In this document: positions 1 through 64,000 of the stretch, piece by piece
Layout: every line of letters starts with the position of its first letter
Numbering within the stretch: position 1 is the stretch's first letter
Source of the DNA: Candidatus Poribacteria bacterium
Lineage (GTDB): Bacteria; Poribacteria; WGA-4E; WGA-3G
Assembly: GCA_965214095.1 (NCBI GenBank)
Contig: OZ243938.1
Coordinates: 4,544,001-4,608,000 of the forward strand
Direction: 5' to 3'
Length of the DNA: 64,000 nt
Translations under genes and position numbers: made by a program
Notes under the pieces: generated by a model
The model's database searches: none
Told to the model about the DNA's origin: nothing
Seen by the model: the letters and a program-made list of their open reading frames with translations, nothing else

Positions 1-967
1 TCTGTTTTGTTGATGAATTTCCTTCAGCCGCATGTCGTTCTGTATATCGAATGTAGGATGACTTGGCATCATCTGTAAAATCTATGTATCCTATTTCTGA
101 TGAAACCACTTTACCTGATGGACATTCTGTATCTTCACAATCGTTATAGAGTGCCCATGTTGTCAGCCCTTGTGGAGTTTTACGTTTTGATTTTTCATAG
201 CCGATTTGCATACGAGGCCACCACTTATCGGCCGTGATGAACCCAAATACGAGTGATTTTTTGCTAACTGTGTCGTGAAGTATACCATCCTGACAAGGTG
301 GGACAGTGTTATCACGATTAAAGTGAAATCCATCGTAGATCTTATGACGTGCAGTTGCACTGGGAGAAATCGGGGGTATCCTTAAGAACAGATGATATTG
401 AGACGGATGACTATCTAATTGGATTGCACCATTCTGTGCTGAAATATCAATCAGCGTGATATTTGTCAAACAAATCGGTGCGTTGTTTCCGTTTTCTACC
501 TCAACTTTTAACAGAACATAAGGTTGAGTGACATAACAAGTAAAGTAGGTATGAATACGGATACCAGATGCACTGGAAACTTCGTCTGAATCAGTTGAAG
601 AGGTTTTAGATGTATCCGATTTGGAAGGATTCTCTATTTCGTCAGAATCAGCGTGAGTGGATTTGGAATTCTTAGATAATTCTTGATCTGATATGTTTTC
701 GTAGATAAAATGAAATGTTTGGTAAGTCCCATAGGCATCAGTGTTTACAGGTTCAGTACGGAATTCTCGTAACCCTGGATTAAGTGTTTTCAAAGTGGTT
801 CCATCTGCAAGACTTATATGTGTGAACCCATTCTTGATGATCGACTTGCCATTATTATCACTAAAATTCCATGTTCCTTTTGTTAGATTATATTCAATTT
901 GATATTCTTGATGGTTAATTACAACGAGTTTCCCATGACGAGAAATGGATAGGTCCTCAAGTTTCAT
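1..967 (-). CDS. Hypothetical protein, N-terminal part (runs off the window); possibly the N-terminal beta domain of a glycoside hydrolase
   Basis: Manual translation from ATG 967 (MKLEDLSISRHGKLVVINHQEYQIEYNLTKGTWNF...LVFGFITADKWWPR...) has no stop down to base 1; absent from the ORF track; function is a guess. Confidence 0.7.
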   Translation of the reverse strand, partial: MKLEDLSISRHGKLVVINHQEYQIEYNLTKGTWNFSDNNGKSIIKNGFTHISLADGTTLKTLNPGLREFRTEPVNTDAYGTYQTFHFIYENISDQELSKNSKSTHADSDEIENPSKSDTSKTSSTDSDEVSSASGIRIHTYFTCYVTQPYVLLKVEVENGNNAPICLTNITLIDISAQNGAIQLDSHPSQYHLFLRIPPISPSATARHKIYDGFHFNRDNTVPPCQDGILHDTVSKKSLVFGFITADKWWPRMQIGYEKSKRKTPQGLTTWALYNDCEDTECPSGKVVSSEIGYIDFTDDAKSSYIRYTERHAAEGNSSTKQ

Positions 968-1020
968 GCACGTTTTCCTTTTTAAACAAGACCTTTATGT
1001 TTTTTAATTAGAGGAATACA

Positions 1021-1587
1021 TCAATTATGTTCAATTCGGTAAAAACTTAAACATGTATCACCATACTGCTTGTTTCTATAACAGCATAGTCTATTATAAA
1101 CAGCTGGTAGTTCTCTCTGTTTACGATGTTCGACGAGAAGTATTCCAGTATCCTCAAGCACTTTTGTGTCAGAAATATAGGAGAGGCACTGATTGTATAG
1201 ATCAGAATCGTATGGAGGATCAAAGTATATAAGTGCAAATGACTTGGATTGTTGATGAAACTGATTAATTCCGTGTATTGCATCTGATTGAATCAGCTGG
1301 ACATCAGAATGGTTGTTATTCAATCCTATCGCTTCTAAGTTCTGTTCTATCAATTGAACACATTTGAGGTTTTTGTCCAAAAATGTGACGTGTTTAGCAC
1401 CACGACTAAGTGCCTCTATCCCAATGTTCCCTGTTCCTGCACACAGATCTAAAAATTCTGCCTCAATTACATGTCTCTGTATTATACTGAAGATGGACTC
1501 TTTGACTCTATCACTTGTTGGTCGCACATTAGTGCCTTTTGGGGCAGCAAGACATCTTCCTTTATATCTCCCCGCAATTACACGCAT
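1021..1587 (-). CDS. rsmD: 16S rRNA m2G966 methyltransferase RsmD
   Basis: MRVIAG..KGR, RPTSDRVKES, LDLCAGTG, EALSRGA, DPPY motifs. Confidence 0.95.
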   Translation of the reverse strand: MRVIAGRYKGRCLAAPKGTNVRPTSDRVKESIFSIIQRHVIEAEFLDLCAGTGNIGIEALSRGAKHVTFLDKNLKCVQLIEQNLEAIGLNNNHSDVQLIQSDAIHGINQFHQQSKSFALIYFDPPYDSDLYNQCLSYISDTKVLEDTGILLVEHRKQRELPAVYNRLCCYRNKQYGDTCLSFYRIEHN

Positions 1588-1685
1588 TTATCACACCTTT
1601 GCAGGAATACATACTTGATATGGTATTATGTAAGATAGATGCATTTTGTCAAATGTTTCACCTAAATGTATCCGTAGTCGGAGGA

Positions 1686-2993
1686 TTATATAAACAATTC
1701 CTCAACTACACTACCATCATCAACGACACGAATTGGTCGTCCAGAACGAGACATATTCTCTTCCTGATAATCAATCCCAAGTGCAAAGCACATGGACGCA
1801 AACAAGTCAGGCACAGCAACCGGTGCAGAGACAACTTTGGATCCATCACCGTTCGTGCTGCCAACAACTTGTCCACCACGAACACCACCGCCTGCGATGA
1901 CTGCAGACCATCCATTCGGATGGTGATCGCGTCCATCATTCATATTAATTTTTGGTGTGCGACCAAATTCACCAAGCCAAAGCACAATTGTTTCATCAAG
2001 AAGATCACGTTCACTTAAGTCTTTGATAAGCATAGCATAGGCCGGGTCAACAACATCAAGAAGTTCTTTTGTTCTTTCAAAGTTATTTTCATGCGTGTCC
2101 CAACCATCAAGCGTGATTTCTACAAACTTCACACCAGACTCAATCAATCTGCGTGCCATCAAACAACCTTGACCAAACCTAGTTTTTCCGTAAGCTTGTC
2201 GGACTTCTTCCGGTTCCTCATCAAGTTCAAATGCCTTGATTTTTGGGGAGTTAATCAATTCATCCGCTTTCTTGTATATGGCTTCATGTGTCTCTGTACC
2301 AATCCCAGAACGTTTGCTGATGAAATCTTTTTCCAGATTCTTTAGCATTTTGAGGCGTTCACGAAAACGGTGTGTATCCATCTGTTTCGGATACTTAATA
2401 TCTTCAACTTCTTCCATTGGGTTATTTACCACAAAAGGATCGTGTGTTGCCCCCAAAAATCCACCAGAATATGTCGGAGAACTAATATTAACACAAGCAG
2501 GGAGTTTAGACTCATCGTCATCAAGATAGTAAGAAGTCAATGACCCCAATGTAGGATGGCGTACAGCACCACCAGGGGCATAGCCTGTATGCAACAAATA
2601 CCGCGCACGTTCATGGTTACCTTCACGGGATACCATCGACCGAATAATGGAGAGGTGATGTGCCTGTTCAGCAACATTCGGTAAATGTTCTGATATTTCT
2701 ATACCCTTAACACTTGTAGGAATCGCCTTGAAAGGTCCGCTATTTTTCTCCGAAGGATCTTTTGGATCAAAAGTATCTAATTGACTTGGTCCGCCGCTCA
2801 TAAACATCACGATACACTGTTTAGCACGAGGTATCACCGTTTCTAATTGTGCGTTAGCGGTAGTTCCAAAATGCTGCATCGCAACAAGTCCCAGAAAACT
2901 ACTAACGCCATATTTGAAGAAACTACGACGGGAAATTTCATTATGCCATATTTCAGGTGTGTCGTATTCAGGTACCCAAATTCCTGTTCTCAT
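1686..2993 (-). CDS. DUF1501 domain protein with twin-arginine-like N-terminus
   Basis: SRRSFF, GGPSQLDTFDPK, GQGCLMARRLIESGV.FVE, WDTH, GEFGRTP, GRDH motifs. Confidence 0.9.
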   Translation of the reverse strand: MRTGIWVPEYDTPEIWHNEISRRSFFKYGVSSFLGLVAMQHFGTTANAQLETVIPRAKQCIVMFMSGGPSQLDTFDPKDPSEKNSGPFKAIPTSVKGIEISEHLPNVAEQAHHLSIIRSMVSREGNHERARYLLHTGYAPGGAVRHPTLGSLTSYYLDDDESKLPACVNISSPTYSGGFLGATHDPFVVNNPMEEVEDIKYPKQMDTHRFRERLKMLKNLEKDFISKRSGIGTETHEAIYKKADELINSPKIKAFELDEEPEEVRQAYGKTRFGQGCLMARRLIESGVKFVEITLDGWDTHENNFERTKELLDVVDPAYAMLIKDLSERDLLDETIVLWLGEFGRTPKINMNDGRDHHPNGWSAVIAGGGVRGGQVVGSTNGDGSKVVSAPVAVPDLFASMCFALGIDYQEENMSRSGRPIRVVDDGSVVEELFI

Positions 2994-3551
2994 TCTCCTA
3001 TTTACAGCATATCTTAGGCAAGCAATTTCACCTACGAATGCATCTCCTTTATTTTGTTACCCGCAACCAACGTCATCTGCAACACACCTGCGGGAAAGAT
3101 GTCAAATCTGACGCAGTTAAGCACATTAACTTTACAATTAGCAATATGTCATTACTTTTTACGAACTAACAATTCCATTGGTAAAGAATACATATATAAT
3201 ACCATAATAATTTTACGTAATCAAGTAAAAAGTTTGATAGTCTTGTGCAAGTTATTTCAGCATAGAACAGGATTACATATTAGTACCATATCTAAGAAAG
3301 AACATATCATTAGGGAAACAGCTAATTTGTAGCCGCGCAATTCATTGTGCATCTTACATTTCTTGCTCTAGAGTCAACCAACTATTCTCAAATGAAACCC
3401 ATTTTTTGAAATTGTGTTTTATTTTGCATACGACAATCAAGTAGAATGGAAACAACGTCTCTTGATTAACTCATCATTCCATTAAAATCGTTGTTGATAA
3501 TTATGCTCTCCTATGCTAATATACAAGAAAAGTATCAAAGGAGTTATAAGT

Positions 3552-4421
3552 ATGTTTAAAATTGGTGTTATAGGTGATGAGGTATCTCAAGAATTTTCTA
3601 CCGTGGTCAATTTTGTCCAAGATCATGAACTAGATTCAATTGAAATTCGTTCAGTATGGGATAAATTACCACATCAGCTTACAGACAAAGACATAGACGA
3701 CATGAAACGTCTACTTGATGGCACAGATATAGAAATCATCGGTGTCGCATCTCCATTCTTCAAATGTGATATGGACAACGCAGAAGAACGTAAGGAACAT
3801 CTTGACATTTTAAAAGGATGTATTCGCACAGCAAAGGCATTTGACACAAACCTTATTCGCACTTTCGTTTTTTGGGATACCGGTAAAACTGAAGAACGTT
3901 GGGATGAAATTATCTCGGCTTATGATGAACTGCGTAGAATAATCGATGGTGAAGGTATTACATTAGGTATGGAAAACGAATCCACTACCTCGCTTAGTAC
4001 TGCTAAACTTACAGCACGTTTCATTGAAGAAATCGATTCACCAAACGTACGTGGAATCTGGGACCCAGCGAATGAAGCTCACGCAAAGGAAGGTATAACA
4101 CCATATCCTGATGCATATAATCAGATGAAACCCACTATGATACATGCACACTTAAAAGATGCTGCACCAAATCCTGATAGTGGTGAAATGGAATCTGTTC
4201 CTGTCGGAGATGGTATTATAGATTGGCAGGGACAACTTCAAGCGTTTGTTGACGAGGGATATGAAGGACATCTTTGTCTTGAAACACATTGGAGACCTAC
4301 ACTCAAAATTGACGATGACCTGTTAAATAGACCTGGTGGAAAAGCCTTCTCTGAAGCCGGTGAGGAAGCCTCCCGTATTTGCACTGAAAACCTAAAGGGC
4401 ATGATCAATAAGCTAAAATAG
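3552..4421 (+). CDS. Sugar phosphate isomerase/epimerase (TIM barrel)
   Basis: ENE, WDPAN, HAHLKD, GDG.IDW, CLETH motifs; AAGGAG upstream of ATG 3552. Confidence 0.85.
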   Translation: MFKIGVIGDEVSQEFSTVVNFVQDHELDSIEIRSVWDKLPHQLTDKDIDDMKRLLDGTDIEIIGVASPFFKCDMDNAEERKEHLDILKGCIRTAKAFDTNLIRTFVFWDTGKTEERWDEIISAYDELRRIIDGEGITLGMENESTTSLSTAKLTARFIEEIDSPNVRGIWDPANEAHAKEGITPYPDAYNQMKPTMIHAHLKDAAPNPDSGEMESVPVGDGIIDWQGQLQAFVDEGYEGHLCLETHWRPTLKIDDDLLNRPGGKAFSEAGEEASRICTENLKGMINKLK

Positions 4422-4511
4422 CCATTTTAAAACCATAGTATTGCATGTCGGTTGTAGAAAACAACATCTGATGTGCAATACTGACATAAGTCTACACTAA
4501 AGAAAGTCTAA

Positions 4512-5597
4512 ATGAAAATTAAATCTGTTCGCACTTCACTATATGACATTCCACCACAAGTTCAACGCACCGATGCTATACAAGCTTTCGTTTCAATGGA
4601 ATTCCCATTCATTGAGATAGAAGATGTTGACGGTGTCATCGGCACAGGTTTTTCATACACAATCGGTAAAGGCGGAGAAGCAATAAAACAGATTATAGAT
4701 GCATACCTCACACCAATCCTTCTTGAAGAAGATGCCTCAAATATTGACCGGATTTGGAATCGGATGTGGATGGAAACACATTGGGTCGGTAGAGGCGGAA
4801 TAGTCGGATTAGGAATGGCTGCTGTTGATATAGCACTCTGGGACCTTATGGCAAAACGTGCAGAATTACCACTTTATCAACTCCTCGGTGGGGCACGTGC
4901 TTCTGTTCCTGTCTACAATACAGATGGAGGCTGGCTACATCTCACAGAGGATGAACTTGTCAAGCAATCCGTAGAATATGTTGCACAAGGTTATAAAGGT
5001 ATAAAGATCAAAGTCGGTCGTGACAGTTTGTACGAAGACATTAATCGCATTTTCGCTGTTAGAAAAGCAATCGGACAGGAACCTTATCTAATGATCGATG
5101 CAAATATGAAGTGGAATGCACGCGAAGCTATACAACTGGCATGTCGTGTTGAAGAAGCTGACATATTCTGGTTTGAAGAGCCAATAGAAGCAGATGATGT
5201 TGAAAGCCATGTGGAATTACGCGAGAAAACTACCATCCCAATCGCCATCGGTGAAACGATATACAACAAATATGTTTTCAAGGAATACATTGCACAAGGT
5301 GCAGCAGACATCTTACAACCCGATGCAGTCCGTGTTGGTGGTATATCAGAATGGATGAAAGTCGCGCACACTGCAGAATGTTTCGGTCTCTCCGTTTCTC
5401 CGCACTTTCTTATGGATTTACACGTACATCTCTCTGCTGCTGTGCCACATTCGTTGTTTGTGGAGTACATTCCATCACTTGACCCAGTACTACATGATAC
5501 ATTAACGTTGAAAGATGGACACTTTTCACCACCAGATCGTCCAGGACACGGAATAATGTTTGACAAACAGAAACTTTCTCTGTATAAAGTTTCTTAA
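4512..5597 (+). CDS. Mandelate racemase/muconate lactonizing enzyme family protein
   Basis: AVDIALWDL, KIKVG, MIDAN, WFEEP, IAIGE, ILQPD motifs. Confidence 0.92.
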   Translation: MKIKSVRTSLYDIPPQVQRTDAIQAFVSMEFPFIEIEDVDGVIGTGFSYTIGKGGEAIKQIIDAYLTPILLEEDASNIDRIWNRMWMETHWVGRGGIVGLGMAAVDIALWDLMAKRAELPLYQLLGGARASVPVYNTDGGWLHLTEDELVKQSVEYVAQGYKGIKIKVGRDSLYEDINRIFAVRKAIGQEPYLMIDANMKWNAREAIQLACRVEEADIFWFEEPIEADDVESHVELREKTTIPIAIGETIYNKYVFKEYIAQGAADILQPDAVRVGGISEWMKVAHTAECFGLSVSPHFLMDLHVHLSAAVPHSLFVEYIPSLDPVLHDTLTLKDGHFSPPDRPGHGIMFDKQKLSLYKVS

Positions 5598-5674
5598 ATT
5601 TGGTTTGTTGGATTGTACTTCTGATATTCATGAAATCAAAAAATAATAGAAACCTTTTGTATTGAGGTATTAAT

Positions 5675-6385
5675 TTGAAACTTGAAAACCGTATAGCAAT
5701 TGTCACAGGAGCAGGACGTGGCATTGGACGTGCCACTGCATTAGCATTTGCAAAGGAAGGTGCAGATATTGTTCTTGCCGCACGCACAGAATCAGAAATA
5801 AATTCAGTCGCATCAGAGATTGAAAATCTCGGTAGACGCGCACTTCCCATCAAGACAGATGTTCAAATGAAGACAGATGTTGAAACTTTAGTAGCAAAAA
5901 CAATCGGCAACTTCGGCAAGGTGGATATCCTTGTGAACAATGCTGGTGTAGCCATACATAATCCTATACAAAAGATACGTGAAGAAGATTGGGACTTGAC
6001 AATGGCAGTAAACCTAAAAGGGGTATTCCTTTGCACACAAGCAGTTTTCAGTTTTATGTGTGAACAGAAATACGGTCATATTGTCAACGTTTCATCGGTA
6101 TCAGGCAAGTATGGACATGTTAACGGTGGGTCTTATTGTGCCTCCAAATTTGCTGTCATTGGCTTCACTGAAACAACCAACAATGAAGGTAGACCGCACG
6201 GTGTCAAAGCTTCTGTTGTGTGTCCTGGTCCCGTTGATACGAAGATGCGTCGTGATAATCATCCTGATGATATACTTGAAAACCTTACACAACCAGAAGA
6301 TGTCGCTGATCTCATTCTATTCCTTGTTTCACAATCACCACAAGCACACACACTTGAAACAGTCATCAGAACACCTTTAATGTAA
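5675..6385 (+). CDS. Short-chain dehydrogenase/reductase
   Basis: TGAGRGIG, NNAG, YCASK. Confidence 0.92.
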   Translation: MKLENRIAIVTGAGRGIGRATALAFAKEGADIVLAARTESEINSVASEIENLGRRALPIKTDVQMKTDVETLVAKTIGNFGKVDILVNNAGVAIHNPIQKIREEDWDLTMAVNLKGVFLCTQAVFSFMCEQKYGHIVNVSSVSGKYGHVNGGSYCASKFAVIGFTETTNNEGRPHGVKASVVCPGPVDTKMRRDNHPDDILENLTQPEDVADLILFLVSQSPQAHTLETVIRTPLM

Positions 6386-6386
6386 T

Positions 6387-7157
6387 ATGTTCATAGATTC
6401 ACACGCTCATATACAAATAGATCAGTTCAATTCAGACCGAGATGCCGTACTACAACGCTCCTTAGATGCAGGTGTTTCACATATCTTGATAATTGGATTT
6501 GACTTAGAAACAAGCCAAGAAGCTGTTAAACTCGCGGAAAAATATGATAACCTATATGCAACTGTAGGAATGCATCCACACAGTGCAACGGATTTGACAT
6601 CCGCCATTCTATCAACATTCCGAGACCAATTAGTCCATCCGAAAGTAATCGCTCTCGGAGAAATAGGATTAGACTACTACCGTAATCTGTCTCCACATAA
6701 CATTCAAAAGGACGCATTTGAAAAACAGTTAGACCTTGCAGAAGAGATGGAAATGCCAATCATTATTCATAACCGCGATGCTTATACAGATATCCTACCA
6801 ATCTTGGAAAAACGTAGAACCAAGATTTCTGGCGTTTTGCACTGCTTTACGGGTGATGTTGAATTAATGCACAGAAGTATTGAAATAGGATTCCACATAG
6901 GCATAGGAGGAATAGTAACCTATCCAAATGCAAAAGATGTCCAAGATGTAGCACTTGAAGTTCCTATGGAAAGATTATTAATTGAAACGGATTGCCCTTG
7001 GCTAACGCCTCAATTCCGTCGTGGAAAACGGAACGAACCCTCGTATGTTCTATCAGTAGCAGAAAAGATCGCTGAATTACGTAACATTACCACCGAGGAA
7101 ATCGGCAGTATAACGACTAACAACTTCAACACACTGTTCGGAACTGCTCTGACATAA
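6387..7157 (+). CDS. tatD: TatD family hydrolase/DNase
   Basis: DSHAH, GMHPH, GEIGLDY, HNRDA, LHCF, ETDCP, NEP. Confidence 0.93.
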   Translation: MFIDSHAHIQIDQFNSDRDAVLQRSLDAGVSHILIIGFDLETSQEAVKLAEKYDNLYATVGMHPHSATDLTSAILSTFRDQLVHPKVIALGEIGLDYYRNLSPHNIQKDAFEKQLDLAEEMEMPIIIHNRDAYTDILPILEKRRTKISGVLHCFTGDVELMHRSIEIGFHIGIGGIVTYPNAKDVQDVALEVPMERLLIETDCPWLTPQFRRGKRNEPSYVLSVAEKIAELRNITTEEIGSITTNNFNTLFGTALT

Positions 7158-7170
7158 CAAACTATCAAAT

Positions 7171-8286
7171 ATGAAGCATCTGAATCTTCGCACGTATGCG
7201 ATGGTGATTGCACTCATCTCAATCTGGATCATCTTCACTCTCATTACAAATGGCACTTTCCTCACTACACGCAATCTCTCAATTCTATCACGACAAGCAA
7301 CAGTTACTGCTATTCTTGCAATAGGAATGGTATTAGTCATCATCTCAGCAAATATTGACCTTTCAGTCGGGTTCGGTTCAGGTCTACTTGGTGCTATCAC
7401 TGCAATATTACATGTTTGGTGGGAATTTCCAATAATCCTGACTCTCATTTTAGTAATTTTCATCGGCATACTAATCGGTGTATTGCATGGGTTTCTCATT
7501 GCATATCAACGAATCCCAGCATTTATTGTCACACTCGGTGGATTCCTGTTGTATCGTGGACTAATGTTGGCATTCACAAAAGGTGAAACTATTCTCCTTC
7601 CTGACAATTGGTTAAAGTCTATCGGAACCACCCACCTTCCGCCTACGATTGGATGGGGGATAATGCTCATCGGAATTGGTTTGAGCGTCTATGTGTTTTA
7701 TAGGCAACTCATTTCATCACAATTGCCTAAGACGTTCAAAGATCAGCTTCCAACGATGATGAAACTACTATCTACATTGGGATGTACTATAGTATTCGTC
7801 ATGGTAATGAATTCATACAAAGGAATTCCGCTTCCGGTATGTATTTTATTAGGTCTTGCATTCATATTTCATTTTATAGCAAACCGCACTCGGTTCGGTC
7901 GGTATGTTTATGCCATCGGAGGAAATGCTGAAGCTTCCTATTTGTCTGGATTAAACGTACGTCTTATAACTTTGCAAGTTTTTGCATTAATGGGGGCATT
8001 AATGGCAGTCGCTGGGGTTGTAATGACAACACGACTTGGGAGTGCAGGTCCAGGGGCAGGACGATTGCTTGAATTGGATGCAATCGCAGCATGTGTGATC
8101 GGCGGGGCAAGTTTGATGGGTGGACGCGGAACAATATTTGGGGCGATATTAGGTGCATTTGTCATGGCAAGCCTAAGTAATGGAATGAGTATGGCAAATA
8201 TGGGACCTGCATGGCAAGATATAATTAAAGGGATTGTCCTGGTAGCAGCTGTCGGATTTGACATGGCATCAAGAAAGAACAATTAA
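7171..8286 (+). CDS. Sugar ABC transporter permease (XylH/RbsC type)
   Basis: IDLSVG, IPAFIVTLG, TRFGRYVYAIGGN, ELDAIAACVIGG. Confidence 0.9.
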   Translation: MKHLNLRTYAMVIALISIWIIFTLITNGTFLTTRNLSILSRQATVTAILAIGMVLVIISANIDLSVGFGSGLLGAITAILHVWWEFPIILTLILVIFIGILIGVLHGFLIAYQRIPAFIVTLGGFLLYRGLMLAFTKGETILLPDNWLKSIGTTHLPPTIGWGIMLIGIGLSVYVFYRQLISSQLPKTFKDQLPTMMKLLSTLGCTIVFVMVMNSYKGIPLPVCILLGLAFIFHFIANRTRFGRYVYAIGGNAEASYLSGLNVRLITLQVFALMGALMAVAGVVMTTRLGSAGPGAGRLLELDAIAACVIGGASLMGGRGTIFGAILGAFVMASLSNGMSMANMGPAWQDIIKGIVLVAAVGFDMASRKNN

Positions 8287-8363
8287 CTTCTAACGTCATT
8301 TTTTTAAACCAATTTCAAATTCTTCACCCTCTTTAAAGCCAAATTCTAATTGGGAATCTATCT

Positions 8364-10121
8364 ATGAATCATAATTTTGACAATCCAAACAACTTTACTG
8401 ATGCAGAATTGGTGAGACTTGTCCAATGTCGAGACGAAGCTGCATTCACCGAATTAATATCTCGGTATAGTCCACGAATCTGGAACATTGTATTAGACAA
8501 ATCAAGACAAACACGCGACGCAGAAGAAATCCTCATGGATATCTGGTTGGCTGTTTGGAATAACATTATTGGACTCCGTAATGTAGAAAGTTTTGGGGTA
8601 TGGTTACGTAAAATTGCAAATAGTGCATGCAATAGATATTATGCTTCAAAAAAGAACAAACACTCCGAAATCATTATGAGTTACGAAGATTTAACCATAC
8701 AGATTGATAGAGAAGCAGAACGACGGTTTCACGATGCAAAGTTGCGTGCTGATGCAAGAGAAGCTGTACATCAACTGCCGAATAAAGTACGTTCTATTGC
8801 AGAAATGTACTATTTGGATTTATTCAGTATCAATGATATTTCTAAAGAATACAACCTACCAATTGGTACGGTAAAGTCAAAACTGAGCGAAGTCCGACAG
8901 CTACTACGAAAAGAATTTGAAATTGAACCTACAAAGGAGAACACAATGTCAACAAAACATGACAATCATAAAAATGGTGGAATTAAATGTAAGATAGTTG
9001 GTGTAGGTGGAGCAGGATGCAATGCTGTCAAACATCTCATCAAAAAAGAAGATACTGACATAATAGATTTTGGGGTGAATGATGAAATTGTCATAGATTT
9101 CTATGCAATTGATACAGACAGTGAGGCTTTAAATTCATGCAAAGAAGTCACTCAGATTCAAATTGGTGCAACCGTTACACAAGAACAAGGAACGGGAGGG
9201 AAGCTTGAACTTGGTAGAAGAGCAGCAGCCGAAAGCATGGATGAACTTCAATCCATTGTCTCCGATGCCGATATGCTTTTTATTATTGCTGGTATGGGTG
9301 GTGGAACGGGGACTGCAGTCGCACCTGTAATCACATCTTTAGCTCGTGTACATAAAACATTAACTGTCTGCATTGCAACCCGACCGCTTGACACTGAGGA
9401 AAAACACAAAAAAGAAAATGCTGATGAAGGATTGAGTGAACTCCAAGATGATCCAGATTCGTGTGCAGATGCTGTTATCGTTGTTCCAAACCAGCAAATC
9501 TTGGATTCACAAGAGCCAAAGTTACAGATGAGTGGATTATTCCAGCTAACAAATGATATCCTTTCCGATGGAGTAATGTTAATTTTGGACTTACTGTTAC
9601 AAACCGGGGAGATAAATATAGATTTTGATGACATACAAGAACTGTTCCGAGATAAGGGAACTATGCTAATAGGTATTGGGAAAGCAAAGGGTGAAAATCG
9701 AGCAACAATTGCTGCCAAAAACGCAATCAACTCGCTTCTCATTCAAGGAAACACTATTGAATCAAATGTCGATATGTTAATTAACATATATTCACCATAC
9801 GATTTCACAATGCATGAACTTGACCAAACGATGTGTGTCATTTGTGAAAAATATCGCGATGCACAACCCATGTTTGCATTAGTCTACAAGGATGAATTAG
9901 AAAAGAACGATGAAGTAATTGTTACGATATTATCAAGTTGTGCAGAAAAGCAAGAATCATCTCCCTCATCAATTCCTACAAGAGAAGAGGGTAAGACTCC
10001 CGAACAAGATCCAGAAACGTCATCATCTGATCCAGATTCTGTAGCTTCACAAAGTCGCGATTTCTTTAACACTCTTCCTGTCAAATCCCCATGCTTTAGT
10101 GCTTTAGCTTGCGGGATGTAG
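8364..10121 (+). CDS. ECF sigma-70 factor fused to an FtsZ-like GTPase; C-terminus altered by IS insertion
   Basis: aa 1-190: sigma2 (DEAAFTELISRY, DAEEI, SFGVWL) and sigma4 (LP...YY...SI.DI...LPIGTVKSKL). From aa ~205: GVGGAGCNAV, AIDTD, IAGMGGGTGT, VVPN, GEINIDFDDI, GKAKGENRA. Confidence 0.9.
   Translation: MNHNFDNPNNFTDAELVRLVQCRDEAAFTELISRYSPRIWNIVLDKSRQTRDAEEILMDIWLAVWNNIIGLRNVESFGVWLRKIANSACNRYYASKKNKHSEIIMSYEDLTIQIDREAERRFHDAKLRADAREAVHQLPNKVRSIAEMYYLDLFSINDISKEYNLPIGTVKSKLSEVRQLLRKEFEIEPTKENTMSTKHDNHKNGGIKCKIVGVGGAGCNAVKHLIKKEDTDIIDFGVNDEIVIDFYAIDTDSEALNSCKEVTQIQIGATVTQEQGTGGKLELGRRAAAESMDELQSIVSDADMLFIIAGMGGGTGTAVAPVITSLARVHKTLTVCIATRPLDTEEKHKKENADEGLSELQDDPDSCADAVIVVPNQQILDSQEPKLQMSGLFQLTNDILSDGVMLILDLLLQTGEINIDFDDIQELFRDKGTMLIGIGKAKGENRATIAAKNAINSLLIQGNTIESNVDMLINIYSPYDFTMHELDQTMCVICEKYRDAQPMFALVYKDELEKNDEVIVTILSSCAEKQESSPSSIPTREEGKTPEQDPETSSSDPDSVASQSRDFFNTLPVKSPCFSALACGM
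8934..8948 (+). promoter_or_regulatory. Internal RBS and in-frame ATG (Met195) at the sigma/FtsZ junction
   Basis: AAGGAG 8934-8939, 6-nt spacer, ATG 8946 in frame with 8364. Confidence 0.55.
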
Positions 10122-10134
10122 ACGGGCAAAAAGG

Positions 10135-10162
10135 TTGATTTTGAGAAAGAACACACTATAAT
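10135..10162 (+). promoter_or_regulatory. Putative sigma70 promoter for tnpB in the IS left end
   Basis: TTGATT-N16-TATAAT. Confidence 0.5.
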
Positions 10163-10248
10163 ACAAATACCTTTTCAGTGGTGGATGTCGTTAGCATCTG
10201 CCACACTACTAACGATGGGTAAGAGGTTCTTCACCGAGAAGGCGGACT

Positions 10249-11361
10249 ATGAGAAAAACCTATAAATACAAGGGACAACATCAAAAGAACACGCTAAAAC
10301 TTGGCAATCTGCTTGACGATATGCATCAGATCCATGTGCATATTATGCGATTGCAGAAGAGGTATTATCGCATATATAAGAAAAACATATCTGCCTATAC
10401 TATGAATCGTCATATTACGAAGTTGAAAAAGCGGACAAAGCCTCATTGGGCAGACTTGCCGAGTCAAGTTATTCAAGATGTTGTGCTGCGTATGGGTAAA
10501 GCCTACGACGCGTTTTTTAGGAATATAAAAGACCGCAAAGAAGGTAAAACAGCAAAGAAAATCGGTAGACCAAAGATTAAACCGCAACATAAATACAACT
10601 CTATGACGTTTACACAGGCAGGATATAAACTTGAAGGGAACCGTATCAAGATCAACTGTATAGATACGTGGTTTTCCTTTCATAAACATCGTGAAATAAC
10701 AGGTGACATCAAAACAATAACCCTCAAGCGTGACAGGTGTGGCGATTACTGGATATGCTTTTCTTGTGATAACGTTGACACACCGAAATCTTTTGCGAAG
10801 ACAGGTGAAAGTGCTGGCTTTGATTTCGGATTGACAACCTTTCTCACAGCTTCTAATGGTAATAAGATTGTGTCTCCGCAGTTTTTGAAAAAGTCCTTGA
10901 ACAAGTTGAGAACACTGAATAAAAGTGTGAGTCGTAAAGTCGAGGGATCAGGCAATTGGTATCGTGCTATCCGTGCGTTGTTGCGGGAGTATAGGAAGAT
11001 AGCGCGACAACGTCTTGACTGGCAGTGGAAACTTGCTACAGACCTTTGCAGGCATTTTGATACCTTGTGTTTTGAAACCCTCAATATAGACGGCATGAAA
11101 CGCCTCTGGGGACGCAAAGTCAGTGATCTCGCTTGCTACCAGTTCATTCAAGTGTTGGCATTCAAGTGTGCGAAACACGATAAAACTTTCCTCAAAATCG
11201 GACAATGGACAGCGACAACAAAACCCTGTAGCAACTGCGGACACACAAACGATAAACTAACACTTTCAGATAGACACTGGATATGTCCTACGTGCAATAC
11301 TGAACACGATAGAGACATCAATGCCGCTATCAATATCAAACAGGCAGGCTTAGCTGCCTAA
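10249..11361 (+). CDS. tnpB: RNA-guided endonuclease TnpB
   Basis: RuvC I GFDFG, RuvC II FETLN, zinc finger CSNC..CPTC, RuvC III HDRDINAA; catalytic D-E-D intact. Confidence 0.93.
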   Translation: MRKTYKYKGQHQKNTLKLGNLLDDMHQIHVHIMRLQKRYYRIYKKNISAYTMNRHITKLKKRTKPHWADLPSQVIQDVVLRMGKAYDAFFRNIKDRKEGKTAKKIGRPKIKPQHKYNSMTFTQAGYKLEGNRIKINCIDTWFSFHKHREITGDIKTITLKRDRCGDYWICFSCDNVDTPKSFAKTGESAGFDFGLTTFLTASNGNKIVSPQFLKKSLNKLRTLNKSVSRKVEGSGNWYRAIRALLREYRKIARQRLDWQWKLATDLCRHFDTLCFETLNIDGMKRLWGRKVSDLACYQFIQVLAFKCAKHDKTFLKIGQWTATTKPCSNCGHTNDKLTLSDRHWICPTCNTEHDRDINAAINIKQAGLAA

Positions 11362-11474
11362 AGTGGAGATGACGTGAGACGGGGGATCCTTTTGGAGAAA
11401 CGCTGTTGTCAAGGAAGCACAAGCCCCAACCTTTAGGTTGTGGGTCACTATGACCATATTGATTGATGACCAAC
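11342..11474 (+). ncRNA. TnpB omegaRNA 3' scaffold plus guide (5' end undetermined, probably inside tnpB)
   Basis: Hairpin AGGCAG-gcttag-CTGCCT whose loop can pair with downstream AAGC; right-end hairpin; flank CATATTGATTGATGACCAAC is the predicted guide. Confidence 0.65.
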
Positions 11475-11605
11475 AGATACCAGAATCTGTACAGTTAGCT
11501 ATTGATAACAGTTTATCTGTAAGTAATTCTTCCAGACTAAATCTCAGAGCGCCACCATACTATCTGTTGACAGAACTTCCAACTCCGGTTTTATGTTTTC
11601 TATAG
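11455..11605 (+). pseudogene. Detached native C-terminal tail of the sigma-FtsZ gene
   Basis: Joining 10069 to 11455 reads DFFN-ILIDDQQIPESVQLAIDNSLSVSNSSRLNLRAPPYYLLTELPTPVLCFL*; the other two frames stop within 4 codons. Confidence 0.6.
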
Positions 11606-11707
11606 ACATCGGAGCCGCATATCTTATCAAAAACACTTTGAAAGTTCAAACGACTATCCTGAAAATCCTAGTTCAGAGAAAAAGAATTGCACTAAATTAG
11701 GCGTTTT

Positions 11708-11807
11708 CCCCAGGACGGTAGGTTCGGTTTCCTAACCGAACCTACCGTCCTGGGGCGTTTGGCATTTGTGAAAAAGACACAAGAAAAACCAAAAACTAAA
11801 TAGCCCT
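11708..11807. repeat. REP palindrome plus partial inverted copy of the 14844-15068 MITE end
   Basis: 22-bp perfect stem CCCCAGGACGGTAGGTTCGGTT-tcct-AACCGAACCTACCGTCCTGGGG; 11752-11807 resembles the reverse complement of ~14844-14901. Confidence 0.8.
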
Positions 11808-11825
11808 ACATGGCTGCAAACATTA

Positions 11826-11854
11826 TTGACATAATACCCTATCCGTGTTAATAT
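11826..11854 (+). promoter_or_regulatory. Putative sigma70 promoter of comF
   Basis: TTGACA-N17-TAATAT. Confidence 0.5.
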
Positions 11855-11883
11855 ACCACGACATACATAAACGGTAGCCAAAT

Positions 11884-12645
11884 ATGCACATACGACCCAA
11901 CTTTCTACAACAGACCATTGAAACTGCAATTACATTCTTATATCCAGCACAATGCAAAGTTTGTGAAAATCAACTCGGACTTGAATCTGCACCTTATATA
12001 TGCAATGCTTGCTGGAAAGATATTGAATATATTGAGCCACCTTGGTGTGAGATCTGCGGAATGCCAAAGGCTGAAAACCTATGTAATTTTTGTGCAACGA
12101 AACCGCCACGTTTTGGTAAATTGCGAACGATCACTGTTTACGAAACTACAATACAACAAGCGATACATCTATTCAAATTCAACAAACGACCTTCATTCAG
12201 TCATACACTAATACAACTTATTTTAGACAACATACCACGCGACTTAAACCTTACTGACTATGACTACGTCCTTCCAGTACCCATTCACAAAAAACGGCTA
12301 CGTGAGCGCGGATTCAACCAGTCTACACTCCTTGCAAAAGGGATTGCGAAAGTTGTTGGTCTTAGAGTAATAGAAGATGTACTTATAAGAGAAAAAAATA
12401 CATCACCTCAGAGCAGTTTAGACAGAGAAGCACGTCAAACGAACATAAAAGGTGCATTTAATCTACTGGATGCTGATAAAATACGTGACAAACATATCCT
12501 CGTTTTTGATGATGTTTTTACCACGGGGGCAACAATTCGTGAAGTGGTAAATGTATTATGGGATGCCGACCCAATTGAAATAGATGTGTTAACATTAGCA
12601 AGGACTTTAACACTCTTCCCGTCAAATCCGCCTGCATTAGTTTAG
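11884..12645 (+). CDS. comF: ComF family protein (double zinc ribbon + PRTase)
   Basis: Four CxxC, PVPIH..RLRERGFNQS, FDDVFTTGAT. Confidence 0.92.
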   Translation: MHIRPNFLQQTIETAITFLYPAQCKVCENQLGLESAPYICNACWKDIEYIEPPWCEICGMPKAENLCNFCATKPPRFGKLRTITVYETTIQQAIHLFKFNKRPSFSHTLIQLILDNIPRDLNLTDYDYVLPVPIHKKRLRERGFNQSTLLAKGIAKVVGLRVIEDVLIREKNTSPQSSLDREARQTNIKGAFNLLDADKIRDKHILVFDDVFTTGATIREVVNVLWDADPIEIDVLTLARTLTLFPSNPPALV

Positions 12646-12697
12646 CTTCGGGATGTAGATGGGTAAAAGGTTGACCTTGAGAAAGAAACACGATGAC
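12611..12697 (+). mobile_element. 87-bp internally deleted derivative of the IS605-type element
   Basis: Preceded by TTTAA; closely resembles 10070-10156; ends CACGATGAC, like the right-end terminus CACTATGAC. Confidence 0.7.
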
Positions 12698-12782
12698 TGT
12701 ACGTATCTTCTTGCTAAAATAAAAATACTATCCTTTTTGAACAATACTGTCTCTACTTCATTAGGATAAGGAGATACGTTTC

Positions 12783-13367
12783 ATGAATCCAGACGAATTG
12801 AAAGATGCTGAGGATGCGGAACTCATCGTGGCGGTATTGGCTGGTAATCACAAAGCGTTTGATGAATTAGTGTACCGGTATCAACGCGGTATGCTTTCCG
12901 TAGCACAACAGGTTGTCCGAAACCCAATTGAAGCGGAAGACATTGTCCAAGATGCATTCTTACTTGCATTTGAGGCATTACCGCAACTTGATAATCTAAA
13001 TAGATTTGGTTCTTGGCTCTATTCAATTACACGTAATCGCGCACTACGTTTCATGAAACGATCAAGTAGAATACAATTGCATGACGATGTAGATACAGAA
13101 TTGCAAATAGAGGCAGATCCTGCTTCAACAGATCCTGCACAAATAGTGGAACAGGAATCTACCCATGAAGATGTCAGGGAAGCGATTGATTCACTACCTT
13201 CAGATTTTAAGGAGGTAATCACGCTCTATTATTGGGCAGATATGCCGCAGAAACGGATTGCCGAAACACTTTCGCTCCCCTTAACAACGGTAAAATGGAG
13301 ACTTCATAAAGGGAAAGACTTACTAAAAACCGTATTAGAAAAACGTGGATATGGAGATATTTTGTAG
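12783..13367 (+). CDS. ECF RNA polymerase sigma factor
   Basis: AFDELVYRY, EAEDIVQDAF, FGSWL..ITRN, TTVKWRLH. Confidence 0.93.
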   Translation: MNPDELKDAEDAELIVAVLAGNHKAFDELVYRYQRGMLSVAQQVVRNPIEAEDIVQDAFLLAFEALPQLDNLNRFGSWLYSITRNRALRFMKRSSRIQLHDDVDTELQIEADPASTDPAQIVEQESTHEDVREAIDSLPSDFKEVITLYYWADMPQKRIAETLSLPLTTVKWRLHKGKDLLKTVLEKRGYGDIL

Positions 13368-13368
13368 C

Positions 13369-14766
13369 ATGGAACAGGAACGACAACAAGAAATACGTGG
13401 ACTTTTTCAAATTCTTGAGCAGACAGCAGAGATCGCAGAAAATTCAGCATTGACAGAGAACTATAAGGATGGAGAAAGGCGATGCGTCTCTCAATTCAAT
13501 AAGGTCTTGAAACGACTGAGTGCGTTAGATGCTGTCCCAGATGCGCTCTTTGAACCATTACATGAAGATGCTAATTATAGTGAAATTAGTATTGCTTGTA
13601 ATCATCTTGCAGCGTATCTAAGCGAGGGATTAGGATCATTTCCCGATCTAAAAGGCATGGTGACCAACATTCTTGGGAAAAGATTCATTGAGAACATTGA
13701 GGAAGAGTTGAAAGAAGGTAAAATTGGTGATTTGATACGGAACGCGATTCCTGAATTTATGACTGAGACTACTCTGGATGACATCAATGAATCGTTCAAT
13801 GTGAGTCCGGATGGTAGGTTGATACTTGATGTAGACATTGGAACGATTGACATTCGGACAGCAGAAAGCGAGGCAGTTAATGTTGTCGTGCACCGGGCAG
13901 CAAAGTTCAAGACAGATAGGCATGCAACGGATTTACTTAAGGATTTCCAAGTCAACATTAATCCAAAAGAAGGTGAACTTCAAATTGATGCGAAATTTAA
14001 AGATGGTAAACGGTATTGGAAAAAAAACACAGAACGACTGAATATCCATTTTGATATTACAGTTCCCAAAACTTTCCACGGTGTATATTTAAAAACAGCG
14101 GCGGGTGATATTACTGTTCATGATTTTAGTGGTGCAGTCCAATCGCAAACAAACAGTGGGGAACTGAAGTTTGAGAATATCACAGGTCCAATTTTTGGCA
14201 ATACGGTCAATGGTGATGTCAGGTTGGCTCAATGTGAAAGTGATGTTAGGATTGAAGCATTACGAGGAGACATTGAGATAAATAACAACATCGGAAGTGT
14301 TGACGCGACTACATCTGGTGGAAGTATACGTTGTGTAGATGTTGATGGTGAAATCATCGGAGAAACATCTGGTGGTAGTATCAAGTTGGTCCGATGTAAG
14401 GGGGAGGCAAAGGTTCAGACTTCAGGCGGAAGTATCGACCTGGACAATGATGGTTCGATCACTGCCAAAACCTTTGGTGGTTCTATTAACGCAGGTATAT
14501 CGGGACAACTCAAAGGCGATTCAACTATAGAAGTCTCAGGTGGAGACATCACAGTTTCATTGCCTTCTGATATTGCATTAAAGGTTGATGCAAAATGTAG
14601 TGGTGGAGCGGTAGTATCTGAACTGCCGGATGTTATCGTCGCTGATGATGAACATATATCTGGACAACTGTATGGGGTTGTTAATGGTGATGGTCCTTTA
14701 CTGAAACTCCGTTGCATTGGTGGAGATATAAATTTGAAAAGTAAGCATGTTGATAGTGAAACATAA
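13369..14766 (+). CDS. DUF4097 beta-strand repeat protein with extra N-terminal helical domain
   Basis: Repeated T-S-G-G-x-I units, NGDGPLLKLR..GGDI C-terminus; start 1 nt after the sigma stop. Confidence 0.8.
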   Translation: MEQERQQEIRGLFQILEQTAEIAENSALTENYKDGERRCVSQFNKVLKRLSALDAVPDALFEPLHEDANYSEISIACNHLAAYLSEGLGSFPDLKGMVTNILGKRFIENIEEELKEGKIGDLIRNAIPEFMTETTLDDINESFNVSPDGRLILDVDIGTIDIRTAESEAVNVVVHRAAKFKTDRHATDLLKDFQVNINPKEGELQIDAKFKDGKRYWKKNTERLNIHFDITVPKTFHGVYLKTAAGDITVHDFSGAVQSQTNSGELKFENITGPIFGNTVNGDVRLAQCESDVRIEALRGDIEINNNIGSVDATTSGGSIRCVDVDGEIIGETSGGSIKLVRCKGEAKVQTSGGSIDLDNDGSITAKTFGGSINAGISGQLKGDSTIEVSGGDITVSLPSDIALKVDAKCSGGAVVSELPDVIVADDEHISGQLYGVVNGDGPLLKLRCIGGDINLKSKHVDSET

Positions 14767-14812
14767 TTGGATGTAGTTGAGTGCATTTTTAGACTGGTTG
14801 TAAATACATGTT

Positions 14813-14837
14813 GTTGCCAAAGCTTACCTTTGGCAAC
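14813..14837 (+). terminator. Terminator-like hairpin
   Basis: GTTGCCAAAG-cttac-CTTTGGCAAC after the DUF4097 gene. Confidence 0.5.
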
Positions 14838-14843
14838 TTATCT

Positions 14844-15068
14844 CAGGGTTATTTAGTTTTAGGTTTTTCTTGTGTATTCTTTCGCAAATGCTAAATTCCC
14901 CAAGCCGATAGGTGCGGTTTCCTAACCCGCACCGGATTTGTGTCAAACACCTTTCATAATAGGTCTTCTCACAGGTTTTGGTGCGGTTAGGAAACCGCAC
15001 CTACCGCTTTGAGTATTAACTTTCAGTAAATCCTGATGTTGATAATTTATTAAAACTAAATAACCCTG
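14844..15068. mobile_element. 225-bp MITE with ISAs1-like CAGGG ends, containing a REP pair
   Basis: 18-bp perfect TIR CAGGGTTATTTAGTTTTA; 9-bp direct repeat AACTTATCT at 14835-14843 and 15069-15077. Confidence 0.9.
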
Positions 15069-15210
15069 AACTTATCTTAATTTTCTTGCATTAAATACAC
15101 CCTCTTTGCTATAATCATGAATTAAATTGGGATTGTTGGTTGTCTGAACGAACCAGAAGGGACGTTTGGTATTGATCAAAAGTGTTATAGAATAATAAGG
15201 AGTTACAGAA

Positions 15211-16530
15211 ATGAGACGTTTGTCTATAAGTTTTATTCTTTTAATGTTGGTAGTTATAGTAGGGTGCGGTCAAAAAGATGAAAAAACATTAACGATTGTC
15301 TGGGCAGAATGGGACCCAGCTAATTATTTACAAGAATTATCTAAAGACTTTACAACTGAAACAGGAATTGCAGTGGATGTTGTCCAGATTCCTTGGCCTG
15401 CTTTCCAAGATAAAATTGACAATTCCTTCGTGGGGAAGAGTGATTTATATGACATTGTGATAGGAGACAGTCAATGGTTGGGAAGAAATTCTGTTGGAGG
15501 ACATTACATTGACTTGACAGAATGGATCAATGCGAACATAGATGTGCCTGCTATATATGGACCTGCTATGACCGCTTTTGCCGAGTACCCGAAAGGGAGT
15601 AGCAAGTATTGGGCATTACCTGCTGAAGTGGATGCGGCAGGATATGTGTATAGGAAAGACCTATTTGAAGATCCTGCTGAAATGTCTGCGTTTGAAGAGA
15701 AATACGGTTATGCACTTGCTCCACCAACAACTTATTCACAGCTTCGTGATATTGCTGAATTCTTCACCCGTCCAGATGATGATCTCTTCGGTATTGCTAC
15801 ATGGTATAGTAAAGAATATGACGGCATTACGATGGGTTTCCAACAGGTCATGTGGAGTTTTGGTGCCTCTTATGGTGACCCAGAGACCAAGAAAGTTGAT
15901 GGTTATATAAATACAGAGGATGCGGTCAAGGCACTTGATTACTATAGAGATTTGCTTCAATTTGCCCCACCGGATGCCCCGAATTACTATTGGGCAGAAA
16001 CACTTGATGCTTATATTAAAGGGAAAGTTGCGATGGCGATGAATTATTTTGCCTTTTTCCCGGGTGTTGTTGATCCTGATACAAACGAAATCTCACATGA
16101 TAAGAGTGGTTTCTTTGTTGCCCCTAAGGGCCCCAAAGGACACTATATTAGTATCGGCGGACAAGGCATGTCAATTTCCTCCTATTCTAAAAATCAGGAC
16201 ATTGCGAAGCAATATCTGAAATGGTTTATGCAGAAACCAGTGCAGGAAAAATGGGCGATGTTAGGTGGTTTTACACCGATGAAAGAAGTCTTGGAATCGG
16301 ATACCTTCAAGACAGCGACCCCTTTTAATGAGGCGTTTGCTGCAAGTTTCCCATATCTTCGTGATTTCTGGGCAGTACCTGAATATGCCCAACTCTTAAA
16401 TGAGTGCCAAACCAATTGGAGTGAGGCAATTACCGGTATCAAGACATCAAAGGAAGCACTTGATGCTATTGCCCAAAAACATGAGGAAATCTTTACGGAA
16501 GCCATGAAGGATAACAGTGATACAGAATAG
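15211..16530 (+). CDS. Carbohydrate ABC transporter substrate-binding lipoprotein
   Basis: Lipobox IVGC, YVYRKDLFED, PTTYSQLRDIAEFF, GGQGMSI. Confidence 0.9.
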   Translation: MRRLSISFILLMLVVIVGCGQKDEKTLTIVWAEWDPANYLQELSKDFTTETGIAVDVVQIPWPAFQDKIDNSFVGKSDLYDIVIGDSQWLGRNSVGGHYIDLTEWINANIDVPAIYGPAMTAFAEYPKGSSKYWALPAEVDAAGYVYRKDLFEDPAEMSAFEEKYGYALAPPTTYSQLRDIAEFFTRPDDDLFGIATWYSKEYDGITMGFQQVMWSFGASYGDPETKKVDGYINTEDAVKALDYYRDLLQFAPPDAPNYYWAETLDAYIKGKVAMAMNYFAFFPGVVDPDTNEISHDKSGFFVAPKGPKGHYISIGGQGMSISSYSKNQDIAKQYLKWFMQKPVQEKWAMLGGFTPMKEVLESDTFKTATPFNEAFAASFPYLRDFWAVPEYAQLLNECQTNWSEAITGIKTSKEALDAIAQKHEEIFTEAMKDNSDTE

Positions 16531-16547
16531 TTCTGTTGGAAATGTTA

Positions 16548-16659
16548 TACCATTTCTATAAATGTTTATCCTATTAACAATTTGTTAAGAATGTCTTGTA
16601 GGATGGCACAAACTGGCAGTTTGTGCTACAAAATGCGGCGTTCTCTATTAGAAATGGTA
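16548..16659. repeat. Small MITE-like element (TACCA ends) enclosing a REP-like hairpin
   Basis: TIR TACCATTTCTA/TAGAAATGGTA with TTA on both flanks; internal GCACAAACT-ggc-AGTTTGTGC. Confidence 0.7.
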
Positions 16660-16762
16660 TTACAAAATTCCATTTAGGTAGGCGCGCTTTATGAGCGCGC
16701 TTTTCCATATACTGGAAGAATGTGCTACAACGCACGCACAATACGGAACAGACCTAAAAAAT

Positions 16763-17692
16763 ATGCAGCACAACCGTTTCTCGCGTGGGATGAGCGATTA
16801 TCAGATTAAGATGGCATTCATCATGCCAACGATGATTTTGCTTATCTTAATGAACATCTTTCCCCTTCTATGGTCCCTGTATTTGAGTTTCCATGACTAC
16901 AAAGCCAACATGCCAAATGCCCCAGAATATATTGGTGCTAAGAACTACATAGAAGTCCTTACGGACCCTGATGTATGGGGATATTTCCGTACAACTGCTT
17001 ATTTTGTAATTTTGGCAGTAGCTGCGCAATTCCTGATTGGGTTCGGTTTGGCACTTCTGCTCAACCGTAGTTTTCCTGCAAAAGGTGTGGTGACAACGTT
17101 GCTTCTGCTTCCGATGATGTTGTCCCCAGTGGTTGTCGCACTATTTTGGCGATTTATTCTTGCTTCAGATGATGGAGGTTTGCTGAACTATCTATTAAGT
17201 CCTCTTCTGAACTTACCTGTATTAAACACTATCTTTGATCCACCTATTGAATGGACAACCGATCCCAAGATTGCGATGTTATCTGTTGTCATTGTGGATA
17301 CGTGGATGTGGTCTCCATTTATGATGTTGATTGCATTGGCAGGATTGAGTGCCATACCTAAATATCTCTATGAGGCAGCAGATGTAGACCGAGCTTCATC
17401 CTGGTTTAAATTTCGTTGGATTACATTACCCTTAGTGTCACCACTACTACTTATAGCCTTATTGTTCCGCACTATGGATGCATTTAAGATGTTTGACATT
17501 GTCTATGTGCTTACCCGTGAGGGTGGTCCGGGGACTGTCACTGAGACTGTTTCCATGAACCTTTATCGGCTTGCCTTCCGAAACTATGATACTGGGAAAG
17601 CTTGTGCGATGGCGTATATTCTCCTTATAATCATCGTTGCCCTCAGTAACATTTATGTGAAATATCTCAATCGTGTTAAGGGAGAAACTTAA
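16763..17692 (+). CDS. Carbohydrate ABC transporter permease
   Basis: AGLSAIP..LYEAADVD.A EAA loop, ITLPL, FDIVYVLT..GGPG. Confidence 0.92.
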   Translation: MQHNRFSRGMSDYQIKMAFIMPTMILLILMNIFPLLWSLYLSFHDYKANMPNAPEYIGAKNYIEVLTDPDVWGYFRTTAYFVILAVAAQFLIGFGLALLLNRSFPAKGVVTTLLLLPMMLSPVVVALFWRFILASDDGGLLNYLLSPLLNLPVLNTIFDPPIEWTTDPKIAMLSVVIVDTWMWSPFMMLIALAGLSAIPKYLYEAADVDRASSWFKFRWITLPLVSPLLLIALLFRTMDAFKMFDIVYVLTREGGPGTVTETVSMNLYRLAFRNYDTGKACAMAYILLIIIVALSNIYVKYLNRVKGET

Positions 17693-17697
17693 TCTAT

Positions 17698-18942
17698 ATG
17701 AGAACTTATTCGATATGGAAACTGATTGCATTCATCATCATAATGGCGATTATTTTATTTGCTGTTATAGTCTACATTATTCCGATTTATTGGATCGTGG
17801 TAACGTCATTGAAAGCACCTTCAGATATCAACACAAAACTGCCGCAGTTCATCTTTGATATATCGCTTCAAAGTTATAAAAAGTTGATGCCTGAGGGGCA
17901 AGTTTCTACCGTAACATATCTGTTTATTGGGCAAATACTTTCTGGATTGATTCTATTTGCGTTCTTTTCGCTTGTCAATACACAACTGCTGCGTCGTATA
18001 TCACTTCGGATTATCGGTTTATTCTGGAACCTTCTATTTGTTTTAACTTGTTTATTCGGCTTTTTCAGCACAGTGCCGCATTCTCGGTTGAAAGTTGATG
18101 TGCGGTATCATTTTTTTTCTTTGATAGTTTGTTGTGTGATAGCTTGCCTTATAGTTATTCCGTGGAAGAAAAAGATCTCTGCTGTTATTCCAAATATGGA
18201 TGGTTCTCCGCTCCCGAATAAAAAGGAAAGACTGGCGTTTATCATTCCAGTCATCTTTGCAGCCATTGGGATCTGTATTGCTCTTGCGAATGATGGTTCA
18301 AAATATTTCTATCAGTTACTCAACAGTATTATTATAGGTGGGGGTAGCACAATTCTTGCTGTTGGTTTAGGCACTATTTCCGCCTATGCCTTTTCTCGTT
18401 TCAAAATTGCTGGCAAGGACGATCTGTTGTTCTTTATCCTCAGCACACGTATGTTACCGCCTGTTGTCGTTGTGATTCCTATCTATTTGATGTATATTTC
18501 GCTTAGATTATTGGATACTCATTTTGGTTTGATTTTGCTTTATACGACCTTCAATGTTTCATTTGCTGTTTGGCTTATGAAGGGTTTTATTGATGAGATA
18601 CCGAAGGAATATGAAGATGCAGCACTCGTTGATGGTTATACCCGTTTTCAAACTTTTTTGAAGGTTGTTTTGCCACAGTCTGTAACAGGAATTGCTGCGA
18701 CTGCAGTATTTTGCTTGATTACAGCATGGAACGAGTTTGCCTTTGCGCTTGTGCTTACTAATGTTGGCGGTGTAGCCGTTACATCTCCGCCTTCCATCAC
18801 AAGTGCTACCGGTTCTGCTGGAATGGACTGGGGTAAGATTGCTGCATCCACTTTTGTTTTTCTCCTACCTGTTGCTATTTTTACTTTTTTGATGCGAAGT
18901 CATCTCTTGCGCGGTGTTACGTTTGGTGCGGTTAAGAAATAG
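17698..18942 (+). CDS. Carbohydrate ABC transporter permease with inserted membrane domain
   Basis: IPKEYEDAALVDG, AWNEF, GVTFGAVK; extra hydrophobic segments at aa ~70-200. Confidence 0.9.
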   Translation: MRTYSIWKLIAFIIIMAIILFAVIVYIIPIYWIVVTSLKAPSDINTKLPQFIFDISLQSYKKLMPEGQVSTVTYLFIGQILSGLILFAFFSLVNTQLLRRISLRIIGLFWNLLFVLTCLFGFFSTVPHSRLKVDVRYHFFSLIVCCVIACLIVIPWKKKISAVIPNMDGSPLPNKKERLAFIIPVIFAAIGICIALANDGSKYFYQLLNSIIIGGGSTILAVGLGTISAYAFSRFKIAGKDDLLFFILSTRMLPPVVVVIPIYLMYISLRLLDTHFGLILLYTTFNVSFAVWLMKGFIDEIPKEYEDAALVDGYTRFQTFLKVVLPQSVTGIAATAVFCLITAWNEFAFALVLTNVGGVAVTSPPSITSATGSAGMDWGKIAASTFVFLLPVAIFTFLMRSHLLRGVTFGAVKK

Positions 18943-18949
18943 ACAGTTG

Positions 18950-19224
18950 AGATTTCTCAATACACTGTAAAGTTAGTACCTATCAACGCCTATCAACATT
19001 CTCTCAATATAAGAGCATGAAAATGCGAATTTAAGTATCTTGTTTTGTTCCTATTTTGTGAAAAAACTGACTTATTTCCAATACAAAATAGTATAAAACG
19101 TTCAAGAAGATGGGCTTTCTAACAGAAAAACAAGCAAAATCATTGTATACCCGAGCGCATTTTCATAATCACATAAACGTTGCGTCTTTATGGTTATTAG
19201 GTTTAGAACCATTGTGAGAAATCT
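18950..19224. repeat. Degenerate fold-back/MITE-like element
   Basis: AGATTTCTCA...TGAGAAATCT outer IR; nested ATGAAAATGCG...CGCATTTTCAT. Confidence 0.5.
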
Positions 19225-19263
19225 TAGTTAAACTTAAACCTACTAAGAATACGGTGGAGAACA

Positions 19264-19572
19264 ATGAAAAAATATAAATTGCATCTACTTTCAATTATGA
19301 TAACTTTGACATTCTGTATTGGGTGTATGCCTAACTATCTTTCAAGAGAATATCTTTATACCCATGAGGATGAAGGACGTTTTGTGATGAAAATCAGGTA
19401 TAAACCAAAACGTCATATTGTAGACGGTCGTGAAGTTGGTGAATATTACTTTAAACTTAGACACATCCCTACAGAGAAAAGCATAATTTATGCAAAATAT
19501 GAAAAAAATAGAAAAGATGCAGAGAGACACCTACGCCAAACGGGACGTGCAAACGATTTAGTGGGAGGGTAA
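19264..19572 (+). CDS. Hypothetical lipoprotein
   Basis: GGAG RBS; MKKYK + hydrophobic stretch + CIGC. Confidence 0.65.
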   Translation: MKKYKLHLLSIMITLTFCIGCMPNYLSREYLYTHEDEGRFVMKIRYKPKRHIVDGREVGEYYFKLRHIPTEKSIIYAKYEKNRKDAERHLRQTGRANDLVGG

Positions 19573-19954
19573 CCTATAATGATTTCATTCTTAGACTCGG
19601 ATGGGAACACGTTATTTTGTTTAAAATTATCAGTATGGCTAAAACGTGTAGGTGAAAAGTTGCGCCTAACAGGTCGATTTTTGGAAAACTTGTTCCCGGT
19701 AGAGAGTTTTTATGAGGTACATTCTATTGTTGTCGAACCATATAATTCACCACCTCGTTAATTTATTTTCGCTCCCTTCACTGTAGAATCCACCGTATAA
19801 TCTACTGCGAAATTGCCGTAAAAGTTATCGTCTTTAGCGAAATAAAAAAATAAGTTGACATCTGCTGTAGGAGCAATTCCCGAATTGTGACCTAACACTT
19901 GGATAGTCAGGAATCGGAGTGGTCTTATACATATAAGAGTGTCAAAGTAATTTA

Positions 19955-20069
19955 TAGTAAAGTTTAGAATTAAGAAGATATTTCAATGCACTTGCAAGTA
20001 GCAGAAGTCCCGTAGGGGTGAGGTTTCCTCGCCCTCTGAGGCGTGTCCTATTAATTGTAAATTCCACTA
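19955..20069. repeat. MITE-like element (TAGT..ACTA ends, TA flanks) enclosing a GTAG REP
   Basis: Imperfect TIR TAGTAAAGTTTAGAATTAA / TTAATTGTAAATTCCACTA; internal GTAGGGGTGAGGTTTCCTCGCCC. Confidence 0.6.
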
Positions 20070-20115
20070 TAGTATAGAAGTGCATCCGAAAATGTGTTAA
20101 ATCGGAGGTGTTAGA

Positions 20116-21570
20116 ATGGCTAAAAAGAAGAAGAAAGAAGTCACGCCTGAAGATGAATTTGCACGTTTGCCTTGGACGATGCGAGATCATATACATAAAC
20201 TCGGACTTTCAACGGTTGAAGAGTATAAACTTTGGTGTCGTCAACATAATTTCTGTTGTAAATTGAGGAAAAATTATCGTGAACGTATTAATGAATTAAG
20301 TGCTTTATCATCTATAAGTGTTTCTCAGATAATGGCGAATGAGAAAAAAGGGCGGAATTTGAAGGAGGTACTTCCGAAAATTTACAAAGAAGAATTAGAT
20401 GGAGAAAATCTGAGAAATCCGATTGCAAAAGAGATCGCATACGCATTTGAGAGAAGTAATTCTCGTGAAGATTTACTCCGACTTATGTTGTACATTGGTG
20501 AAAATTCTGAACTGTTGAAGGATACTTCATATATTAAAGGAATTGAGATGATTGCGAACCATGCTGATAGTTGGATTCGTCCTCTTGAGTCGTGGTTTGT
20601 AAAAAGACATAACCGTGATTGGCAGTTTTCTCAACTTCTGCGTCACCTTTTTGCTAAGTATGATATTCCACAATTCATGGATCGTGTGTGGTTGATAGAA
20701 AACGAGACTTATCAGAATTGGTATAAACATATCGGCTCTGGACAAAATATCCGCACTGCCCCTGAGATACCGATTACACTAACGAAAAAGATGGCACATC
20801 ATTTTCTGAGTGCTCCAAAGCATTATAACGTTGATGAAGCACTTCGTTGGGGACAGGTACAGGCACTCGGTGGGGACAAACGTTTGATGGATGCACTTCG
20901 TGGAACCCATCTGATTAAAAATTTTAGCAACGATGATTTCTGGTTGAATGTTATAAGGTTCTTTATTGCAAATCCGATGTTGGATGTTCAGCATGTCAAC
21001 CCAATAGTAGATTTCATCTGGAATCATAAGTTTGCCAATCAACGTGTATTTGTTGAAAGGGGTGTTGTGGAAGAAATTGGACCACCACAACCCAATTTCA
21101 GTATGAGAGGTAGGACACCCAGGAAATTACTTAGCCAAGTTAATGATTGGCATCGTCAACTTGGTAAGGAGTCAAAACAGGGAAGTTACGAGTGGGAACA
21201 CTCAGAAATCGGTGATTTAGTTGTAAAAGAACAACGGATGGACAATTACACACCCAGATATTGGCGTATTCAAGAACTGCTAAGTACAGATGAACTCATT
21301 GAGGAAGGTAGAGTCATGAAGCACTGTGTTGTCACTTACTCAGAATCGTGTTTCACTGGAAAAACTTCAATATGGTCAATGGAAACGGAAGATGAATATG
21401 GCAAGAACAATGTTTTGACGATTGAGGTGTTAATGGCTGAAAAACTTATTCGACAAGTTCGTGGTAAAAGGAATCGGTTGCCAACGCCAAAAGAAAGAAG
21501 TATTTTAAAGCGATGGACAAGGAAGGAAAAACTTAAAATCGCGGATTATGTGCAGTTTGAGGGTGAGTGA
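20116..21570 (+). CDS. PcfJ domain-containing protein
   Basis: C-terminal L.EEG..MKHCVVTY...C..G..SIWS...LTIEV...IRQVRGK.N; recognised from memory. Confidence 0.75.
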   Translation: MAKKKKKEVTPEDEFARLPWTMRDHIHKLGLSTVEEYKLWCRQHNFCCKLRKNYRERINELSALSSISVSQIMANEKKGRNLKEVLPKIYKEELDGENLRNPIAKEIAYAFERSNSREDLLRLMLYIGENSELLKDTSYIKGIEMIANHADSWIRPLESWFVKRHNRDWQFSQLLRHLFAKYDIPQFMDRVWLIENETYQNWYKHIGSGQNIRTAPEIPITLTKKMAHHFLSAPKHYNVDEALRWGQVQALGGDKRLMDALRGTHLIKNFSNDDFWLNVIRFFIANPMLDVQHVNPIVDFIWNHKFANQRVFVERGVVEEIGPPQPNFSMRGRTPRKLLSQVNDWHRQLGKESKQGSYEWEHSEIGDLVVKEQRMDNYTPRYWRIQELLSTDELIEEGRVMKHCVVTYSESCFTGKTSIWSMETEDEYGKNNVLTIEVLMAEKLIRQVRGKRNRLPTPKERSILKRWTRKEKLKIADYVQFEGE

Positions 21571-21664
21571 ACCTTGAATTTTGACAATCTTATGTTAAAC
21601 TTGATGAATGAAAATAGTTGTGGGAATTGCTTTATTGTGATTCTATTGTAAAGGAGGCAGCACC

Positions 21665-21895
21665 ATGGAACATTTTACTACTATACAAGAAATTGTGGAA
21701 CGGTTGAAAAGTCTTCCACTTGAACAACAGAGGACAGTGTTAGATTTCATATTAGAGCTGTCAGGTGAATTGCCAAAGCAATACCCTGGTAAAAATCTTC
21801 TTCAATTTGTAGGCACAATTTCAAAATCGGATTTGGAAATAATGAAACAAACAATTGAAGAAGGATGTGAGCAGATTGATGAATCAGAGTGGTAG
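21665..21895 (+). CDS. Putative type II antitoxin
   Basis: 76 aa, LPLEQQRTVLDFI, overlaps the PIN toxin start. Confidence 0.75.
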   Translation: MEHFTTIQEIVERLKSLPLEQQRTVLDFILELSGELPKQYPGKNLLQFVGTISKSDLEIMKQTIEEGCEQIDESEW

Positions 21896-22274
21896 ATATC
21901 TGCTTGATACGGACATTGTTATTGCCTTATTTTCTGGCGATAAAGCCGTGGAAGCGAAAGTAGAGACTACATATAATGTTGCCCTTGCCCCGCCAATTAT
22001 TGGTGAACTTTTCTTCGGTGCACAGAAGTCTGAACAAGTCACTGAGAATCTTTATAGAATCAATATGTTCATTGAAAAGCATCTGTTATTTTCTTGTGAT
22101 TTTGTAACTGCTCAGTGGTATGGAATCATAAAAAATCAATTACGACGTAAAGGGACTCCTATACCAGATAATGATATCTGGATTGCAGCGATAGCGATGC
22201 AGCATGGATTAATTCTCGTTACACGCGATTCCCATTTTGATGTAGTTGAATCACTTGAAACCGAACGTTGGTAG
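21879..22274 (+). CDS. vapC: VapC-family PIN toxin
   Basis: YLLDTD, IGEL..GA, IPDNDIWIAA.A, LVTRD.HF. Confidence 0.92.
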   Translation: MNQSGRYLLDTDIVIALFSGDKAVEAKVETTYNVALAPPIIGELFFGAQKSEQVTENLYRINMFIEKHLLFSCDFVTAQWYGIIKNQLRRKGTPIPDNDIWIAAIAMQHGLILVTRDSHFDVVESLETERW

Positions 22275-22303
22275 GAATAGATATACGACGTAACGAGAAC
22301 AAT

Positions 22304-22328
22304 TAGGCGGGTTTGAATTACCCGCCTA
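22304..22328. terminator. REP-type hairpin between convergent genes
   Basis: TAGGCGGGT-ttgaatt-ACCCGCCTA. Confidence 0.55.
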
Positions 22329-22358
22329 CAGATTTGCCGACTATAACCTAAACCAACT

Positions 22359-23402
22359 TTACTTCTTTTCTCTATATTCACTTAGCAATTTGTTAATCTT
22401 ATCAAGAAACTCTTGAGAGTATATTTCCCCGACAAGAGCTTGATGCGTTTCTGTAGCGAGGGTATCCCAAGCCTCTAATGAATCCTCTTCAAACTTGACA
22501 ACTTCAATCCCGACTTTCTGCACAAGTGCGTCAAGTGAATTCTTATTGTCCTGTCGAACATTCTTCATCAATTCAGTCTGATATTTATCTCCGGCATCAA
22601 GGATAACTTTCTGATGCGCGGGTGTAAGTTTATCAAACTTCTCTTTTGTAATAATTGTCGCACCGACACCGACATTAACAGGTAGATCAGTCATGTATTT
22701 AAATTTGGATGCCCATTGTAGTGCAACTGTAACATAAGGAGAGACCGTTACTGCATTTATCCTTCCAGCGTATAAACCCGGCAAGACTTGTGTAACTTCT
22801 CCTGGTACTGTTGCGATATCGGCTTTTTTGTAGAACATCTGTGCGATCTTGTCATTTGTTCGCATCCACATTTTGACATTTGGTGATTTAAGATCATCAA
22901 TATTCCTAATGGGATGATTACTGAAAATGTGGTAGAACCCTATGTCACCCATTCCAATTAGGACATATCCTTTATCCAAGAATACATTGTATAGATCTTC
23001 ACGGAGATGTTGTCGGACATAGTCAAGTTCTTCGTAGCTTCGGAACATGCGCGGGAGTTGGAAGATCAGTACTTCTTCATTAATTTCGCCAAGTCCTGTT
23101 GCAGTCATAGCACCAGCATGGATTAATCCATTTCGCATTTTACTGATCACATCAAGTTCGTCACCTTGGATACCGTTTGCGTAGAAACGGAATTTTATCT
23201 GTCCATCCGTATTAGCCTGAATTTCTTTCGCCATTGCATTGAAATTGTTCATCCACGTAGAACCTTTCGGTGCAAGTGTGGCGAACTTTATAGACTCAAC
23301 AGCAAGCAGTGTTGCTGGCAAACATAGTAATCCAATTAATAGTATAATCACACATACAATACTTGAAACATTTCTCTTGTACATTGTTTTGAAATTCCTC
23401 AT
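22359..23402 (-). CDS. dctP: TRAP transporter substrate-binding protein (TatP_T type)
   Basis: KFATLAPKGSTW, G.QGDE.DV..KMR.G, PIRNIDDLK; signal peptide. Confidence 0.88.
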   Translation of the reverse strand: MRNFKTMYKRNVSSIVCVIILLIGLLCLPATLLAVESIKFATLAPKGSTWMNNFNAMAKEIQANTDGQIKFRFYANGIQGDELDVISKMRNGLIHAGAMTATGLGEINEEVLIFQLPRMFRSYEELDYVRQHLREDLYNVFLDKGYVLIGMGDIGFYHIFSNHPIRNIDDLKSPNVKMWMRTNDKIAQMFYKKADIATVPGEVTQVLPGLYAGRINAVTVSPYVTVALQWASKFKYMTDLPVNVGVGATIITKEKFDKLTPAHQKVILDAGDKYQTELMKNVRQDNKNSLDALVQKVGIEVVKFEEDSLEAWDTLATETHQALVGEIYSQEFLDKINKLLSEYREKK

Positions 23403-24304
23403 TATTCTATTTCCTCTTCTTCTAAATCAAAAAGTGTATCAATTTGTGAAAGTAATCGTTCAGATCGTGCTTTTGCAAGAGAAGTTGCTGCATTTTCTCC
23501 AGGAAAAATGTCTGGTGGCGCGTCAATAACTTCTTGCAAAGCCTTCTTGAATAGTGGTGCGTCCTGTATGGGATAGGCATAGTATTTTGCCAAATAGAAT
23601 TTGCTCATCAGGAACTTTCCATCATTAATTTCATCTACGCGTTCGATGTGTTCCTTTGCCTTTTCTGGATTCCCACCAATTGCTGGCGATCGGTCACCGT
23701 AAAAGACAGCATAGAATAGGTGTGCACTCCCGAAATAGAAGGTTTCATCTAATTCCAATACGCGCTTCATCATCAGTTCAACCCGCTCAAGGTCAACCAC
23801 CTGCATTGGGTCGTCTTTCTGTAGACTAATACCGCGTCCGACCGAATAAGCTGCCCAGAACAACGGCTCAACATCCTTCTTTTTGATTTTCTGAACTGCT
23901 TTTGCGAATGTATCTGGATTCACTGTACGCGCCTCTTTAAAGGTCTTATTGGATTTTGCCAATGCTTTGAATGCATACATTTCAGAACGGACGTAATGTT
24001 CAATAGCCTTGCTACGCATTTCATCTGCAGTTTCAAAATCACCTGCAATCTCTGCCTCCTCCATCTTATCTTCGAGAAATCCGGCGTAAGAAGAAAAAGC
24101 GCGTGAAGTCTTAACAATTAAGGACTTGTTTCCTAACTTCGTTAATCGTTCAAGCGTTTTTAGGTTTTTCTCAAGTGTGGTTTCAACCACCTGCAAGTCG
24201 CCTTCCTTTTGAATACTGGATAACTTGCTTAGACCACACCCGCCAAGTAATAGAGTTAGTAGAAGTATATACACTATACGCGTGTAATAATTGTTGAATA
24301 TCAT
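23402..24304 (-). CDS. TRAP transporter TatT component (lipoprotein)
   Basis: Lipobox LGGC, LFWAA, RVLELDETFYFGSAH, GGNPEKAKEH; coupled to dctP. Confidence 0.85.
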   Translation of the reverse strand: MIFNNYYTRIVYILLLTLLLGGCGLSKLSSIQKEGDLQVVETTLEKNLKTLERLTKLGNKSLIVKTSRAFSSYAGFLEDKMEEAEIAGDFETADEMRSKAIEHYVRSEMYAFKALAKSNKTFKEARTVNPDTFAKAVQKIKKKDVEPLFWAAYSVGRGISLQKDDPMQVVDLERVELMMKRVLELDETFYFGSAHLFYAVFYGDRSPAIGGNPEKAKEHIERVDEINDGKFLMSKFYLAKYYAYPIQDAPLFKKALQEVIDAPPDIFPGENAATSLAKARSERLLSQIDTLFDLEEEEIE

Positions 24305-24346
24305 GAGTATTGAATTCCCCCCTTATTAATAGAATTATCCTCTTCC

Positions 24347-24439
24347 TTAATGATACAGAAAAAGTGGAATCTCGGTTTCTTGTATGAGGTGTTACGTAAC
24401 ACTACCGACAAAAAATTCACGAACACTTTTTCTTCCATA
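24347..24439 (-). pseudogene. C-terminal fragment of a universal stress protein
   Basis: Manual translation YGRKSVREFFVGSVT*HLIQETEIPLFLYH* resembles the USP G-x2-G-x9-GS motif and terminal IPLFL.H. Confidence 0.55.
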
Positions 24440-24577
24440 AGTTCTCTCCTTTTTTATATCAATTATAAATATGAATTCCTTTTGCTTTGGAATATAAGAG
24501 GTGTAATGAATTGCGTGACTACGAACTGTATATTTTAGAAATGGTATTATATTACAAAATTATTCAATGTCATAGTG

Positions 24578-25666
24578 TTAAGTTATATGAGATACAAAAG
24601 GCAATTTGACAACTGTCCCGTCAACCTTACCTTCTGTTGTCTTAATCTGAATAGAGTAGCCCTGTTCAGTGTGTGCCATTCTGATGTATCCCAATGCAAT
24701 GTGTTTATCAAGTGTAGGTGAATAAGCAGAACTGGTGACCCATCCGATTTCTTTGTCATCAACGATAATAGACGATTCTTGTGGCACAGATTCATCGGCA
24801 TCTATTTCTATTCCACGCAACAATCGGTTGGGATGTCCACGATATTTCATGCGTGCGACTATCTCTTGTCCGATATAACACCCTTTTTCAAAATCAATAG
24901 CATGGTCTAATTCTGCTTCAAGCGGGAAAATTGAATCTGTCAGTTCAGTTTCGTATCTTGGTGTACCCGCTTCAATTCGTAGTGCTTCACGTGCTTCCCA
25001 CCCAATCGGGGTGATATCCTCTCTTTCAGCCATTATTTTGTTCCATAGCCATACTAATGTGTCTGATGATGCATAAAGATGGTATCCATATTCTCCCACG
25101 TTATGTGCACTTACACATCCAATCCATTGGTCATCAATTTCAGAACTGCGAGAATGATGTTCTGGTAATGTGCTAAGGTCTTCTAAATTTAGAACAGACT
25201 CCACCAGTTCAATTGAATGTGGTCCGTAGACTGCAATTGCGCCGACTTTACCTGTTTCAATAGTTAATTCTACATCATCCGCGATGATATATTTATCCAA
25301 TTCTGTGTAGACTTGTTGTTCACATTCGGGGGCAGTACTGATATAGATTTTATCCTCAAAGTTATACACCCGGAGATCACCGATAATTTTACCACGATTT
25401 GTTAAGAGTGTGGCGTAATTTCCTTCACCGACAGATAGGTTTTCAACATCGTTTGATATAATACGGTGTAAGAATTTCGCACGATCTTCACCCGTTAAAC
25501 ATAGTGTGCTAAGGTATGATATATCTACAATTCCGATATCAGACCTAACCATTTTATTTTCATGATTAGGTTTTGTATAAACTAATGGTATATTCCATCC
25601 TTCGTGCAATTCCACAAAGGTTGCATCAAGTGTTTGATGTATTTCGTAAAGTGGTGTGTTTTTCAT
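24578..25666 (-). CDS. GcvT/YgfZ-like folate-binding aminomethyltransferase family protein
   Basis: KNTPLY, LRIEAGTP, FEKGCYIGQE, VTSSAYSP. Confidence 0.88.
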   Translation of the reverse strand: MKNTPLYEIHQTLDATFVELHEGWNIPLVYTKPNHENKMVRSDIGIVDISYLSTLCLTGEDRAKFLHRIISNDVENLSVGEGNYATLLTNRGKIIGDLRVYNFEDKIYISTAPECEQQVYTELDKYIIADDVELTIETGKVGAIAVYGPHSIELVESVLNLEDLSTLPEHHSRSSEIDDQWIGCVSAHNVGEYGYHLYASSDTLVWLWNKIMAEREDITPIGWEAREALRIEAGTPRYETELTDSIFPLEAELDHAIDFEKGCYIGQEIVARMKYRGHPNRLLRGIEIDADESVPQESSIIVDDKEIGWVTSSAYSPTLDKHIALGYIRMAHTEQGYSIQIKTTEGKVDGTVVKLPFVSHIT

Positions 25667-25691
25667 TTTCTTCCTATATTATATCACGGAA

Positions 25692-28600
25692 TTAGAACAT
25701 CTGTTCCAAACGCCAAAGAATTAATAGTTTCCGTGCCGAAGATTCTACATTGAGTGGCAGCGCGAATTCAAACACAGAGTTTAAAGGCAAATCAACACCT
25801 GGTGGACGGACAAAGATTGATATTCCAATACCAGCAGAAAATTTGAAATCATTCAATGAAAAATTGGTAAGCGGGTTTTCATCATACCACCAAACTTGTC
25901 CTGCATCCAAAAAAGTGCTGAGTGCCCATCCGATTGAAACATCTGAAAAGCCTTCAATATAGGTTATATCCACATATCGGTGTTCAAGATTCAGCACAAA
26001 TCGTCTATCCCCTACAAATGAGTTGTGTCTAAAACCGCGAAGATTTGGTAATCCACCAAGGTAAAATAGATGTTGTGTTGGTAGTCGTCCATCAGAGAAA
26101 TCGGTAAGCATACGGACATTTAGATTATGTTTACCAATCAATGGCGTGTATCGTATTAATTCCAATTGATAAGCATTATATGTCCAATCTCCACCGAGGC
26201 TGCCGCCAACTATTTCTATACCAATATTTCCTCGCCAACCTCGTCGTGTTTGTGGATTGGGTCTCAGAATCATCTGGCTCGCGAGATTGTCAGCACCATC
26301 CAGAGTTGATTTATGATCTCGTGTGTCAAAAGTGTATCTTAATGAAACGATGTTTTGTGTGCCAGTGTCTATCCGTTGATTTCCGAGTTTGACTTTGCTT
26401 CTATTGTAGTAACTCCAATCCGTTGATTTGAATAGATTATCATGATCCTCATAAGTCAATTCAAGTCTTAATTGAGATGATTGCCCAAATTTCTTTGCAA
26501 TCCAGACATGTTCTCCCTGACTTTGAAAAAAATGGTCAACAGAAGTCCCGTAGAACGAATCGCTTAGATTAAATTCAGCAGGTAATAAACGGAAGTCATT
26601 TATACTCTTATTCGTTAATTTGTATGAACCCACCCCTATAGTCAATGGGAAACGTGTGAAAAATGTATTTTCCACACCGACTTGATAGTTCAAAATACGA
26701 CTTGATACTCCGAGACTGAATGAACCGAAGAGATGTTCTTCATCCAAGAGATGGGTTGATAAGTTTCCACCCGCACCTAATACTAACCCGTGCACACGAT
26801 TGAATCCGAGTATTGGAAACCAACCGGATTTTACTAACGGATGTTCAATTATATCTACAATTAGAACATTTTTGCCACCTTCTTTTTGTGCTTGCCAATC
26901 GCCAACCGACTTGAAGGCATCATTGTTCTTTTTGAGTTCTTTCTGTAGGTTATTGATCTTGTTTTGACCTAAAGAGTGAAAATATACACCTTCGCTATCC
27001 AAATCCAATGCAGTAGTTAGTACCGACTCTGGAATACGACGATTGCCAGTAAACCGAATTTCATCAATACTGCCCTCGCTAATGTTATACTGTAATTGGT
27101 CGTTGGTATATTCATGTGTGACATTTGCAAATGAGAAGCCGCGGTTTAAATAGAAATCTTGAATGATTTGTTGCTTCAAGTGTATATTTATTTTAGCATA
27201 ATAACCTGGAAACAGATCAACCCAACGTTTGATGAAAAGTGCGGGAAAACTCCTATTCCCACGGATGTTTATTTTCTCTGCAAACTGCACATTTGCTTCG
27301 GTCACACTGATTTTCACATTGACTTTCAACAGTCCTTCCTTCGGTAGACCATCATTCTTGACAGTGTCGGTATCATCCGTTGTAGAAGTGCTTGGTGGAT
27401 TTGTTGGTGCGGATTTAGTTTCTTCTTGTTCCACAATAGTAGTAGTCAATTCCACCTTTTCAAACCAATCCAAATTCTCTAAATGCAAAATTAGGTAAGA
27501 CAATTGTTCGTTTGTAATTGTAGCACCAATTGTAATCGGAATTCCTCCTAATAGGACATCAGAAGGAATTGTCCTGTTTCCCTCAATTTCAATAGTATTC
27601 ACTATAAAATAATCTGATATATCAAACGTGTCTGGGAATAGTGGGTGTTTCGCAACTAACTTTAATTTTCCCATTCCCTCTTTCCAATGGGGCCACCACG
27701 GATATTCTTCATCATACATAGGCAACCAGTAACTATACTCACGATGAACAACCGGATTTATATCGTTGCCTACATCCTTTTTCAATTGTGAATTGCGAAA
27801 AACGTTGAGGAGCCAAGTTTCACTTCCGTCTGTTTTCTTCGTTTTTCGTGGAATAGCTGCTTCTAAACTCCAATAATTAGCATTGATTTTAGTTGCAACT
27901 TTTGCATTTGAATTCCATGAACTATCAGCCTTGAACTGGACGACTGAACTATCACTCTTTTCTCTTTTTACGCCACTGGGTGCGAATCGGAAATTTGGGA
28001 AACCAACTTTTGTGACCATTTGATCGAACACACCTCCAATCGGATTGATGATAAGATGTGAATACACTTCAGTTTTTGGATCCATATCAAGCAGGATTTC
28101 AATAGATTCATCTTCCCAGATAGGTGAATCAAGTTGTGTTTGTGACACGCGCGGAACTTGTGATTCCTGTATGAACGCTCTTGCTCCAATATAAAAGTTG
28201 TCTGTGTCATACATCATATACACATCTGTCTGATTTTCAGCGGTTTCTGTCCCCGCGGGATTCTGAAATGCTGAGAGTGTATTTGAATATAGCCAGGTTC
28301 TTTCGGATAAATCTCCATCAATCGTTGGTGGTTCTGTGGCTAATGGGATAGGTAACTCGCTATTAGATGCTGGTAATTCTTGATCACTTCCCTGATTGGC
28401 ATCATTGGATTTACTACGTAATCTTGGATTCGTTAGTATTGAGATTGCATCGGTGGCATTTAAACGGAGCAGTGGACCTCCCTCGTTGATGATACCGATA
28501 TTATTTTCAATGTCGGATGGTAGATTTATAAGATACTGTTGTTTTTCACTATTGAGTTCAACATCAGCAGAATAATTGATCGGAAGGAGTAGCTTGATAT

Positions 28601-29387
28601 TACCACCCGATGCAGTTATATCGAGTGGGGCAGGAAGGTCGTCAAGTACGGATAGATCAATCGAACCTTTTTGCGTTTTTATTTCGCTCTGTCCAGGTGT
28701 CAATAGTATTTGTCCATGAATGCGTCCACTATATGTTTCCACTTGATAGATTCCCGTGGTCTCATCCAAATGGACGTTTCCCAACTCATTGGTTATTTTT
28801 ATTTTTCCGCGTAAGTGATGAATGTAGACATCTCCAACTCTAATCCTGAGATCTACAGCAATATCTGGCGGTGTTTTAATTTCATAGTTTAGTTGCAAGT
28901 CTTTTTTTAAGTCGGATGTGCTTTTTTTATTGTTTGTCTGATCGGGGATGTCTTCTGGTAACTGCGAATTCAACTGAAGCACTCCATCTTTTTGAGTGTT
29001 TGTTAATCTGATTTTTTCCAAATATTCCTTTGTAAAGAGTGGATTTTCCACGAGTACGTGTTTTTCCAGTTTAACACTAATGGTATCTTTGACTTCTACA
29101 TTACTGTCAATCGCCAATATTTTTATATTACCGGGTATGTCTAAATGGAGTTCTATTTTGAAGGTGTCGGCATACCTAAAGGTATTTTCTATGGTTGGTG
29201 GGGAAGAAGTATTGGAAGGTGTTTGTGTCAGGTCTTTTTCCGATTGATCACTAAGGGTTGTAGAACGTTCAGTGCCAGTCTGCACAACGTTGAGTGCGTC
29301 TATTGACTGGACTGATGTACAAATTCCTAATAGGACAAGACAAATTATGCTTTGCCAATAACCTGACGTAATCATAAATCTCAACAT
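25692..29387 (-). CDS. Omp85-family outer membrane protein with DUF4097-like, CBM9-like and POTRA domains
   Basis: Signal peptide; INEGGPLLRL; PPTIDGDLSE..W and WEDESIEILLD; IEIEGNRT/INIRGNRS/IRFTGNRR POTRA starts; LRGF, FLDAGQVW, terminal Phe. Confidence 0.8.
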   Translation of the reverse strand: MLRFMITSGYWQSIICLVLLGICTSVQSIDALNVVQTGTERSTTLSDQSEKDLTQTPSNTSSPPTIENTFRYADTFKIELHLDIPGNIKILAIDSNVEVKDTISVKLEKHVLVENPLFTKEYLEKIRLTNTQKDGVLQLNSQLPEDIPDQTNNKKSTSDLKKDLQLNYEIKTPPDIAVDLRIRVGDVYIHHLRGKIKITNELGNVHLDETTGIYQVETYSGRIHGQILLTPGQSEIKTQKGSIDLSVLDDLPAPLDITASGGNIKLLLPINYSADVELNSEKQQYLINLPSDIENNIGIINEGGPLLRLNATDAISILTNPRLRSKSNDANQGSDQELPASNSELPIPLATEPPTIDGDLSERTWLYSNTLSAFQNPAGTETAENQTDVYMMYDTDNFYIGARAFIQESQVPRVSQTQLDSPIWEDESIEILLDMDPKTEVYSHLIINPIGGVFDQMVTKVGFPNFRFAPSGVKREKSDSSVVQFKADSSWNSNAKVATKINANYWSLEAAIPRKTKKTDGSETWLLNVFRNSQLKKDVGNDINPVVHREYSYWLPMYDEEYPWWPHWKEGMGKLKLVAKHPLFPDTFDISDYFIVNTIEIEGNRTIPSDVLLGGIPITIGATITNEQLSYLILHLENLDWFEKVELTTTIVEQEETKSAPTNPPSTSTTDDTDTVKNDGLPKEGLLKVNVKISVTEANVQFAEKINIRGNRSFPALFIKRWVDLFPGYYAKINIHLKQQIIQDFYLNRGFSFANVTHEYTNDQLQYNISEGSIDEIRFTGNRRIPESVLTTALDLDSEGVYFHSLGQNKINNLQKELKKNNDAFKSVGDWQAQKEGGKNVLIVDIIEHPLVKSGWFPILGFNRVHGLVLGAGGNLSTHLLDEEHLFGSFSLGVSSRILNYQVGVENTFFTRFPLTIGVGSYKLTNKSINDFRLLPAEFNLSDSFYGTSVDHFFQSQGEHVWIAKKFGQSSQLRLELTYEDHDNLFKSTDWSYYNRSKVKLGNQRIDTGTQNIVSLRYTFDTRDHKSTLDGADNLASQMILRPNPQTRRGWRGNIGIEIVGGSLGGDWTYNAYQLELIRYTPLIGKHNLNVRMLTDFSDGRLPTQHLFYLGGLPNLRGFRHNSFVGDRRFVLNLEHRYVDITYIEGFSDVSIGWALSTFLDAGQVWWYDENPLTNFSLNDFKFSAGIGISIFVRPPGVDLPLNSVFEFALPLNVESSARKLLILWRLEQMF

Positions 29388-29509
29388 AATAGTGAATAGG
29401 GTGAAGCTATGAAAAGGTGGATCAGAATAATAGATATGGTGTTCGACTGCATCGCTTGTATTGTGAACGACACACAGATATCTTATTTACTACCCCAATT
29501 TTAAAAGAC

Positions 29510-29538
29510 TTGACACGTATTATATAATACTTTATACT
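29510..29538 (+). promoter_or_regulatory. Putative sigma70 promoter of xylA
   Basis: TTGACA-N17-TATACT. Confidence 0.65.
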
Positions 29539-29676
29539 TATTATTAAAGTCAAGACGTTTATTGGATTGTAGTAACTGTTTGCAGTTATATTTCGTTAAC
29601 GTATAGGTACGTTACATTGCTATAAAGACAATAAAGGGGTGTGTTCACATACTTGTTGTCACGGAGTAATATTTAG

Positions 29677-30720
29677 ATGTCCAATTCGCTTACAGAATAT
29701 CGTTTTTCATTCGGTCCTTGGAATATACACGAGGGTGCTGACCCATTTGGACCACCTGTTCGGGACTCCTATAGTTTTGATGAAAAGGTAAGTTTTTACC
29801 GGGATCTCGGTTTTGTCGGTATTCAATTTCATGATGATGATGTCGTTCCTGACATTGATGGCAAAACGCATTCAGAATTAATCTCACGTACACGAAGCGT
29901 TAAAGCACAACTTGATGACCAAGGTTTGACAACAGAGGTAATAGCACCACGCCTATGGGAATCACCACAGACGATTGATGGAGCTTTCACTTCAAACTCA
30001 GCAGAAGAGAGACATTATGCGATTGAACGATCGAAACGTTGTATAGACATTGCCAACGTCCTTGAGTGCAAGAACTTTGTGTTGTGGCTTGCCCGGGAAG
30101 GCACTTATATCCGTGAAACAAAGCACTCTGCAAACGCGGTCGGACATATATTAGATGCCATTAATGTGCTACTTGACTATGACCCGGAGATACGTATTCT
30201 AATTGAACCAAAGCCGAATGAACCGATGGATATTGCTTATATTCCAACAATAGGACACGCTATCGGTTTATCATACTCAAGCACAGATCCTGAACGTGTT
30301 GGTGGATTAATAGAGAGCGCGCATGCTATACTTGCAGGGTTGGAACCATCAGATGAGATGGGGTATGCCCTTTTCCATAAGAAACTGTGGAGTGTGCATC
30401 TGAATGACCAGAACGGACTGAAGTTTGATCAGGATAAGGCGTTCGGTTCTGCCAATTTAAGACGTGCTTTTAATCAAGTGCGCGTCCTTGAAGAGAACGG
30501 ATACGGAAGAAATGGAGAATTTGTCGGCTTAGATGTTAAAGTGATGCGGACCCAACCGCGCGATATTTCAACGAAACATCTACTGAGTAGTCGGAGGACG
30601 TTTCTTAATTTGCTCGAAAAAGTGAGAACATTTGACAGAAAAGTAGAACAGGAGTTTATTGCAGCACGAGATTATGAAGGATTAGATTTTTATATTCTTG
30701 AGCATCTACTTGGAAAATAA
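29677..30720 (+). CDS. xylA: Xylose isomerase (short class I type)
   Basis: GADPFG, FHDDD, EPKPNEP, E.AH, HLNDQ...KFDQD. Confidence 0.85.
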   Translation: MSNSLTEYRFSFGPWNIHEGADPFGPPVRDSYSFDEKVSFYRDLGFVGIQFHDDDVVPDIDGKTHSELISRTRSVKAQLDDQGLTTEVIAPRLWESPQTIDGAFTSNSAEERHYAIERSKRCIDIANVLECKNFVLWLAREGTYIRETKHSANAVGHILDAINVLLDYDPEIRILIEPKPNEPMDIAYIPTIGHAIGLSYSSTDPERVGGLIESAHAILAGLEPSDEMGYALFHKKLWSVHLNDQNGLKFDQDKAFGSANLRRAFNQVRVLEENGYGRNGEFVGLDVKVMRTQPRDISTKHLLSSRRTFLNLLEKVRTFDRKVEQEFIAARDYEGLDFYILEHLLGK

Positions 30721-30813
30721 CATTGATGTGAAGGTCTATACTGTATTACAATTGATATTTGAGTTTAATCCAGATAGAGTTTGAAATTAAGGATAGTAGG
30801 GAAAACAAAAAGA

Positions 30814-31482
30814 ATGAGATCAGAGAAACCACCTATATGCAAGGAGAAGTTGGTCTTGCCAGAGTTAGAACACTCTTATAGGTCTGTAGTGTTAGTCGGT
30901 CCACCAGGTGTCGGTAAGGGGACTCAGGGAAAACTGTTGTCAAAAATCCCAGGCATATTTCACATTTCCAGTGGAGATATGTTCCGAGAACTTGATGAGG
31001 AGTCCGATTTAGGTCAGATATTTCATGATTATGCTTCACGTGGTAAGTTAGTGCCTGACGATATTACGGTGAAAACGTGGCAGAGATATGTGAAAAACAA
31101 AGTGAAGCAAAAGATCTATAATCCGGAAACGGACTTGCTTATTCTTGATGGTATCCCTCGGAACATAGAGCAAGTTGAATTATTATCTCCACACATTAAG
31201 GTACTTAAAGTGCTTTACATGGTATGTGAAGACCGCGAAGTGATGTTTGAACGTATTCGTGGACGTGCCATCAAAGAACATCGCAATGACGACTCAGATG
31301 AATTCGTCGTTCGGTATCGGTGGGATTATTATAAGCAGTTTACCGAACCGATTATTGACCACTATCCGCAAGAGTTGGTAAGAATTATTGATGCCGACAC
31401 AATCCCAGCAGATGTGCTGAATCAGATTTTAAGTGCCCTCGTTCCGATTCAGAAGGATTGCTTTTCTCCTCCGAATATTTAA
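30814..31482 (+). CDS. adk: Adenylate kinase family protein
   Basis: GPPGVGKGTQ, HISSGDMFR, G.LVPDD, LDGIPR. Confidence 0.88.
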   Translation: MRSEKPPICKEKLVLPELEHSYRSVVLVGPPGVGKGTQGKLLSKIPGIFHISSGDMFRELDEESDLGQIFHDYASRGKLVPDDITVKTWQRYVKNKVKQKIYNPETDLLILDGIPRNIEQVELLSPHIKVLKVLYMVCEDREVMFERIRGRAIKEHRNDDSDEFVVRYRWDYYKQFTEPIIDHYPQELVRIIDADTIPADVLNQILSALVPIQKDCFSPPNI

Positions 31483-31526
31483 TTCCACAATTGTTTTGTA
31501 ATATCTAATTTGCGGACAATACTCGT

Positions 31527-33131
31527 CTATTTAACCTGACGATATATTCGTATCTCAGGATGTATCAGTGCACGCATGGGAAATGGTGTGTCATTATCAG
31601 ATATTGTTATACCTAAGAACTGTGGCACTCGTTGGAAGGTCTTCTGTAATTCATAACGGCTACTCTCCCCTAAAATCTTATCATAATATTGTAGAGTCTC
31701 TTCAATACCTACCCCTTTTAGTGGATACCAGTCTATTTCTTCATACGCTATTGGCTTCTGTTCATATTTTTGGAATACTTCCATGTTTGGATAAATAACT
31801 AAAGCCCATTCAGCATCTTCGTCTGTTAGTTCTATATCAAATTCAGGTACGAGCCAATCAAATAGTATCTCTGGTGCATGTGAAACTGAACTTTCGTGTG
31901 AGATGTTTTCGGATGCCCACGCTGATGCTTCTTGTCCTGTAGGTTGCGACATCATTACTGAAGCAAAAGCAACAGTATAGACGAATGAATATAACCATAT
32001 AACTCCACCAATGAGCACACTAATCCGTTTGTCAACTGCTATAAGAAGTGCAGCTGCAAGGATGGTAAGTACTGGATATAGAATCAACAGATGACGTATG
32101 AAGGAGACCTTAAACGTTCCAATAAAGAGTAGATACGGAACTACAAAAGCAAGGATAAAGAATCCTGTGCGAATTTTTTCGTTTGATTTTGACAGTTCTT
32201 TGTAAGAAAGTATCAACTTTACTATAGCAAACACTATAGCAATAGATATAAGTAATGCAAGTGGTAAACCCACACCCCACTTCAAGAGTGTCCACAAATA
32301 TAGAAATCGATCTATCCATCCTGTATCACCCGTTGCGAACAATCCGAAATGTCCGCTATGATAGTGTTTGGATTCATACCAAAAGTCTTCAAAGAAATGA
32401 TTCCATTCGGACGACAGTATGTCAATCAACCAATACGGACAAACAACCGTAAATGTCAAGGCACAAACAGCGATTATTGCGACAAACTTCCGATAAAAGT
32501 GTTCTGTCCGAATAAAAATGACAAGAGATAGAAGGACAAAGACAGTTGGGAACTTCACAGCGATACATATCCCACTCACAATCCCAAGCCATATACAGGT
32601 TCGGAAAGTCAGACCAGAATCTCTGGCAGCGAACCACAGGAACAGTGTCACACAGAAAGTGGCTGGAATGTCAACAAGTGCAAAACGGGATTCATTCGTC
32701 GCGTGCAACATAGCCACCGTCAAGAAAGCCGCAGCAATCTGACCGACCCGTTTATTATAACACCTTGTACTGAGACAATATGTTAGCCAGATAGTGCTGG
32801 TGGATAGAACAACATTGATGAACCGTGCTAACCAAATCACACGTGTTTCTGTTATATCCAATCCGAAGATTGAAAGCACTTTCCCAACGAATGTAATCAG
32901 ATAGAACCATGCAGTTCCGGGCCAATTATATATTTCTGGAGGCGCGGAGAAATTGATAAGATTTATGATGTCTTCTGCAATCAGGACTTCACGTGGATCG
33001 GGGGTATCGGGTAGCCCCACACCTATTCCAAGAACGCGTATTACAAAACCGACAACAAGAATAGTAGGCATCAAGAGAATAGATAGGTAGGATGTGTAAT
33101 TCCTTAGCAGGTTAGGCGTTTTTATATTCAT
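31527..33131 (-). CDS. GT-C glycosyltransferase (family 39/ArnT-like)
   Basis: Multi-TM; GLPD..DPRE loop, AR..NV, SRFALVD, K.P motifs. Confidence 0.8.
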   Translation of the reverse strand: MNIKTPNLLRNYTSYLSILLMPTILVVGFVIRVLGIGVGLPDTPDPREVLIAEDIINLINFSAPPEIYNWPGTAWFYLITFVGKVLSIFGLDITETRVIWLARFINVVLSTSTIWLTYCLSTRCYNKRVGQIAAAFLTVAMLHATNESRFALVDIPATFCVTLFLWFAARDSGLTFRTCIWLGIVSGICIAVKFPTVFVLLSLVIFIRTEHFYRKFVAIIAVCALTFTVVCPYWLIDILSSEWNHFFEDFWYESKHYHSGHFGLFATGDTGWIDRFLYLWTLLKWGVGLPLALLISIAIVFAIVKLILSYKELSKSNEKIRTGFFILAFVVPYLLFIGTFKVSFIRHLLILYPVLTILAAALLIAVDKRISVLIGGVIWLYSFVYTVAFASVMMSQPTGQEASAWASENISHESSVSHAPEILFDWLVPEFDIELTDEDAEWALVIYPNMEVFQKYEQKPIAYEEIDWYPLKGVGIEETLQYYDKILGESSRYELQKTFQRVPQFLGITISDNDTPFPMRALIHPEIRIYRQVK

Positions 33132-33133
33132 CG

Positions 33134-33730
33134 CTAACGCGAGACTTTTGCCCACAATTCAATTGGCAACAGTTCTTGGACTTGTGAAATTTGATCAGTA
33201 ATATGTGGGAGTTTAAGTGTTTTAAAGATGCCTTGCCATCGTTGTGTTTGAGTTTCGTCTACATAGACAGGTATAAATCCTAAATTGAGATAAGTCTTGA
33301 TTGCGGGGAGACGAAAATCGTCTGTATCAAGCATAGAACAAGTAAACCCATTCTCTTTAAAATAGAATAGGACAGCAAGCGATGCCCATTTACCGAGTTT
33401 TATCCGTGTGTGTGCACCTACAACACCAACCATGTGGACGTATCCAACATCTGTTTCATCAACAGACTGTCTCCATGCACAGGCAGTGGCGATAGGTATA
33501 TCTTGGTGTGTAATAAAATAGAGTCCATCAGGAGCAAATACGTCACGATTGGTAATTTCGTTTTGTGTGTCTTGTGCCGTTCGTGGTCTACCACCGAATG
33601 AATCACTAATGATGTTTGCCCAATGTATCTCATCCCCTTCTCGGTAAGTTCGCAGATGGTATCCTGAGGGTAGTTCTAATTTCGGTAAATCATTGAGGTC
33701 GGGTCTGACCATTCTGAGCTGTCGTGCCAT
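33134..33730 (-). CDS. GNAT family N-acetyltransferase
   Basis: HMVGV..AH...KLG, L.TDDFRLPAIKTYLNLGF. Confidence 0.85.
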   Translation of the reverse strand: MARQLRMVRPDLNDLPKLELPSGYHLRTYREGDEIHWANIISDSFGGRPRTAQDTQNEITNRDVFAPDGLYFITHQDIPIATACAWRQSVDETDVGYVHMVGVVGAHTRIKLGKWASLAVLFYFKENGFTCSMLDTDDFRLPAIKTYLNLGFIPVYVDETQTQRWQGIFKTLKLPHITDQISQVQELLPIELWAKVSR

Positions 33731-33790
33731 CTTCTAATACCATTTGATATTGTCATAATTGCAGTTGTTTGAGTTGTCTTAACTTTCTTC

Positions 33791-33819
33791 AGTATATTAG
33801 ATAGCAGAATTAGTGTCAA
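33791..33819 (-). promoter_or_regulatory. Putative sigma70 promoter of the GNAT gene
   Basis: TTGACA-N17-TATACT on the minus strand. Confidence 0.65.
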
Positions 33820-33850
33820 GTGAATAGGACTAAATACATATCATAAAGTC

Positions 33851-33879
33851 TTGACATTTTCACTGAAACTTGATATACT
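33851..33879 (+). promoter_or_regulatory. Putative sigma70 promoter firing into the orphan omegaRNA locus
   Basis: TTGACA-N17-TATACT; the next plus-strand gene (guaB) is ~1.9 kb away and has its own promoter. Confidence 0.65.
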
Positions 33880-33885
33880 CTTTTT

Positions 33886-34199
33886 TGCAGTCGGCATTGG
33901 TTCTGATTGATGCGGTGGTAGACCGCTTGGCAGTGAAACAATTAGGTCCAAGTCTTGCAATTCAATACTGCTAAAGTTTTCAAAAACATCTATTGCACGT
34001 TTAGGGTAGACGCATTGAAAAACGCTCACCCGTTTGAAAATCACGTGTCAAAAACAAATAGTTGCCTTCGGGCAAGTGGTTGGCTTAGCAACCACTGTGG
34101 TGACGGATTAAGACGTAGCTCTGATCAGCACTGTCTGTGAAGCACTAGTCCCAACCTTTAGGTTGTGGGTCACTATGACCTCAATATTCATATTATTTT
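33886..34199 (+). ncRNA. Stand-alone TnpB omegaRNA-like RNA on a decayed IS605 remnant
   Basis: 31-nt identity 34150-34180 vs 11425-11455; hairpin with the same GCTTAG loop but a different stem; cUUCGg hairpin 34062-34075; no tnpB ORF. Confidence 0.6.
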
Positions 34200-34277
34200 G
34201 TAGGTCGGGTAGAAGCGATAGCGAAACCCGACTTTTTATAGTGTCATGTCGGGTTTCGTAAACTCTACCCGACCTAC
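34200..34277. repeat. Inverted pair of GTAG REP elements (REPIN-like)
   Basis: GTAGGTCGGGTAGA...CGAAACCCGAC / GTCGGGTTTCG...TCTACCCGACCTAC. Confidence 0.8.
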
Positions 34278-34312
34278 AATCTATTATGACGGTTTTTTAA
34301 TTAGATATGGTA

Positions 34313-35359
34313 TTATACTGCAAGTTCAGACAACTTGATCGACTGTCCTCCAGTTTCTGCTGACCTATCAGCGGCAAAAACGACGCGGTGTGTTTCAAAT
34401 GCCGTATCAAAATCTGTCAACGGCATCGGTTCGTTTCGTCCGATGCTATCTATGAATGCTTGGAACTGCGGTTCATACGGGTGATCACTCACATCACCGG
34501 AGTCAATGAGTGATGTTTCAAGTGTGCTCCACTTACTTTTGTCCATTCCTTTTAGTTTTGCTGAATAGATTCGGTTATCAAGCAAACTTCCTTCACTTCC
34601 AACAAGGTGAATGTGGAAATAATATGGTTGCAGGCAATCTACACAAGAGGTAACTTTACCGATTTTCTGTCCTCCCTCAAACTTTAGCAGACTGACACTG
34701 GTAGTTTTGTATTCGTAAGGTTGAAATGCTTCACCTATGGATTTTGTATGATAACTGGTTACTTCTTCAACATTGCCATCCATAAAGAAGAGTAGTGCAT
34801 CAAGTGCATGACACCCCGCAGTGAGCAATGTACTTCCGCCGAAGTCCTTTTTGATATTCCATTCATATTGTCCATACCAAGGTCCAATGCCGTGGTAGTA
34901 ATCCACCTCTGCGTAATGTAGTTCTCCGAGTAGACCATTGTCAATTACGGAACGGATCATTGTGAAATGTGCACTATAACGGCACTCAAAACAGACACAT
35001 ACATTGACCCCTGTTGATTTTATAGCATCACGGATTGCCAAAGCATCTTGATATGTGAGACATATCGGTTTTTCAATGATAAGGTGTTTTCCTGCTTTTG
35101 CAGCAGCGATTGCCTGTTCAGCATGAAAAGGATGCGGTGTGCAAATATCAATTATGTGTATGTCAGGATCGGCAATCATCTTATCATAATCGGTATATGC
35201 TTTTAGCGGTGTGCCATAGGTTTCAGTTAATACAGATTCATCATGTTCGCGTCGTGAACAGATAGCGGTAACATCTGCCCCATCAACCGCTTTGAATGCT
35301 TCAATATGTGCACCTGCGACCCAACCAAGTCCAACAATTCCAACGTTTAGGTTTCCCAT
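34313..35359 (-). CDS. Gfo/Idh/MocA family oxidoreductase
   Basis: [34 protein letters not shown]. Confidence 0.92.
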
Positions 35360-35630
35360 TACTAACTCCTTAAATTGTTTTTACGATATTTTAGCACAGT
35401 TGCAATTGTTTTGGAAAAGATACTGTAGAATCACAGGTTTTTTTCGGATGACGCGGATAAACGTTTGGTATTTTTGAGTTCCGTTTTTAAGAAAGACGGT
35501 TAGCATATGTGAATGGTAAATTGATGGGTTAAAACCTTGTCCGTGCATTCCGTGTAATCCGTTTTAATTTGAGATTCAGAAAACACGGAAGTTCTACAGT
35601 TGAATTTCTCCGATTCATGTTCAAATTATT

Positions 35631-35659
35631 TTGACATAAAAACGATAATATGCTATAAT
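35631..35659 (+). promoter_or_regulatory. Consensus sigma70 promoter of guaB
   Basis: TTGACA-N17-TATAAT with extended -10 TG. Confidence 0.75.
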
Positions 35660-35732
35660 TTAAAATAGTTGGCAAGCATTTTTTAGAAAAAGAATAGCGA
35701 ACCATTCTCACCCACCATAATCTATTAAATAG

Positions 35733-37250
<1,518 letters not shown>

Positions 37251-37285
37251 GATTATACTGAATTCTTCAGAAAGGAATATCGTTT

Positions 37286-37834
37286 ATGAAAGTTAACGAA
37301 GAGATGTCATTTTGGGATAGACTCTATATCCCAGCATTGCTTAAGGGGATGTTCACAACGTTAAAGCACATCCCGAAGAAGAAACTAACCGTCCAATATC
37401 CTGAAGATCCGCGAAGCGTCAATGAACGTAATGATCGCTATCGGGGTATCCACAAATTAACCACTACAGAAAAAGATGAAATCAAGTGTGTGGCATGTTT
37501 TTTATGTGCGACTGCGTGTCCAGCTGATTGCATTACAATACAGGCAGCACCTGCCCCAGAAGGTTGGACAACCAAAGAAGGTTACCAACGTGAAAAATAT
37601 CCTGATGTGTTTGAAATCAATATGCTCCGATGCATATTCTGCGGTTATTGTGTAGAGGCATGCCCAGAAGACGCTATACGTATGACAGGACTGACGTTAC
37701 CACAATACTTCAGAGAGCAACAAACTGAAGGTGAGAAACTTGGTGGTAAACGTAGTGATTTCATATTTGATCGTGATATGTTAGTCGCAAACAATGACAT
37801 TGCTCAGGAAGGATTAAGTGTTGACGCAAAGTAG
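37286..37834 (+). CDS. nuoI: NADH-quinone oxidoreductase subunit I
   Basis: TVQYPE, RYRG.H.L, CVACFLCATACP, RCIFCGYCVEACP. Confidence 0.92.
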   Translation: MKVNEEMSFWDRLYIPALLKGMFTTLKHIPKKKLTVQYPEDPRSVNERNDRYRGIHKLTTTEKDEIKCVACFLCATACPADCITIQAAPAPEGWTTKEGYQREKYPDVFEINMLRCIFCGYCVEACPEDAIRMTGLTLPQYFREQQTEGEKLGGKRSDFIFDRDMLVANNDIAQEGLSVDAK

Positions 37835-37930
37835 CATATAAGATCGTATTCTGATAACGTGCTACAATCGCGCTTGTAATTTGGGTAATACTGTTGTATA
37901 ATATTATAAAGTTTAGTCTGTTAACTTAAT

Positions 37931-38509
37931 ATGAATTCGCACCCGCCATTCCCGAAGAAAAAATATCAAATACTCTACGCAGATCCACCCTGGGACTACA
38001 AAGGTCAACTGCAACACACAGGTTCAGGTGGAAAAGATAGTGGTGGAGCCATACGTCATTATCCGACCCTTTCTGTTGATGAAATGGCTAATTGGAATAT
38101 TGCATCCATTACTTCAGATAACTGCCTGCTTTTCATGTGGAGTACATCACCGCATCTCGACCAAGCCATACGGTTAGGTAAAGCCTGGGGATTTCGTTGG
38201 GCTACAGTTGCATTTGTATGGGATAAATGCCGCGTAAACCCTGGATTCTATACAATGAGCCAATGTGAATTGTGTCTTGTATTCAAACATGGAACAATTC
38301 CTCAACCGAGAGGGTTGCGTAATATTAGACAACTTGTGCAATCACAACGTAACCAACATTCAGAAAAACCTGATGAGGTACGCAAAAGGATTGATGAGAT
38401 GTTTCCTCAACAGAATAAACTTGAACTTTTTGCACGTAAGAAAGTTAAAGGTTGGGATGTGTGGGGACTTGAAATTGAGAACGAATTGAATATGAAAAAT
38501 ATCACCTGA
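37931..38509 (+). CDS. MT-A70 family adenine methyltransferase
   Basis: ILYADPPW, LLFMW, WGF, FVWDK, HSEKP, KLELFAR, GWDVWG. Confidence 0.9.
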   Translation: MNSHPPFPKKKYQILYADPPWDYKGQLQHTGSGGKDSGGAIRHYPTLSVDEMANWNIASITSDNCLLFMWSTSPHLDQAIRLGKAWGFRWATVAFVWDKCRVNPGFYTMSQCELCLVFKHGTIPQPRGLRNIRQLVQSQRNQHSEKPDEVRKRIDEMFPQQNKLELFARKKVKGWDVWGLEIENELNMKNIT

Positions 38510-38622
38510 AGTTTTCTCAGCAGAGACGAACTTCAGATAGTTTGTAAATTCTAATCTGCGAAGTAACTACATAGTATTTCGTATGATTAAAGCTGATGTG
38601 GAGGGCATGTTTAATTGACGCA

Positions 38623-41379
38623 ATGAATGATATATCACTTGATTTAAACGCTGACTCACTCTTTACATTAACCGATAAAATCAAAGCTGGTCTGGAAGGA
38701 CGAATAAGTTGGGGTGATACTTTTGGATTAGCACTCGGCAGTAAGAACAAACAACATTTGATCATTTGGACACCGAAGGTGACATCCGAAAACGCAATTC
38801 TGCCCGGGTTTGATTCAAAAGACGGTAATCTAACTCTAAAAATAAAATATCGTCCAGGGGCATGGATATCCTGGATTGATGAGGAAAAGGTACAAGCCGA
38901 TGCAATTGACGATTATGACCGCGTTCACAAGAGTGTTCAGGAGTTAGAACGTAATACACGGCAAATCACTGATTTTGCTGATGGTGTTATTACTAATATC
39001 ACTGTTCAACACTTGGGAAAATCGTTGGCTCTTACCGAACTGACAGAAGAAGTCTTACAAGTACGTTTGTCATTACCTAACAATATTAAAACAGGAGGGT
39101 ACATACTTTCAAAGTCAGGAAATATTGATAGGAATACAGCAAAGGTTATAATTCCTGAACAGACACACATTAATAGAGTGCATCTCAACGAAGATGAAGT
39201 GGTTAGAGAAATTGAGAAAGAAGGATACGATACTGCTTTGGTTGTCATACGTACGCTCAATAAACAGTATCCAGATCTCCTTGATTTAGAATACACTTTA
39301 GCTTTACATTCACGATTTGTTGAAGAATCAGAAGATGAATCGGATAGCCAAGTGAGAATTCTTCCTACTGCAGCAGTTCTCAATTCACTTGAACCCAACG
39401 CCATCAAGTTGCGACCAATTGAATTCAAGGCATCAAAAAAAGAAATTGAAGACGCAATTGCTAAGTGTACAGAAACAATCGATAATTATATGGTCAAAGC
39501 AAATCCCCATGCATATCAATTGATAATGCAATATCAACAAGGGGTTGAGACTCGACTGAAAGCTCTCATGCTGAATCGAGGTCAACAAATTCATAATAAA
39601 GTTTGGGATGACCTCGTTACTCGTGAATTGTCGAATACATTGAATACGTTTTGTGATTTCTTTGCAGAATATCTGGATGAACATTTTGTGGAAGATGCTT
39701 CAAGAGAGACATCGCAATTTCTTAGAGACAAAATCGAACCGATAATAGAGTTTTGGCAGCTACAAGAGAATGAACAACTGACCTTTAACCAGATGATTCA
39801 GTCAACTTATACCCTAACGAATCAGGTTGTTGAACATGCCAACGCACTATTCCATGATCTTGTTTTTGAAACAGAGCTTATCGCTTCCGGGCTTATTAAT
39901 TCGGTTGATTTAAAGGTATATTCCAATGATGTATTACAAGAAATAATACCTTTGCCAGAATGGACATCAGGAACTGTACGTGAAAAAATGACACGTTTAG
40001 TTTTACGGTCAAACTTCTATCCACAGCAAATTGAAAGGCTGCGAAGTTTCATGTTAAATCTTCTTGAGATAGCAAACTTTGCATATCGGCACAACCAGGA
40101 GTTTGAGCAAGTTATTGAACCGATTGAGTCTATACTATTGTCATCTAAATCTTCATCTAACCAGCGTAATAACCACTCAACACGCCAAAAAACGAAATTC
40201 CCTGGATTTGAAATTAGTGATGCAGAACTTGAGGGTATTGTTGGTCAGATTGAAAACTATGATGCCATTATTGAAATGTGGATTGAGAATGTACCTACTG
40301 AAACTGAAAAACTGAGTGTATATTATGCGACTTTGTGGAGTTTAATCCTTAATGGAAAAACACGTGAGAAATTATTATCGGCATTTAAGCCTACATGCGA
40401 CATCAATATCAGTGTGCCTGAACAGACAAAACGTCTGATGAATCTTACCTTAAATAGCCAATTGGTCGTAGGAAATGAAAAGGATCGCAAGAATCTGGAA
40501 CGTAACTTGAATAAAGTTGTTATGTCAAAAACTGGACATAACTTACAGGATATTACGACTACAGAGAAACTTGCAATCCATGGCGACGTTACGCTTTCAC
40601 TTCTACGAGAAGAATTGGTACGATATGATGAGACTCTTGCGAAGCGTGCGAGCCGGTTTACGAGTCCACAACGAAAGGACAAAAAACGGAATGCAGTTAA
40701 TTCCAAAAACAACGGGCAAGTAACCTTTGAAACGATTCAGGCAGAACAGAAAAAAGTTGCTGATATGATCTCGTTCTTGAAACCTTATAGTGAATCAGAT
40801 GTCATCAGTAAACTGGCAAATGCTGGACTCAAAAGAAATGGTTCTGAAATTGAAGATTTTCGAAAACAACAAGTCCTAAGTTTCGATCTTAATGATCTCC
40901 CTACTATCGGTGATACTTGGCTAACAGAAGTCAAGACTTTGGATGATTATCCAAATCTGCGGGTATTTCTTTTACAGAATAAACTGCCAATTTCCACAAC
41001 TGGTCGGATATTAATGGAACTTCGTAAAATACTAACCGATGATCTCTTCAATCAAGTTTTAGGATTAATTCAAGAGGTGAAAGAACTGCAGCAAAGTAGT
41101 TATCAAGGTGAAGTATTAGATAAATTTACATCTTATATATCTGAAAAAGTGTGGCGTTGGGAATTAACTCAGATTACCACTGAGGAACTACCCATTGTCG
41201 TAAAGGAAAAGGTGTTAACTTCTGCTGTATGCTATGAAAAAGAGGTAGAAAACTTGATGGAATATGTTGACCGATATGACGAATTACTTGAGACTAAACT
41301 TGTTGCAGAATCGGAGATGGATGTGCAACGTGAAAATCTTGAATCTCGGTTTCAAGAGATTGTTGATACACTTTTATAG
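38623..41379 (+). CDS. Large hypothetical protein
   Basis: 918-aa ORF, apparently mostly helical, no recognised motif. Confidence 0.8.
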   Translation: MNDISLDLNADSLFTLTDKIKAGLEGRISWGDTFGLALGSKNKQHLIIWTPKVTSENAILPGFDSKDGNLTLKIKYRPGAWISWIDEEKVQADAIDDYDRVHKSVQELERNTRQITDFADGVITNITVQHLGKSLALTELTEEVLQVRLSLPNNIKTGGYILSKSGNIDRNTAKVIIPEQTHINRVHLNEDEVVREIEKEGYDTALVVIRTLNKQYPDLLDLEYTLALHSRFVEESEDESDSQVRILPTAAVLNSLEPNAIKLRPIEFKASKKEIEDAIAKCTETIDNYMVKANPHAYQLIMQYQQGVETRLKALMLNRGQQIHNKVWDDLVTRELSNTLNTFCDFFAEYLDEHFVEDASRETSQFLRDKIEPIIEFWQLQENEQLTFNQMIQSTYTLTNQVVEHANALFHDLVFETELIASGLINSVDLKVYSNDVLQEIIPLPEWTSGTVREKMTRLVLRSNFYPQQIERLRSFMLNLLEIANFAYRHNQEFEQVIEPIESILLSSKSSSNQRNNHSTRQKTKFPGFEISDAELEGIVGQIENYDAIIEMWIENVPTETEKLSVYYATLWSLILNGKTREKLLSAFKPTCDINISVPEQTKRLMNLTLNSQLVVGNEKDRKNLERNLNKVVMSKTGHNLQDITTTEKLAIHGDVTLSLLREELVRYDETLAKRASRFTSPQRKDKKRNAVNSKNNGQVTFETIQAEQKKVADMISFLKPYSESDVISKLANAGLKRNGSEIEDFRKQQVLSFDLNDLPTIGDTWLTEVKTLDDYPNLRVFLLQNKLPISTTGRILMELRKILTDDLFNQVLGLIQEVKELQQSSYQGEVLDKFTSYISEKVWRWELTQITTEELPIVVKEKVLTSAVCYEKEVENLMEYVDRYDELLETKLVAESEMDVQRENLESRFQEIVDTLL

Positions 41380-41390
41380 GAACATGCAGT

Positions 41391-42311
41391 ATGAAAATAT
41401 CATTGATAGGAAACAACCATTTAGCACTTTCAGTTGCTTGGGGTATCTCTCAAAATGAGTTGGCACAGCAAATAGTCATGTTTACAGGTTCCGAGGCAGG
41501 AATTAAACATGTCAACCGGAGTACATCAAATCGGAAGACAATTGCTGATGGCATTGAAGACCTCACTATAGCAGCTGCAGTGAGTCCCAGTGACACACAA
41601 ATAAGTATGGCAAACTCCTCAGAGGAACTATCCGATTCACAAGTAGTTGTCCTGCTGCCTGCGTCCTTGCCCTTTGGTTTTCACGCTGCACACGCTTTAA
41701 AAACAACCAATCTTGCCATTACTCGCCAAATTTGTCAAAATATTCAAGATAGTCTCCAGAATGCAATTGTATTGATAGCAATGCCTTATGCAAACCACAT
41801 TGCTGCATGGATACATCAAACACAAGACTTGAATAACATCATTGGAATTGCTAATGGAGTCTCTACAGCACATCTAAAAGCTGAAATAGCAAACCGACTC
41901 GCTCTCTCTGTTAATGATATTTCTGCTTTGGCTATTGGTAATGACGAAGTCACTTATCCGTTACCCCAAAATTGTAGGGTCAATGGCATTCCGTTATCAC
42001 AATTGATGGATGAATCTGACATACAAGAAATATCGGAACTCGTTTCAAAACGATGTCCCTATACTTCGGCAAGTGAGTACACATTAGCAAGTCATATTCT
42101 ACAAGTTCTTTCTGCTATCAGTCTGGACAAGAAACGTGTTATGAGTGTTGGCACATTAATTTCTACTGATACGACTTCTGTTTTCCTAAACGTTCCATCA
42201 AAAATCGGCAGCAACGGTATAGAGTCAATTATCCCATTAGACCTAACGGATTCACAGCGAGAACAGTTTAAACAACTCGTCGCGCAAAGTGCATCACAAA
42301 ACTTTAGTTGA
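41391..42311 (+). CDS. Malate/lactate dehydrogenase-fold protein lacking catalytic residues
   Basis: Colinear with LDH-like MDH (MKISLIG, SDSQVVV, VNGIPLSQL, DKKRVM, VPSKIGSNGIE..I.LDL) but motifs lost. Confidence 0.8.
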   Translation: MKISLIGNNHLALSVAWGISQNELAQQIVMFTGSEAGIKHVNRSTSNRKTIADGIEDLTIAAAVSPSDTQISMANSSEELSDSQVVVLLPASLPFGFHAAHALKTTNLAITRQICQNIQDSLQNAIVLIAMPYANHIAAWIHQTQDLNNIIGIANGVSTAHLKAEIANRLALSVNDISALAIGNDEVTYPLPQNCRVNGIPLSQLMDESDIQEISELVSKRCPYTSASEYTLASHILQVLSAISLDKKRVMSVGTLISTDTTSVFLNVPSKIGSNGIESIIPLDLTDSQREQFKQLVAQSASQNFS

Positions 42312-42373
42312 CACCGATAAATTTCCATTCTTGACGATTTCTCCGTAATGTTCTACAAACAGTGAGATAACTG

Positions 42374-43474
42374 GTGCGGGAAATATATCAAAAAATCCCA
42401 GAATTAATCGGATCCGATCAGGTTAGTGCCTACTGTACTGTGGTTGAAACGAAAGGCTCTACACCACAAAAACCGGGGGCAAAACTGCTGATTCTCCCCG
42501 ATTTACGTAATATTGGCACACTCGGAGGCGGATGTGTTGAAGCCGAAGCACGGCGACAAGCTATTGGATTGATGCAAGATGGCACGCCTCGTCTCTTGGA
42601 GTTTCAACTGGATAGTGATTACGGTTGGGATGATGGACTCATCTGTGGAGGAAATATGAAGATCTTCATTGATGTACCTAAAACTCGTTCAGAGGCAGAC
42701 ATATTTACACGTCTAAAGGAATTAAATGCCGCAAAGGTACCCCTTGTCTGTGCAACGGTTGTCAAAAGCAATCAGCAAAACTCAAATGTCGGAATGAAGA
42801 TGATTTTCGCATCTAACGGTGAACGAATTGGCACATTAGGAAATCCTCTATTAGAATCGGATGTTGAAGATCAGATGACCGACATCCTTACAAAAAATAA
42901 TGCAGACATCTTTAATCAGAATGATAACACATCCATCTTTCTTGAACCTCTTCAACCCAGACCTACGTTGCTCATTGCAGGAGCAGGCCATGTCGGACAG
43001 GCACTATGCCATATCGGCAACTGGTTAGATTTTGACATTGTTATCATTGATGATAGGGCAGATTTTGCTTCATCTGAACGATTGCCTGAAGCAGACGAAA
43101 TTATTATTGGTGATATCGCTGAAGAACTCAAAAAATATCCAAAAAATCATTTGACTTATGTAGTTATTGTTACCAGAGGACATCAACACGATGAATCTGC
43201 TCTCCACAGTGTCGTGGAATCGGATGCCCGTTATATCGGATTAATTGGCAGCAGGAGGAAAATAAAGCTTATATTTGATGATCTGCTTGAAATCGGAATA
43301 CCGAAAGAAAGATTGCAACGCGTTTATGCACCAATTGGACTGGATATAAACTCCAAAACTGTTCCTGAAATTGCTGTTAGTATCGCATCACAACTCATAA
43401 AAATACGCAATAGTGTAAATAGTGGAGAAGCTTATGATGCAAGACCTGAAAAAATGCCTACCATTAAAATATGA
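42374..43474 (+). CDS. xdhC: XdhC/CoxI family molybdoenzyme accessory protein
   Basis: GSTPQKPGAK, GTLGGGCVE, GLICGG, GAGHV, TRGHQHD, YIGLIGSRRK, PIGLDI. Confidence 0.93.
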   Translation: MREIYQKIPELIGSDQVSAYCTVVETKGSTPQKPGAKLLILPDLRNIGTLGGGCVEAEARRQAIGLMQDGTPRLLEFQLDSDYGWDDGLICGGNMKIFIDVPKTRSEADIFTRLKELNAAKVPLVCATVVKSNQQNSNVGMKMIFASNGERIGTLGNPLLESDVEDQMTDILTKNNADIFNQNDNTSIFLEPLQPRPTLLIAGAGHVGQALCHIGNWLDFDIVIIDDRADFASSERLPEADEIIIGDIAEELKKYPKNHLTYVVIVTRGHQHDESALHSVVESDARYIGLIGSRRKIKLIFDDLLEIGIPKERLQRVYAPIGLDINSKTVPEIAVSIASQLIKIRNSVNSGEAYDARPEKMPTIKI

Positions 43475-43827
43475 GGAATGAGAAAATGAATCACGTTAAA
43501 TTGGAAGAAAACAAAAACTATACCCTTGCAGAAGTGGTAGAGATAGTCCAGGACACTTTGGAAGTTGTCAAGGAAAATTCTGAACATTGTCATTTGCAAT
43601 TTTCTCCTATTGATATTTATTGGTTGCTGCACAATATGCTTTCGTATGTAAATAGAAATGTTCCGGGTGAATTTGCCCTTCGACGGAATCATAAAGGTTC
43701 ATATAGGATTCGATATAGAACAGAAGAAGCAGAAAAAATACGCGCTGCAAAGAAAATCAAAGAAAATGTAAAAAAATCCGCAGATTATTTAGAAGAATTA
43801 ACTGGTAACAGACCCTCTTGGGGATAA
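43471..43827 (+). CDS. Hypothetical protein
   Basis: 118-aa ORF overlapping the xdhC stop (ATGA). Confidence 0.65.
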   Translation: MRNEKMNHVKLEENKNYTLAEVVEIVQDTLEVVKENSEHCHLQFSPIDIYWLLHNMLSYVNRNVPGEFALRRNHKGSYRIRYRTEEAEKIRAAKKIKENVKKSADYLEELTGNRPSWG

Positions 43828-43864
43828 TCTGTGATTTCAATTAGAGTGGGTTATCAGACTATTA

Positions 43865-43953
43865 TACCAAATTTACGAGGTTGTCCTGTTTTTGATGCTG
43901 AGAACACGGACGGGCAGGGGAACCCTGCCCCTACGATTTAGGTTAATTTGGTA
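43865..43953. repeat. Small MITE-like element (TACCA ends) enclosing a REP
   Basis: TACCAAATT/AATTTGGTA; internal GGGCAGGGGAACCCTGCCCCTAC. Confidence 0.65.
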
Positions 43954-43990
43954 CTACATAACTTGGATTGATACAATTGAGGAGTGTTTT

Positions 43991-44887
43991 ATGAATCAAG
44001 ATCAAACGATAAACATTGAAGACATAGAAATGTCGGTTGACAATTTAGATTTTCAGAAAGCAGCTGATATATTTGATCAGCACGGATGTCTTGTCGTGCG
44101 TGGTCTGATGAATCCCTATATCAAAGAAATACATAAAGATATTGAAGCTGCAGCAGCAGAATCTTTGGCACTTCTTGATCAAGCACAGCAGATAACTGAA
44201 GGATGGCGAACGCCAAACGGCACTCTCTTCATCCCTGCTCCACAAGGATATGATCGTGACAAACAGATTATGGTCCTCTCAATCAATTATCAGACAAGTG
44301 CAGCTTTTTTCCGAGCTGCTTTTGATGAAAATGCTATTGGAATCGTTGAAGCGATTTTAGGTCAGAACGTTGAGATATTTGGAAATGGACAGTGTCTGTA
44401 TAAAGAACCTGTTGGTGGACATCCCAAACACCTACATCAAGACTCAGCTTATTTTGAACATCGCTTTCAAGGACCCGTTGGTATTCTGAATTATGTAGTG
44501 GATACTGACCTTGTGAATGGTGCGTTGTATGTAGTTCCTGGCTCACATCAACTTGGTCAATTGAAACATGTGGATACATTTTCACATCTTGGTTTAGAGG
44601 AGGATGAATGGCCTTGGGAAAGTGCACTGCCTGTTGTTGGTAATGCAGGAGACTCTATATTCTTCAATGTTAAGACAGTACACGGATCTAAACAGAACAT
44701 GTCAGATAAACCGCGTCCGGTATTTATCAACCGTTATCGACGGACAGATGACTTTGTAATAATTGGTGGCACTACCACCACAAATCGTGCAGAGGCAGAG
44801 AAACGCGCAGCTGCCGCTGAAGAAGCAAAGAAATCCAATTCTGACCGCGGTTTGATGGTACGTGGTTTTCGCCCCTTCAAAGCATAG
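43991..44887 (+). CDS. Phytanoyl-CoA dioxygenase (PhyH) family protein
   Basis: HQD, NGALYVVPGSH, GDSIFF...TVHGS..N; GGAG before ATG 43991. Confidence 0.9.
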   Translation: MNQDQTINIEDIEMSVDNLDFQKAADIFDQHGCLVVRGLMNPYIKEIHKDIEAAAAESLALLDQAQQITEGWRTPNGTLFIPAPQGYDRDKQIMVLSINYQTSAAFFRAAFDENAIGIVEAILGQNVEIFGNGQCLYKEPVGGHPKHLHQDSAYFEHRFQGPVGILNYVVDTDLVNGALYVVPGSHQLGQLKHVDTFSHLGLEEDEWPWESALPVVGNAGDSIFFNVKTVHGSKQNMSDKPRPVFINRYRRTDDFVIIGGTTTTNRAEAEKRAAAAEEAKKSNSDRGLMVRGFRPFKA

Positions 44888-44935
44888 ACAGGACAATAAC
44901 AGGTACAACCTACCTAAATAGGAATTACAATCATT

Positions 44936-45763
44936 ATGCAACTTCCAGAAACACAACTTGCACAATTCAGAGAAAATGGTTATATCGTATTTGAAGACTT
45001 TTTCTCAACAACTGAGGCTGATGCACTGCGGCTTGAATTAGAACGTATATACAATACTGAACTTGAAAAAGGCACAGGAATCAACTGTGCTATTCAAGAA
45101 GATGGAACGAAACGCAACAATGAAGGTGAACGACAGAACCTACAAGTTATTCCACTAAACAACCGCAGCGATCTACACAAAGCATTGCCTTTTCATCCTA
45201 AAGTTGTCTCCGTTGTCAAGCAACTTATTGGTGATGAATTTATGCTGGAACTCGACCAAGCATTTTGGAAACCACCCAAAGTTGGTATAGGTACGAGTTG
45301 GCATCAGGATAATGCATATTTCAAAATAGCTGACCCACTACGCGGTACTGCTATGTGGATTGCTATTCACGACGCAAACATTCAAAATGGATGTTTACAT
45401 GTTATCCCCGGCAGCCACCGCGAATCTTACGAACACTACCGCGACCCACTAAGCGATCATCATATCCGATGCGATCCACCGGAAGAACGCGCCGTTCCTA
45501 TTGAGTTAAAGGCAGGTGGCGTGTTATTCTTCTGCTACGGGGTTGCACATTGCACAAGACAAAATCTATCTGACAAAGAACGCGCAGGCGTAGCACTCCA
45601 TTTCCTACATAATGATTTCGGTGGAAAAGATATCTGGGAACGAAATAATGCTACCAAACCGATGATTTCAGGTTCTTTGTCAACCGGTGGAGAGAAAGAA
45701 TTCGGTCAGAAGTTTGAAGGTAGGTGGCAAGAATTAATGGATAGTGTACTCGCTTCTTCCTAA
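44936..45763 (+). CDS. Phytanoyl-CoA dioxygenase (PhyH) family protein
   Basis: WHQDNAY, WIAIHDA, NGCLHVIPGSH, AHCT..N.S..R. Confidence 0.92.
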   Translation: MQLPETQLAQFRENGYIVFEDFFSTTEADALRLELERIYNTELEKGTGINCAIQEDGTKRNNEGERQNLQVIPLNNRSDLHKALPFHPKVVSVVKQLIGDEFMLELDQAFWKPPKVGIGTSWHQDNAYFKIADPLRGTAMWIAIHDANIQNGCLHVIPGSHRESYEHYRDPLSDHHIRCDPPEERAVPIELKAGGVLFFCYGVAHCTRQNLSDKERAGVALHFLHNDFGGKDIWERNNATKPMISGSLSTGGEKEFGQKFEGRWQELMDSVLASS

Positions 45764-45831
45764 TCAAGTTGTCCGTTATTTTTTAGTAAACTAACCAATT
45801 ATATCTACACACCTTCTCAGCGTGTGTATTA

Positions 45832-45930
45832 TAGTAGATTTTGAAATTACTTGAACACTCTGCATCGGCGAGGTTAGGAAACCTCGCCTACCGTGGGTCG
45901 AAAGTGTCAACTTATATTTATAATTCACTA
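45832..45930. repeat. MITE-like element (TAGT..ACTA ends, TA flanks) enclosing a REP
   Basis: Imperfect ~28-bp TIR; internal GGCGAGGTTAGGAAACCTCGCCTAC. Confidence 0.6.
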
Positions 45931-46167
45931 TAAAGATTAAAATACATCCACATTATTTCATTGATTAAGATCAAACAATAGTCACGCTGTGTTTGCGCAT
46001 TGATAATTCTGTCATCAATGAAATCTACTCCATAAGAATTGTGTTCGTTGTAAAATCCATAACTCCGATTTGTATATAGAATGTTGATCTTTTGATTAAA
46101 CTCAAGAATGGACAAATGAATTTGGATACTTTATACTATTGTATATAGGTTCTACACGGAGGTATTA

Positions 46168-49100
46168 ATGTTTAAAAGAATAAACATTTCATATTTCACA
46201 TGCGTTCTGTGTCTGATATTTGCACTCTCCTTAATCCCAATTTTCTCTTTCGCTCAGCAATCAGCAAACGATGAGAGCATCATAGCACGTTATAAACAGA
46301 TACTGCTTGGCAAGCCAAAAGAAGGAAGTACTTTTGACCGCCTCTATCAGTTCTATCTTGAAGGGGATGGCTTAGAAGCAATGCTCAACGAATATCAAAC
46401 CGAAGCACAAAATGAACCTAACAATCCAAATCTCCAACTCATCTTGGGGCATCTTTACAAAAGGCTTGGAAAAGACACACAAGCCATCACTTCCTATCAA
46501 CGCGCTGTTGAACTGTCACCAGATAACTATTACTCACATTTTGCTTTAGGAAAGTTATATAAAACGCTACGCAAACATGAAGAAGCTATAAAGGAATTGA
46601 GAGAAGCAGCCGATCTGTCAGAGAAAGTCCAGGATGTTCCTCCAGATGAACTGACATCAATATATCAAGCTCTCGGATACTCGTTTTTCCATCGTGATAG
46701 AGTAGATGAAGCAATTCAGACATGGCAAAAAATCGCTGAGCTCGATCCAATGGACATCTTTGCACGCATTGAACTCGCTGAACTTTTCCGTGAACAAGAA
46801 CTATATCAACAGGCTATCGCACAACATGAAGATATAATAAAATTGAAGAAAGACGACCCATATAGAGTCTGTTTGAGCCACAGAGAAATCGGGAATATCC
46901 TTGAAATTAAAGGTGACATTCAAGACGCTGTGAAAAGATATGACACTGCACTTGAAATTACCGCGCAAGGTAACTGGTTACGGAAAGACATACAACACCG
47001 TATCATCGGTATCTTCGCTTCAGATAGCAATTGGGATGGATTGATAAACTATTACAAAGAGAAACTTGATGATAATCCGAATGACCCTGAACTTCTCAGT
47101 TTGATCGCAGCTGCATACATTGAGAATCAGCAACTTGATGAAGGAATCAAGACATACCACAAAGGATTAGAACTTGCACCCACTGACACCAATCTACGAC
47201 TAAATCTCATTGCCTCACTCCGATATGCAGAAAAGTTTGATGAGGCAGCTACAGAATATGAAACTCTCAACAAACAAGATCCTGACAATATCGGTATATA
47301 CAGAGAACTCGGTGAACTCTATCATCAACTTGGCGACCGTGAAAAAGCAGAACAGGTTTATCAACGTTTGATTGACCAATCCCCTGACAATCCAAGCACT
47401 TACCTAACCTTGGCTGAAATATATACTGGACACGAATGGATTGAAGAAGCCACATCACATTATGAAAAGGCATTATCTCTTGTCCCAAACAATCTGGATT
47501 ATATTGAGTATTTTGGTGATTTTTATCTTAGACAAGGGAATCGTGAGAAGGCACTTGAGACTTGGAACAGAATGGTTACTGAAGACAAAGCAAATGCTGT
47601 CAACTATGATCGTCTTGCGAAGTTACTAAAAACCAAACATTTCAAAAAGGAATCAATCGCAGCTATACGAAAAGCTGCTGAGTTGATGCCAGAAGAATAT
47701 AGTTATAGAGAAACATTAGCAAAATACCTTACAGAGAACGAAGAATATGACAAAGCACTTGTTGAATACCACGTGGCGATGCAACTTGCGCCAAATCAAT
47801 TTTTTGCTGATAAAATGAATGATAGAGCGATTGAACTCTATCGCAGACAAGGAACACTCACAGAGAAGATTAAAGAAATAGAAACAGAACTTGAAAATAC
47901 TGCACTATCTGAAACTGAACGTTTCGCACATCAGAAGCAGCTCGTAAAGATGTATCTGAAGATGGGAAACATTAGTTATGCGATGGAAGTATTGTTACAG
48001 ACTAAAGAGATGATGCCAGATGACATCACCATAAACCGTTGGCTTGCAAACGTATACTATCGTCAAGGTAGACGCGATGCAGCAAATTATATCTACACAA
48101 ACCTTATTGAGATAGACAGTGCAAATGCTCGCGAATATTATACTAAAATTGCTAAGTCACATCTGAATATCTTTGATTTTGATTCCGCTACAGATACTGC
48201 AAAACAGGTCATCGCAAATAGTCCACGCAATCCCGATGGACATCAACTCCTCGCACAAATTGCTGTCCAATCAGAAAACTATGACTCCGCAATTGATAGT
48301 CTAAAAAATGCAATTAGATTACGACCTGAGGAAATAAAAACACGAATTGAATTGGCAAAGGTTTATTTGCTTGCAGAAAAACCGCAACACGCTTTGGCAC
48401 AATATTGGAGATGTTGGAATCTCAGCGATAGTGTCAATGACAAACTTGATTTGATAAAACCACTCTCAGAAATATATGACGACCTTGGTCGACCGGAAGA
48501 ATTAAGAACAAAACTCAAGAAATTAGCAAGATCAAATACTACTTGGGTTGCGGCTGTTCTGGCACTATCTGAACTTCAACGGATGAAAGGTAATATAGAA
48601 GGTGCGCGATTTCAATTGGCACAAGCGTTGAACAGACAAAGAGATAATCCTGCATTGTTATACCACTTAGTAAATATCACCTTAGAGATGGATGAAATAC
48701 AGGAAGCACTAACATATCAACAACAGCTTGTCAAAGTTCAACCAAATTCTGATAACCAGCAGCAGCTTGGGAAAATACTGTTTGATCTTGGACGTGAACA
48801 AGAAGCAATACAAGTCTGGACAAAACTACTGCATGCAAAAAACCAGACGCTTGAGGCAGAAGTAAAACTTGCATCTTTATTGCTACGCAACGGTCTGCAA
48901 GAACAAGCATTCATCGTCCTTGAACGCGCAGCTGAAAAAATCAGTGGCACTGATGCACACCTCCCACTCTATCAAGTTGGTGCAATGTTAGTGGCTATCT
49001 ATGAAAAAGAACGTGCAATCCCTTATTTCCATGCCATCCTAAACATGTCTGAAAATACAGATAGTTTAACTCAGATAGCAGCCGATCAATCCGCAACAAA

Positions 49101-52100
49101 CACAAACATTATAAATCACAATTATTTCACTGTATCACGCAGTACTATCTCAGATATTCAGAGTAAGCCAACCACAGGAACAGGTAGAGTCCGATGGAGA
49201 CCTAAGACATTAGACGATGCAAAAGTTGGTGCACTGGTACAACTGACAACAATTGCACAGCAACAAGCAAAAGTGAATGATCTCGTCAATAAATTGCAAG
49301 ATGCTGCCGATGCAAATCCTACTGATGTCAATGCACACGTAACCTTAGCAAGATTATATAATCTACTTCAGTATAATGATAAGACAGACGAAGTTGTTGA
49401 TAAGTTGATTGATATCACATCTAACGATACTGCATACCGATACTTACGACTTCAACGTGTGCTGAACGAAGAACTAACACCTGATAAGTTCAAAGATAGA
49501 ATTTCGGAATTACCTTCAATTACGTCTGATGATCGCTTGCAATTTATGGCAAAATATGCAGAATCACTGTTTCGTAAAGGAGATGAAGACGAAGCCAATA
49601 AACTCCTAAGTGAAATTGAAAGTGAAAAATCCTCAAATTTTGATACCGTCTATGCATTTGTCATGGCGTTTATACGTGCAGAAAAGACTGATGTAGCACA
49701 AAAACACCTCATGAGGCTTGCTCCGCCACCGCCATCACAAAGTCTATATAATTATGAATACTTATTTAAACATCTCATTAAAACTTACCTTGACAAAGGA
49801 GAACCTGAAAAGGCAATTGATACCTTCTGGGTATTCTTTGAGAAAACAAAACCCAAATCTGTAAACCCAAGACGAATATCCTTACTTTCACAGTCCTCAT
49901 TTACAAGTGGGTATAGTTCATTACCAACAAACTTTCCACCACAATCAGCATACTTCAACCAAGACCGATTAGACTTCCTTGAATACAATTTCCGTGAGTT
50001 CTGGATACATAATCAAGCAAATGGCTTATATTCAAAACTCCAAAATGTGTTTGATACAACCGAAGGTAACAACAGTCTTTATCCGAGTTTAGCACTCTCA
50101 TACTGCTATTGGTGGGATGGCAAACAACAGAATGCTAAAGATATTCTTGTTTCACTACAGAATGAATTCCCTGATGACCTCATTCTCAAGCACAATATTG
50201 CAGCTCTCTATATTCAGACTGGAAATGTACGCGAAGCAATGAATATTGTTGAAAAACTTACACAGGTAGATGCAAGTAAACAACTTCAATACTACGAATT
50301 GATGTTGGAACTTGCTACACAATTGGGGGATATGGATAAATTACGAGAGTTAATTCCAAAAATACTAAATTCTTCATATAGTGCCGATGTATTATACCAG
50401 TTTTCTAATATGCTTGATGACCGTGGTTTTACACAGCAGGCAATTACATTTGCATTAAAAGCCAAGTCAATAGTTATGAAACAGAGAAACACCTCTCTCT
50501 TGACAAATTTAGCTTACCATCTCAACTCACTTGGTAGAGCAAAAGATAGTCAAGAACTTTATACTCGCGCAATGCAATTCTCTAACAATTCCAATAGAAG
50601 TGGAAGAGCAGCATCATCACGGAATATCTCTCAATCCGCAAATTCATACCGCACATCACAAGATAGAGAGAATAATGAAAGGAAATTAGTCCAAGATGCA
50701 CAGAACAAACCTGACTCATTTCAAGCACAAATTAAATTGGCTGTCCACTATGAACGTTTGAATCAAATTGATAAAGCAACAAAAGCTTATGAGTCAGCAC
50801 TTGCCTTACGACCAAAGGACAATAATACCAGACTACAATACGTCAGAATGTTAGAACAAAACGGTAAAGCTACAGATGCAATTTCAGATTACGCCATTCT
50901 CTTGAAGAGTAATTCCAGTGTGTTAGACTACGAACATGACATCGCAATAGATGCATTCGTTGAAGCTGAAAAATTGGATGAACTGATTTCAATCACAAAT
51001 GACATTATCATGCCTGTTGGACAATATGCTGGCAGCGAATTCACCGTTGTTGTCGCACGCAGATGTCTCACTGAAAATAGAACTGAAGATGCTATCAAGT
51101 TATTTGAGAAGATTATCAAGACACATCCAAGTTGGACAGCACTCCACCAAGAATTGGCATCCATCTATGTCAACGCAGGTCACCCTGAGACAGCAATTCA
51201 GTTTCTAACTGAAAAGCAGAAAAGTGATAGATCATCTCTATCAGATACAGGGTTCATTGTCAAAATTGCTGAAATCTATCTGTCATCGGGTAATTCTGAG
51301 AAAGCAGTCAATTACTTGAAAGATAAAATCAATGAACAAGAACAATCAAAATCAACCATTCCTCTTGTTCTAAAACTTGCTGATATATATAAAAATAGCG
51401 TTGAATTACACAACTTAATTGACGAATACCAAGCTAAACTCGCTGAAAATCCGACTGATACAGACCTTCTCTATGTCATAACTTCTATGAAGTTAAAAAC
51501 TGATGATACTGAAGGTGTAAAAGACTTTGTTGATCAAGTGACTGAAAAAGTAAACACGTCTATCTCTACGCAATGGTTATATGATCTGTCGGATGCTTGT
51601 AGAGACAAAGAACTGCCCGAACTACAGTTCCGTCTCCTTGAAGCCGCTGTAGAAAAATTGGAAAACACTAACTCATGGCAACTTGAGAGGGGTTATCAAA
51701 AACTTGCAGAGGAACATCTGAAAAAAGGTGACATAGAAAAAGCACAAATCGCAACACGAAAGATGGGAAAACTCATATCAATGTCAGATGGATGGGGCAG
51801 AATATATGACAAGAGAAAACTCGCAACCACTTATATGCAATATCAAATGTGGGACGATGCACTAACACTCTATTCAGAAATAATCAACAATCTTGGGGCA
51901 TCAAGTTATGAAAGAAGTAATTCTCAAGAAAAGTATTTGGATATAAAACAACGACGTGGTGATCTTGATGTTATAACTGATGCGGAAATAAAACAACTGC
52001 CAATCAGTTTGCAGCAAGACTATGCAGATGAATTTGAATACATAGGTAAAATTGATAAGACAATTCAGATATACAACCGTATCATCAAAACCACACCAGA

Positions 52101-55100
52101 AGATTTTTACACCCGCGAACAACTTGCTGATCTCTATACACGCATCGGTCAACACGATAAGTCCCAACAAATATGGACAGAACTGCTTGAATTAGACCCA
52201 GGAAACACATTATACCAAGATGGACTTGTCCAATGTCTTCAATCTGCTGACAAACTCAACGATGCTTATGAACTTGCACAGAAATACATACAGGAAGAAC
52301 CTGAAGTTGGCGCACACTACCTAAGACTTGCCGGACTATATGCCGATGAAAATCGAATTGATGACGCAATAGTAAACTATGAGAAAGTAAATGAATTGGC
52401 ACCAGGAAACCAATCTACTTATCTCAATCTGGCAAATATGTACCTACGCGCTGATAATTTTGTCAAGGCAGAAGATGCTTTCAACAATGCACTTCAACAC
52501 ACTACATCAAGCTACCAAAGAAATGATATTGAAGACCAGATACTAAACATATATCGTTATCAAGGTAAATTAGAAGAAAAGTTTAAGGATATAGAAGCAA
52601 AGGGTATGCTGACATCGGATAAGCAGGCACAAATTGCACGACATCTGCTGAATACAGGTAACACAGAAAAATCTGTGGCAGCGTTTAAGAAAGCCATTGA
52701 TATGACTACAGATTCATATCAAAAGAATAGGTTGTCAAATGAATTACTTGAGGTATATGTTGAAAATGATCAAACCGAATTAGCAACACAACTTTATGAT
52801 AAAATCGCTCTACGTGCTGATTCCAGAAGAAGTACCTCTTACGGAACAACAAGTATCACTGTCTCATCAAATGCAAAAAGGGCACGTGAAACGCTGATCC
52901 GTACCTATAGAAATCAGAATAAACTTGAGAAGCTGAAGACAATATACGAAGCCAAACTCAAAGAAAATCCTAACAAGGTGGACTATCTTGAAACACTTGC
53001 AGAGATCCATTGGGATAGCGAAGATTACAAAAAATCTGCTGAAGTTTACCAAACACTAAACAAAATTCAACCTTACAACTTACGGAATTATTTCTACGCT
53101 GCCGCAGCTACGAAAAAGAGTGGACATCCGGTTAAAGCTCAAGAGATTATAGATAAGGCTGAAACTGCATTCACATCAAGTCCAGAAACAGACGATATAT
53201 GGATACTCAGTCATATCGCTTCTATTTGTCTCCAGAACGACATGAACGATTTAGCACTCAAATACGCACAAACTGCTCTTGAGTTAAACCGTAGCTATGG
53301 CAATAGCATAGTTCAGGAAACATTGTGGGCAATGCTTGGGGAAATATACAAAAACAAAGAACAATACGAAGATGCTGTCAATATGTATCGGCAGGTCGTA
53401 ATAACTACCGACTATGATTATGATAGAAGAAATGCTGAGAGTGCAATTCTCGAGATTACGCAGCAAGGTAAACTCTATGAAAAATGGATTCCTAAACAAC
53501 TTGAAACCGTAGAAAATCGTCCGGATGATATAAACGCACGTTTACTGCTTGCTGAGAATTATGAACTGGCAAAAGAGTTCAAAAATGCAGTCGAACAGTA
53601 TGAAGCCATAAAGGAACTTCAACCCAATAATCCCAAATGGTATAAGAAACTTGCGGAACTCTGTAATAACCTACCAGATGAAAGACAAGAAACAGGTGAA
53701 GTGATAGATGGAACTGCACTCTCACTTGATGGCAATGGAAGTTATGTTGAAATCAATGACAGTGAGATTTTAAACAATATGTCGGATCAGTTAACGGTAT
53801 CAGTATGGTATAAATGCAATGAATATCCAAAAGATTATTCTCCGATTGTTACCAAGACAAATACATGGGATACAGAATTCAAAAATAGAAGCTATCTACT
53901 AAACCTTAAGAATGACGGGACAATTGAGTTTGCAGCATCTCCTAACGGTGAAAGTCATGTAAGCCTTTTTCCATCAAATTATATAATCCAACCCAACACA
54001 TGGACACATCTAACAGGCGTTATTGACGGCAAAAGCAACACAATAAAATTGATTGTTGATGGGAATGAAATTGCAAGAGATGGATTCAAAGGTGTGAATC
54101 AGATATTCAGCAGCAAACTCCCACTCCGAATTGGGTGGACACAAGAGATATTCTCGGGTCATAACTATGTCAACGGATACATTGATGAAGTGCGCGTATG
54201 GAACGTAGCACGATCTACAGAAGATATACGTGCTGATATGAATAAGCAACTCACTGGAGATGAACCCGGTTTAATCGGATACTGGAAATTTGATTCGCAA
54301 CAAGATGATAAGATATTTGATTCTTCACCGAACAAGAACCATGGCACTCTAATCGGAGATGCAAAACTGGAGAAATACCAGCGTCCTATTTTTGAAAGCA
54401 CACGAAATGACAATCTGGCAAAATCGAAAACTTATTATGAAAGATCATTAGAGCTTGAACCCGCATCATACCAGAACTATGACAGATTAGCCAAATTCTA
54501 TCTGCGGACAAACGACAAAGCAAATGCTGAAACATTATATCTTCAAGCATTAGAAGCACCACTGTCACAAAGTGATTATGAATCTGCTATCCAAGCTATC
54601 TCAAAACTATATGCAGTTGAAGGACAGGAACAGGAACACCTTGCTATCCTTGAAAAATTCAAACACAAAATGGCGAGAAGTGCTGATTTTCAAGACCAAT
54701 TGGCTAATCTATACAGAAAAATTGGAGAGGCAGAAAAAGCCGAAGATGCAAACGAAAAATGGTTGAAAATACGGCAGGGAGCGGCAAACAGTAGAAATTA
54801 TGCATCAAGCTACCGGTTGTTTGCAGAGGAATTACTTGCTAAAGGAATCTTCCCTGAAATAGCACTCATGAATGCAAAACTTGCTGTGCATGATTACACA
54901 GGAACAAGTTATTTATACACCACAACACTTGGCAAAGCGTGTATTGCAAACGGAAAAGTTGATGAGGCATTAAGACATTTCAAACAAGCATTAGGTTATA
55001 TTACATCCAATTATTCATACAATTCGTTTTGGAATACTGTCGCAGATACAATTGAGAAAGTTGAGGACAAAGAGGGTTACATACAAAGACTTGACGAATT

Positions 55101-56349
55101 AGTAAATATAATTCCAACTACCAATTGGGCAAATCGGGCAAATGCATATCGTTTAATCGCACAATATCTCAGTAAAAACGACACCACCGAAAACACAGAA
55201 AACTATATCATGACAAAATCTGGGTTCGTCCCTGAATCGCGGTGGATTACATTAGGACCCTTCAAAAGCATTGATTCAATTGGCACAGAATATGCCTATA
55301 TTCTTGAAGAAACGACCCAAATTGACCCAACAGCAGAATACTATGGAAGAGACGGACTTATCAGTTGGGAGAAGGCTGAATATCAACTATTAGATGGACA
55401 TTACAATTTTGTTCCCGAAAACGATGAGTGGAGTGCAGCGTATGTCTGGACTATTGTCTCCTCACCTAAGGAACAGGATATTGTTCTGCGTTTTGATAGT
55501 GATGACCAAGGCTTTATATGGTTGAACGGAGAAAAGGTCTATAGTCATTATAGGACAAGTGGTGTCATGATTGATCGTTATACAATTCCAGTTACATTGA
55601 GGAAGGGAGAGAATACTATCCTTATAAAGGTATGTAATTCAAGCATGGCTTGGGATTTTTATCTTCGTCTCACTGATGATGACGGTAATCCAATACAAGG
55701 TCTTACATATAAATCTACAGATGAACTACTCAACGCACAACCGCCAGAACAGACCAATCATGTTAATCAACACCTTGGATTAGCTGAATACTATCACAAA
55801 CAGAATATGCCAGAACAAGCATTAGAAGAAATGAGGCTAACAGGTATCATACATGAATACTCTTGGCACACACTCGGTCCATTTGATAATAAGGACAACA
55901 TTGGCTATAATACGGCTTACATTCAGGAAGACACCATGCAGATTGACTATGATGCAGAATATGAAGGACTAAATGGTCAAGTAAAATGGGTTCTGCATTC
56001 TGACGACGTGTTTGATGGATTTGTTGATTTCGGTAGGAATAATAATTCCTCTACTGCTTATGCTTGGGTGGTTGTTAACTCTCCTGATGAACGAGATGTC
56101 CAATTCCGATTTGGTTGTGATGACACAGGGAAAATTTGGCTCAATGGCAAAGAGATACTTACGAAACCAGAAATTGGATGGGCAGTCTTTGACAAACACC
56201 TAACGCAAACCAAGCTCAATCAAGGCAAAAACACGATACTCGTAAAGATTGGCAACGCTGAACTCAGTTGGGGATTCTTCCTCAGAATCACCGACACTGA
56301 TGGCAAACCATTTCCTGACTTAAATCTTATGGATTTGCCTGAAAAATAA
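46168..56349 (+). CDS. Giant secreted TPR protein with inserted LamG domain and two C-terminal beta-sandwich modules
   Basis: Signal peptide; dozens of TPR-like repeats; ALSLDGNGSYVEI...WTHL...GYIDEVRVWNVARS...GLIGYWKFD; twice W..LGPF...DD.G.IWLNG...G.N.IL.K. Confidence 0.9.
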   Translation: MFKRINISYFTCVLCLIFALSLIPIFSFAQQSANDESIIARYKQILLGKPKEGSTFDRLYQFYLEGDGLEAMLNEYQTEAQNEPNNPNLQLILGHLYKRLGKDTQAITSYQRAVELSPDNYYSHFALGKLYKTLRKHEEAIKELREAADLSEKVQDVPPDELTSIYQALGYSFFHRDRVDEAIQTWQKIAELDPMDIFARIELAELFREQELYQQAIAQHEDIIKLKKDDPYRVCLSHREIGNILEIKGDIQDAVKRYDTALEITAQGNWLRKDIQHRIIGIFASDSNWDGLINYYKEKLDDNPNDPELLSLIAAAYIENQQLDEGIKTYHKGLELAPTDTNLRLNLIASLRYAEKFDEAATEYETLNKQDPDNIGIYRELGELYHQLGDREKAEQVYQRLIDQSPDNPSTYLTLAEIYTGHEWIEEATSHYEKALSLVPNNLDYIEYFGDFYLRQGNREKALETWNRMVTEDKANAVNYDRLAKLLKTKHFKKESIAAIRKAAELMPEEYSYRETLAKYLTENEEYDKALVEYHVAMQLAPNQFFADKMNDRAIELYRRQGTLTEKIKEIETELENTALSETERFAHQKQLVKMYLKMGNISYAMEVLLQTKEMMPDDITINRWLANVYYRQGRRDAANYIYTNLIEIDSANAREYYTKIAKSHLNIFDFDSATDTAKQVIANSPRNPDGHQLLAQIAVQSENYDSAIDSLKNAIRLRPEEIKTRIELAKVYLLAEKPQHALAQYWRCWNLSDSVNDKLDLIKPLSEIYDDLGRPEELRTKLKKLARSNTTWVAAVLALSELQRMKGNIEGARFQLAQALNRQRDNPALLYHLVNITLEMDEIQEALTYQQQLVKVQPNSDNQQQLGKILFDLGREQEAIQVWTKLLHAKNQTLEAEVKLASLLLRNGLQEQAFIVLERAAEKISGTDAHLPLYQVGAMLVAIYEKERAIPYFHAILNMSENTDSLTQIAADQSATNTNIINHNYFTVSRSTISDIQSKPTTGTGRVRWRPKTLDDAKVGALVQLTTIAQQQAKVNDLVNKLQDAADANPTDVNAHVTLARLYNLLQYNDKTDEVVDKLIDITSNDTAYRYLRLQRVLNEELTPDKFKDRISELPSITSDDRLQFMAKYAESLFRKGDEDEANKLLSEIESEKSSNFDTVYAFVMAFIRAEKTDVAQKHLMRLAPPPPSQSLYNYEYLFKHLIKTYLDKGEPEKAIDTFWVFFEKTKPKSVNPRRISLLSQSSFTSGYSSLPTNFPPQSAYFNQDRLDFLEYNFREFWIHNQANGLYSKLQNVFDTTEGNNSLYPSLALSYCYWWDGKQQNAKDILVSLQNEFPDDLILKHNIAALYIQTGNVREAMNIVEKLTQVDASKQLQYYELMLELATQLGDMDKLRELIPKILNSSYSADVLYQFSNMLDDRGFTQQAITFALKAKSIVMKQRNTSLLTNLAYHLNSLGRAKDSQELYTRAMQFSNNSNRSGRAASSRNISQSANSYRTSQDRENNERKLVQDAQNKPDSFQAQIKLAVHYERLNQIDKATKAYESALALRPKDNNTRLQYVRMLEQNGKATDAISDYAILLKSNSSVLDYEHDIAIDAFVEAEKLDELISITNDIIMPVGQYAGSEFTVVVARRCLTENRTEDAIKLFEKIIKTHPSWTALHQELASIYVNAGHPETAIQFLTEKQKSDRSSLSDTGFIVKIAEIYLSSGNSEKAVNYLKDKINEQEQSKSTIPLVLKLADIYKNSVELHNLIDEYQAKLAENPTDTDLLYVITSMKLKTDDTEGVKDFVDQVTEKVNTSISTQWLYDLSDACRDKELPELQFRLLEAAVEKLENTNSWQLERGYQKLAEEHLKKGDIEKAQIATRKMGKLISMSDGWGRIYDKRKLATTYMQYQMWDDALTLYSEIINNLGASSYERSNSQEKYLDIKQRRGDLDVITDAEIKQLPISLQQDYADEFEYIGKIDKTIQIYNRIIKTTPEDFYTREQLADLYTRIGQHDKSQQIWTELLELDPGNTLYQDGLVQCLQSADKLNDAYELAQKYIQEEPEVGAHYLRLAGLYADENRIDDAIVNYEKVNELAPGNQSTYLNLANMYLRADNFVKAEDAFNNALQHTTSSYQRNDIEDQILNIYRYQGKLEEKFKDIEAKGMLTSDKQAQIARHLLNTGNTEKSVAAFKKAIDMTTDSYQKNRLSNELLEVYVENDQTELATQLYDKIALRADSRRSTSYGTTSITVSSNAKRARETLIRTYRNQNKLEKLKTIYEAKLKENPNKVDYLETLAEIHWDSEDYKKSAEVYQTLNKIQPYNLRNYFYAAAATKKSGHPVKAQEIIDKAETAFTSSPETDDIWILSHIASICLQNDMNDLALKYAQTALELNRSYGNSIVQETLWAMLGEIYKNKEQYEDAVNMYRQVVITTDYDYDRRNAESAILEITQQGKLYEKWIPKQLETVENRPDDINARLLLAENYELAKEFKNAVEQYEAIKELQPNNPKWYKKLAELCNNLPDERQETGEVIDGTALSLDGNGSYVEINDSEILNNMSDQLTVSVWYKCNEYPKDYSPIVTKTNTWDTEFKNRSYLLNLKNDGTIEFAASPNGESHVSLFPSNYIIQPNTWTHLTGVIDGKSNTIKLIVDGNEIARDGFKGVNQIFSSKLPLRIGWTQEIFSGHNYVNGYIDEVRVWNVARSTEDIRADMNKQLTGDEPGLIGYWKFDSQQDDKIFDSSPNKNHGTLIGDAKLEKYQRPIFESTRNDNLAKSKTYYERSLELEPASYQNYDRLAKFYLRTNDKANAETLYLQALEAPLSQSDYESAIQAISKLYAVEGQEQEHLAILEKFKHKMARSADFQDQLANLYRKIGEAEKAEDANEKWLKIRQGAANSRNYASSYRLFAEELLAKGIFPEIALMNAKLAVHDYTGTSYLYTTTLGKACIANGKVDEALRHFKQALGYITSNYSYNSFWNTVADTIEKVEDKEGYIQRLDELVNIIPTTNWANRANAYRLIAQYLSKNDTTENTENYIMTKSGFVPESRWITLGPFKSIDSIGTEYAYILEETTQIDPTAEYYGRDGLISWEKAEYQLLDGHYNFVPENDEWSAAYVWTIVSSPKEQDIVLRFDSDDQGFIWLNGEKVYSHYRTSGVMIDRYTIPVTLRKGENTILIKVCNSSMAWDFYLRLTDDDGNPIQGLTYKSTDELLNAQPPEQTNHVNQHLGLAEYYHKQNMPEQALEEMRLTGIIHEYSWHTLGPFDNKDNIGYNTAYIQEDTMQIDYDAEYEGLNGQVKWVLHSDDVFDGFVDFGRNNNSSTAYAWVVVNSPDERDVQFRFGCDDTGKIWLNGKEILTKPEIGWAVFDKHLTQTKLNQGKNTILVKIGNAELSWGFFLRITDTDGKPFPDLNLMDLPEK

Positions 56350-56368
56350 TACCGTTGGTCAGATTATT

Positions 56369-56753
56369 CTAAAAAGGTTGAGGGACTTCTTGTTGAAGTT
56401 CCACAAAGCGGTTATAATTCACTAAGTTCGGAAAAGTCCACTGCAAGTAGCACCGGACGTATTTTTCATAATAAGCTTTTAATGTTCGATAATCGCTTTG
56501 ATGAAAAGGATAAGGATCGTCATCACCTCACCAGGATGTAGAGTGCGCGGACGACCTCGCGTTTCAAGGGGGCGATCCGCTGGCAGTTGTTGAGATACTT
56601 TATATTTTTTATACACATTAAAAAAGTCGTTAATATTACAGAAAAGTGATATGATAAACATCAGAGAACTCCTTTTGTATTGGATAATGATTTCATTATA
56701 TCAAAAGGGTTCTCTAAATACCACAAACTCGGACTTTATTTCCGAACTTACGT
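56369..56753 (-). mobile_element. IS982-family remnant: one end plus truncated, frameshifted transposase
   Basis: End ACGTAAGTTCG at 56753; LFCNINDFF..EVMTILILF, then after a frameshift HQSDYRTLKAYY...FPNLVNYNRFVEL, stop at 56369. Confidence 0.8.
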
Positions 56754-56789
56754 TAAATAGTTACAATATTACCGAAATTGAGGCAAATA

Positions 56790-57914
56790 ATGGCACAGGC
56801 ATATACACCCGGACTGAAAGTCACTGAAGGGATGAAAATACAGAAAATACGTAGACTTCCGCTTGAAGGGGACGTGATTGTAGAATCTGGCATGAAGGTT
56901 AAGGCTGAAGATGTCGTTGCAAAGTCAGAATTACCTGGCAATGTTCAGTTGTTAAACCTTGCTAATCTCCTTAGTGTCCCTCCAGATGAGATTGAAGAAA
57001 ACTTACTCATACCTGTGGGTAATGGCGTATCCAAAGATGAGATCTTTGCATCAACAAAAGGACTATTCGGTCTTTTCAAATCGCAAGTGCGTTCACCAAT
57101 TGATGGCACTATTGAATCCATATCTGATGTCACGGGACAGGTAATCCTTCGTGAAGCACCAGTTCCTGTAGAAGTTAAAGCTTATGCTGATGGAATTGTA
57201 ATTGATACCGTACCAAATGAAGGTGTCATCGTTGAAACTTTTGGTACTTACATTCAAGGAATATTCGGCGTTGGTGGAGAAACAGTGGGTTCCTTAACAA
57301 TCGTGTCAGATAGTACAAGTGATAAACTTACTGCAGAACAGATTATACCCGAATACAAGGAACAAATACTTGTGGGTGGTTCACTTGTTTCAACCGATGC
57401 CATTCAGAAAGCAACAGAGATTGGCGTAAAAGGTATCATCGCAGGCGGCATTGATGATGCAGATTTACGTGAACTTCTCGGATATGAATTGGGTGTGGCA
57501 ATTACAGGTTCAGAACAACTTGGTATAACGCTGGTCATTACTGAAGGCTTTGGAAGCATATCTATGGCAGAACGCACTTTTAGTCTACTGAAGAAAAGAG
57601 AAGGTATGAAAACATCTATCAACGGTGCCACACAAATTCGTGCAGGTGTTGTCCGACCTGAAATACTCATACCTTTGGTATCTGAAGATGTAGACACAGA
57701 CAGTGAAGCACAGATGGGCATGTTGGAAATTGGCAGTCCAGTACGAGTTATTCGTGAACCACATTTTGGCAGATTGGGACACATATCTGAATTACCCGTT
57801 GAACTTCAGCAGTTGGAAACCGAAGCACATGTGCGCGTATTGCAGGTGGAATTTGATGGTGGTGAAAAGGTCACACTTCCCCGAGCAAACGTTGAAGCGA
57901 TAGAAGAAAGATAA
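56790..57914 (+). CDS. Conserved hypothetical protein with barrel-sandwich-like N-terminus and KOW-like C-terminus
   Basis: AYTPGLKV, RRLPL.G.V, SPIDGTIE.IS.VTGQ, IQGIFGVGGE, TEGFG, GATQIRAGVVRPE, VRVIREPHFG, PRANVE; I recall this family beside glutamate mutase L-like genes (unverified). Confidence 0.75.
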   Translation: MAQAYTPGLKVTEGMKIQKIRRLPLEGDVIVESGMKVKAEDVVAKSELPGNVQLLNLANLLSVPPDEIEENLLIPVGNGVSKDEIFASTKGLFGLFKSQVRSPIDGTIESISDVTGQVILREAPVPVEVKAYADGIVIDTVPNEGVIVETFGTYIQGIFGVGGETVGSLTIVSDSTSDKLTAEQIIPEYKEQILVGGSLVSTDAIQKATEIGVKGIIAGGIDDADLRELLGYELGVAITGSEQLGITLVITEGFGSISMAERTFSLLKKREGMKTSINGATQIRAGVVRPEILIPLVSEDVDTDSEAQMGMLEIGSPVRVIREPHFGRLGHISELPVELQQLETEAHVRVLQVEFDGGEKVTLPRANVEAIEER

Positions 57915-57959
57915 AATCGTTAGGCTCATTATGCACTAACCATTATCAAAAAGAATATA

Positions 57960-58517
57960 TCACTCAGTCGTTTCCTCTATCGCCATATTTATTACCACAC
58001 CTTTTACACTGACAGGCTCATTAGAGACGTGTATGATTTGTCCACCTGAAACATAGTGCTGATGATAAACTCCTTTCGTATCCCACCAATATAGATATGG
58101 GATAGATGATCCGTACGTACCATCATCCTGCACAACTTCATCTGTTACCATTTTGTCATGATCAACAGAGAAACCGGGTCGTCTATATTCACCGCTTGCC
58201 CCAACCACGATAGATGTAGGTGAAAGACGTTTTCCACTACTCGTCACCTTTCCTCGCACTGTGGAGTAGATAATCGTCTGTCCACTGTATGCAGAGATCA
58301 CGTATAGATGTTTGATACTGCCGACTTCGTTATCCATGATCAACCTATCACGAATATTCTGCTGTTCCACCGTGATACCTTCAGCATTTACTGGGACTTC
58401 TACCTGAGTAGGTTTAACACCAGAACTCGCAACAGGTTCACGTCTTTTTGTATCACATCCACTCATAACACATAAACCACATATTATCAGTGATAGTAAG
58501 AATGTATTCCATTTCAT
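57960..58517 (-). CDS. Hypothetical lipoprotein
   Basis: Start MKWN at 58517, lipobox MSGC, GKVTSSGKRL, DDGTYGSS. Confidence 0.75.
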   Translation of the reverse strand: MKWNTFLLSLIICGLCVMSGCDTKRREPVASSGVKPTQVEVPVNAEGITVEQQNIRDRLIMDNEVGSIKHLYVISAYSGQTIIYSTVRGKVTSSGKRLSPTSIVVGASGEYRRPGFSVDHDKMVTDEVVQDDGTYGSSIPYLYWWDTKGVYHQHYVSGGQIIHVSNEPVSVKGVVINMAIEETTE

Positions 58518-58524
58518 TTTAGAT

Positions 58525-58968
58525 TTATTCCTCCTGATAGGGTTTGAAATCACGTGGCAAAGGGGTTTCAGCACCTTTGGGTAACTCACCTACATTCGTG
58601 AATCGCCAGTTAATCTTTGACATTTGAGAGTTGTACTCTGCAGCAAGTGTATTGTAGCTTGCCTTAATGCCTGCCACTTCTGATTGCCAAAGGTTGTATT
58701 GCTCTCTATCTTCACGCGGCCATTTGTTCCGTGGCAAATCAACATAATCTTTCGACATTGTGGTAATACGTTTTTGGTATACTTTTATGTCCGCTTGTTT
58801 CTTATCAAGTTGACTTGATGCGTTTTTGAACCATTCATATTTTCGTAATAGTTCCTTGGGACCAAGTTCTTCTTGTGCTACTTGTTTTGATTCACGGAAC
58901 CAGTCGCATCCAGAAAGCAGGATGACTGTGAGAAGCACAACATAACTCAATTTAACAGATTTTTTCAT
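58525..58968 (-). CDS. Hypothetical lipoprotein, coiled-coil
   Basis: Lipobox LSGC, YEWFK, YN.LAAEYN. Confidence 0.78.
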   Translation of the reverse strand: MKKSVKLSYVVLLTVILLSGCDWFRESKQVAQEELGPKELLRKYEWFKNASSQLDKKQADIKVYQKRITTMSKDYVDLPRNKWPREDREQYNLWQSEVAGIKASYNTLAAEYNSQMSKINWRFTNVGELPKGAETPLPRDFKPYQEE

Positions 58969-59062
58969 TTCTTCTCTCCAATAGTTTTATCATTATAGTG
59001 TTACCTAAGTAAGAGACATCACTCTCAAAAAAGATAGAAAAATTCTGCTCAACTTTTCATTT

Positions 59063-59350
59063 TCAATTTGCTAAGGAATCAGCATGTTCTGCGAATTGAA
59101 AGTCCAATTCTGTGATTCCATCAGCATCATGTGTACTCATGTCAATTGTCACACGATTATATACATTGAACCATTCTGGGTGGTGGTTCATAGATTCAGC
59201 AATTAGAGCGAGTTGTGTCATAAATCCGAATGCTGAAACGAAGTTGTCAAACTGAAACTGTTTGTGCAGTTTACCCTCTTCAACTGTCCATCCATCAAGG
59301 TTGTCCAAGTTTTTCTGAATTTCTACTTCTGAAAGTTTAGTGCGAGCCAT
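59063..59350 (-). CDS. phhB: Pterin-4a-carbinolamine dehydratase
   Basis: AESMNHHPEWFNVYNRV, STHD..GITELD. Confidence 0.93.
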   Translation of the reverse strand: MARTKLSEVEIQKNLDNLDGWTVEEGKLHKQFQFDNFVSAFGFMTQLALIAESMNHHPEWFNVYNRVTIDMSTHDADGITELDFQFAEHADSLAN

Positions 59351-59469
59351 TTTATCCTCCGTTAGTAAAATAAATTTTGTGGAATATTACATCAAATTAC
59401 GTTAAAATTGTAGTTGAAACAGTAGATATAATCAAGAAAAAACATTACACTTCAACTAAGGAGACTTTA

Positions 59470-60696
59470 ATGGCACTTGCGACAACACTATATTTTCCAG
59501 AGGTTGGACCTCAATGGGAAGACTGGGTACAGGTTATCAATGTAGGTAATGAACAAGCACGCGTTACAGGCATAGCAAGGCACGCAGGGAACGGTCAACC
59601 CACTTGGACAGAGGAGCGTGAGATTGGTCCATTTGAATGTTGGACACCAAACGTCGAAGCGATAAAAGAGAATTCCTCTATGCAACTCACATCGGATCAA
59701 CCGATTGTAGCTGAACGGCACATGCACAACAAGACAAATGTACTTGATTTTGTAGGTGCTGCAGAAGAATACGAAACTGTGGGACTACGATTGTTTTTTC
59801 CTGAATTAGTTGCTGGAGCACTCGATTGGTTCAGATTTCTGAATGTAGGTGAAGCGGATGCATTGGTCAACATCATCATCCGTAATCGGCGTGGGGATAT
59901 TGTAAATCAGCGTCACCGCTCAATCAAACCGTATTGCTGTTGGGATTTAGCGGAAGGATTGATGGGAAATGTGAATGGCACAGTTGAGGTACAGAGTTCA
60001 CAACCAATCGTTGGAGAACGGCACCTACACTATCAGGGCGGCAAAACATGTGTTGGACAGTATGGTCAAGTCATCTCTGATGCACCACGAACCCTCTATT
60101 TTCCAGAAGTAGGACCTGCGTGGCAAGATTGGTCAATCATTGTGAATGTGGGTAGAGAGACAGGAAAGGTTACATTAATTGCACATGAAGATGGCACTGG
60201 CAATCCGGTTGCTACAATGGAACGAGACTTGAATCCATTTGAATGTTGGATGCCGAAGATGGAGGACATTAAAATCAAGTCGTCTATCATGATACGTTGT
60301 GATCAACCGATTGTTGCTGAACGCCACATGCATAGCGGCACTGCGGTCATTGACCTACCGGGTGCGTCAGAAGAAGGCGGACATGTTGGAATAAGGTTGT
60401 TTTTCCCTGAAATTGCAAGTGGTGCAAAAGACTGGTTTCGTTTTCTAAATGTTGGTGAAGCAGATGCGTTAGTCAATATCATTGTCCGGAACAAGAAAGG
60501 TGAAGTTAAACGTAGTCTCCATCGTAGGATAAAACCGAGATGTTGTGCGGATGTAGATGAAGGCGCGATGGGTAATGTGCGTGGTTCGGTTGAAGCACAA
60601 AGTTCACAACCAATAGTTGGGGAAAGACATCTCCATTATCAATCAGGTCATAAAGGAGCAGTCGTTGGTGAATACGGAGTTGTAATAGGTGAATAA
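59470..60696 (+). CDS. Hypothetical protein of four ~100-aa repeats (ABAB)
   Basis: L[YF]FPE...W...NVG...QPIV[AG]ERH[ML]H four times; GGAG before ATG 59470. Confidence 0.85.
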   Translation: MALATTLYFPEVGPQWEDWVQVINVGNEQARVTGIARHAGNGQPTWTEEREIGPFECWTPNVEAIKENSSMQLTSDQPIVAERHMHNKTNVLDFVGAAEEYETVGLRLFFPELVAGALDWFRFLNVGEADALVNIIIRNRRGDIVNQRHRSIKPYCCWDLAEGLMGNVNGTVEVQSSQPIVGERHLHYQGGKTCVGQYGQVISDAPRTLYFPEVGPAWQDWSIIVNVGRETGKVTLIAHEDGTGNPVATMERDLNPFECWMPKMEDIKIKSSIMIRCDQPIVAERHMHSGTAVIDLPGASEEGGHVGIRLFFPEIASGAKDWFRFLNVGEADALVNIIVRNKKGEVKRSLHRRIKPRCCADVDEGAMGNVRGSVEAQSSQPIVGERHLHYQSGHKGAVVGEYGVVIGE

Positions 60697-60699
60697 ACG

Positions 60700-61446
60700 A
60701 TGGATTTAACAGGTAAAAAAGCTATAGTTACGGGTGCAGGACAAGGAATCGGGAAAGCGATTGCACTTAGGCTTGCCAATGCTGGTGCGGATGTTGCTAT
60801 TCTGGATTTGAACCTATCTTCTGCTGAGGAAGTTGCAGAAGAGATAGAAGCACATGGTAGACAAGCAATTCCGATTCCAACAGATGTTTCTTATGCTGAT
60901 GATGTTAATGCTTCTGTAGACAAAGTGCTTACTGAATTTGGATGTGTAGATATTCTCGTGAACAATGCCGGCATTGCTGGGAGAACTTTGCCTTTGACAG
61001 ATTTGGAAGAATCGGATTGGAATTCTGTCATTGGTGTAAATCTCACAGGTGTATTTCTGTGCTGTAAAGCGGTTATAGGTCCAATGATTGAGCAGGATTA
61101 TGGTAGGATTGTGAACATTGCATCCATTGCTGGTAAGGAAGGCAATCCGACACTAATACCGTATTCAGTATCAAAAGCAGGTGTTATCTGCTTGACAAAG
61201 GCATTGGCTAAAGAGGTCACAGACTATAATATCCGTGTGAATGCAGTATCTCCTGCAGTTATTGAAACGCCAATTATGGATGGCATGGCACAGTCAACGA
61301 TTGACTATATGATCAACAAGATTCCGTTGGGTCGCATTGGAAAACCTGAAGAAGTTGCAGCAGTTGTCAACTTCTTGGCATCCGATGAAGTAAGTTTTGT
61401 GACTGGACAATGTTATGACGTAAGCGGTGGACGGGCTACTTATTAG
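60700..61446 (+). CDS. Short-chain dehydrogenase/reductase
   Basis: TGAGQGIG, NNAG, YSVSK, DVSGGRATY. Confidence 0.93.
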   Translation: MDLTGKKAIVTGAGQGIGKAIALRLANAGADVAILDLNLSSAEEVAEEIEAHGRQAIPIPTDVSYADDVNASVDKVLTEFGCVDILVNNAGIAGRTLPLTDLEESDWNSVIGVNLTGVFLCCKAVIGPMIEQDYGRIVNIASIAGKEGNPTLIPYSVSKAGVICLTKALAKEVTDYNIRVNAVSPAVIETPIMDGMAQSTIDYMINKIPLGRIGKPEEVAAVVNFLASDEVSFVTGQCYDVSGGRATY

Positions 61447-61470
61447 GTTTACTTATGCGATCAAAGTGAT

Positions 61471-61493
61471 AAGGCGGGTTCAAAACCCGCCTT
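61471..61493. terminator. REP-type hairpin between convergent genes
   Basis: AAGGCGGGTT-caa-AACCCGCCTT. Confidence 0.55.
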
Positions 61494-61514
61494 TACAGAT
61501 TTAACAACAATTGA

Positions 61515-62933
61515 TTACTCAGCGATGCAATAGAGATATTGTGTTCCACGCAGGAATAACTCTGACCCGACGAAAACAGGTGATGCGTTAAAACTATCAT
61601 CCAATTTGTTTTCTGCTAATACTTCATACTCAGGTCCATCTTTAATGACTGTTACCGTGCCGTTTCGACTTGCAACATAGACACGTTCGGCTGCCCCAGC
61701 AATGGACGAATAAACCCCACCAATACCTGCTACCCTTTCAGGTCCGTAATGTATTGATCCAGTGTTTCTATCAATTGCTGAAAGAATACCATTGTTTCCC
61801 TTTAGGAAGTAGATAATATCTCCACTCAACATAGGTGATGGTACATACGGAGTATCACGGTTATATTCCCACACGACTGCATCTGTACCAGTAATATCCC
61901 CATCAGCGATATCAAGGTTTATCGCTTGCAAGGAGCTGCCACGAAATCCGCTAATGACATAGGCATGTCCATCAGTATATACAGGAGAAGGTATTACGTT
62001 GCGTGTCATACCACCACATTCCCATAACACATCACCATTTGCCAAGTTATAGCTCCGTGTACGGTTTGTTGCAGGTACGATAATCTGTGATGTTCCATTG
62101 TGTTCAACGACAATGGGTGATGTCCATGTTGTACGTTCATCTCGTTCCATTTTCCATATTTCGTCTCCAGTTCGCTTGTCAAGTGCGACAATAGAGGATT
62201 GACCTTCTTGATCTTGCAAAATCACAATTTTGTCTTCATGGATAATTGGACAACTCCCTTCACCAAAAGTACCAGCTTTACGCATATCACCAAGGTCTTT
62301 TTCCCAAATAAGATCTCCTGTCAAATCCAAGCAGTATAATCCACGCGAACCAAAATATGCATAGATGTGTTCACCATCGGTTACAGGTGAGTTTGAAGCA
62401 TAACTTGAGTCATTATGCATGCCTTCATGTGGTACTTCCTCTCTTAGCGTTTTTTCCCATAGAATACTGCCATCACTGCGGTTGTAAGTAATGAGTCTGA
62501 ACTGATATGGGTCAATATTTCGGTTGCCTCCACGGTCACGATTACCTTGTTCTTGCGGAAAAAAACCACTGAATGGATTTTCATCCACCGATTCAGCTTC
62601 ATTGGTGTTTTCAGTTTCTTCTTCCTCGGTTTTCTCAACCTTAATTGCTGTTTGAATAAATATTTTATCTTCCCAGATTATTGGTGTTGCATGTCCAAGA
62701 CCGGGGATAGGCACTTTCCAACGGATATTTTCTGATTCGCTCCAAGTGACTGGAGGATTGGCATTGACAGCAGTACCGTTTGCAAGTGGTCCACGCCAAT
62801 GATGCCAATTGTTATATATATTGGAATTCTGGTCTGTCTTAGCCGCATGTTGATCTGCTATTGTTTGTAAAGTCAGCAAGGCAAGTATTGCCAAGACAGA
62901 AACACTTATTGTCAAGAATGTTGTTTTTTTCAT
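61515..62933 (-). CDS. Secreted PQQ-binding-like beta-propeller protein
   Basis: WHHWRGP, P..WSESENIRWK..IPG.GHATP, ASNSPVTDG, TPYVPSP, ASP. Confidence 0.9.
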   Translation of the reverse strand: MKKTTFLTISVSVLAILALLTLQTIADQHAAKTDQNSNIYNNWHHWRGPLANGTAVNANPPVTWSESENIRWKVPIPGLGHATPIIWEDKIFIQTAIKVEKTEEEETENTNEAESVDENPFSGFFPQEQGNRDRGGNRNIDPYQFRLITYNRSDGSILWEKTLREEVPHEGMHNDSSYASNSPVTDGEHIYAYFGSRGLYCLDLTGDLIWEKDLGDMRKAGTFGEGSCPIIHEDKIVILQDQEGQSSIVALDKRTGDEIWKMERDERTTWTSPIVVEHNGTSQIIVPATNRTRSYNLANGDVLWECGGMTRNVIPSPVYTDGHAYVISGFRGSSLQAINLDIADGDITGTDAVVWEYNRDTPYVPSPMLSGDIIYFLKGNNGILSAIDRNTGSIHYGPERVAGIGGVYSSIAGAAERVYVASRNGTVTVIKDGPEYEVLAENKLDDSFNASPVFVGSELFLRGTQYLYCIAE

Positions 62934-62970
62934 GATATAAAGTCCTTTCATAGATAACAGTTAAATGTGT

Positions 62971-64000
62971 TTATTCTGCGATACAGTATAGATGATTAGT
63001 GCCACGCAGATATAATTCTGAACCAACGATTGCAGGTGATGCGTTAAAACTTTCGTCAAGGCGGTTTACTGCTAACACCTTAAGGGGCGGTCCATCTTCT
63101 AAAATTGCAACAGAACCGTTCCGGTCAGCAATATATATTCTACCAGCTGCTCCAACAATTGATGCATACACATTTGAGATTCCTTGAACCCTATGTGGAC
63201 CATAGATTACCTCTCCACTACTTATTTCAATAGCAGTGAGTATATTATCATTTCTTTTTAGGAAATAGATAATATTACCGCTCAGTAGTGCAGATGGCAC
63301 ATAGGGTGTATCTCTGTCATATTGCCAATCAACAGCCTCTGTTCCAGTAATATCACCAGAAGCGAGTTCAAGGTTTATGGATTGTATTGAGAATCCACCG
63401 TGTCCACTCATAACATAGACGTGTCCATTCTTATAGATGGGTGATGGAATAATATTTCTTGTTAAACCGCCACATTCCCAGACCAAATCACCATTTGTTA
63501 TATTGTAACTTCTGGTACGATTGGATGCAGGAACGATTACTTGTGAGATGCCGTTGTAATCAACAACGATTGGAGATGTCCATGTTGTTGGTTCATCCCT
63601 ATCCATCTTCCATATTTCATCACCTGTGTGCTTATTAAGAGCAATTATGAAAGATTGTCCTTCATGGTCTTGTAGAATAACGATTGTATCTCCATGGATA
63701 ATTGGACAACTACCCTCTCCGAAGGTGTTTCTCTTATTCATGATCCCAATATGTTTTTCCCACTTGATATTGCCTTTAAAATCTAAACAGTAAAGACCGC
63801 GTGAACCGAAATATGCATAGATATGTTCACCATCTGTCACAGGAGAATTAGATGCGAAACTTGCATCGTTATGTATACCTTCGTGGGGTTTTGATTGGTT
63901 CAATGTCTTTTGCCATTTAATGCTGCCATCACTTCGGTTTAACACAAGAAGGTCAAACTTGAATATAGGCAGGGGTCTATTTCTTCTCCTGCCTCGTCTC
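62971..64000 (-). CDS. PQQ-binding-like beta-propeller paralog (start outside window)
   Basis: Close paralog of 61515-62933; frame stays open from 63945 to the edge (RRGRRRNRPLPIFKFDLLVLNR). Confidence 0.88.
   Translation of the reverse strand, partial: RRGRRRNRPLPIFKFDLLVLNRSDGSIKWQKTLNQSKPHEGIHNDASFASNSPVTDGEHIYAYFGSRGLYCLDFKGNIKWEKHIGIMNKRNTFGEGSCPIIHGDTIVILQDHEGQSFIIALNKHTGDEIWKMDRDEPTTWTSPIVVDYNGISQVIVPASNRTRSYNITNGDLVWECGGLTRNIIPSPIYKNGHVYVMSGHGGFSIQSINLELASGDITGTEAVDWQYDRDTPYVPSALLSGNIIYFLKRNDNILTAIEISSGEVIYGPHRVQGISNVYASIVGAAGRIYIADRNGSVAILEDGPPLKVLAVNRLDESFNASPAIVGSELYLRGTNHLYCIAE

Follow-up and report, generated by a model that had tools for sequence, protein, structure and literature searches.

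Which function can be served by a sigma factor that is joined, in one polypeptide, to a copy of the cell division protein FtsZ? The question is raised by a gene in a 64,000-nucleotide stretch of a Poribacteria genome, the whole of which we call the window. On its plus strand, positions 8364 to 10121 form a single ORF from ATG to TAG for a protein of 585 amino acids (P0001), in which domains 2 and 4 of an ECF sigma factor are followed in one frame by a full FtsZ core. An earlier note on this DNA had claimed such an uninterrupted fusion, and the domain scans with Pfam and NCBIfam bear this out; all motifs quoted there were found in P0001 (GVGGAGCNAV, GMGGGTGTAVAP, AIDTDSEAL, QGTGGKLELG, TRPLDTEEKHK and EINIDFDDI). 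The coding parts are:

8364-10121, plus strand: sigma-FtsZ fusion ORF in its present form, 585 aa (P0001), from ORF call, domain scans, relatives and contigs
8454-8654, plus strand: ECF sigma region 2 (aa 31-97), from Pfam Sigma70_r2, the SigW structure match and dN/dS
8754-8912, plus strand: ECF sigma region 4 (aa 131-183), from Pfam Sigma70_r4_2 and r4 and NCBIfam TIGR02937
8988-9506, plus strand: FtsZ/tubulin GTPase domain (aa 209-381) with T1 GGAGCN, T4 GGGTGT and T5 N376
about 9615-9632, plus strand: T7 loop N418-D420-D423, just upstream of the FtsZ C-terminal domain
9657-9929, plus strand: FtsZ C-terminal domain (aa 432-522)
9930-10069, plus strand: disordered Ser/Pro/Glu-rich linker and start of the native tail (...SRDFFN), from AF2 pLDDT and alignment

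Upstream of the gene lie an SDR gene, TatD and an ABC permease, downstream an insertion sequence and a ComF-like gene. Databases list the fusion genes as 'cell division protein FtsZ', 'hypothetical protein' or 'RNA polymerase sigma factor', which illustrates how such proteins are mis-annotated. The named protein clusters searched with P0001 returned plain ECF clusters only (score 0.79), and no large cluster with sigma and tubulin domains was seen among them.

The fusion was recovered repeatedly. A 5807-nt contig from run X1, possibly the source sample of the window, spans 8000-10149 with one letter different. The domain junction at 8946 is crossed gap-free at about 92-95% identity by a contig from another study (X5) and by two contigs from RNA libraries (X19, 8859-9556; X23, 8738-9513), and altogether contigs from four runs of three studies pass the junction without gaps, which speaks against the assembly error that the earlier note had considered. 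The RNA-library contigs cover the fusion gene including its junction; DNA carry-over is possible for them, and level, strand and 5' ends are not readable from them. Of 176 Poribacteria genomes, about 83 (a hand count from the match table) have a full-length, in-frame and stop-free match, all of them within the 112 genomes of one family (f1) and none in the 64 genomes of other families. Many of these carriers are single-contig genomes, and all have the same frame. The gene is thus no singleton, and relatives carry no stop codon between the domains, the lone exception being a frameshift inside sigma4 in one genome (G108). Among the best 80 related loci listed across genome contigs, two were poribacterial fusions and the others ordinary FtsZ.

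Both halves are under purifying selection, and the fusion is conserved. dN/dS, for which a value near 1 had been named as a warning sign, was 0.09-0.15 for the sigma part in eight of nine pairs and 0.22-0.34 and 0.22-0.46 for the N- and C-terminal FtsZ domains in the nine pairs. The FtsZ values are two to four times those of sigma, and the junction linker ranged from 0.3 to 2.1.

By its domain content, the N-terminal part is classed as a bona fide ECF-type (group 4) sigma factor. Before aa 195, Pfam finds regions 2 and 4 only, without regions 1.1 and 3; region 2 scored E 5.7e-7, and Sigma70_r4_2 (aa 131-180) reached 25.1 bits, slightly below its cut-off of 25.7. The NCBIfam model sigma70-ECF (TIGR02937) gave 62.1 bits, above its cut-off of 42.9, the PDB structure of SigW (5wuq) matches aa 17-185 (E 4.5e-12), structures of SigH and RpoE match too, and AF2 places sigma2 and sigma4 at a pLDDT of about 80-88. 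Such a protein would be expected to bind the RNA polymerase core and to initiate at a cognate promoter. No anti-sigma gene is adjacent to the fusion at the two loci inspected in detail, the window and the syntenic locus of G078. A DUF4097 gene at 13345 overlaps another ECF gene, at 12783, and not the fusion. The C-terminal extension, present in about 83 genomes, measures 390 aa, beyond the length of 50 aa that separates extended forms. In the AF2 single chain, domain placement has a pTM of 0.54 and the linker (aa 188-205) is disordered; a complex prediction of sigma (aa 1-190) with FtsZ (aa 195-527), using 45-row alignments each, gave a median score of 0.25 against a mark of 0.32, which speaks neither for nor against a contact.

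The FtsZ part is a diverged, lineage-specific duplicate of the organism's own ftsZ. It is 48% identical to the ftsZ of the lineage, and the fused FtsZ domains, 38 in all, fall into a single clade (SH-aLRT 96; L032 left out of the tree) nested among the FtsZ sequences of the same family. The proposal of a paralog outside the dcw cluster holds, since in addition to this nesting the neighbouring genes are not dcw genes and the canonical ftsZ adjoins ftsA elsewhere. Pfam detects Tubulin at aa 209-381 (4.4e-38) and FtsZ_C at aa 432-522 (1.4e-9), whereas the NCBIfam model ftsZ (TIGR00065) scores 255.7 bits, under its equivalog cut-off of 295.2, compared to 391.2 and 384.3 bits for the two canonical copies of the genome. 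The canonical product ends with ...WDIPSFLRVQQ, which we take to be the DIPxFLR-type motif binding the FtsA/ZipA anchor; the fused FtsZ is without this FtsA-binding C-terminal peptide, and the fused copies end in DnaE or a DnaE relic.

The predicted FtsZ fold agrees with solved FtsZ structures (TM 0.86-0.92). The tubulin signature reads GGGTGTA here, the T7 NxDxxD loop is present and the T1, T4 and T5 loops are intact. The T7 aspartate D423 is found in 45 of 45 aligned sequences and, in another alignment, in all fused C-domain rows but one. In canonical FtsZ, G-A-G of the T3 loop is the gamma-phosphate sensor; T3 is altered in every group of the long class (G-T-G-G here, S-T-D-G or G-A-D-A elsewhere). 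The second T7 aspartate, D420, is replaced by G, H or S in five of seven rows of the clade to which the window belongs, and the FtsZ branches of this clade are the longest (stem 0.31), suggesting that GTPase-driven dynamics may be relaxed in it, while the window copy itself keeps N418, D420, D423 and all GTP loops. Judged by the conserved residues, the FtsZ module could bind GTP and assemble.

One part of the single-ORF claim has to be revised. The fusion itself is real, but the annotated 3' end is derived from an inserted element, as contigs with an empty site reveal:

10070-11454, plus strand: insert of the IS200/IS605 family, 1385 bp, ends ambiguous by 2 nt, from empty-site contigs
10249-11361, plus strand: TnpB ORF, 370 aa, with Pfam OrfB_IS605 and Cas12f1-like_TNB
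11455-11605, plus strand: displaced native 3' end, (N)ILIDDQQIPESVQLAIDNSLS... then stop, a relic of the Pol III alpha (PHP) N-terminus

The X5 contig joins 10069 to 11455 and the X23 contig 10068 to 11455. It is the left end of the element that encodes the final 16 codons of the ORF and provides its stop, and therefore the annotated end is not the native gene end; aa 528-585 have an AF2 pLDDT below 50. With three genomic copies of at least 1200 nt, the domains of TnpB-only IS200/IS605 elements and an empty site, the insert is ordinary and notable for truncating this gene. Relatives end with ...FFNILINDQQIPESVQLAIDNSVSAVIHSD, and the native tail aligns with FVHLHNHSEYSMLDGACRIPDMV..AI.NS of the triple fusions (alignment columns 600-640). 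In about 58 relatives the frame continues into a truncated Pol III alpha, giving sigma, FtsZ and Pol III alpha in one protein, whereas in the clade of the window Pol III alpha is reduced to a relic of about 30 aa. The allele in the window is thus a derived one: its clade lost the polymerase part, and IS605/TnpB removed the last 30 or so native residues.

A triple fusion (P0121) contains PHP, DNA_pol3_alpha, finger and HHH_6 domains and stops before the OB fold. The fused DnaE scores 1033 with the Pol III alpha model NF004226 (cut-off 1002) and is not a full-domain Pol III alpha, as its C-terminal OB and tau-binding part is absent. Catalytic motifs are kept: PDIDIDF in 20 of 21 complete ORFs, the Asp motif KFDxLG in 19 and the PHP motif in all 21. 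We also considered that the fused DnaE or a second dnaE might be the error-prone DnaE2; scores of 583 and 589 bits with NF004225 (cut-off 939), together with NF004226 scores above the cut-off, argue against it. The idea that the second dnaE (L120) is the detached partner of the fusion is not supported: the fused DnaE of G078 shares 69% identity with the canonical dnaE of the window genome and 61% with L120; in the DnaE tree (L198 left out) L120 is a separate long branch with unsettled placement.

The sigma part occurs in further combinations. In sister genes the partner of the same sigma is a lone FtsZ GTPase domain, a set of WD40 repeats or a copy of the beta clamp (DnaN), and within the 176 genomes of the phylum this sigma family is confined to one Poribacteria family. 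The class with the FtsZ N-domain measures about 404 aa, without the C-terminal half of FtsZ, and a broken paralog of it lies elsewhere in the genome (L004/L005). Five of nine type-1 sigma-DnaN matches have one stop somewhere; three sigma-DnaN junctions (L203, L204, L205) are stop-free, two of them in such stop-bearing matches. The tree of the sigma domains is a polytomy and gives no order of origin for the WD40, FtsZ and FtsZ-N classes. Given these sisters, a mechanism that is specific to FtsZ alone is less likely than a general tether to subunits of cellular machines, and since this sigma also has WD40 and DnaN as fusion partners, its regulation cannot depend on FtsZ polymerisation as such.

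At the junction of the two halves lies a second translation signal:

8934-8948, plus strand: Shine-Dalgarno AAGGAG (8934-8939) and ATG of Met195 (8946-8948), from conservation and anti-SD duplex energy

The junction methionine stands exactly 18 aa ahead of the T1 loop in 63 locus records, which represent 60 distinct genes (L119=L087, L116=L094 and L117=L092 are duplicates). Seven of 72 loci (L097, L103, L104, L106, L112, L145, L154) were left out because the regular expression found no fused ORF, and L095 and L105 because the T1 pattern is missing. The start codon is ATG in 62 of the 63 records and GTG in one. The anti-SD duplex energy is -9.2 in the window, with a median of -9.6 across the records, compared to null values of -2.7 (all codons) and -1.8 (other internal methionines), and it falls into the top 5% in 62/63 records. 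In the genome of the window, energies of -9 or lower are reached by 2% of internal methionines versus 17% of putative starts. Shine-Dalgarno and ATG/GTG are kept in 62 of 63 records despite varied encoded residues (KEN, RRG, RGK, KRG, ERG and others), and an internal Shine-Dalgarno with start is also present in the sigma-WD40 and sigma-DnaN fusions, in the latter as TAAGGAGG-N8-ATG. This conservation suggests that a sigma-less FtsZ-like product starting at Met195 is probably made as well; should translation begin mostly at this internal start, only a small share of the product may be the fused form.

The fusion gene is preceded by a candidate promoter:

8303-8335, plus strand: bipartite promoter-like motif TTTAAACC-N18-CTCTTTA, ending 28 nt ahead of the start codon

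With a putative -35 that contains AAC and the putative -10 element CTCTTTA the motif looks ECF-like. In relatives the same motif with the same spacing stands upstream of all fusion classes, with TTTAAACC-N18-CTCWTTA as family form. It was detected in 95 of the 112 family genomes (228 matches versus 6 in the control), at one to six sites per genome and 30-120 nt upstream of start codons. Both fusion-less genera are without it (g2 0/3, g4 0/2), showing that motif and fusion co-occur at the genus level. Paralogs at different loci share the motif, and it also precedes non-homologous genes such as one for a MacB/FtsX-type permease. In the genome of the window the strict pattern occurs once (reversed-sequence control 0) and a relaxed pattern twice, each time ahead of a gene of the sigma family; looser patterns there were at chance level (3 versus 2 in the control, 15 versus 20). 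One motif ahead of all members implies positive autoregulation and a small regulon, so that the sigma family would control its own expression through this motif; with two relaxed-pattern sites, both before sigma genes, the output may be little beyond self-expression.

Taken together, the reading we favour, tentatively and at somewhat less than even chances, is that of an autoregulated ECF sigma factor that works without an anti-sigma factor and is controlled through its fused FtsZ copy. The FtsZ-like module would bind GTP, and the tethered module would assemble head to tail with the free copy started at Met195, possibly co-assembling with the FtsZ of division. The state of assembly would then set whether the tethered sigma engages the RNA polymerase core at its cognate promoters, and a small transcription programme would thereby be coupled to GTP or division status. 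The one-component regulator of the earlier note, in which GTP or polymerisation gates the sigma, is plausible in this light. As the ribosome binding site and start of the captured gene were retained, the mRNA should yield both sigma-tethered and free forms of the extension. The extensions in the family are copies of self-associating proteins (FtsZ with Pol III alpha, the FtsZ GTPase domain, DnaN and WD40 propellers).

Two other explanations are less probable, to a similar degree. In the first, the sigma domains would serve as an address tag by which an FtsZ-like filament, along with the Pol III alpha or beta clamp fused to it in relatives, docks onto RNA polymerase or onto DNA that resembles a promoter. 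The protein would not be a gene switch; its task would be to arrange or move DNA, or to direct DNA synthesis to certain sites. TubR-TubZ plasmid segregation and the link between clamp and gp55 in phage T4 are loose analogues. That the extensions copy subunits of replisome and divisome (FtsZ, DnaE, DnaN) with catalytic residues kept is in line with this idea, one to six motif sites per genome are what one would expect of a handful of addressed loci sooner than of a broad regulon, and an FtsZ copy lacking the FtsA-binding tail is not built for the Z-ring. A precedent exists in phage T4, where a sliding clamp activates a sigma-like factor (PMC7892883, PMC2988020). However, the polymerase part was repeatedly lost while sigma-FtsZ stayed intact (a clade of 11 rows, and the independent truncations L102, L123, L125 and L127), the motif is at a normal promoter position, as transcription predicts, the WD40 sisters have no link to DNA or replication, and filament formation is purely hypothetical here. 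We consider this explanation unlikely.

In the second, which we regard as equally doubtful, the gene would be a stop-less operon, in which sigma and FtsZ act independently, the covalent link is tolerated, and the FtsZ copy is made chiefly from its own conserved ribosome binding site and ATG. The Shine-Dalgarno and start of the captured gene are kept in all classes (FtsZ, WD40, DnaN), the linker evolves neutrally, the sigma4 frameshift of G108 spares the FtsZ frame, and stops do occur in the type-1 sigma-DnaN matches, all of which fits with such a relic of translational coupling. Against it stands that the link has stayed free of stops in about 83 genomes and across four or more types of extension, each built independently, since neutral read-through would be expected to regain stops often. 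In addition, the class with the FtsZ N-domain retains the link although the half needed for polymer contacts was dropped, and no anti-sigma gene is there to control the sigma otherwise.

It is improbable that the window and its close clade hold a decaying allele, whose FtsZ half, under relaxed constraint, with a shortened tail and without the polymerase, is losing function and leaves an ECF sigma with an inert appendage. The IS insertion that takes the native tail, the long branches of the clade and its substitutions at D420 point in this direction, as does the comparison with the nearest relative (FtsZ dN/dS 0.31-0.41), which is a mosaic with a dS of 0.017 for sigma versus 0.27-0.34 for FtsZ; the broken L004/L005 paralog shows that family members do decay in this genome. 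On the other hand, the frame of 1.7 kb is open, dN/dS of the FtsZ half is well below 1 in nine of nine pairs, the T7 residues, the GTP loops and the internal Shine-Dalgarno with ATG are intact in the window copy, and uninterrupted alleles of near relatives are found in RNA-library contigs. Finally, a false joining of two neighbouring genes by assembly or gene calling can practically be dismissed given the gap-free junction in contigs of four runs and the same frame in about 83 genomes, even though the X19 contig has a 1-nt gap at 8648 in sigma, which may reflect an error in the contig or a difference between strains.

Going beyond control through the fused FtsZ copy, the family might consist of 'machine-tethered' sigma factors, a speculative idea to which we give little weight. 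Mimics of divisome and replisome subunits would join or shadow the real machines, and the private promoters (TTTAAACC-N18-CTCWTTA) would follow the state of division and replication; alternatively, the mimics would be decoys that report an attack on these machines, for instance by phage inhibitors. How many subunits are tagged relative to untagged ones would be governed by the free copies that start internally. Such factors would be the cellular, covalent counterpart of the clamp-activated gp55 of T4. If the link is functional, it would be a direct and genetically simple wire from the cell-cycle machinery to transcription in an uncultured, sponge-associated phylum, and it raises questions that can be tested in vitro, namely whether FtsZ assembly gates a transcription factor and why extra FtsZ, DnaE and DnaN are kept. 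The sigma factor and its motif are also a candidate orthogonal pair.

Among sigma factors, those of the ECF type that carry a fused sensor domain are the 'one-component systems'. To our knowledge every described ECF extension is a small binding domain. The present gene instead carries an entire cytoskeletal GTPase of a self-assembling kind, and its sister genes carry a replicative polymerase or a sliding clamp. Like ECF41 (SnoaL-like), ECF42 (TPR), ECF57 (WD40-like) and ECF238 (Cys-rich), the fusion combines a core reduced to sigma2 and sigma4 with a long extension at the C-terminus, its promoter is probably autoregulated and no anti-sigma gene lies beside it, and the proposed gating parallels the roles proposed for the SnoaL, TPR and WD40 extensions. 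It differs in that its extension is a complete FtsZ (in relatives with Pol III alpha, or DnaN instead), of which the internal ribosome binding site and start would give a free copy. Compared to canonical FtsZ it shares the tubulin GTPase and FtsZ_C domains, GGGTGT, the T7 loop and the fold, and differs in the N-terminal sigma, the location outside dcw, the missing DIPxFLR-type peptide, the changed T3 and the score below the equivalog cut-off.

In TubZ/TubR and PhuZ a GTPase of the tubulin/FtsZ family works with a helix-turn-helix DNA-binding partner; these GTPases are distant family members on plasmids and phages, and their DNA-binding proteins are separate. Here the GTPase is a recent chromosomal duplicate of FtsZ, and the helix-turn-helix is part of a complete sigma factor. 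WD40-like extensions have been described for ECF57 (PMC8999054, PMC7826278). In its main text, the paper that re-classified the ECF sigma factors has no mention of FtsZ, tubulin or Poribacteria (PMC7826278), its supplements possibly listing more extensions, and the 2022 ECF review has none of FtsZ, tubulin or GTP (PMC8999054). In the ECF literature searched we thus found, as the earlier note had stated, no FtsZ extension, and no printed description of this fusion.

Links between sigma factors and cellular machines are known from other systems. During sporulation of B. subtilis, SpoIIE and FtsZ tie the activity of sigma-F to the division machinery (PMC10990147); that link is indirect, since the protein bound to FtsZ is a membrane phosphatase whose target is an anti-anti-sigma factor, whereas here sigma and an FtsZ paralog are covalently joined. 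In late transcription of phage T4, the sigma-like gp55, the co-activator gp33 and the clamp gp45 couple transcription to replication (PMC7892883, PMC2988020). This system is viral, non-covalent and composed of three proteins, and the gene in the window carries FtsZ and not a clamp; it is the sigma-DnaN sister fusions that resemble a covalent version of the clamp-gp55 pair.

The sigma-FtsZ gene is real and, seen in context, more interesting than first described. The earlier note had claimed one open reading frame with sigma2, sigma4 and FtsZ parts, and the product (protein P0001) indeed carries four Pfam domains in that order.

Features of the sigma-FtsZ gene and of P0001 (Pfam domains in amino acids)
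8364..10121, forward strand: sigma-FtsZ ORF, single open frame of 585 codons
aa 31-97: Sigma70_r2, first of four domains
aa 131-180: Sigma70_r4_2, 25.1 bits, slightly below the cut-off of 25.7
aa 209-381: Tubulin
aa 432-522: FtsZ_C, last of four domains

The NCBIfam ECF model TIGR02937 scored 62.1 bits at the N-terminus (cut-off 42.9), and the NCBIfam ftsZ equivalog scored 255.7 bits on residues 194-539, under its cut-off of 295.2. Matches to solved structures were FtsZ from staphylococci and Bacillus (E 1e-56 to 1e-54) for the FtsZ part, and SigW, SigH and RpoE (E 1e-12 to 1e-8) for the sigma part. Every motif quoted earlier was found in P0001. Structure prediction, proposed as a check, was carried out with AlphaFold on an alignment of 45 relatives: sigma2, sigma4 and the FtsZ core are all folded in the model (mean pLDDT 72, pTM 0.54; low confidence at residues 95-107, 188-205 and 528-585), and the target TM-scores of the core against FtsZ structures are 0.86-0.92.

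The FtsZ part had been suspected to be a paralog, and the phylogeny agrees. A tree of 54 rows groups all 38 sigma-fused FtsZ domains in a single clade (SH-aLRT 96), nested in the FtsZ of this poribacterial family (support 98), above the other families. Thus, the fusion has a single origin, from the lineage's own ftsZ. The genome itself has two canonical ftsZ genes (TIGR00065, 391 and 384 bits); identity to the own canonical FtsZ is 48% for the window copy and 60% for fused copies from two other genomes. At the canonical loci (L001, L002), only the copy adjoining ftsA has a C-terminal DIPSFLR-type peptide (...WDIPSFLRVQQ); the other has an acidic tail. The genome also contains a broken FtsZ N-domain gene in two frames with TGA stops (L004/L005, C1:1883562-1884040, reverse strand), the end of which resembles the 404-aa class consisting of sigma plus FtsZ GTPase domain (sigma-FtsZ-N); it has no sigma part upstream.

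Residues were counted in 63 fused and 16 canonical rows, with E. coli residue numbering as the guide to the FtsZ loops. T1, T4 (GGGTGT) and T5 are retained in the fused copies. The T7 aspartate D423 is found in 45 of 45 sequences of the alignment and, in the residue counts, in all but one fused row with a C-domain. No long-class group retains the G-A-G of the T3 loop, which reads G-T-G-G in the window, and D420 of T7 is G, H or S in five of the seven rows of the window's clade; the window copy itself retains N418, D420 and D423.

Upstream of every fusion gene, across loci and classes, lies a promoter-like motif. Its strict form, TTTAAACC-N18-CTCWTTA, occurs once in the window's own genome (control: 0) and in 95 of the 112 family genomes, with 228 matches versus 6 in the reversed control. 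Fusion-bearing genera have it in 31/39, 62/65 and 1/1 genomes, two genera without the fusion in 0/3 and 0/2; one further fusion-bearing genus shows 0/1 because its copy reads CTCTTTT. Twenty additional motif sites were inspected, with Pfam run on loci L169, L173, L174 and L184 only.

The motif and what lies downstream of 20 additional sites
8303-8335: promoter-like motif TTTTTTAAACC-N18-CTC(T/A)TTA
7/20: ORFs of ~855 aa, same sigma plus WD40 repeats
2/20: genes of ~403 aa, sigma-FtsZ-N-like
1/20: sigma plus complete beta clamp (P0123: DNA_pol3_beta 1, 2, 3)
4/20: MacB_PCD/FtsX-type ABC permeases (L166, L167, L174, L176)
1/20: WD40 protein
1/20: different ECF with long extension
4/20: no clear gene, or empty
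L184:1865-3604, reverse strand: sigma-DnaN gene of genome G135, complete beta sliding clamp

The permease genes behind the motif in several relatives are possible regulon members. Close full-length matches to sigma-DnaN were found by the family scan in nine genomes, with one stop in five of them. A second type (43-47% identity, stop-free frames of ~580 aa), often located a few kb from a 404-aa sigma-FtsZ-N gene, occurs in at least 24 genomes. The two types together are present in more than 30 genomes. These genomes also carry several stand-alone dnaN paralogs. The window's own genome has two tandem paralogs (C1:885941-891121, reverse strand; sigma identity 54% and 50%), judged to be sigma-WD40 from visual inspection and their resemblance to L169. 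Upstream of the first lies TTTAAACC-N18-CTCTATA, and the second retains the junction Met with GAGGAG upstream. Another contig of this genome, C2 (32,066 bp), has a G+C content of 64% versus 41% for the main contig and may be foreign or mis-binned. In a tree rooted with five other ECF sigmas, chosen from ~40 such matches in the own genome, the sigma domains of the fusion family cluster tightly together (support 96; stem length 0.9), and the classes within this clade form a polytomy. A separate ECF sigma gene in the window (12783..13367) overlaps a DUF4097 'toastrack' gene (13345..14766); the two are probably a sigma/anti-sigma-like pair of their own, unrelated to the fusion.

The open frame containing the match extends to 1220-1740 aa in about 58 of 83 fusion genomes, with length classes of ~1360 and ~1435 aa for a triple fusion of sigma, FtsZ and Pol III alpha. 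This polymerase continuation is invisible in the single-sequence view of the earlier note. The example from genome G078 is syntenic with the window:

L116:4097-8401: triple fusion ORF of 1435 aa, preceded by SDR, TatD and ABC-permease genes as in the window

Past FtsZ_C it contains PHP, DNA_pol3_alpha, a finger domain and HHH_6, and ends ahead of the OB fold. On the Pol III alpha model NF004226 this region reaches 1033 bits (cut-off 1002), and an error-prone DnaE2 is rejected by the scores. The palm aspartates are retained in 20 of 21 complete triple ORFs and the PHP motif in all 21. In the dnaE tree the nine fused polymerase parts cluster together (96) within the family's own dnaE radiation; like the FtsZ part, the polymerase part is therefore a duplicated housekeeping gene. 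The window's clade and its sister group (11 rows, support 98) are nested among triple fusions, showing that the polymerase was lost secondarily in the window's clade. The window's relatives end ...FFNILINDQQIPESVQLAIDNSVSAVIHSD, which aligns with the polymerase N-terminus FVHLHNHSEYSMLDGACRIPDMV.WAI.NS.PAVALTD. Independent truncations of the polymerase part were found in other genomes too. The own genome has a second stand-alone dnaE (L120:4814-8095, C1:3358813-3362091; 1093 aa, OB fold present), which is 60% identical to the canonical dnaE, shared with genome G093 and placed on a long branch, with an IS607/TnpB-like pair directly downstream. That it is the detached polymerase partner of the fusion is unsupported, the fused DnaE of G078 being nearer to the canonical dnaE.

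The window copy is a derived member of its family, truncated by an insertion element:

10070-11454: IS200/IS605-family element, 1385 bp, in the 3´ end of the sigma-FtsZ gene
10249..11361: TnpB ORF, 370 aa, OrfB_IS605 plus Cas12f1-like TNB
11455-11605: native continuation (N)ILIDDQQIPESVQLAIDNSLS..., displaced beyond the insert

The final 16 codons (TLPVKSPCFSALACGM) and the stop of the ORF are supplied by the insert. The empty site was found in two sequencing runs, in which a contig joins 10069 (X5) or 10068 (X23, an RNA library) straight to 11455. Three IS copies of at least 1200 nt are present in the own genome (100, 93 and 91% identity). Read depth on the element was 5-50 times that of the flanks in four runs, hence it is abundant in these communities.

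At the domain junction, Met195 (ATG 8946-8948) lies exactly 18 residues ahead of the T1 loop, corresponding to the start of FtsZ itself; this holds for each of the 63 records analysed (ATG in 62, GTG in one). A purine tract of the AAGGAG, AGGAGG or AGAGGGG type is always located six to nine bases 5´ of it, and the residues that the tract encodes differ (KEN, KED, EED, RSK, RGK, RRG, KGE, KRG, ERG and others). The 16S rRNA of the organism ends in ...GGATCACCTCCTTTCT.

Duplex energy with the 16S rRNA 3´ end
Window junction: -9.2 kcal/mol
Junctions, median: -9.6 kcal/mol
All codon positions in the same ORFs, median: -2.7 kcal/mol
Other internal Met: median -1.8 kcal/mol, 5th percentile -6.5

By duplex energy, 62 of 63 junctions are among the best 5% of positions within their ORF and no rival internal Met matches the junction in 55 of 63 records. 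These counts are inflated by kinship, and purines are favoured by a charged linker. In the own genome, energies of -9 or lower are reached by 17% of crudely called gene starts versus 2% of internal Met. The fixed distance and the restriction to ATG or GTG point to a retained ribosome-binding site, and the mRNA should therefore yield, as a prediction, sigma-FtsZ plus a free FtsZ-like protein. The sigma-WD40 and sigma-DnaN junctions likewise retain a Shine-Dalgarno sequence and ATG, for instance TAAGGAGG-N8-ATG ahead of the first DnaN residue.

The gene may encode an autoregulated ECF sigma factor without anti-sigma, the activity of which would be set through the fused FtsZ domain; we put this tentative reading a little below an even chance. 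In the most parsimonious form of this reading, the FtsZ copy would bind GTP and assemble with the free copy started at Met195 or with the division FtsZ, and the assembly state would gate the access of sigma to RNA polymerase. The altered T3 loop and the relaxed T7 conservation in the window's clade weaken this proposal, as does the occurrence of the same sigma with WD40 and DnaN extensions. Distinctly less probable is that the fusion serves as a tether or scaffold. We consider it equally unlikely that the gene is a tolerated operon without stops, in which the products, one of them possibly started at Met195, are independent while the frame between them stays open.

Decay of the FtsZ half in the window's clade, where the D420 substitutions are found, is improbable. 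Values of dN/dS near 1, against which the fusion was to be checked, were not observed in the sigma or FtsZ domains (NG86, nine pairs inside the clade).

dN/dS by region
Sigma: 0.09-0.15, closest pair apart
FtsZ N-domain: 0.22-0.34
FtsZ C-domain: 0.22-0.46
Junction linker (19 codons): 0.3-2.1
Tail: 0.17-0.72

The sigma value of the closest pair (0.65) is uninformative, its dS being merely 0.017. Comparing 8364-10069 with the nearest relative (L087) gives a dS of 0.017 for sigma and of 0.27-0.34 for FtsZ, which makes the gene a mosaic, generated by recombination or gene conversion. The H7-T7 stretch of the window is nearer to the distant relative P0011 than to the closest one, P0002.

That the fusion is an artefact is hardly credible. 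Reads across 8900-9000 had been asked for as a check; contigs of the RNA libraries X19 (8000-8885, 8859-9556) and X23 (8738-9513), at ~92% identity, run gap-free over 8946. DNA can occur in such libraries, so these contigs are no proof of transcription. A contig of run X1, which may be the source sample, spans 8000-10149 with one letter different, and one of X5, from a separate study, spans the gene at ~95% identity. The X19 contig lacks one base at 8648, within sigma, owing either to an error in the contig or to a strain with a frameshift.

More than 100 fused homologs, with identities down to 43%, were retrieved in a protein search; the few named ones are from 'Candidatus Poribacteria bacterium' and carry the annotation 'cell division protein FtsZ', 'hypothetical protein' or 'sigma factor'. 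Searching 176 phylum genomes with the whole of P0001 (full-length: query ~1-550, without stops), we found the in-frame fusion in ~83 by hand count; it is neither a singleton nor generally split by a stop between the domains, as had been considered. All fall within a single family of 112 genomes (33/40 in the window's genus, 48/65 in a second, 1/1 in each of two more); in the other ten families (64 genomes) it was found in none, and only ordinary FtsZ is present. Genome G108 is the one split case (L186, C1:4937500-4943000): a frameshift within sigma4 parts sigma from an unbroken FtsZ frame, in a single-contig genome, and reflects either a genuine split or an error in a homopolymer.

Full-text literature searches (sigma/ECF extension, FtsZ, Poribacteria, architecture) returned no paper on a sigma-FtsZ fusion. 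In the main text of the ECF re-classification (PMC7826278), FtsZ, tubulin, WD40 and Poribacteria are mentioned 0 times, and the supplement might list rarer extensions; FtsZ, tubulin and GTP are mentioned 0 times in the 2022 review (PMC8999054). ECF sigma factors with fused extensions are known, and we found no precedent for the FtsZ type in the literature searched. Setting sigma activity through an extension is a principle known from ECF41, ECF42 and ECF57 (PMC7826278, PMC8999054), and the review mentions WD40-like extensions for ECF57. Functional analogues of the fusion are SpoIIE/FtsZ/sigma-F of B. subtilis (PMC10990147) and gp55/gp45 of T4 (PMC7892883, PMC2988020).
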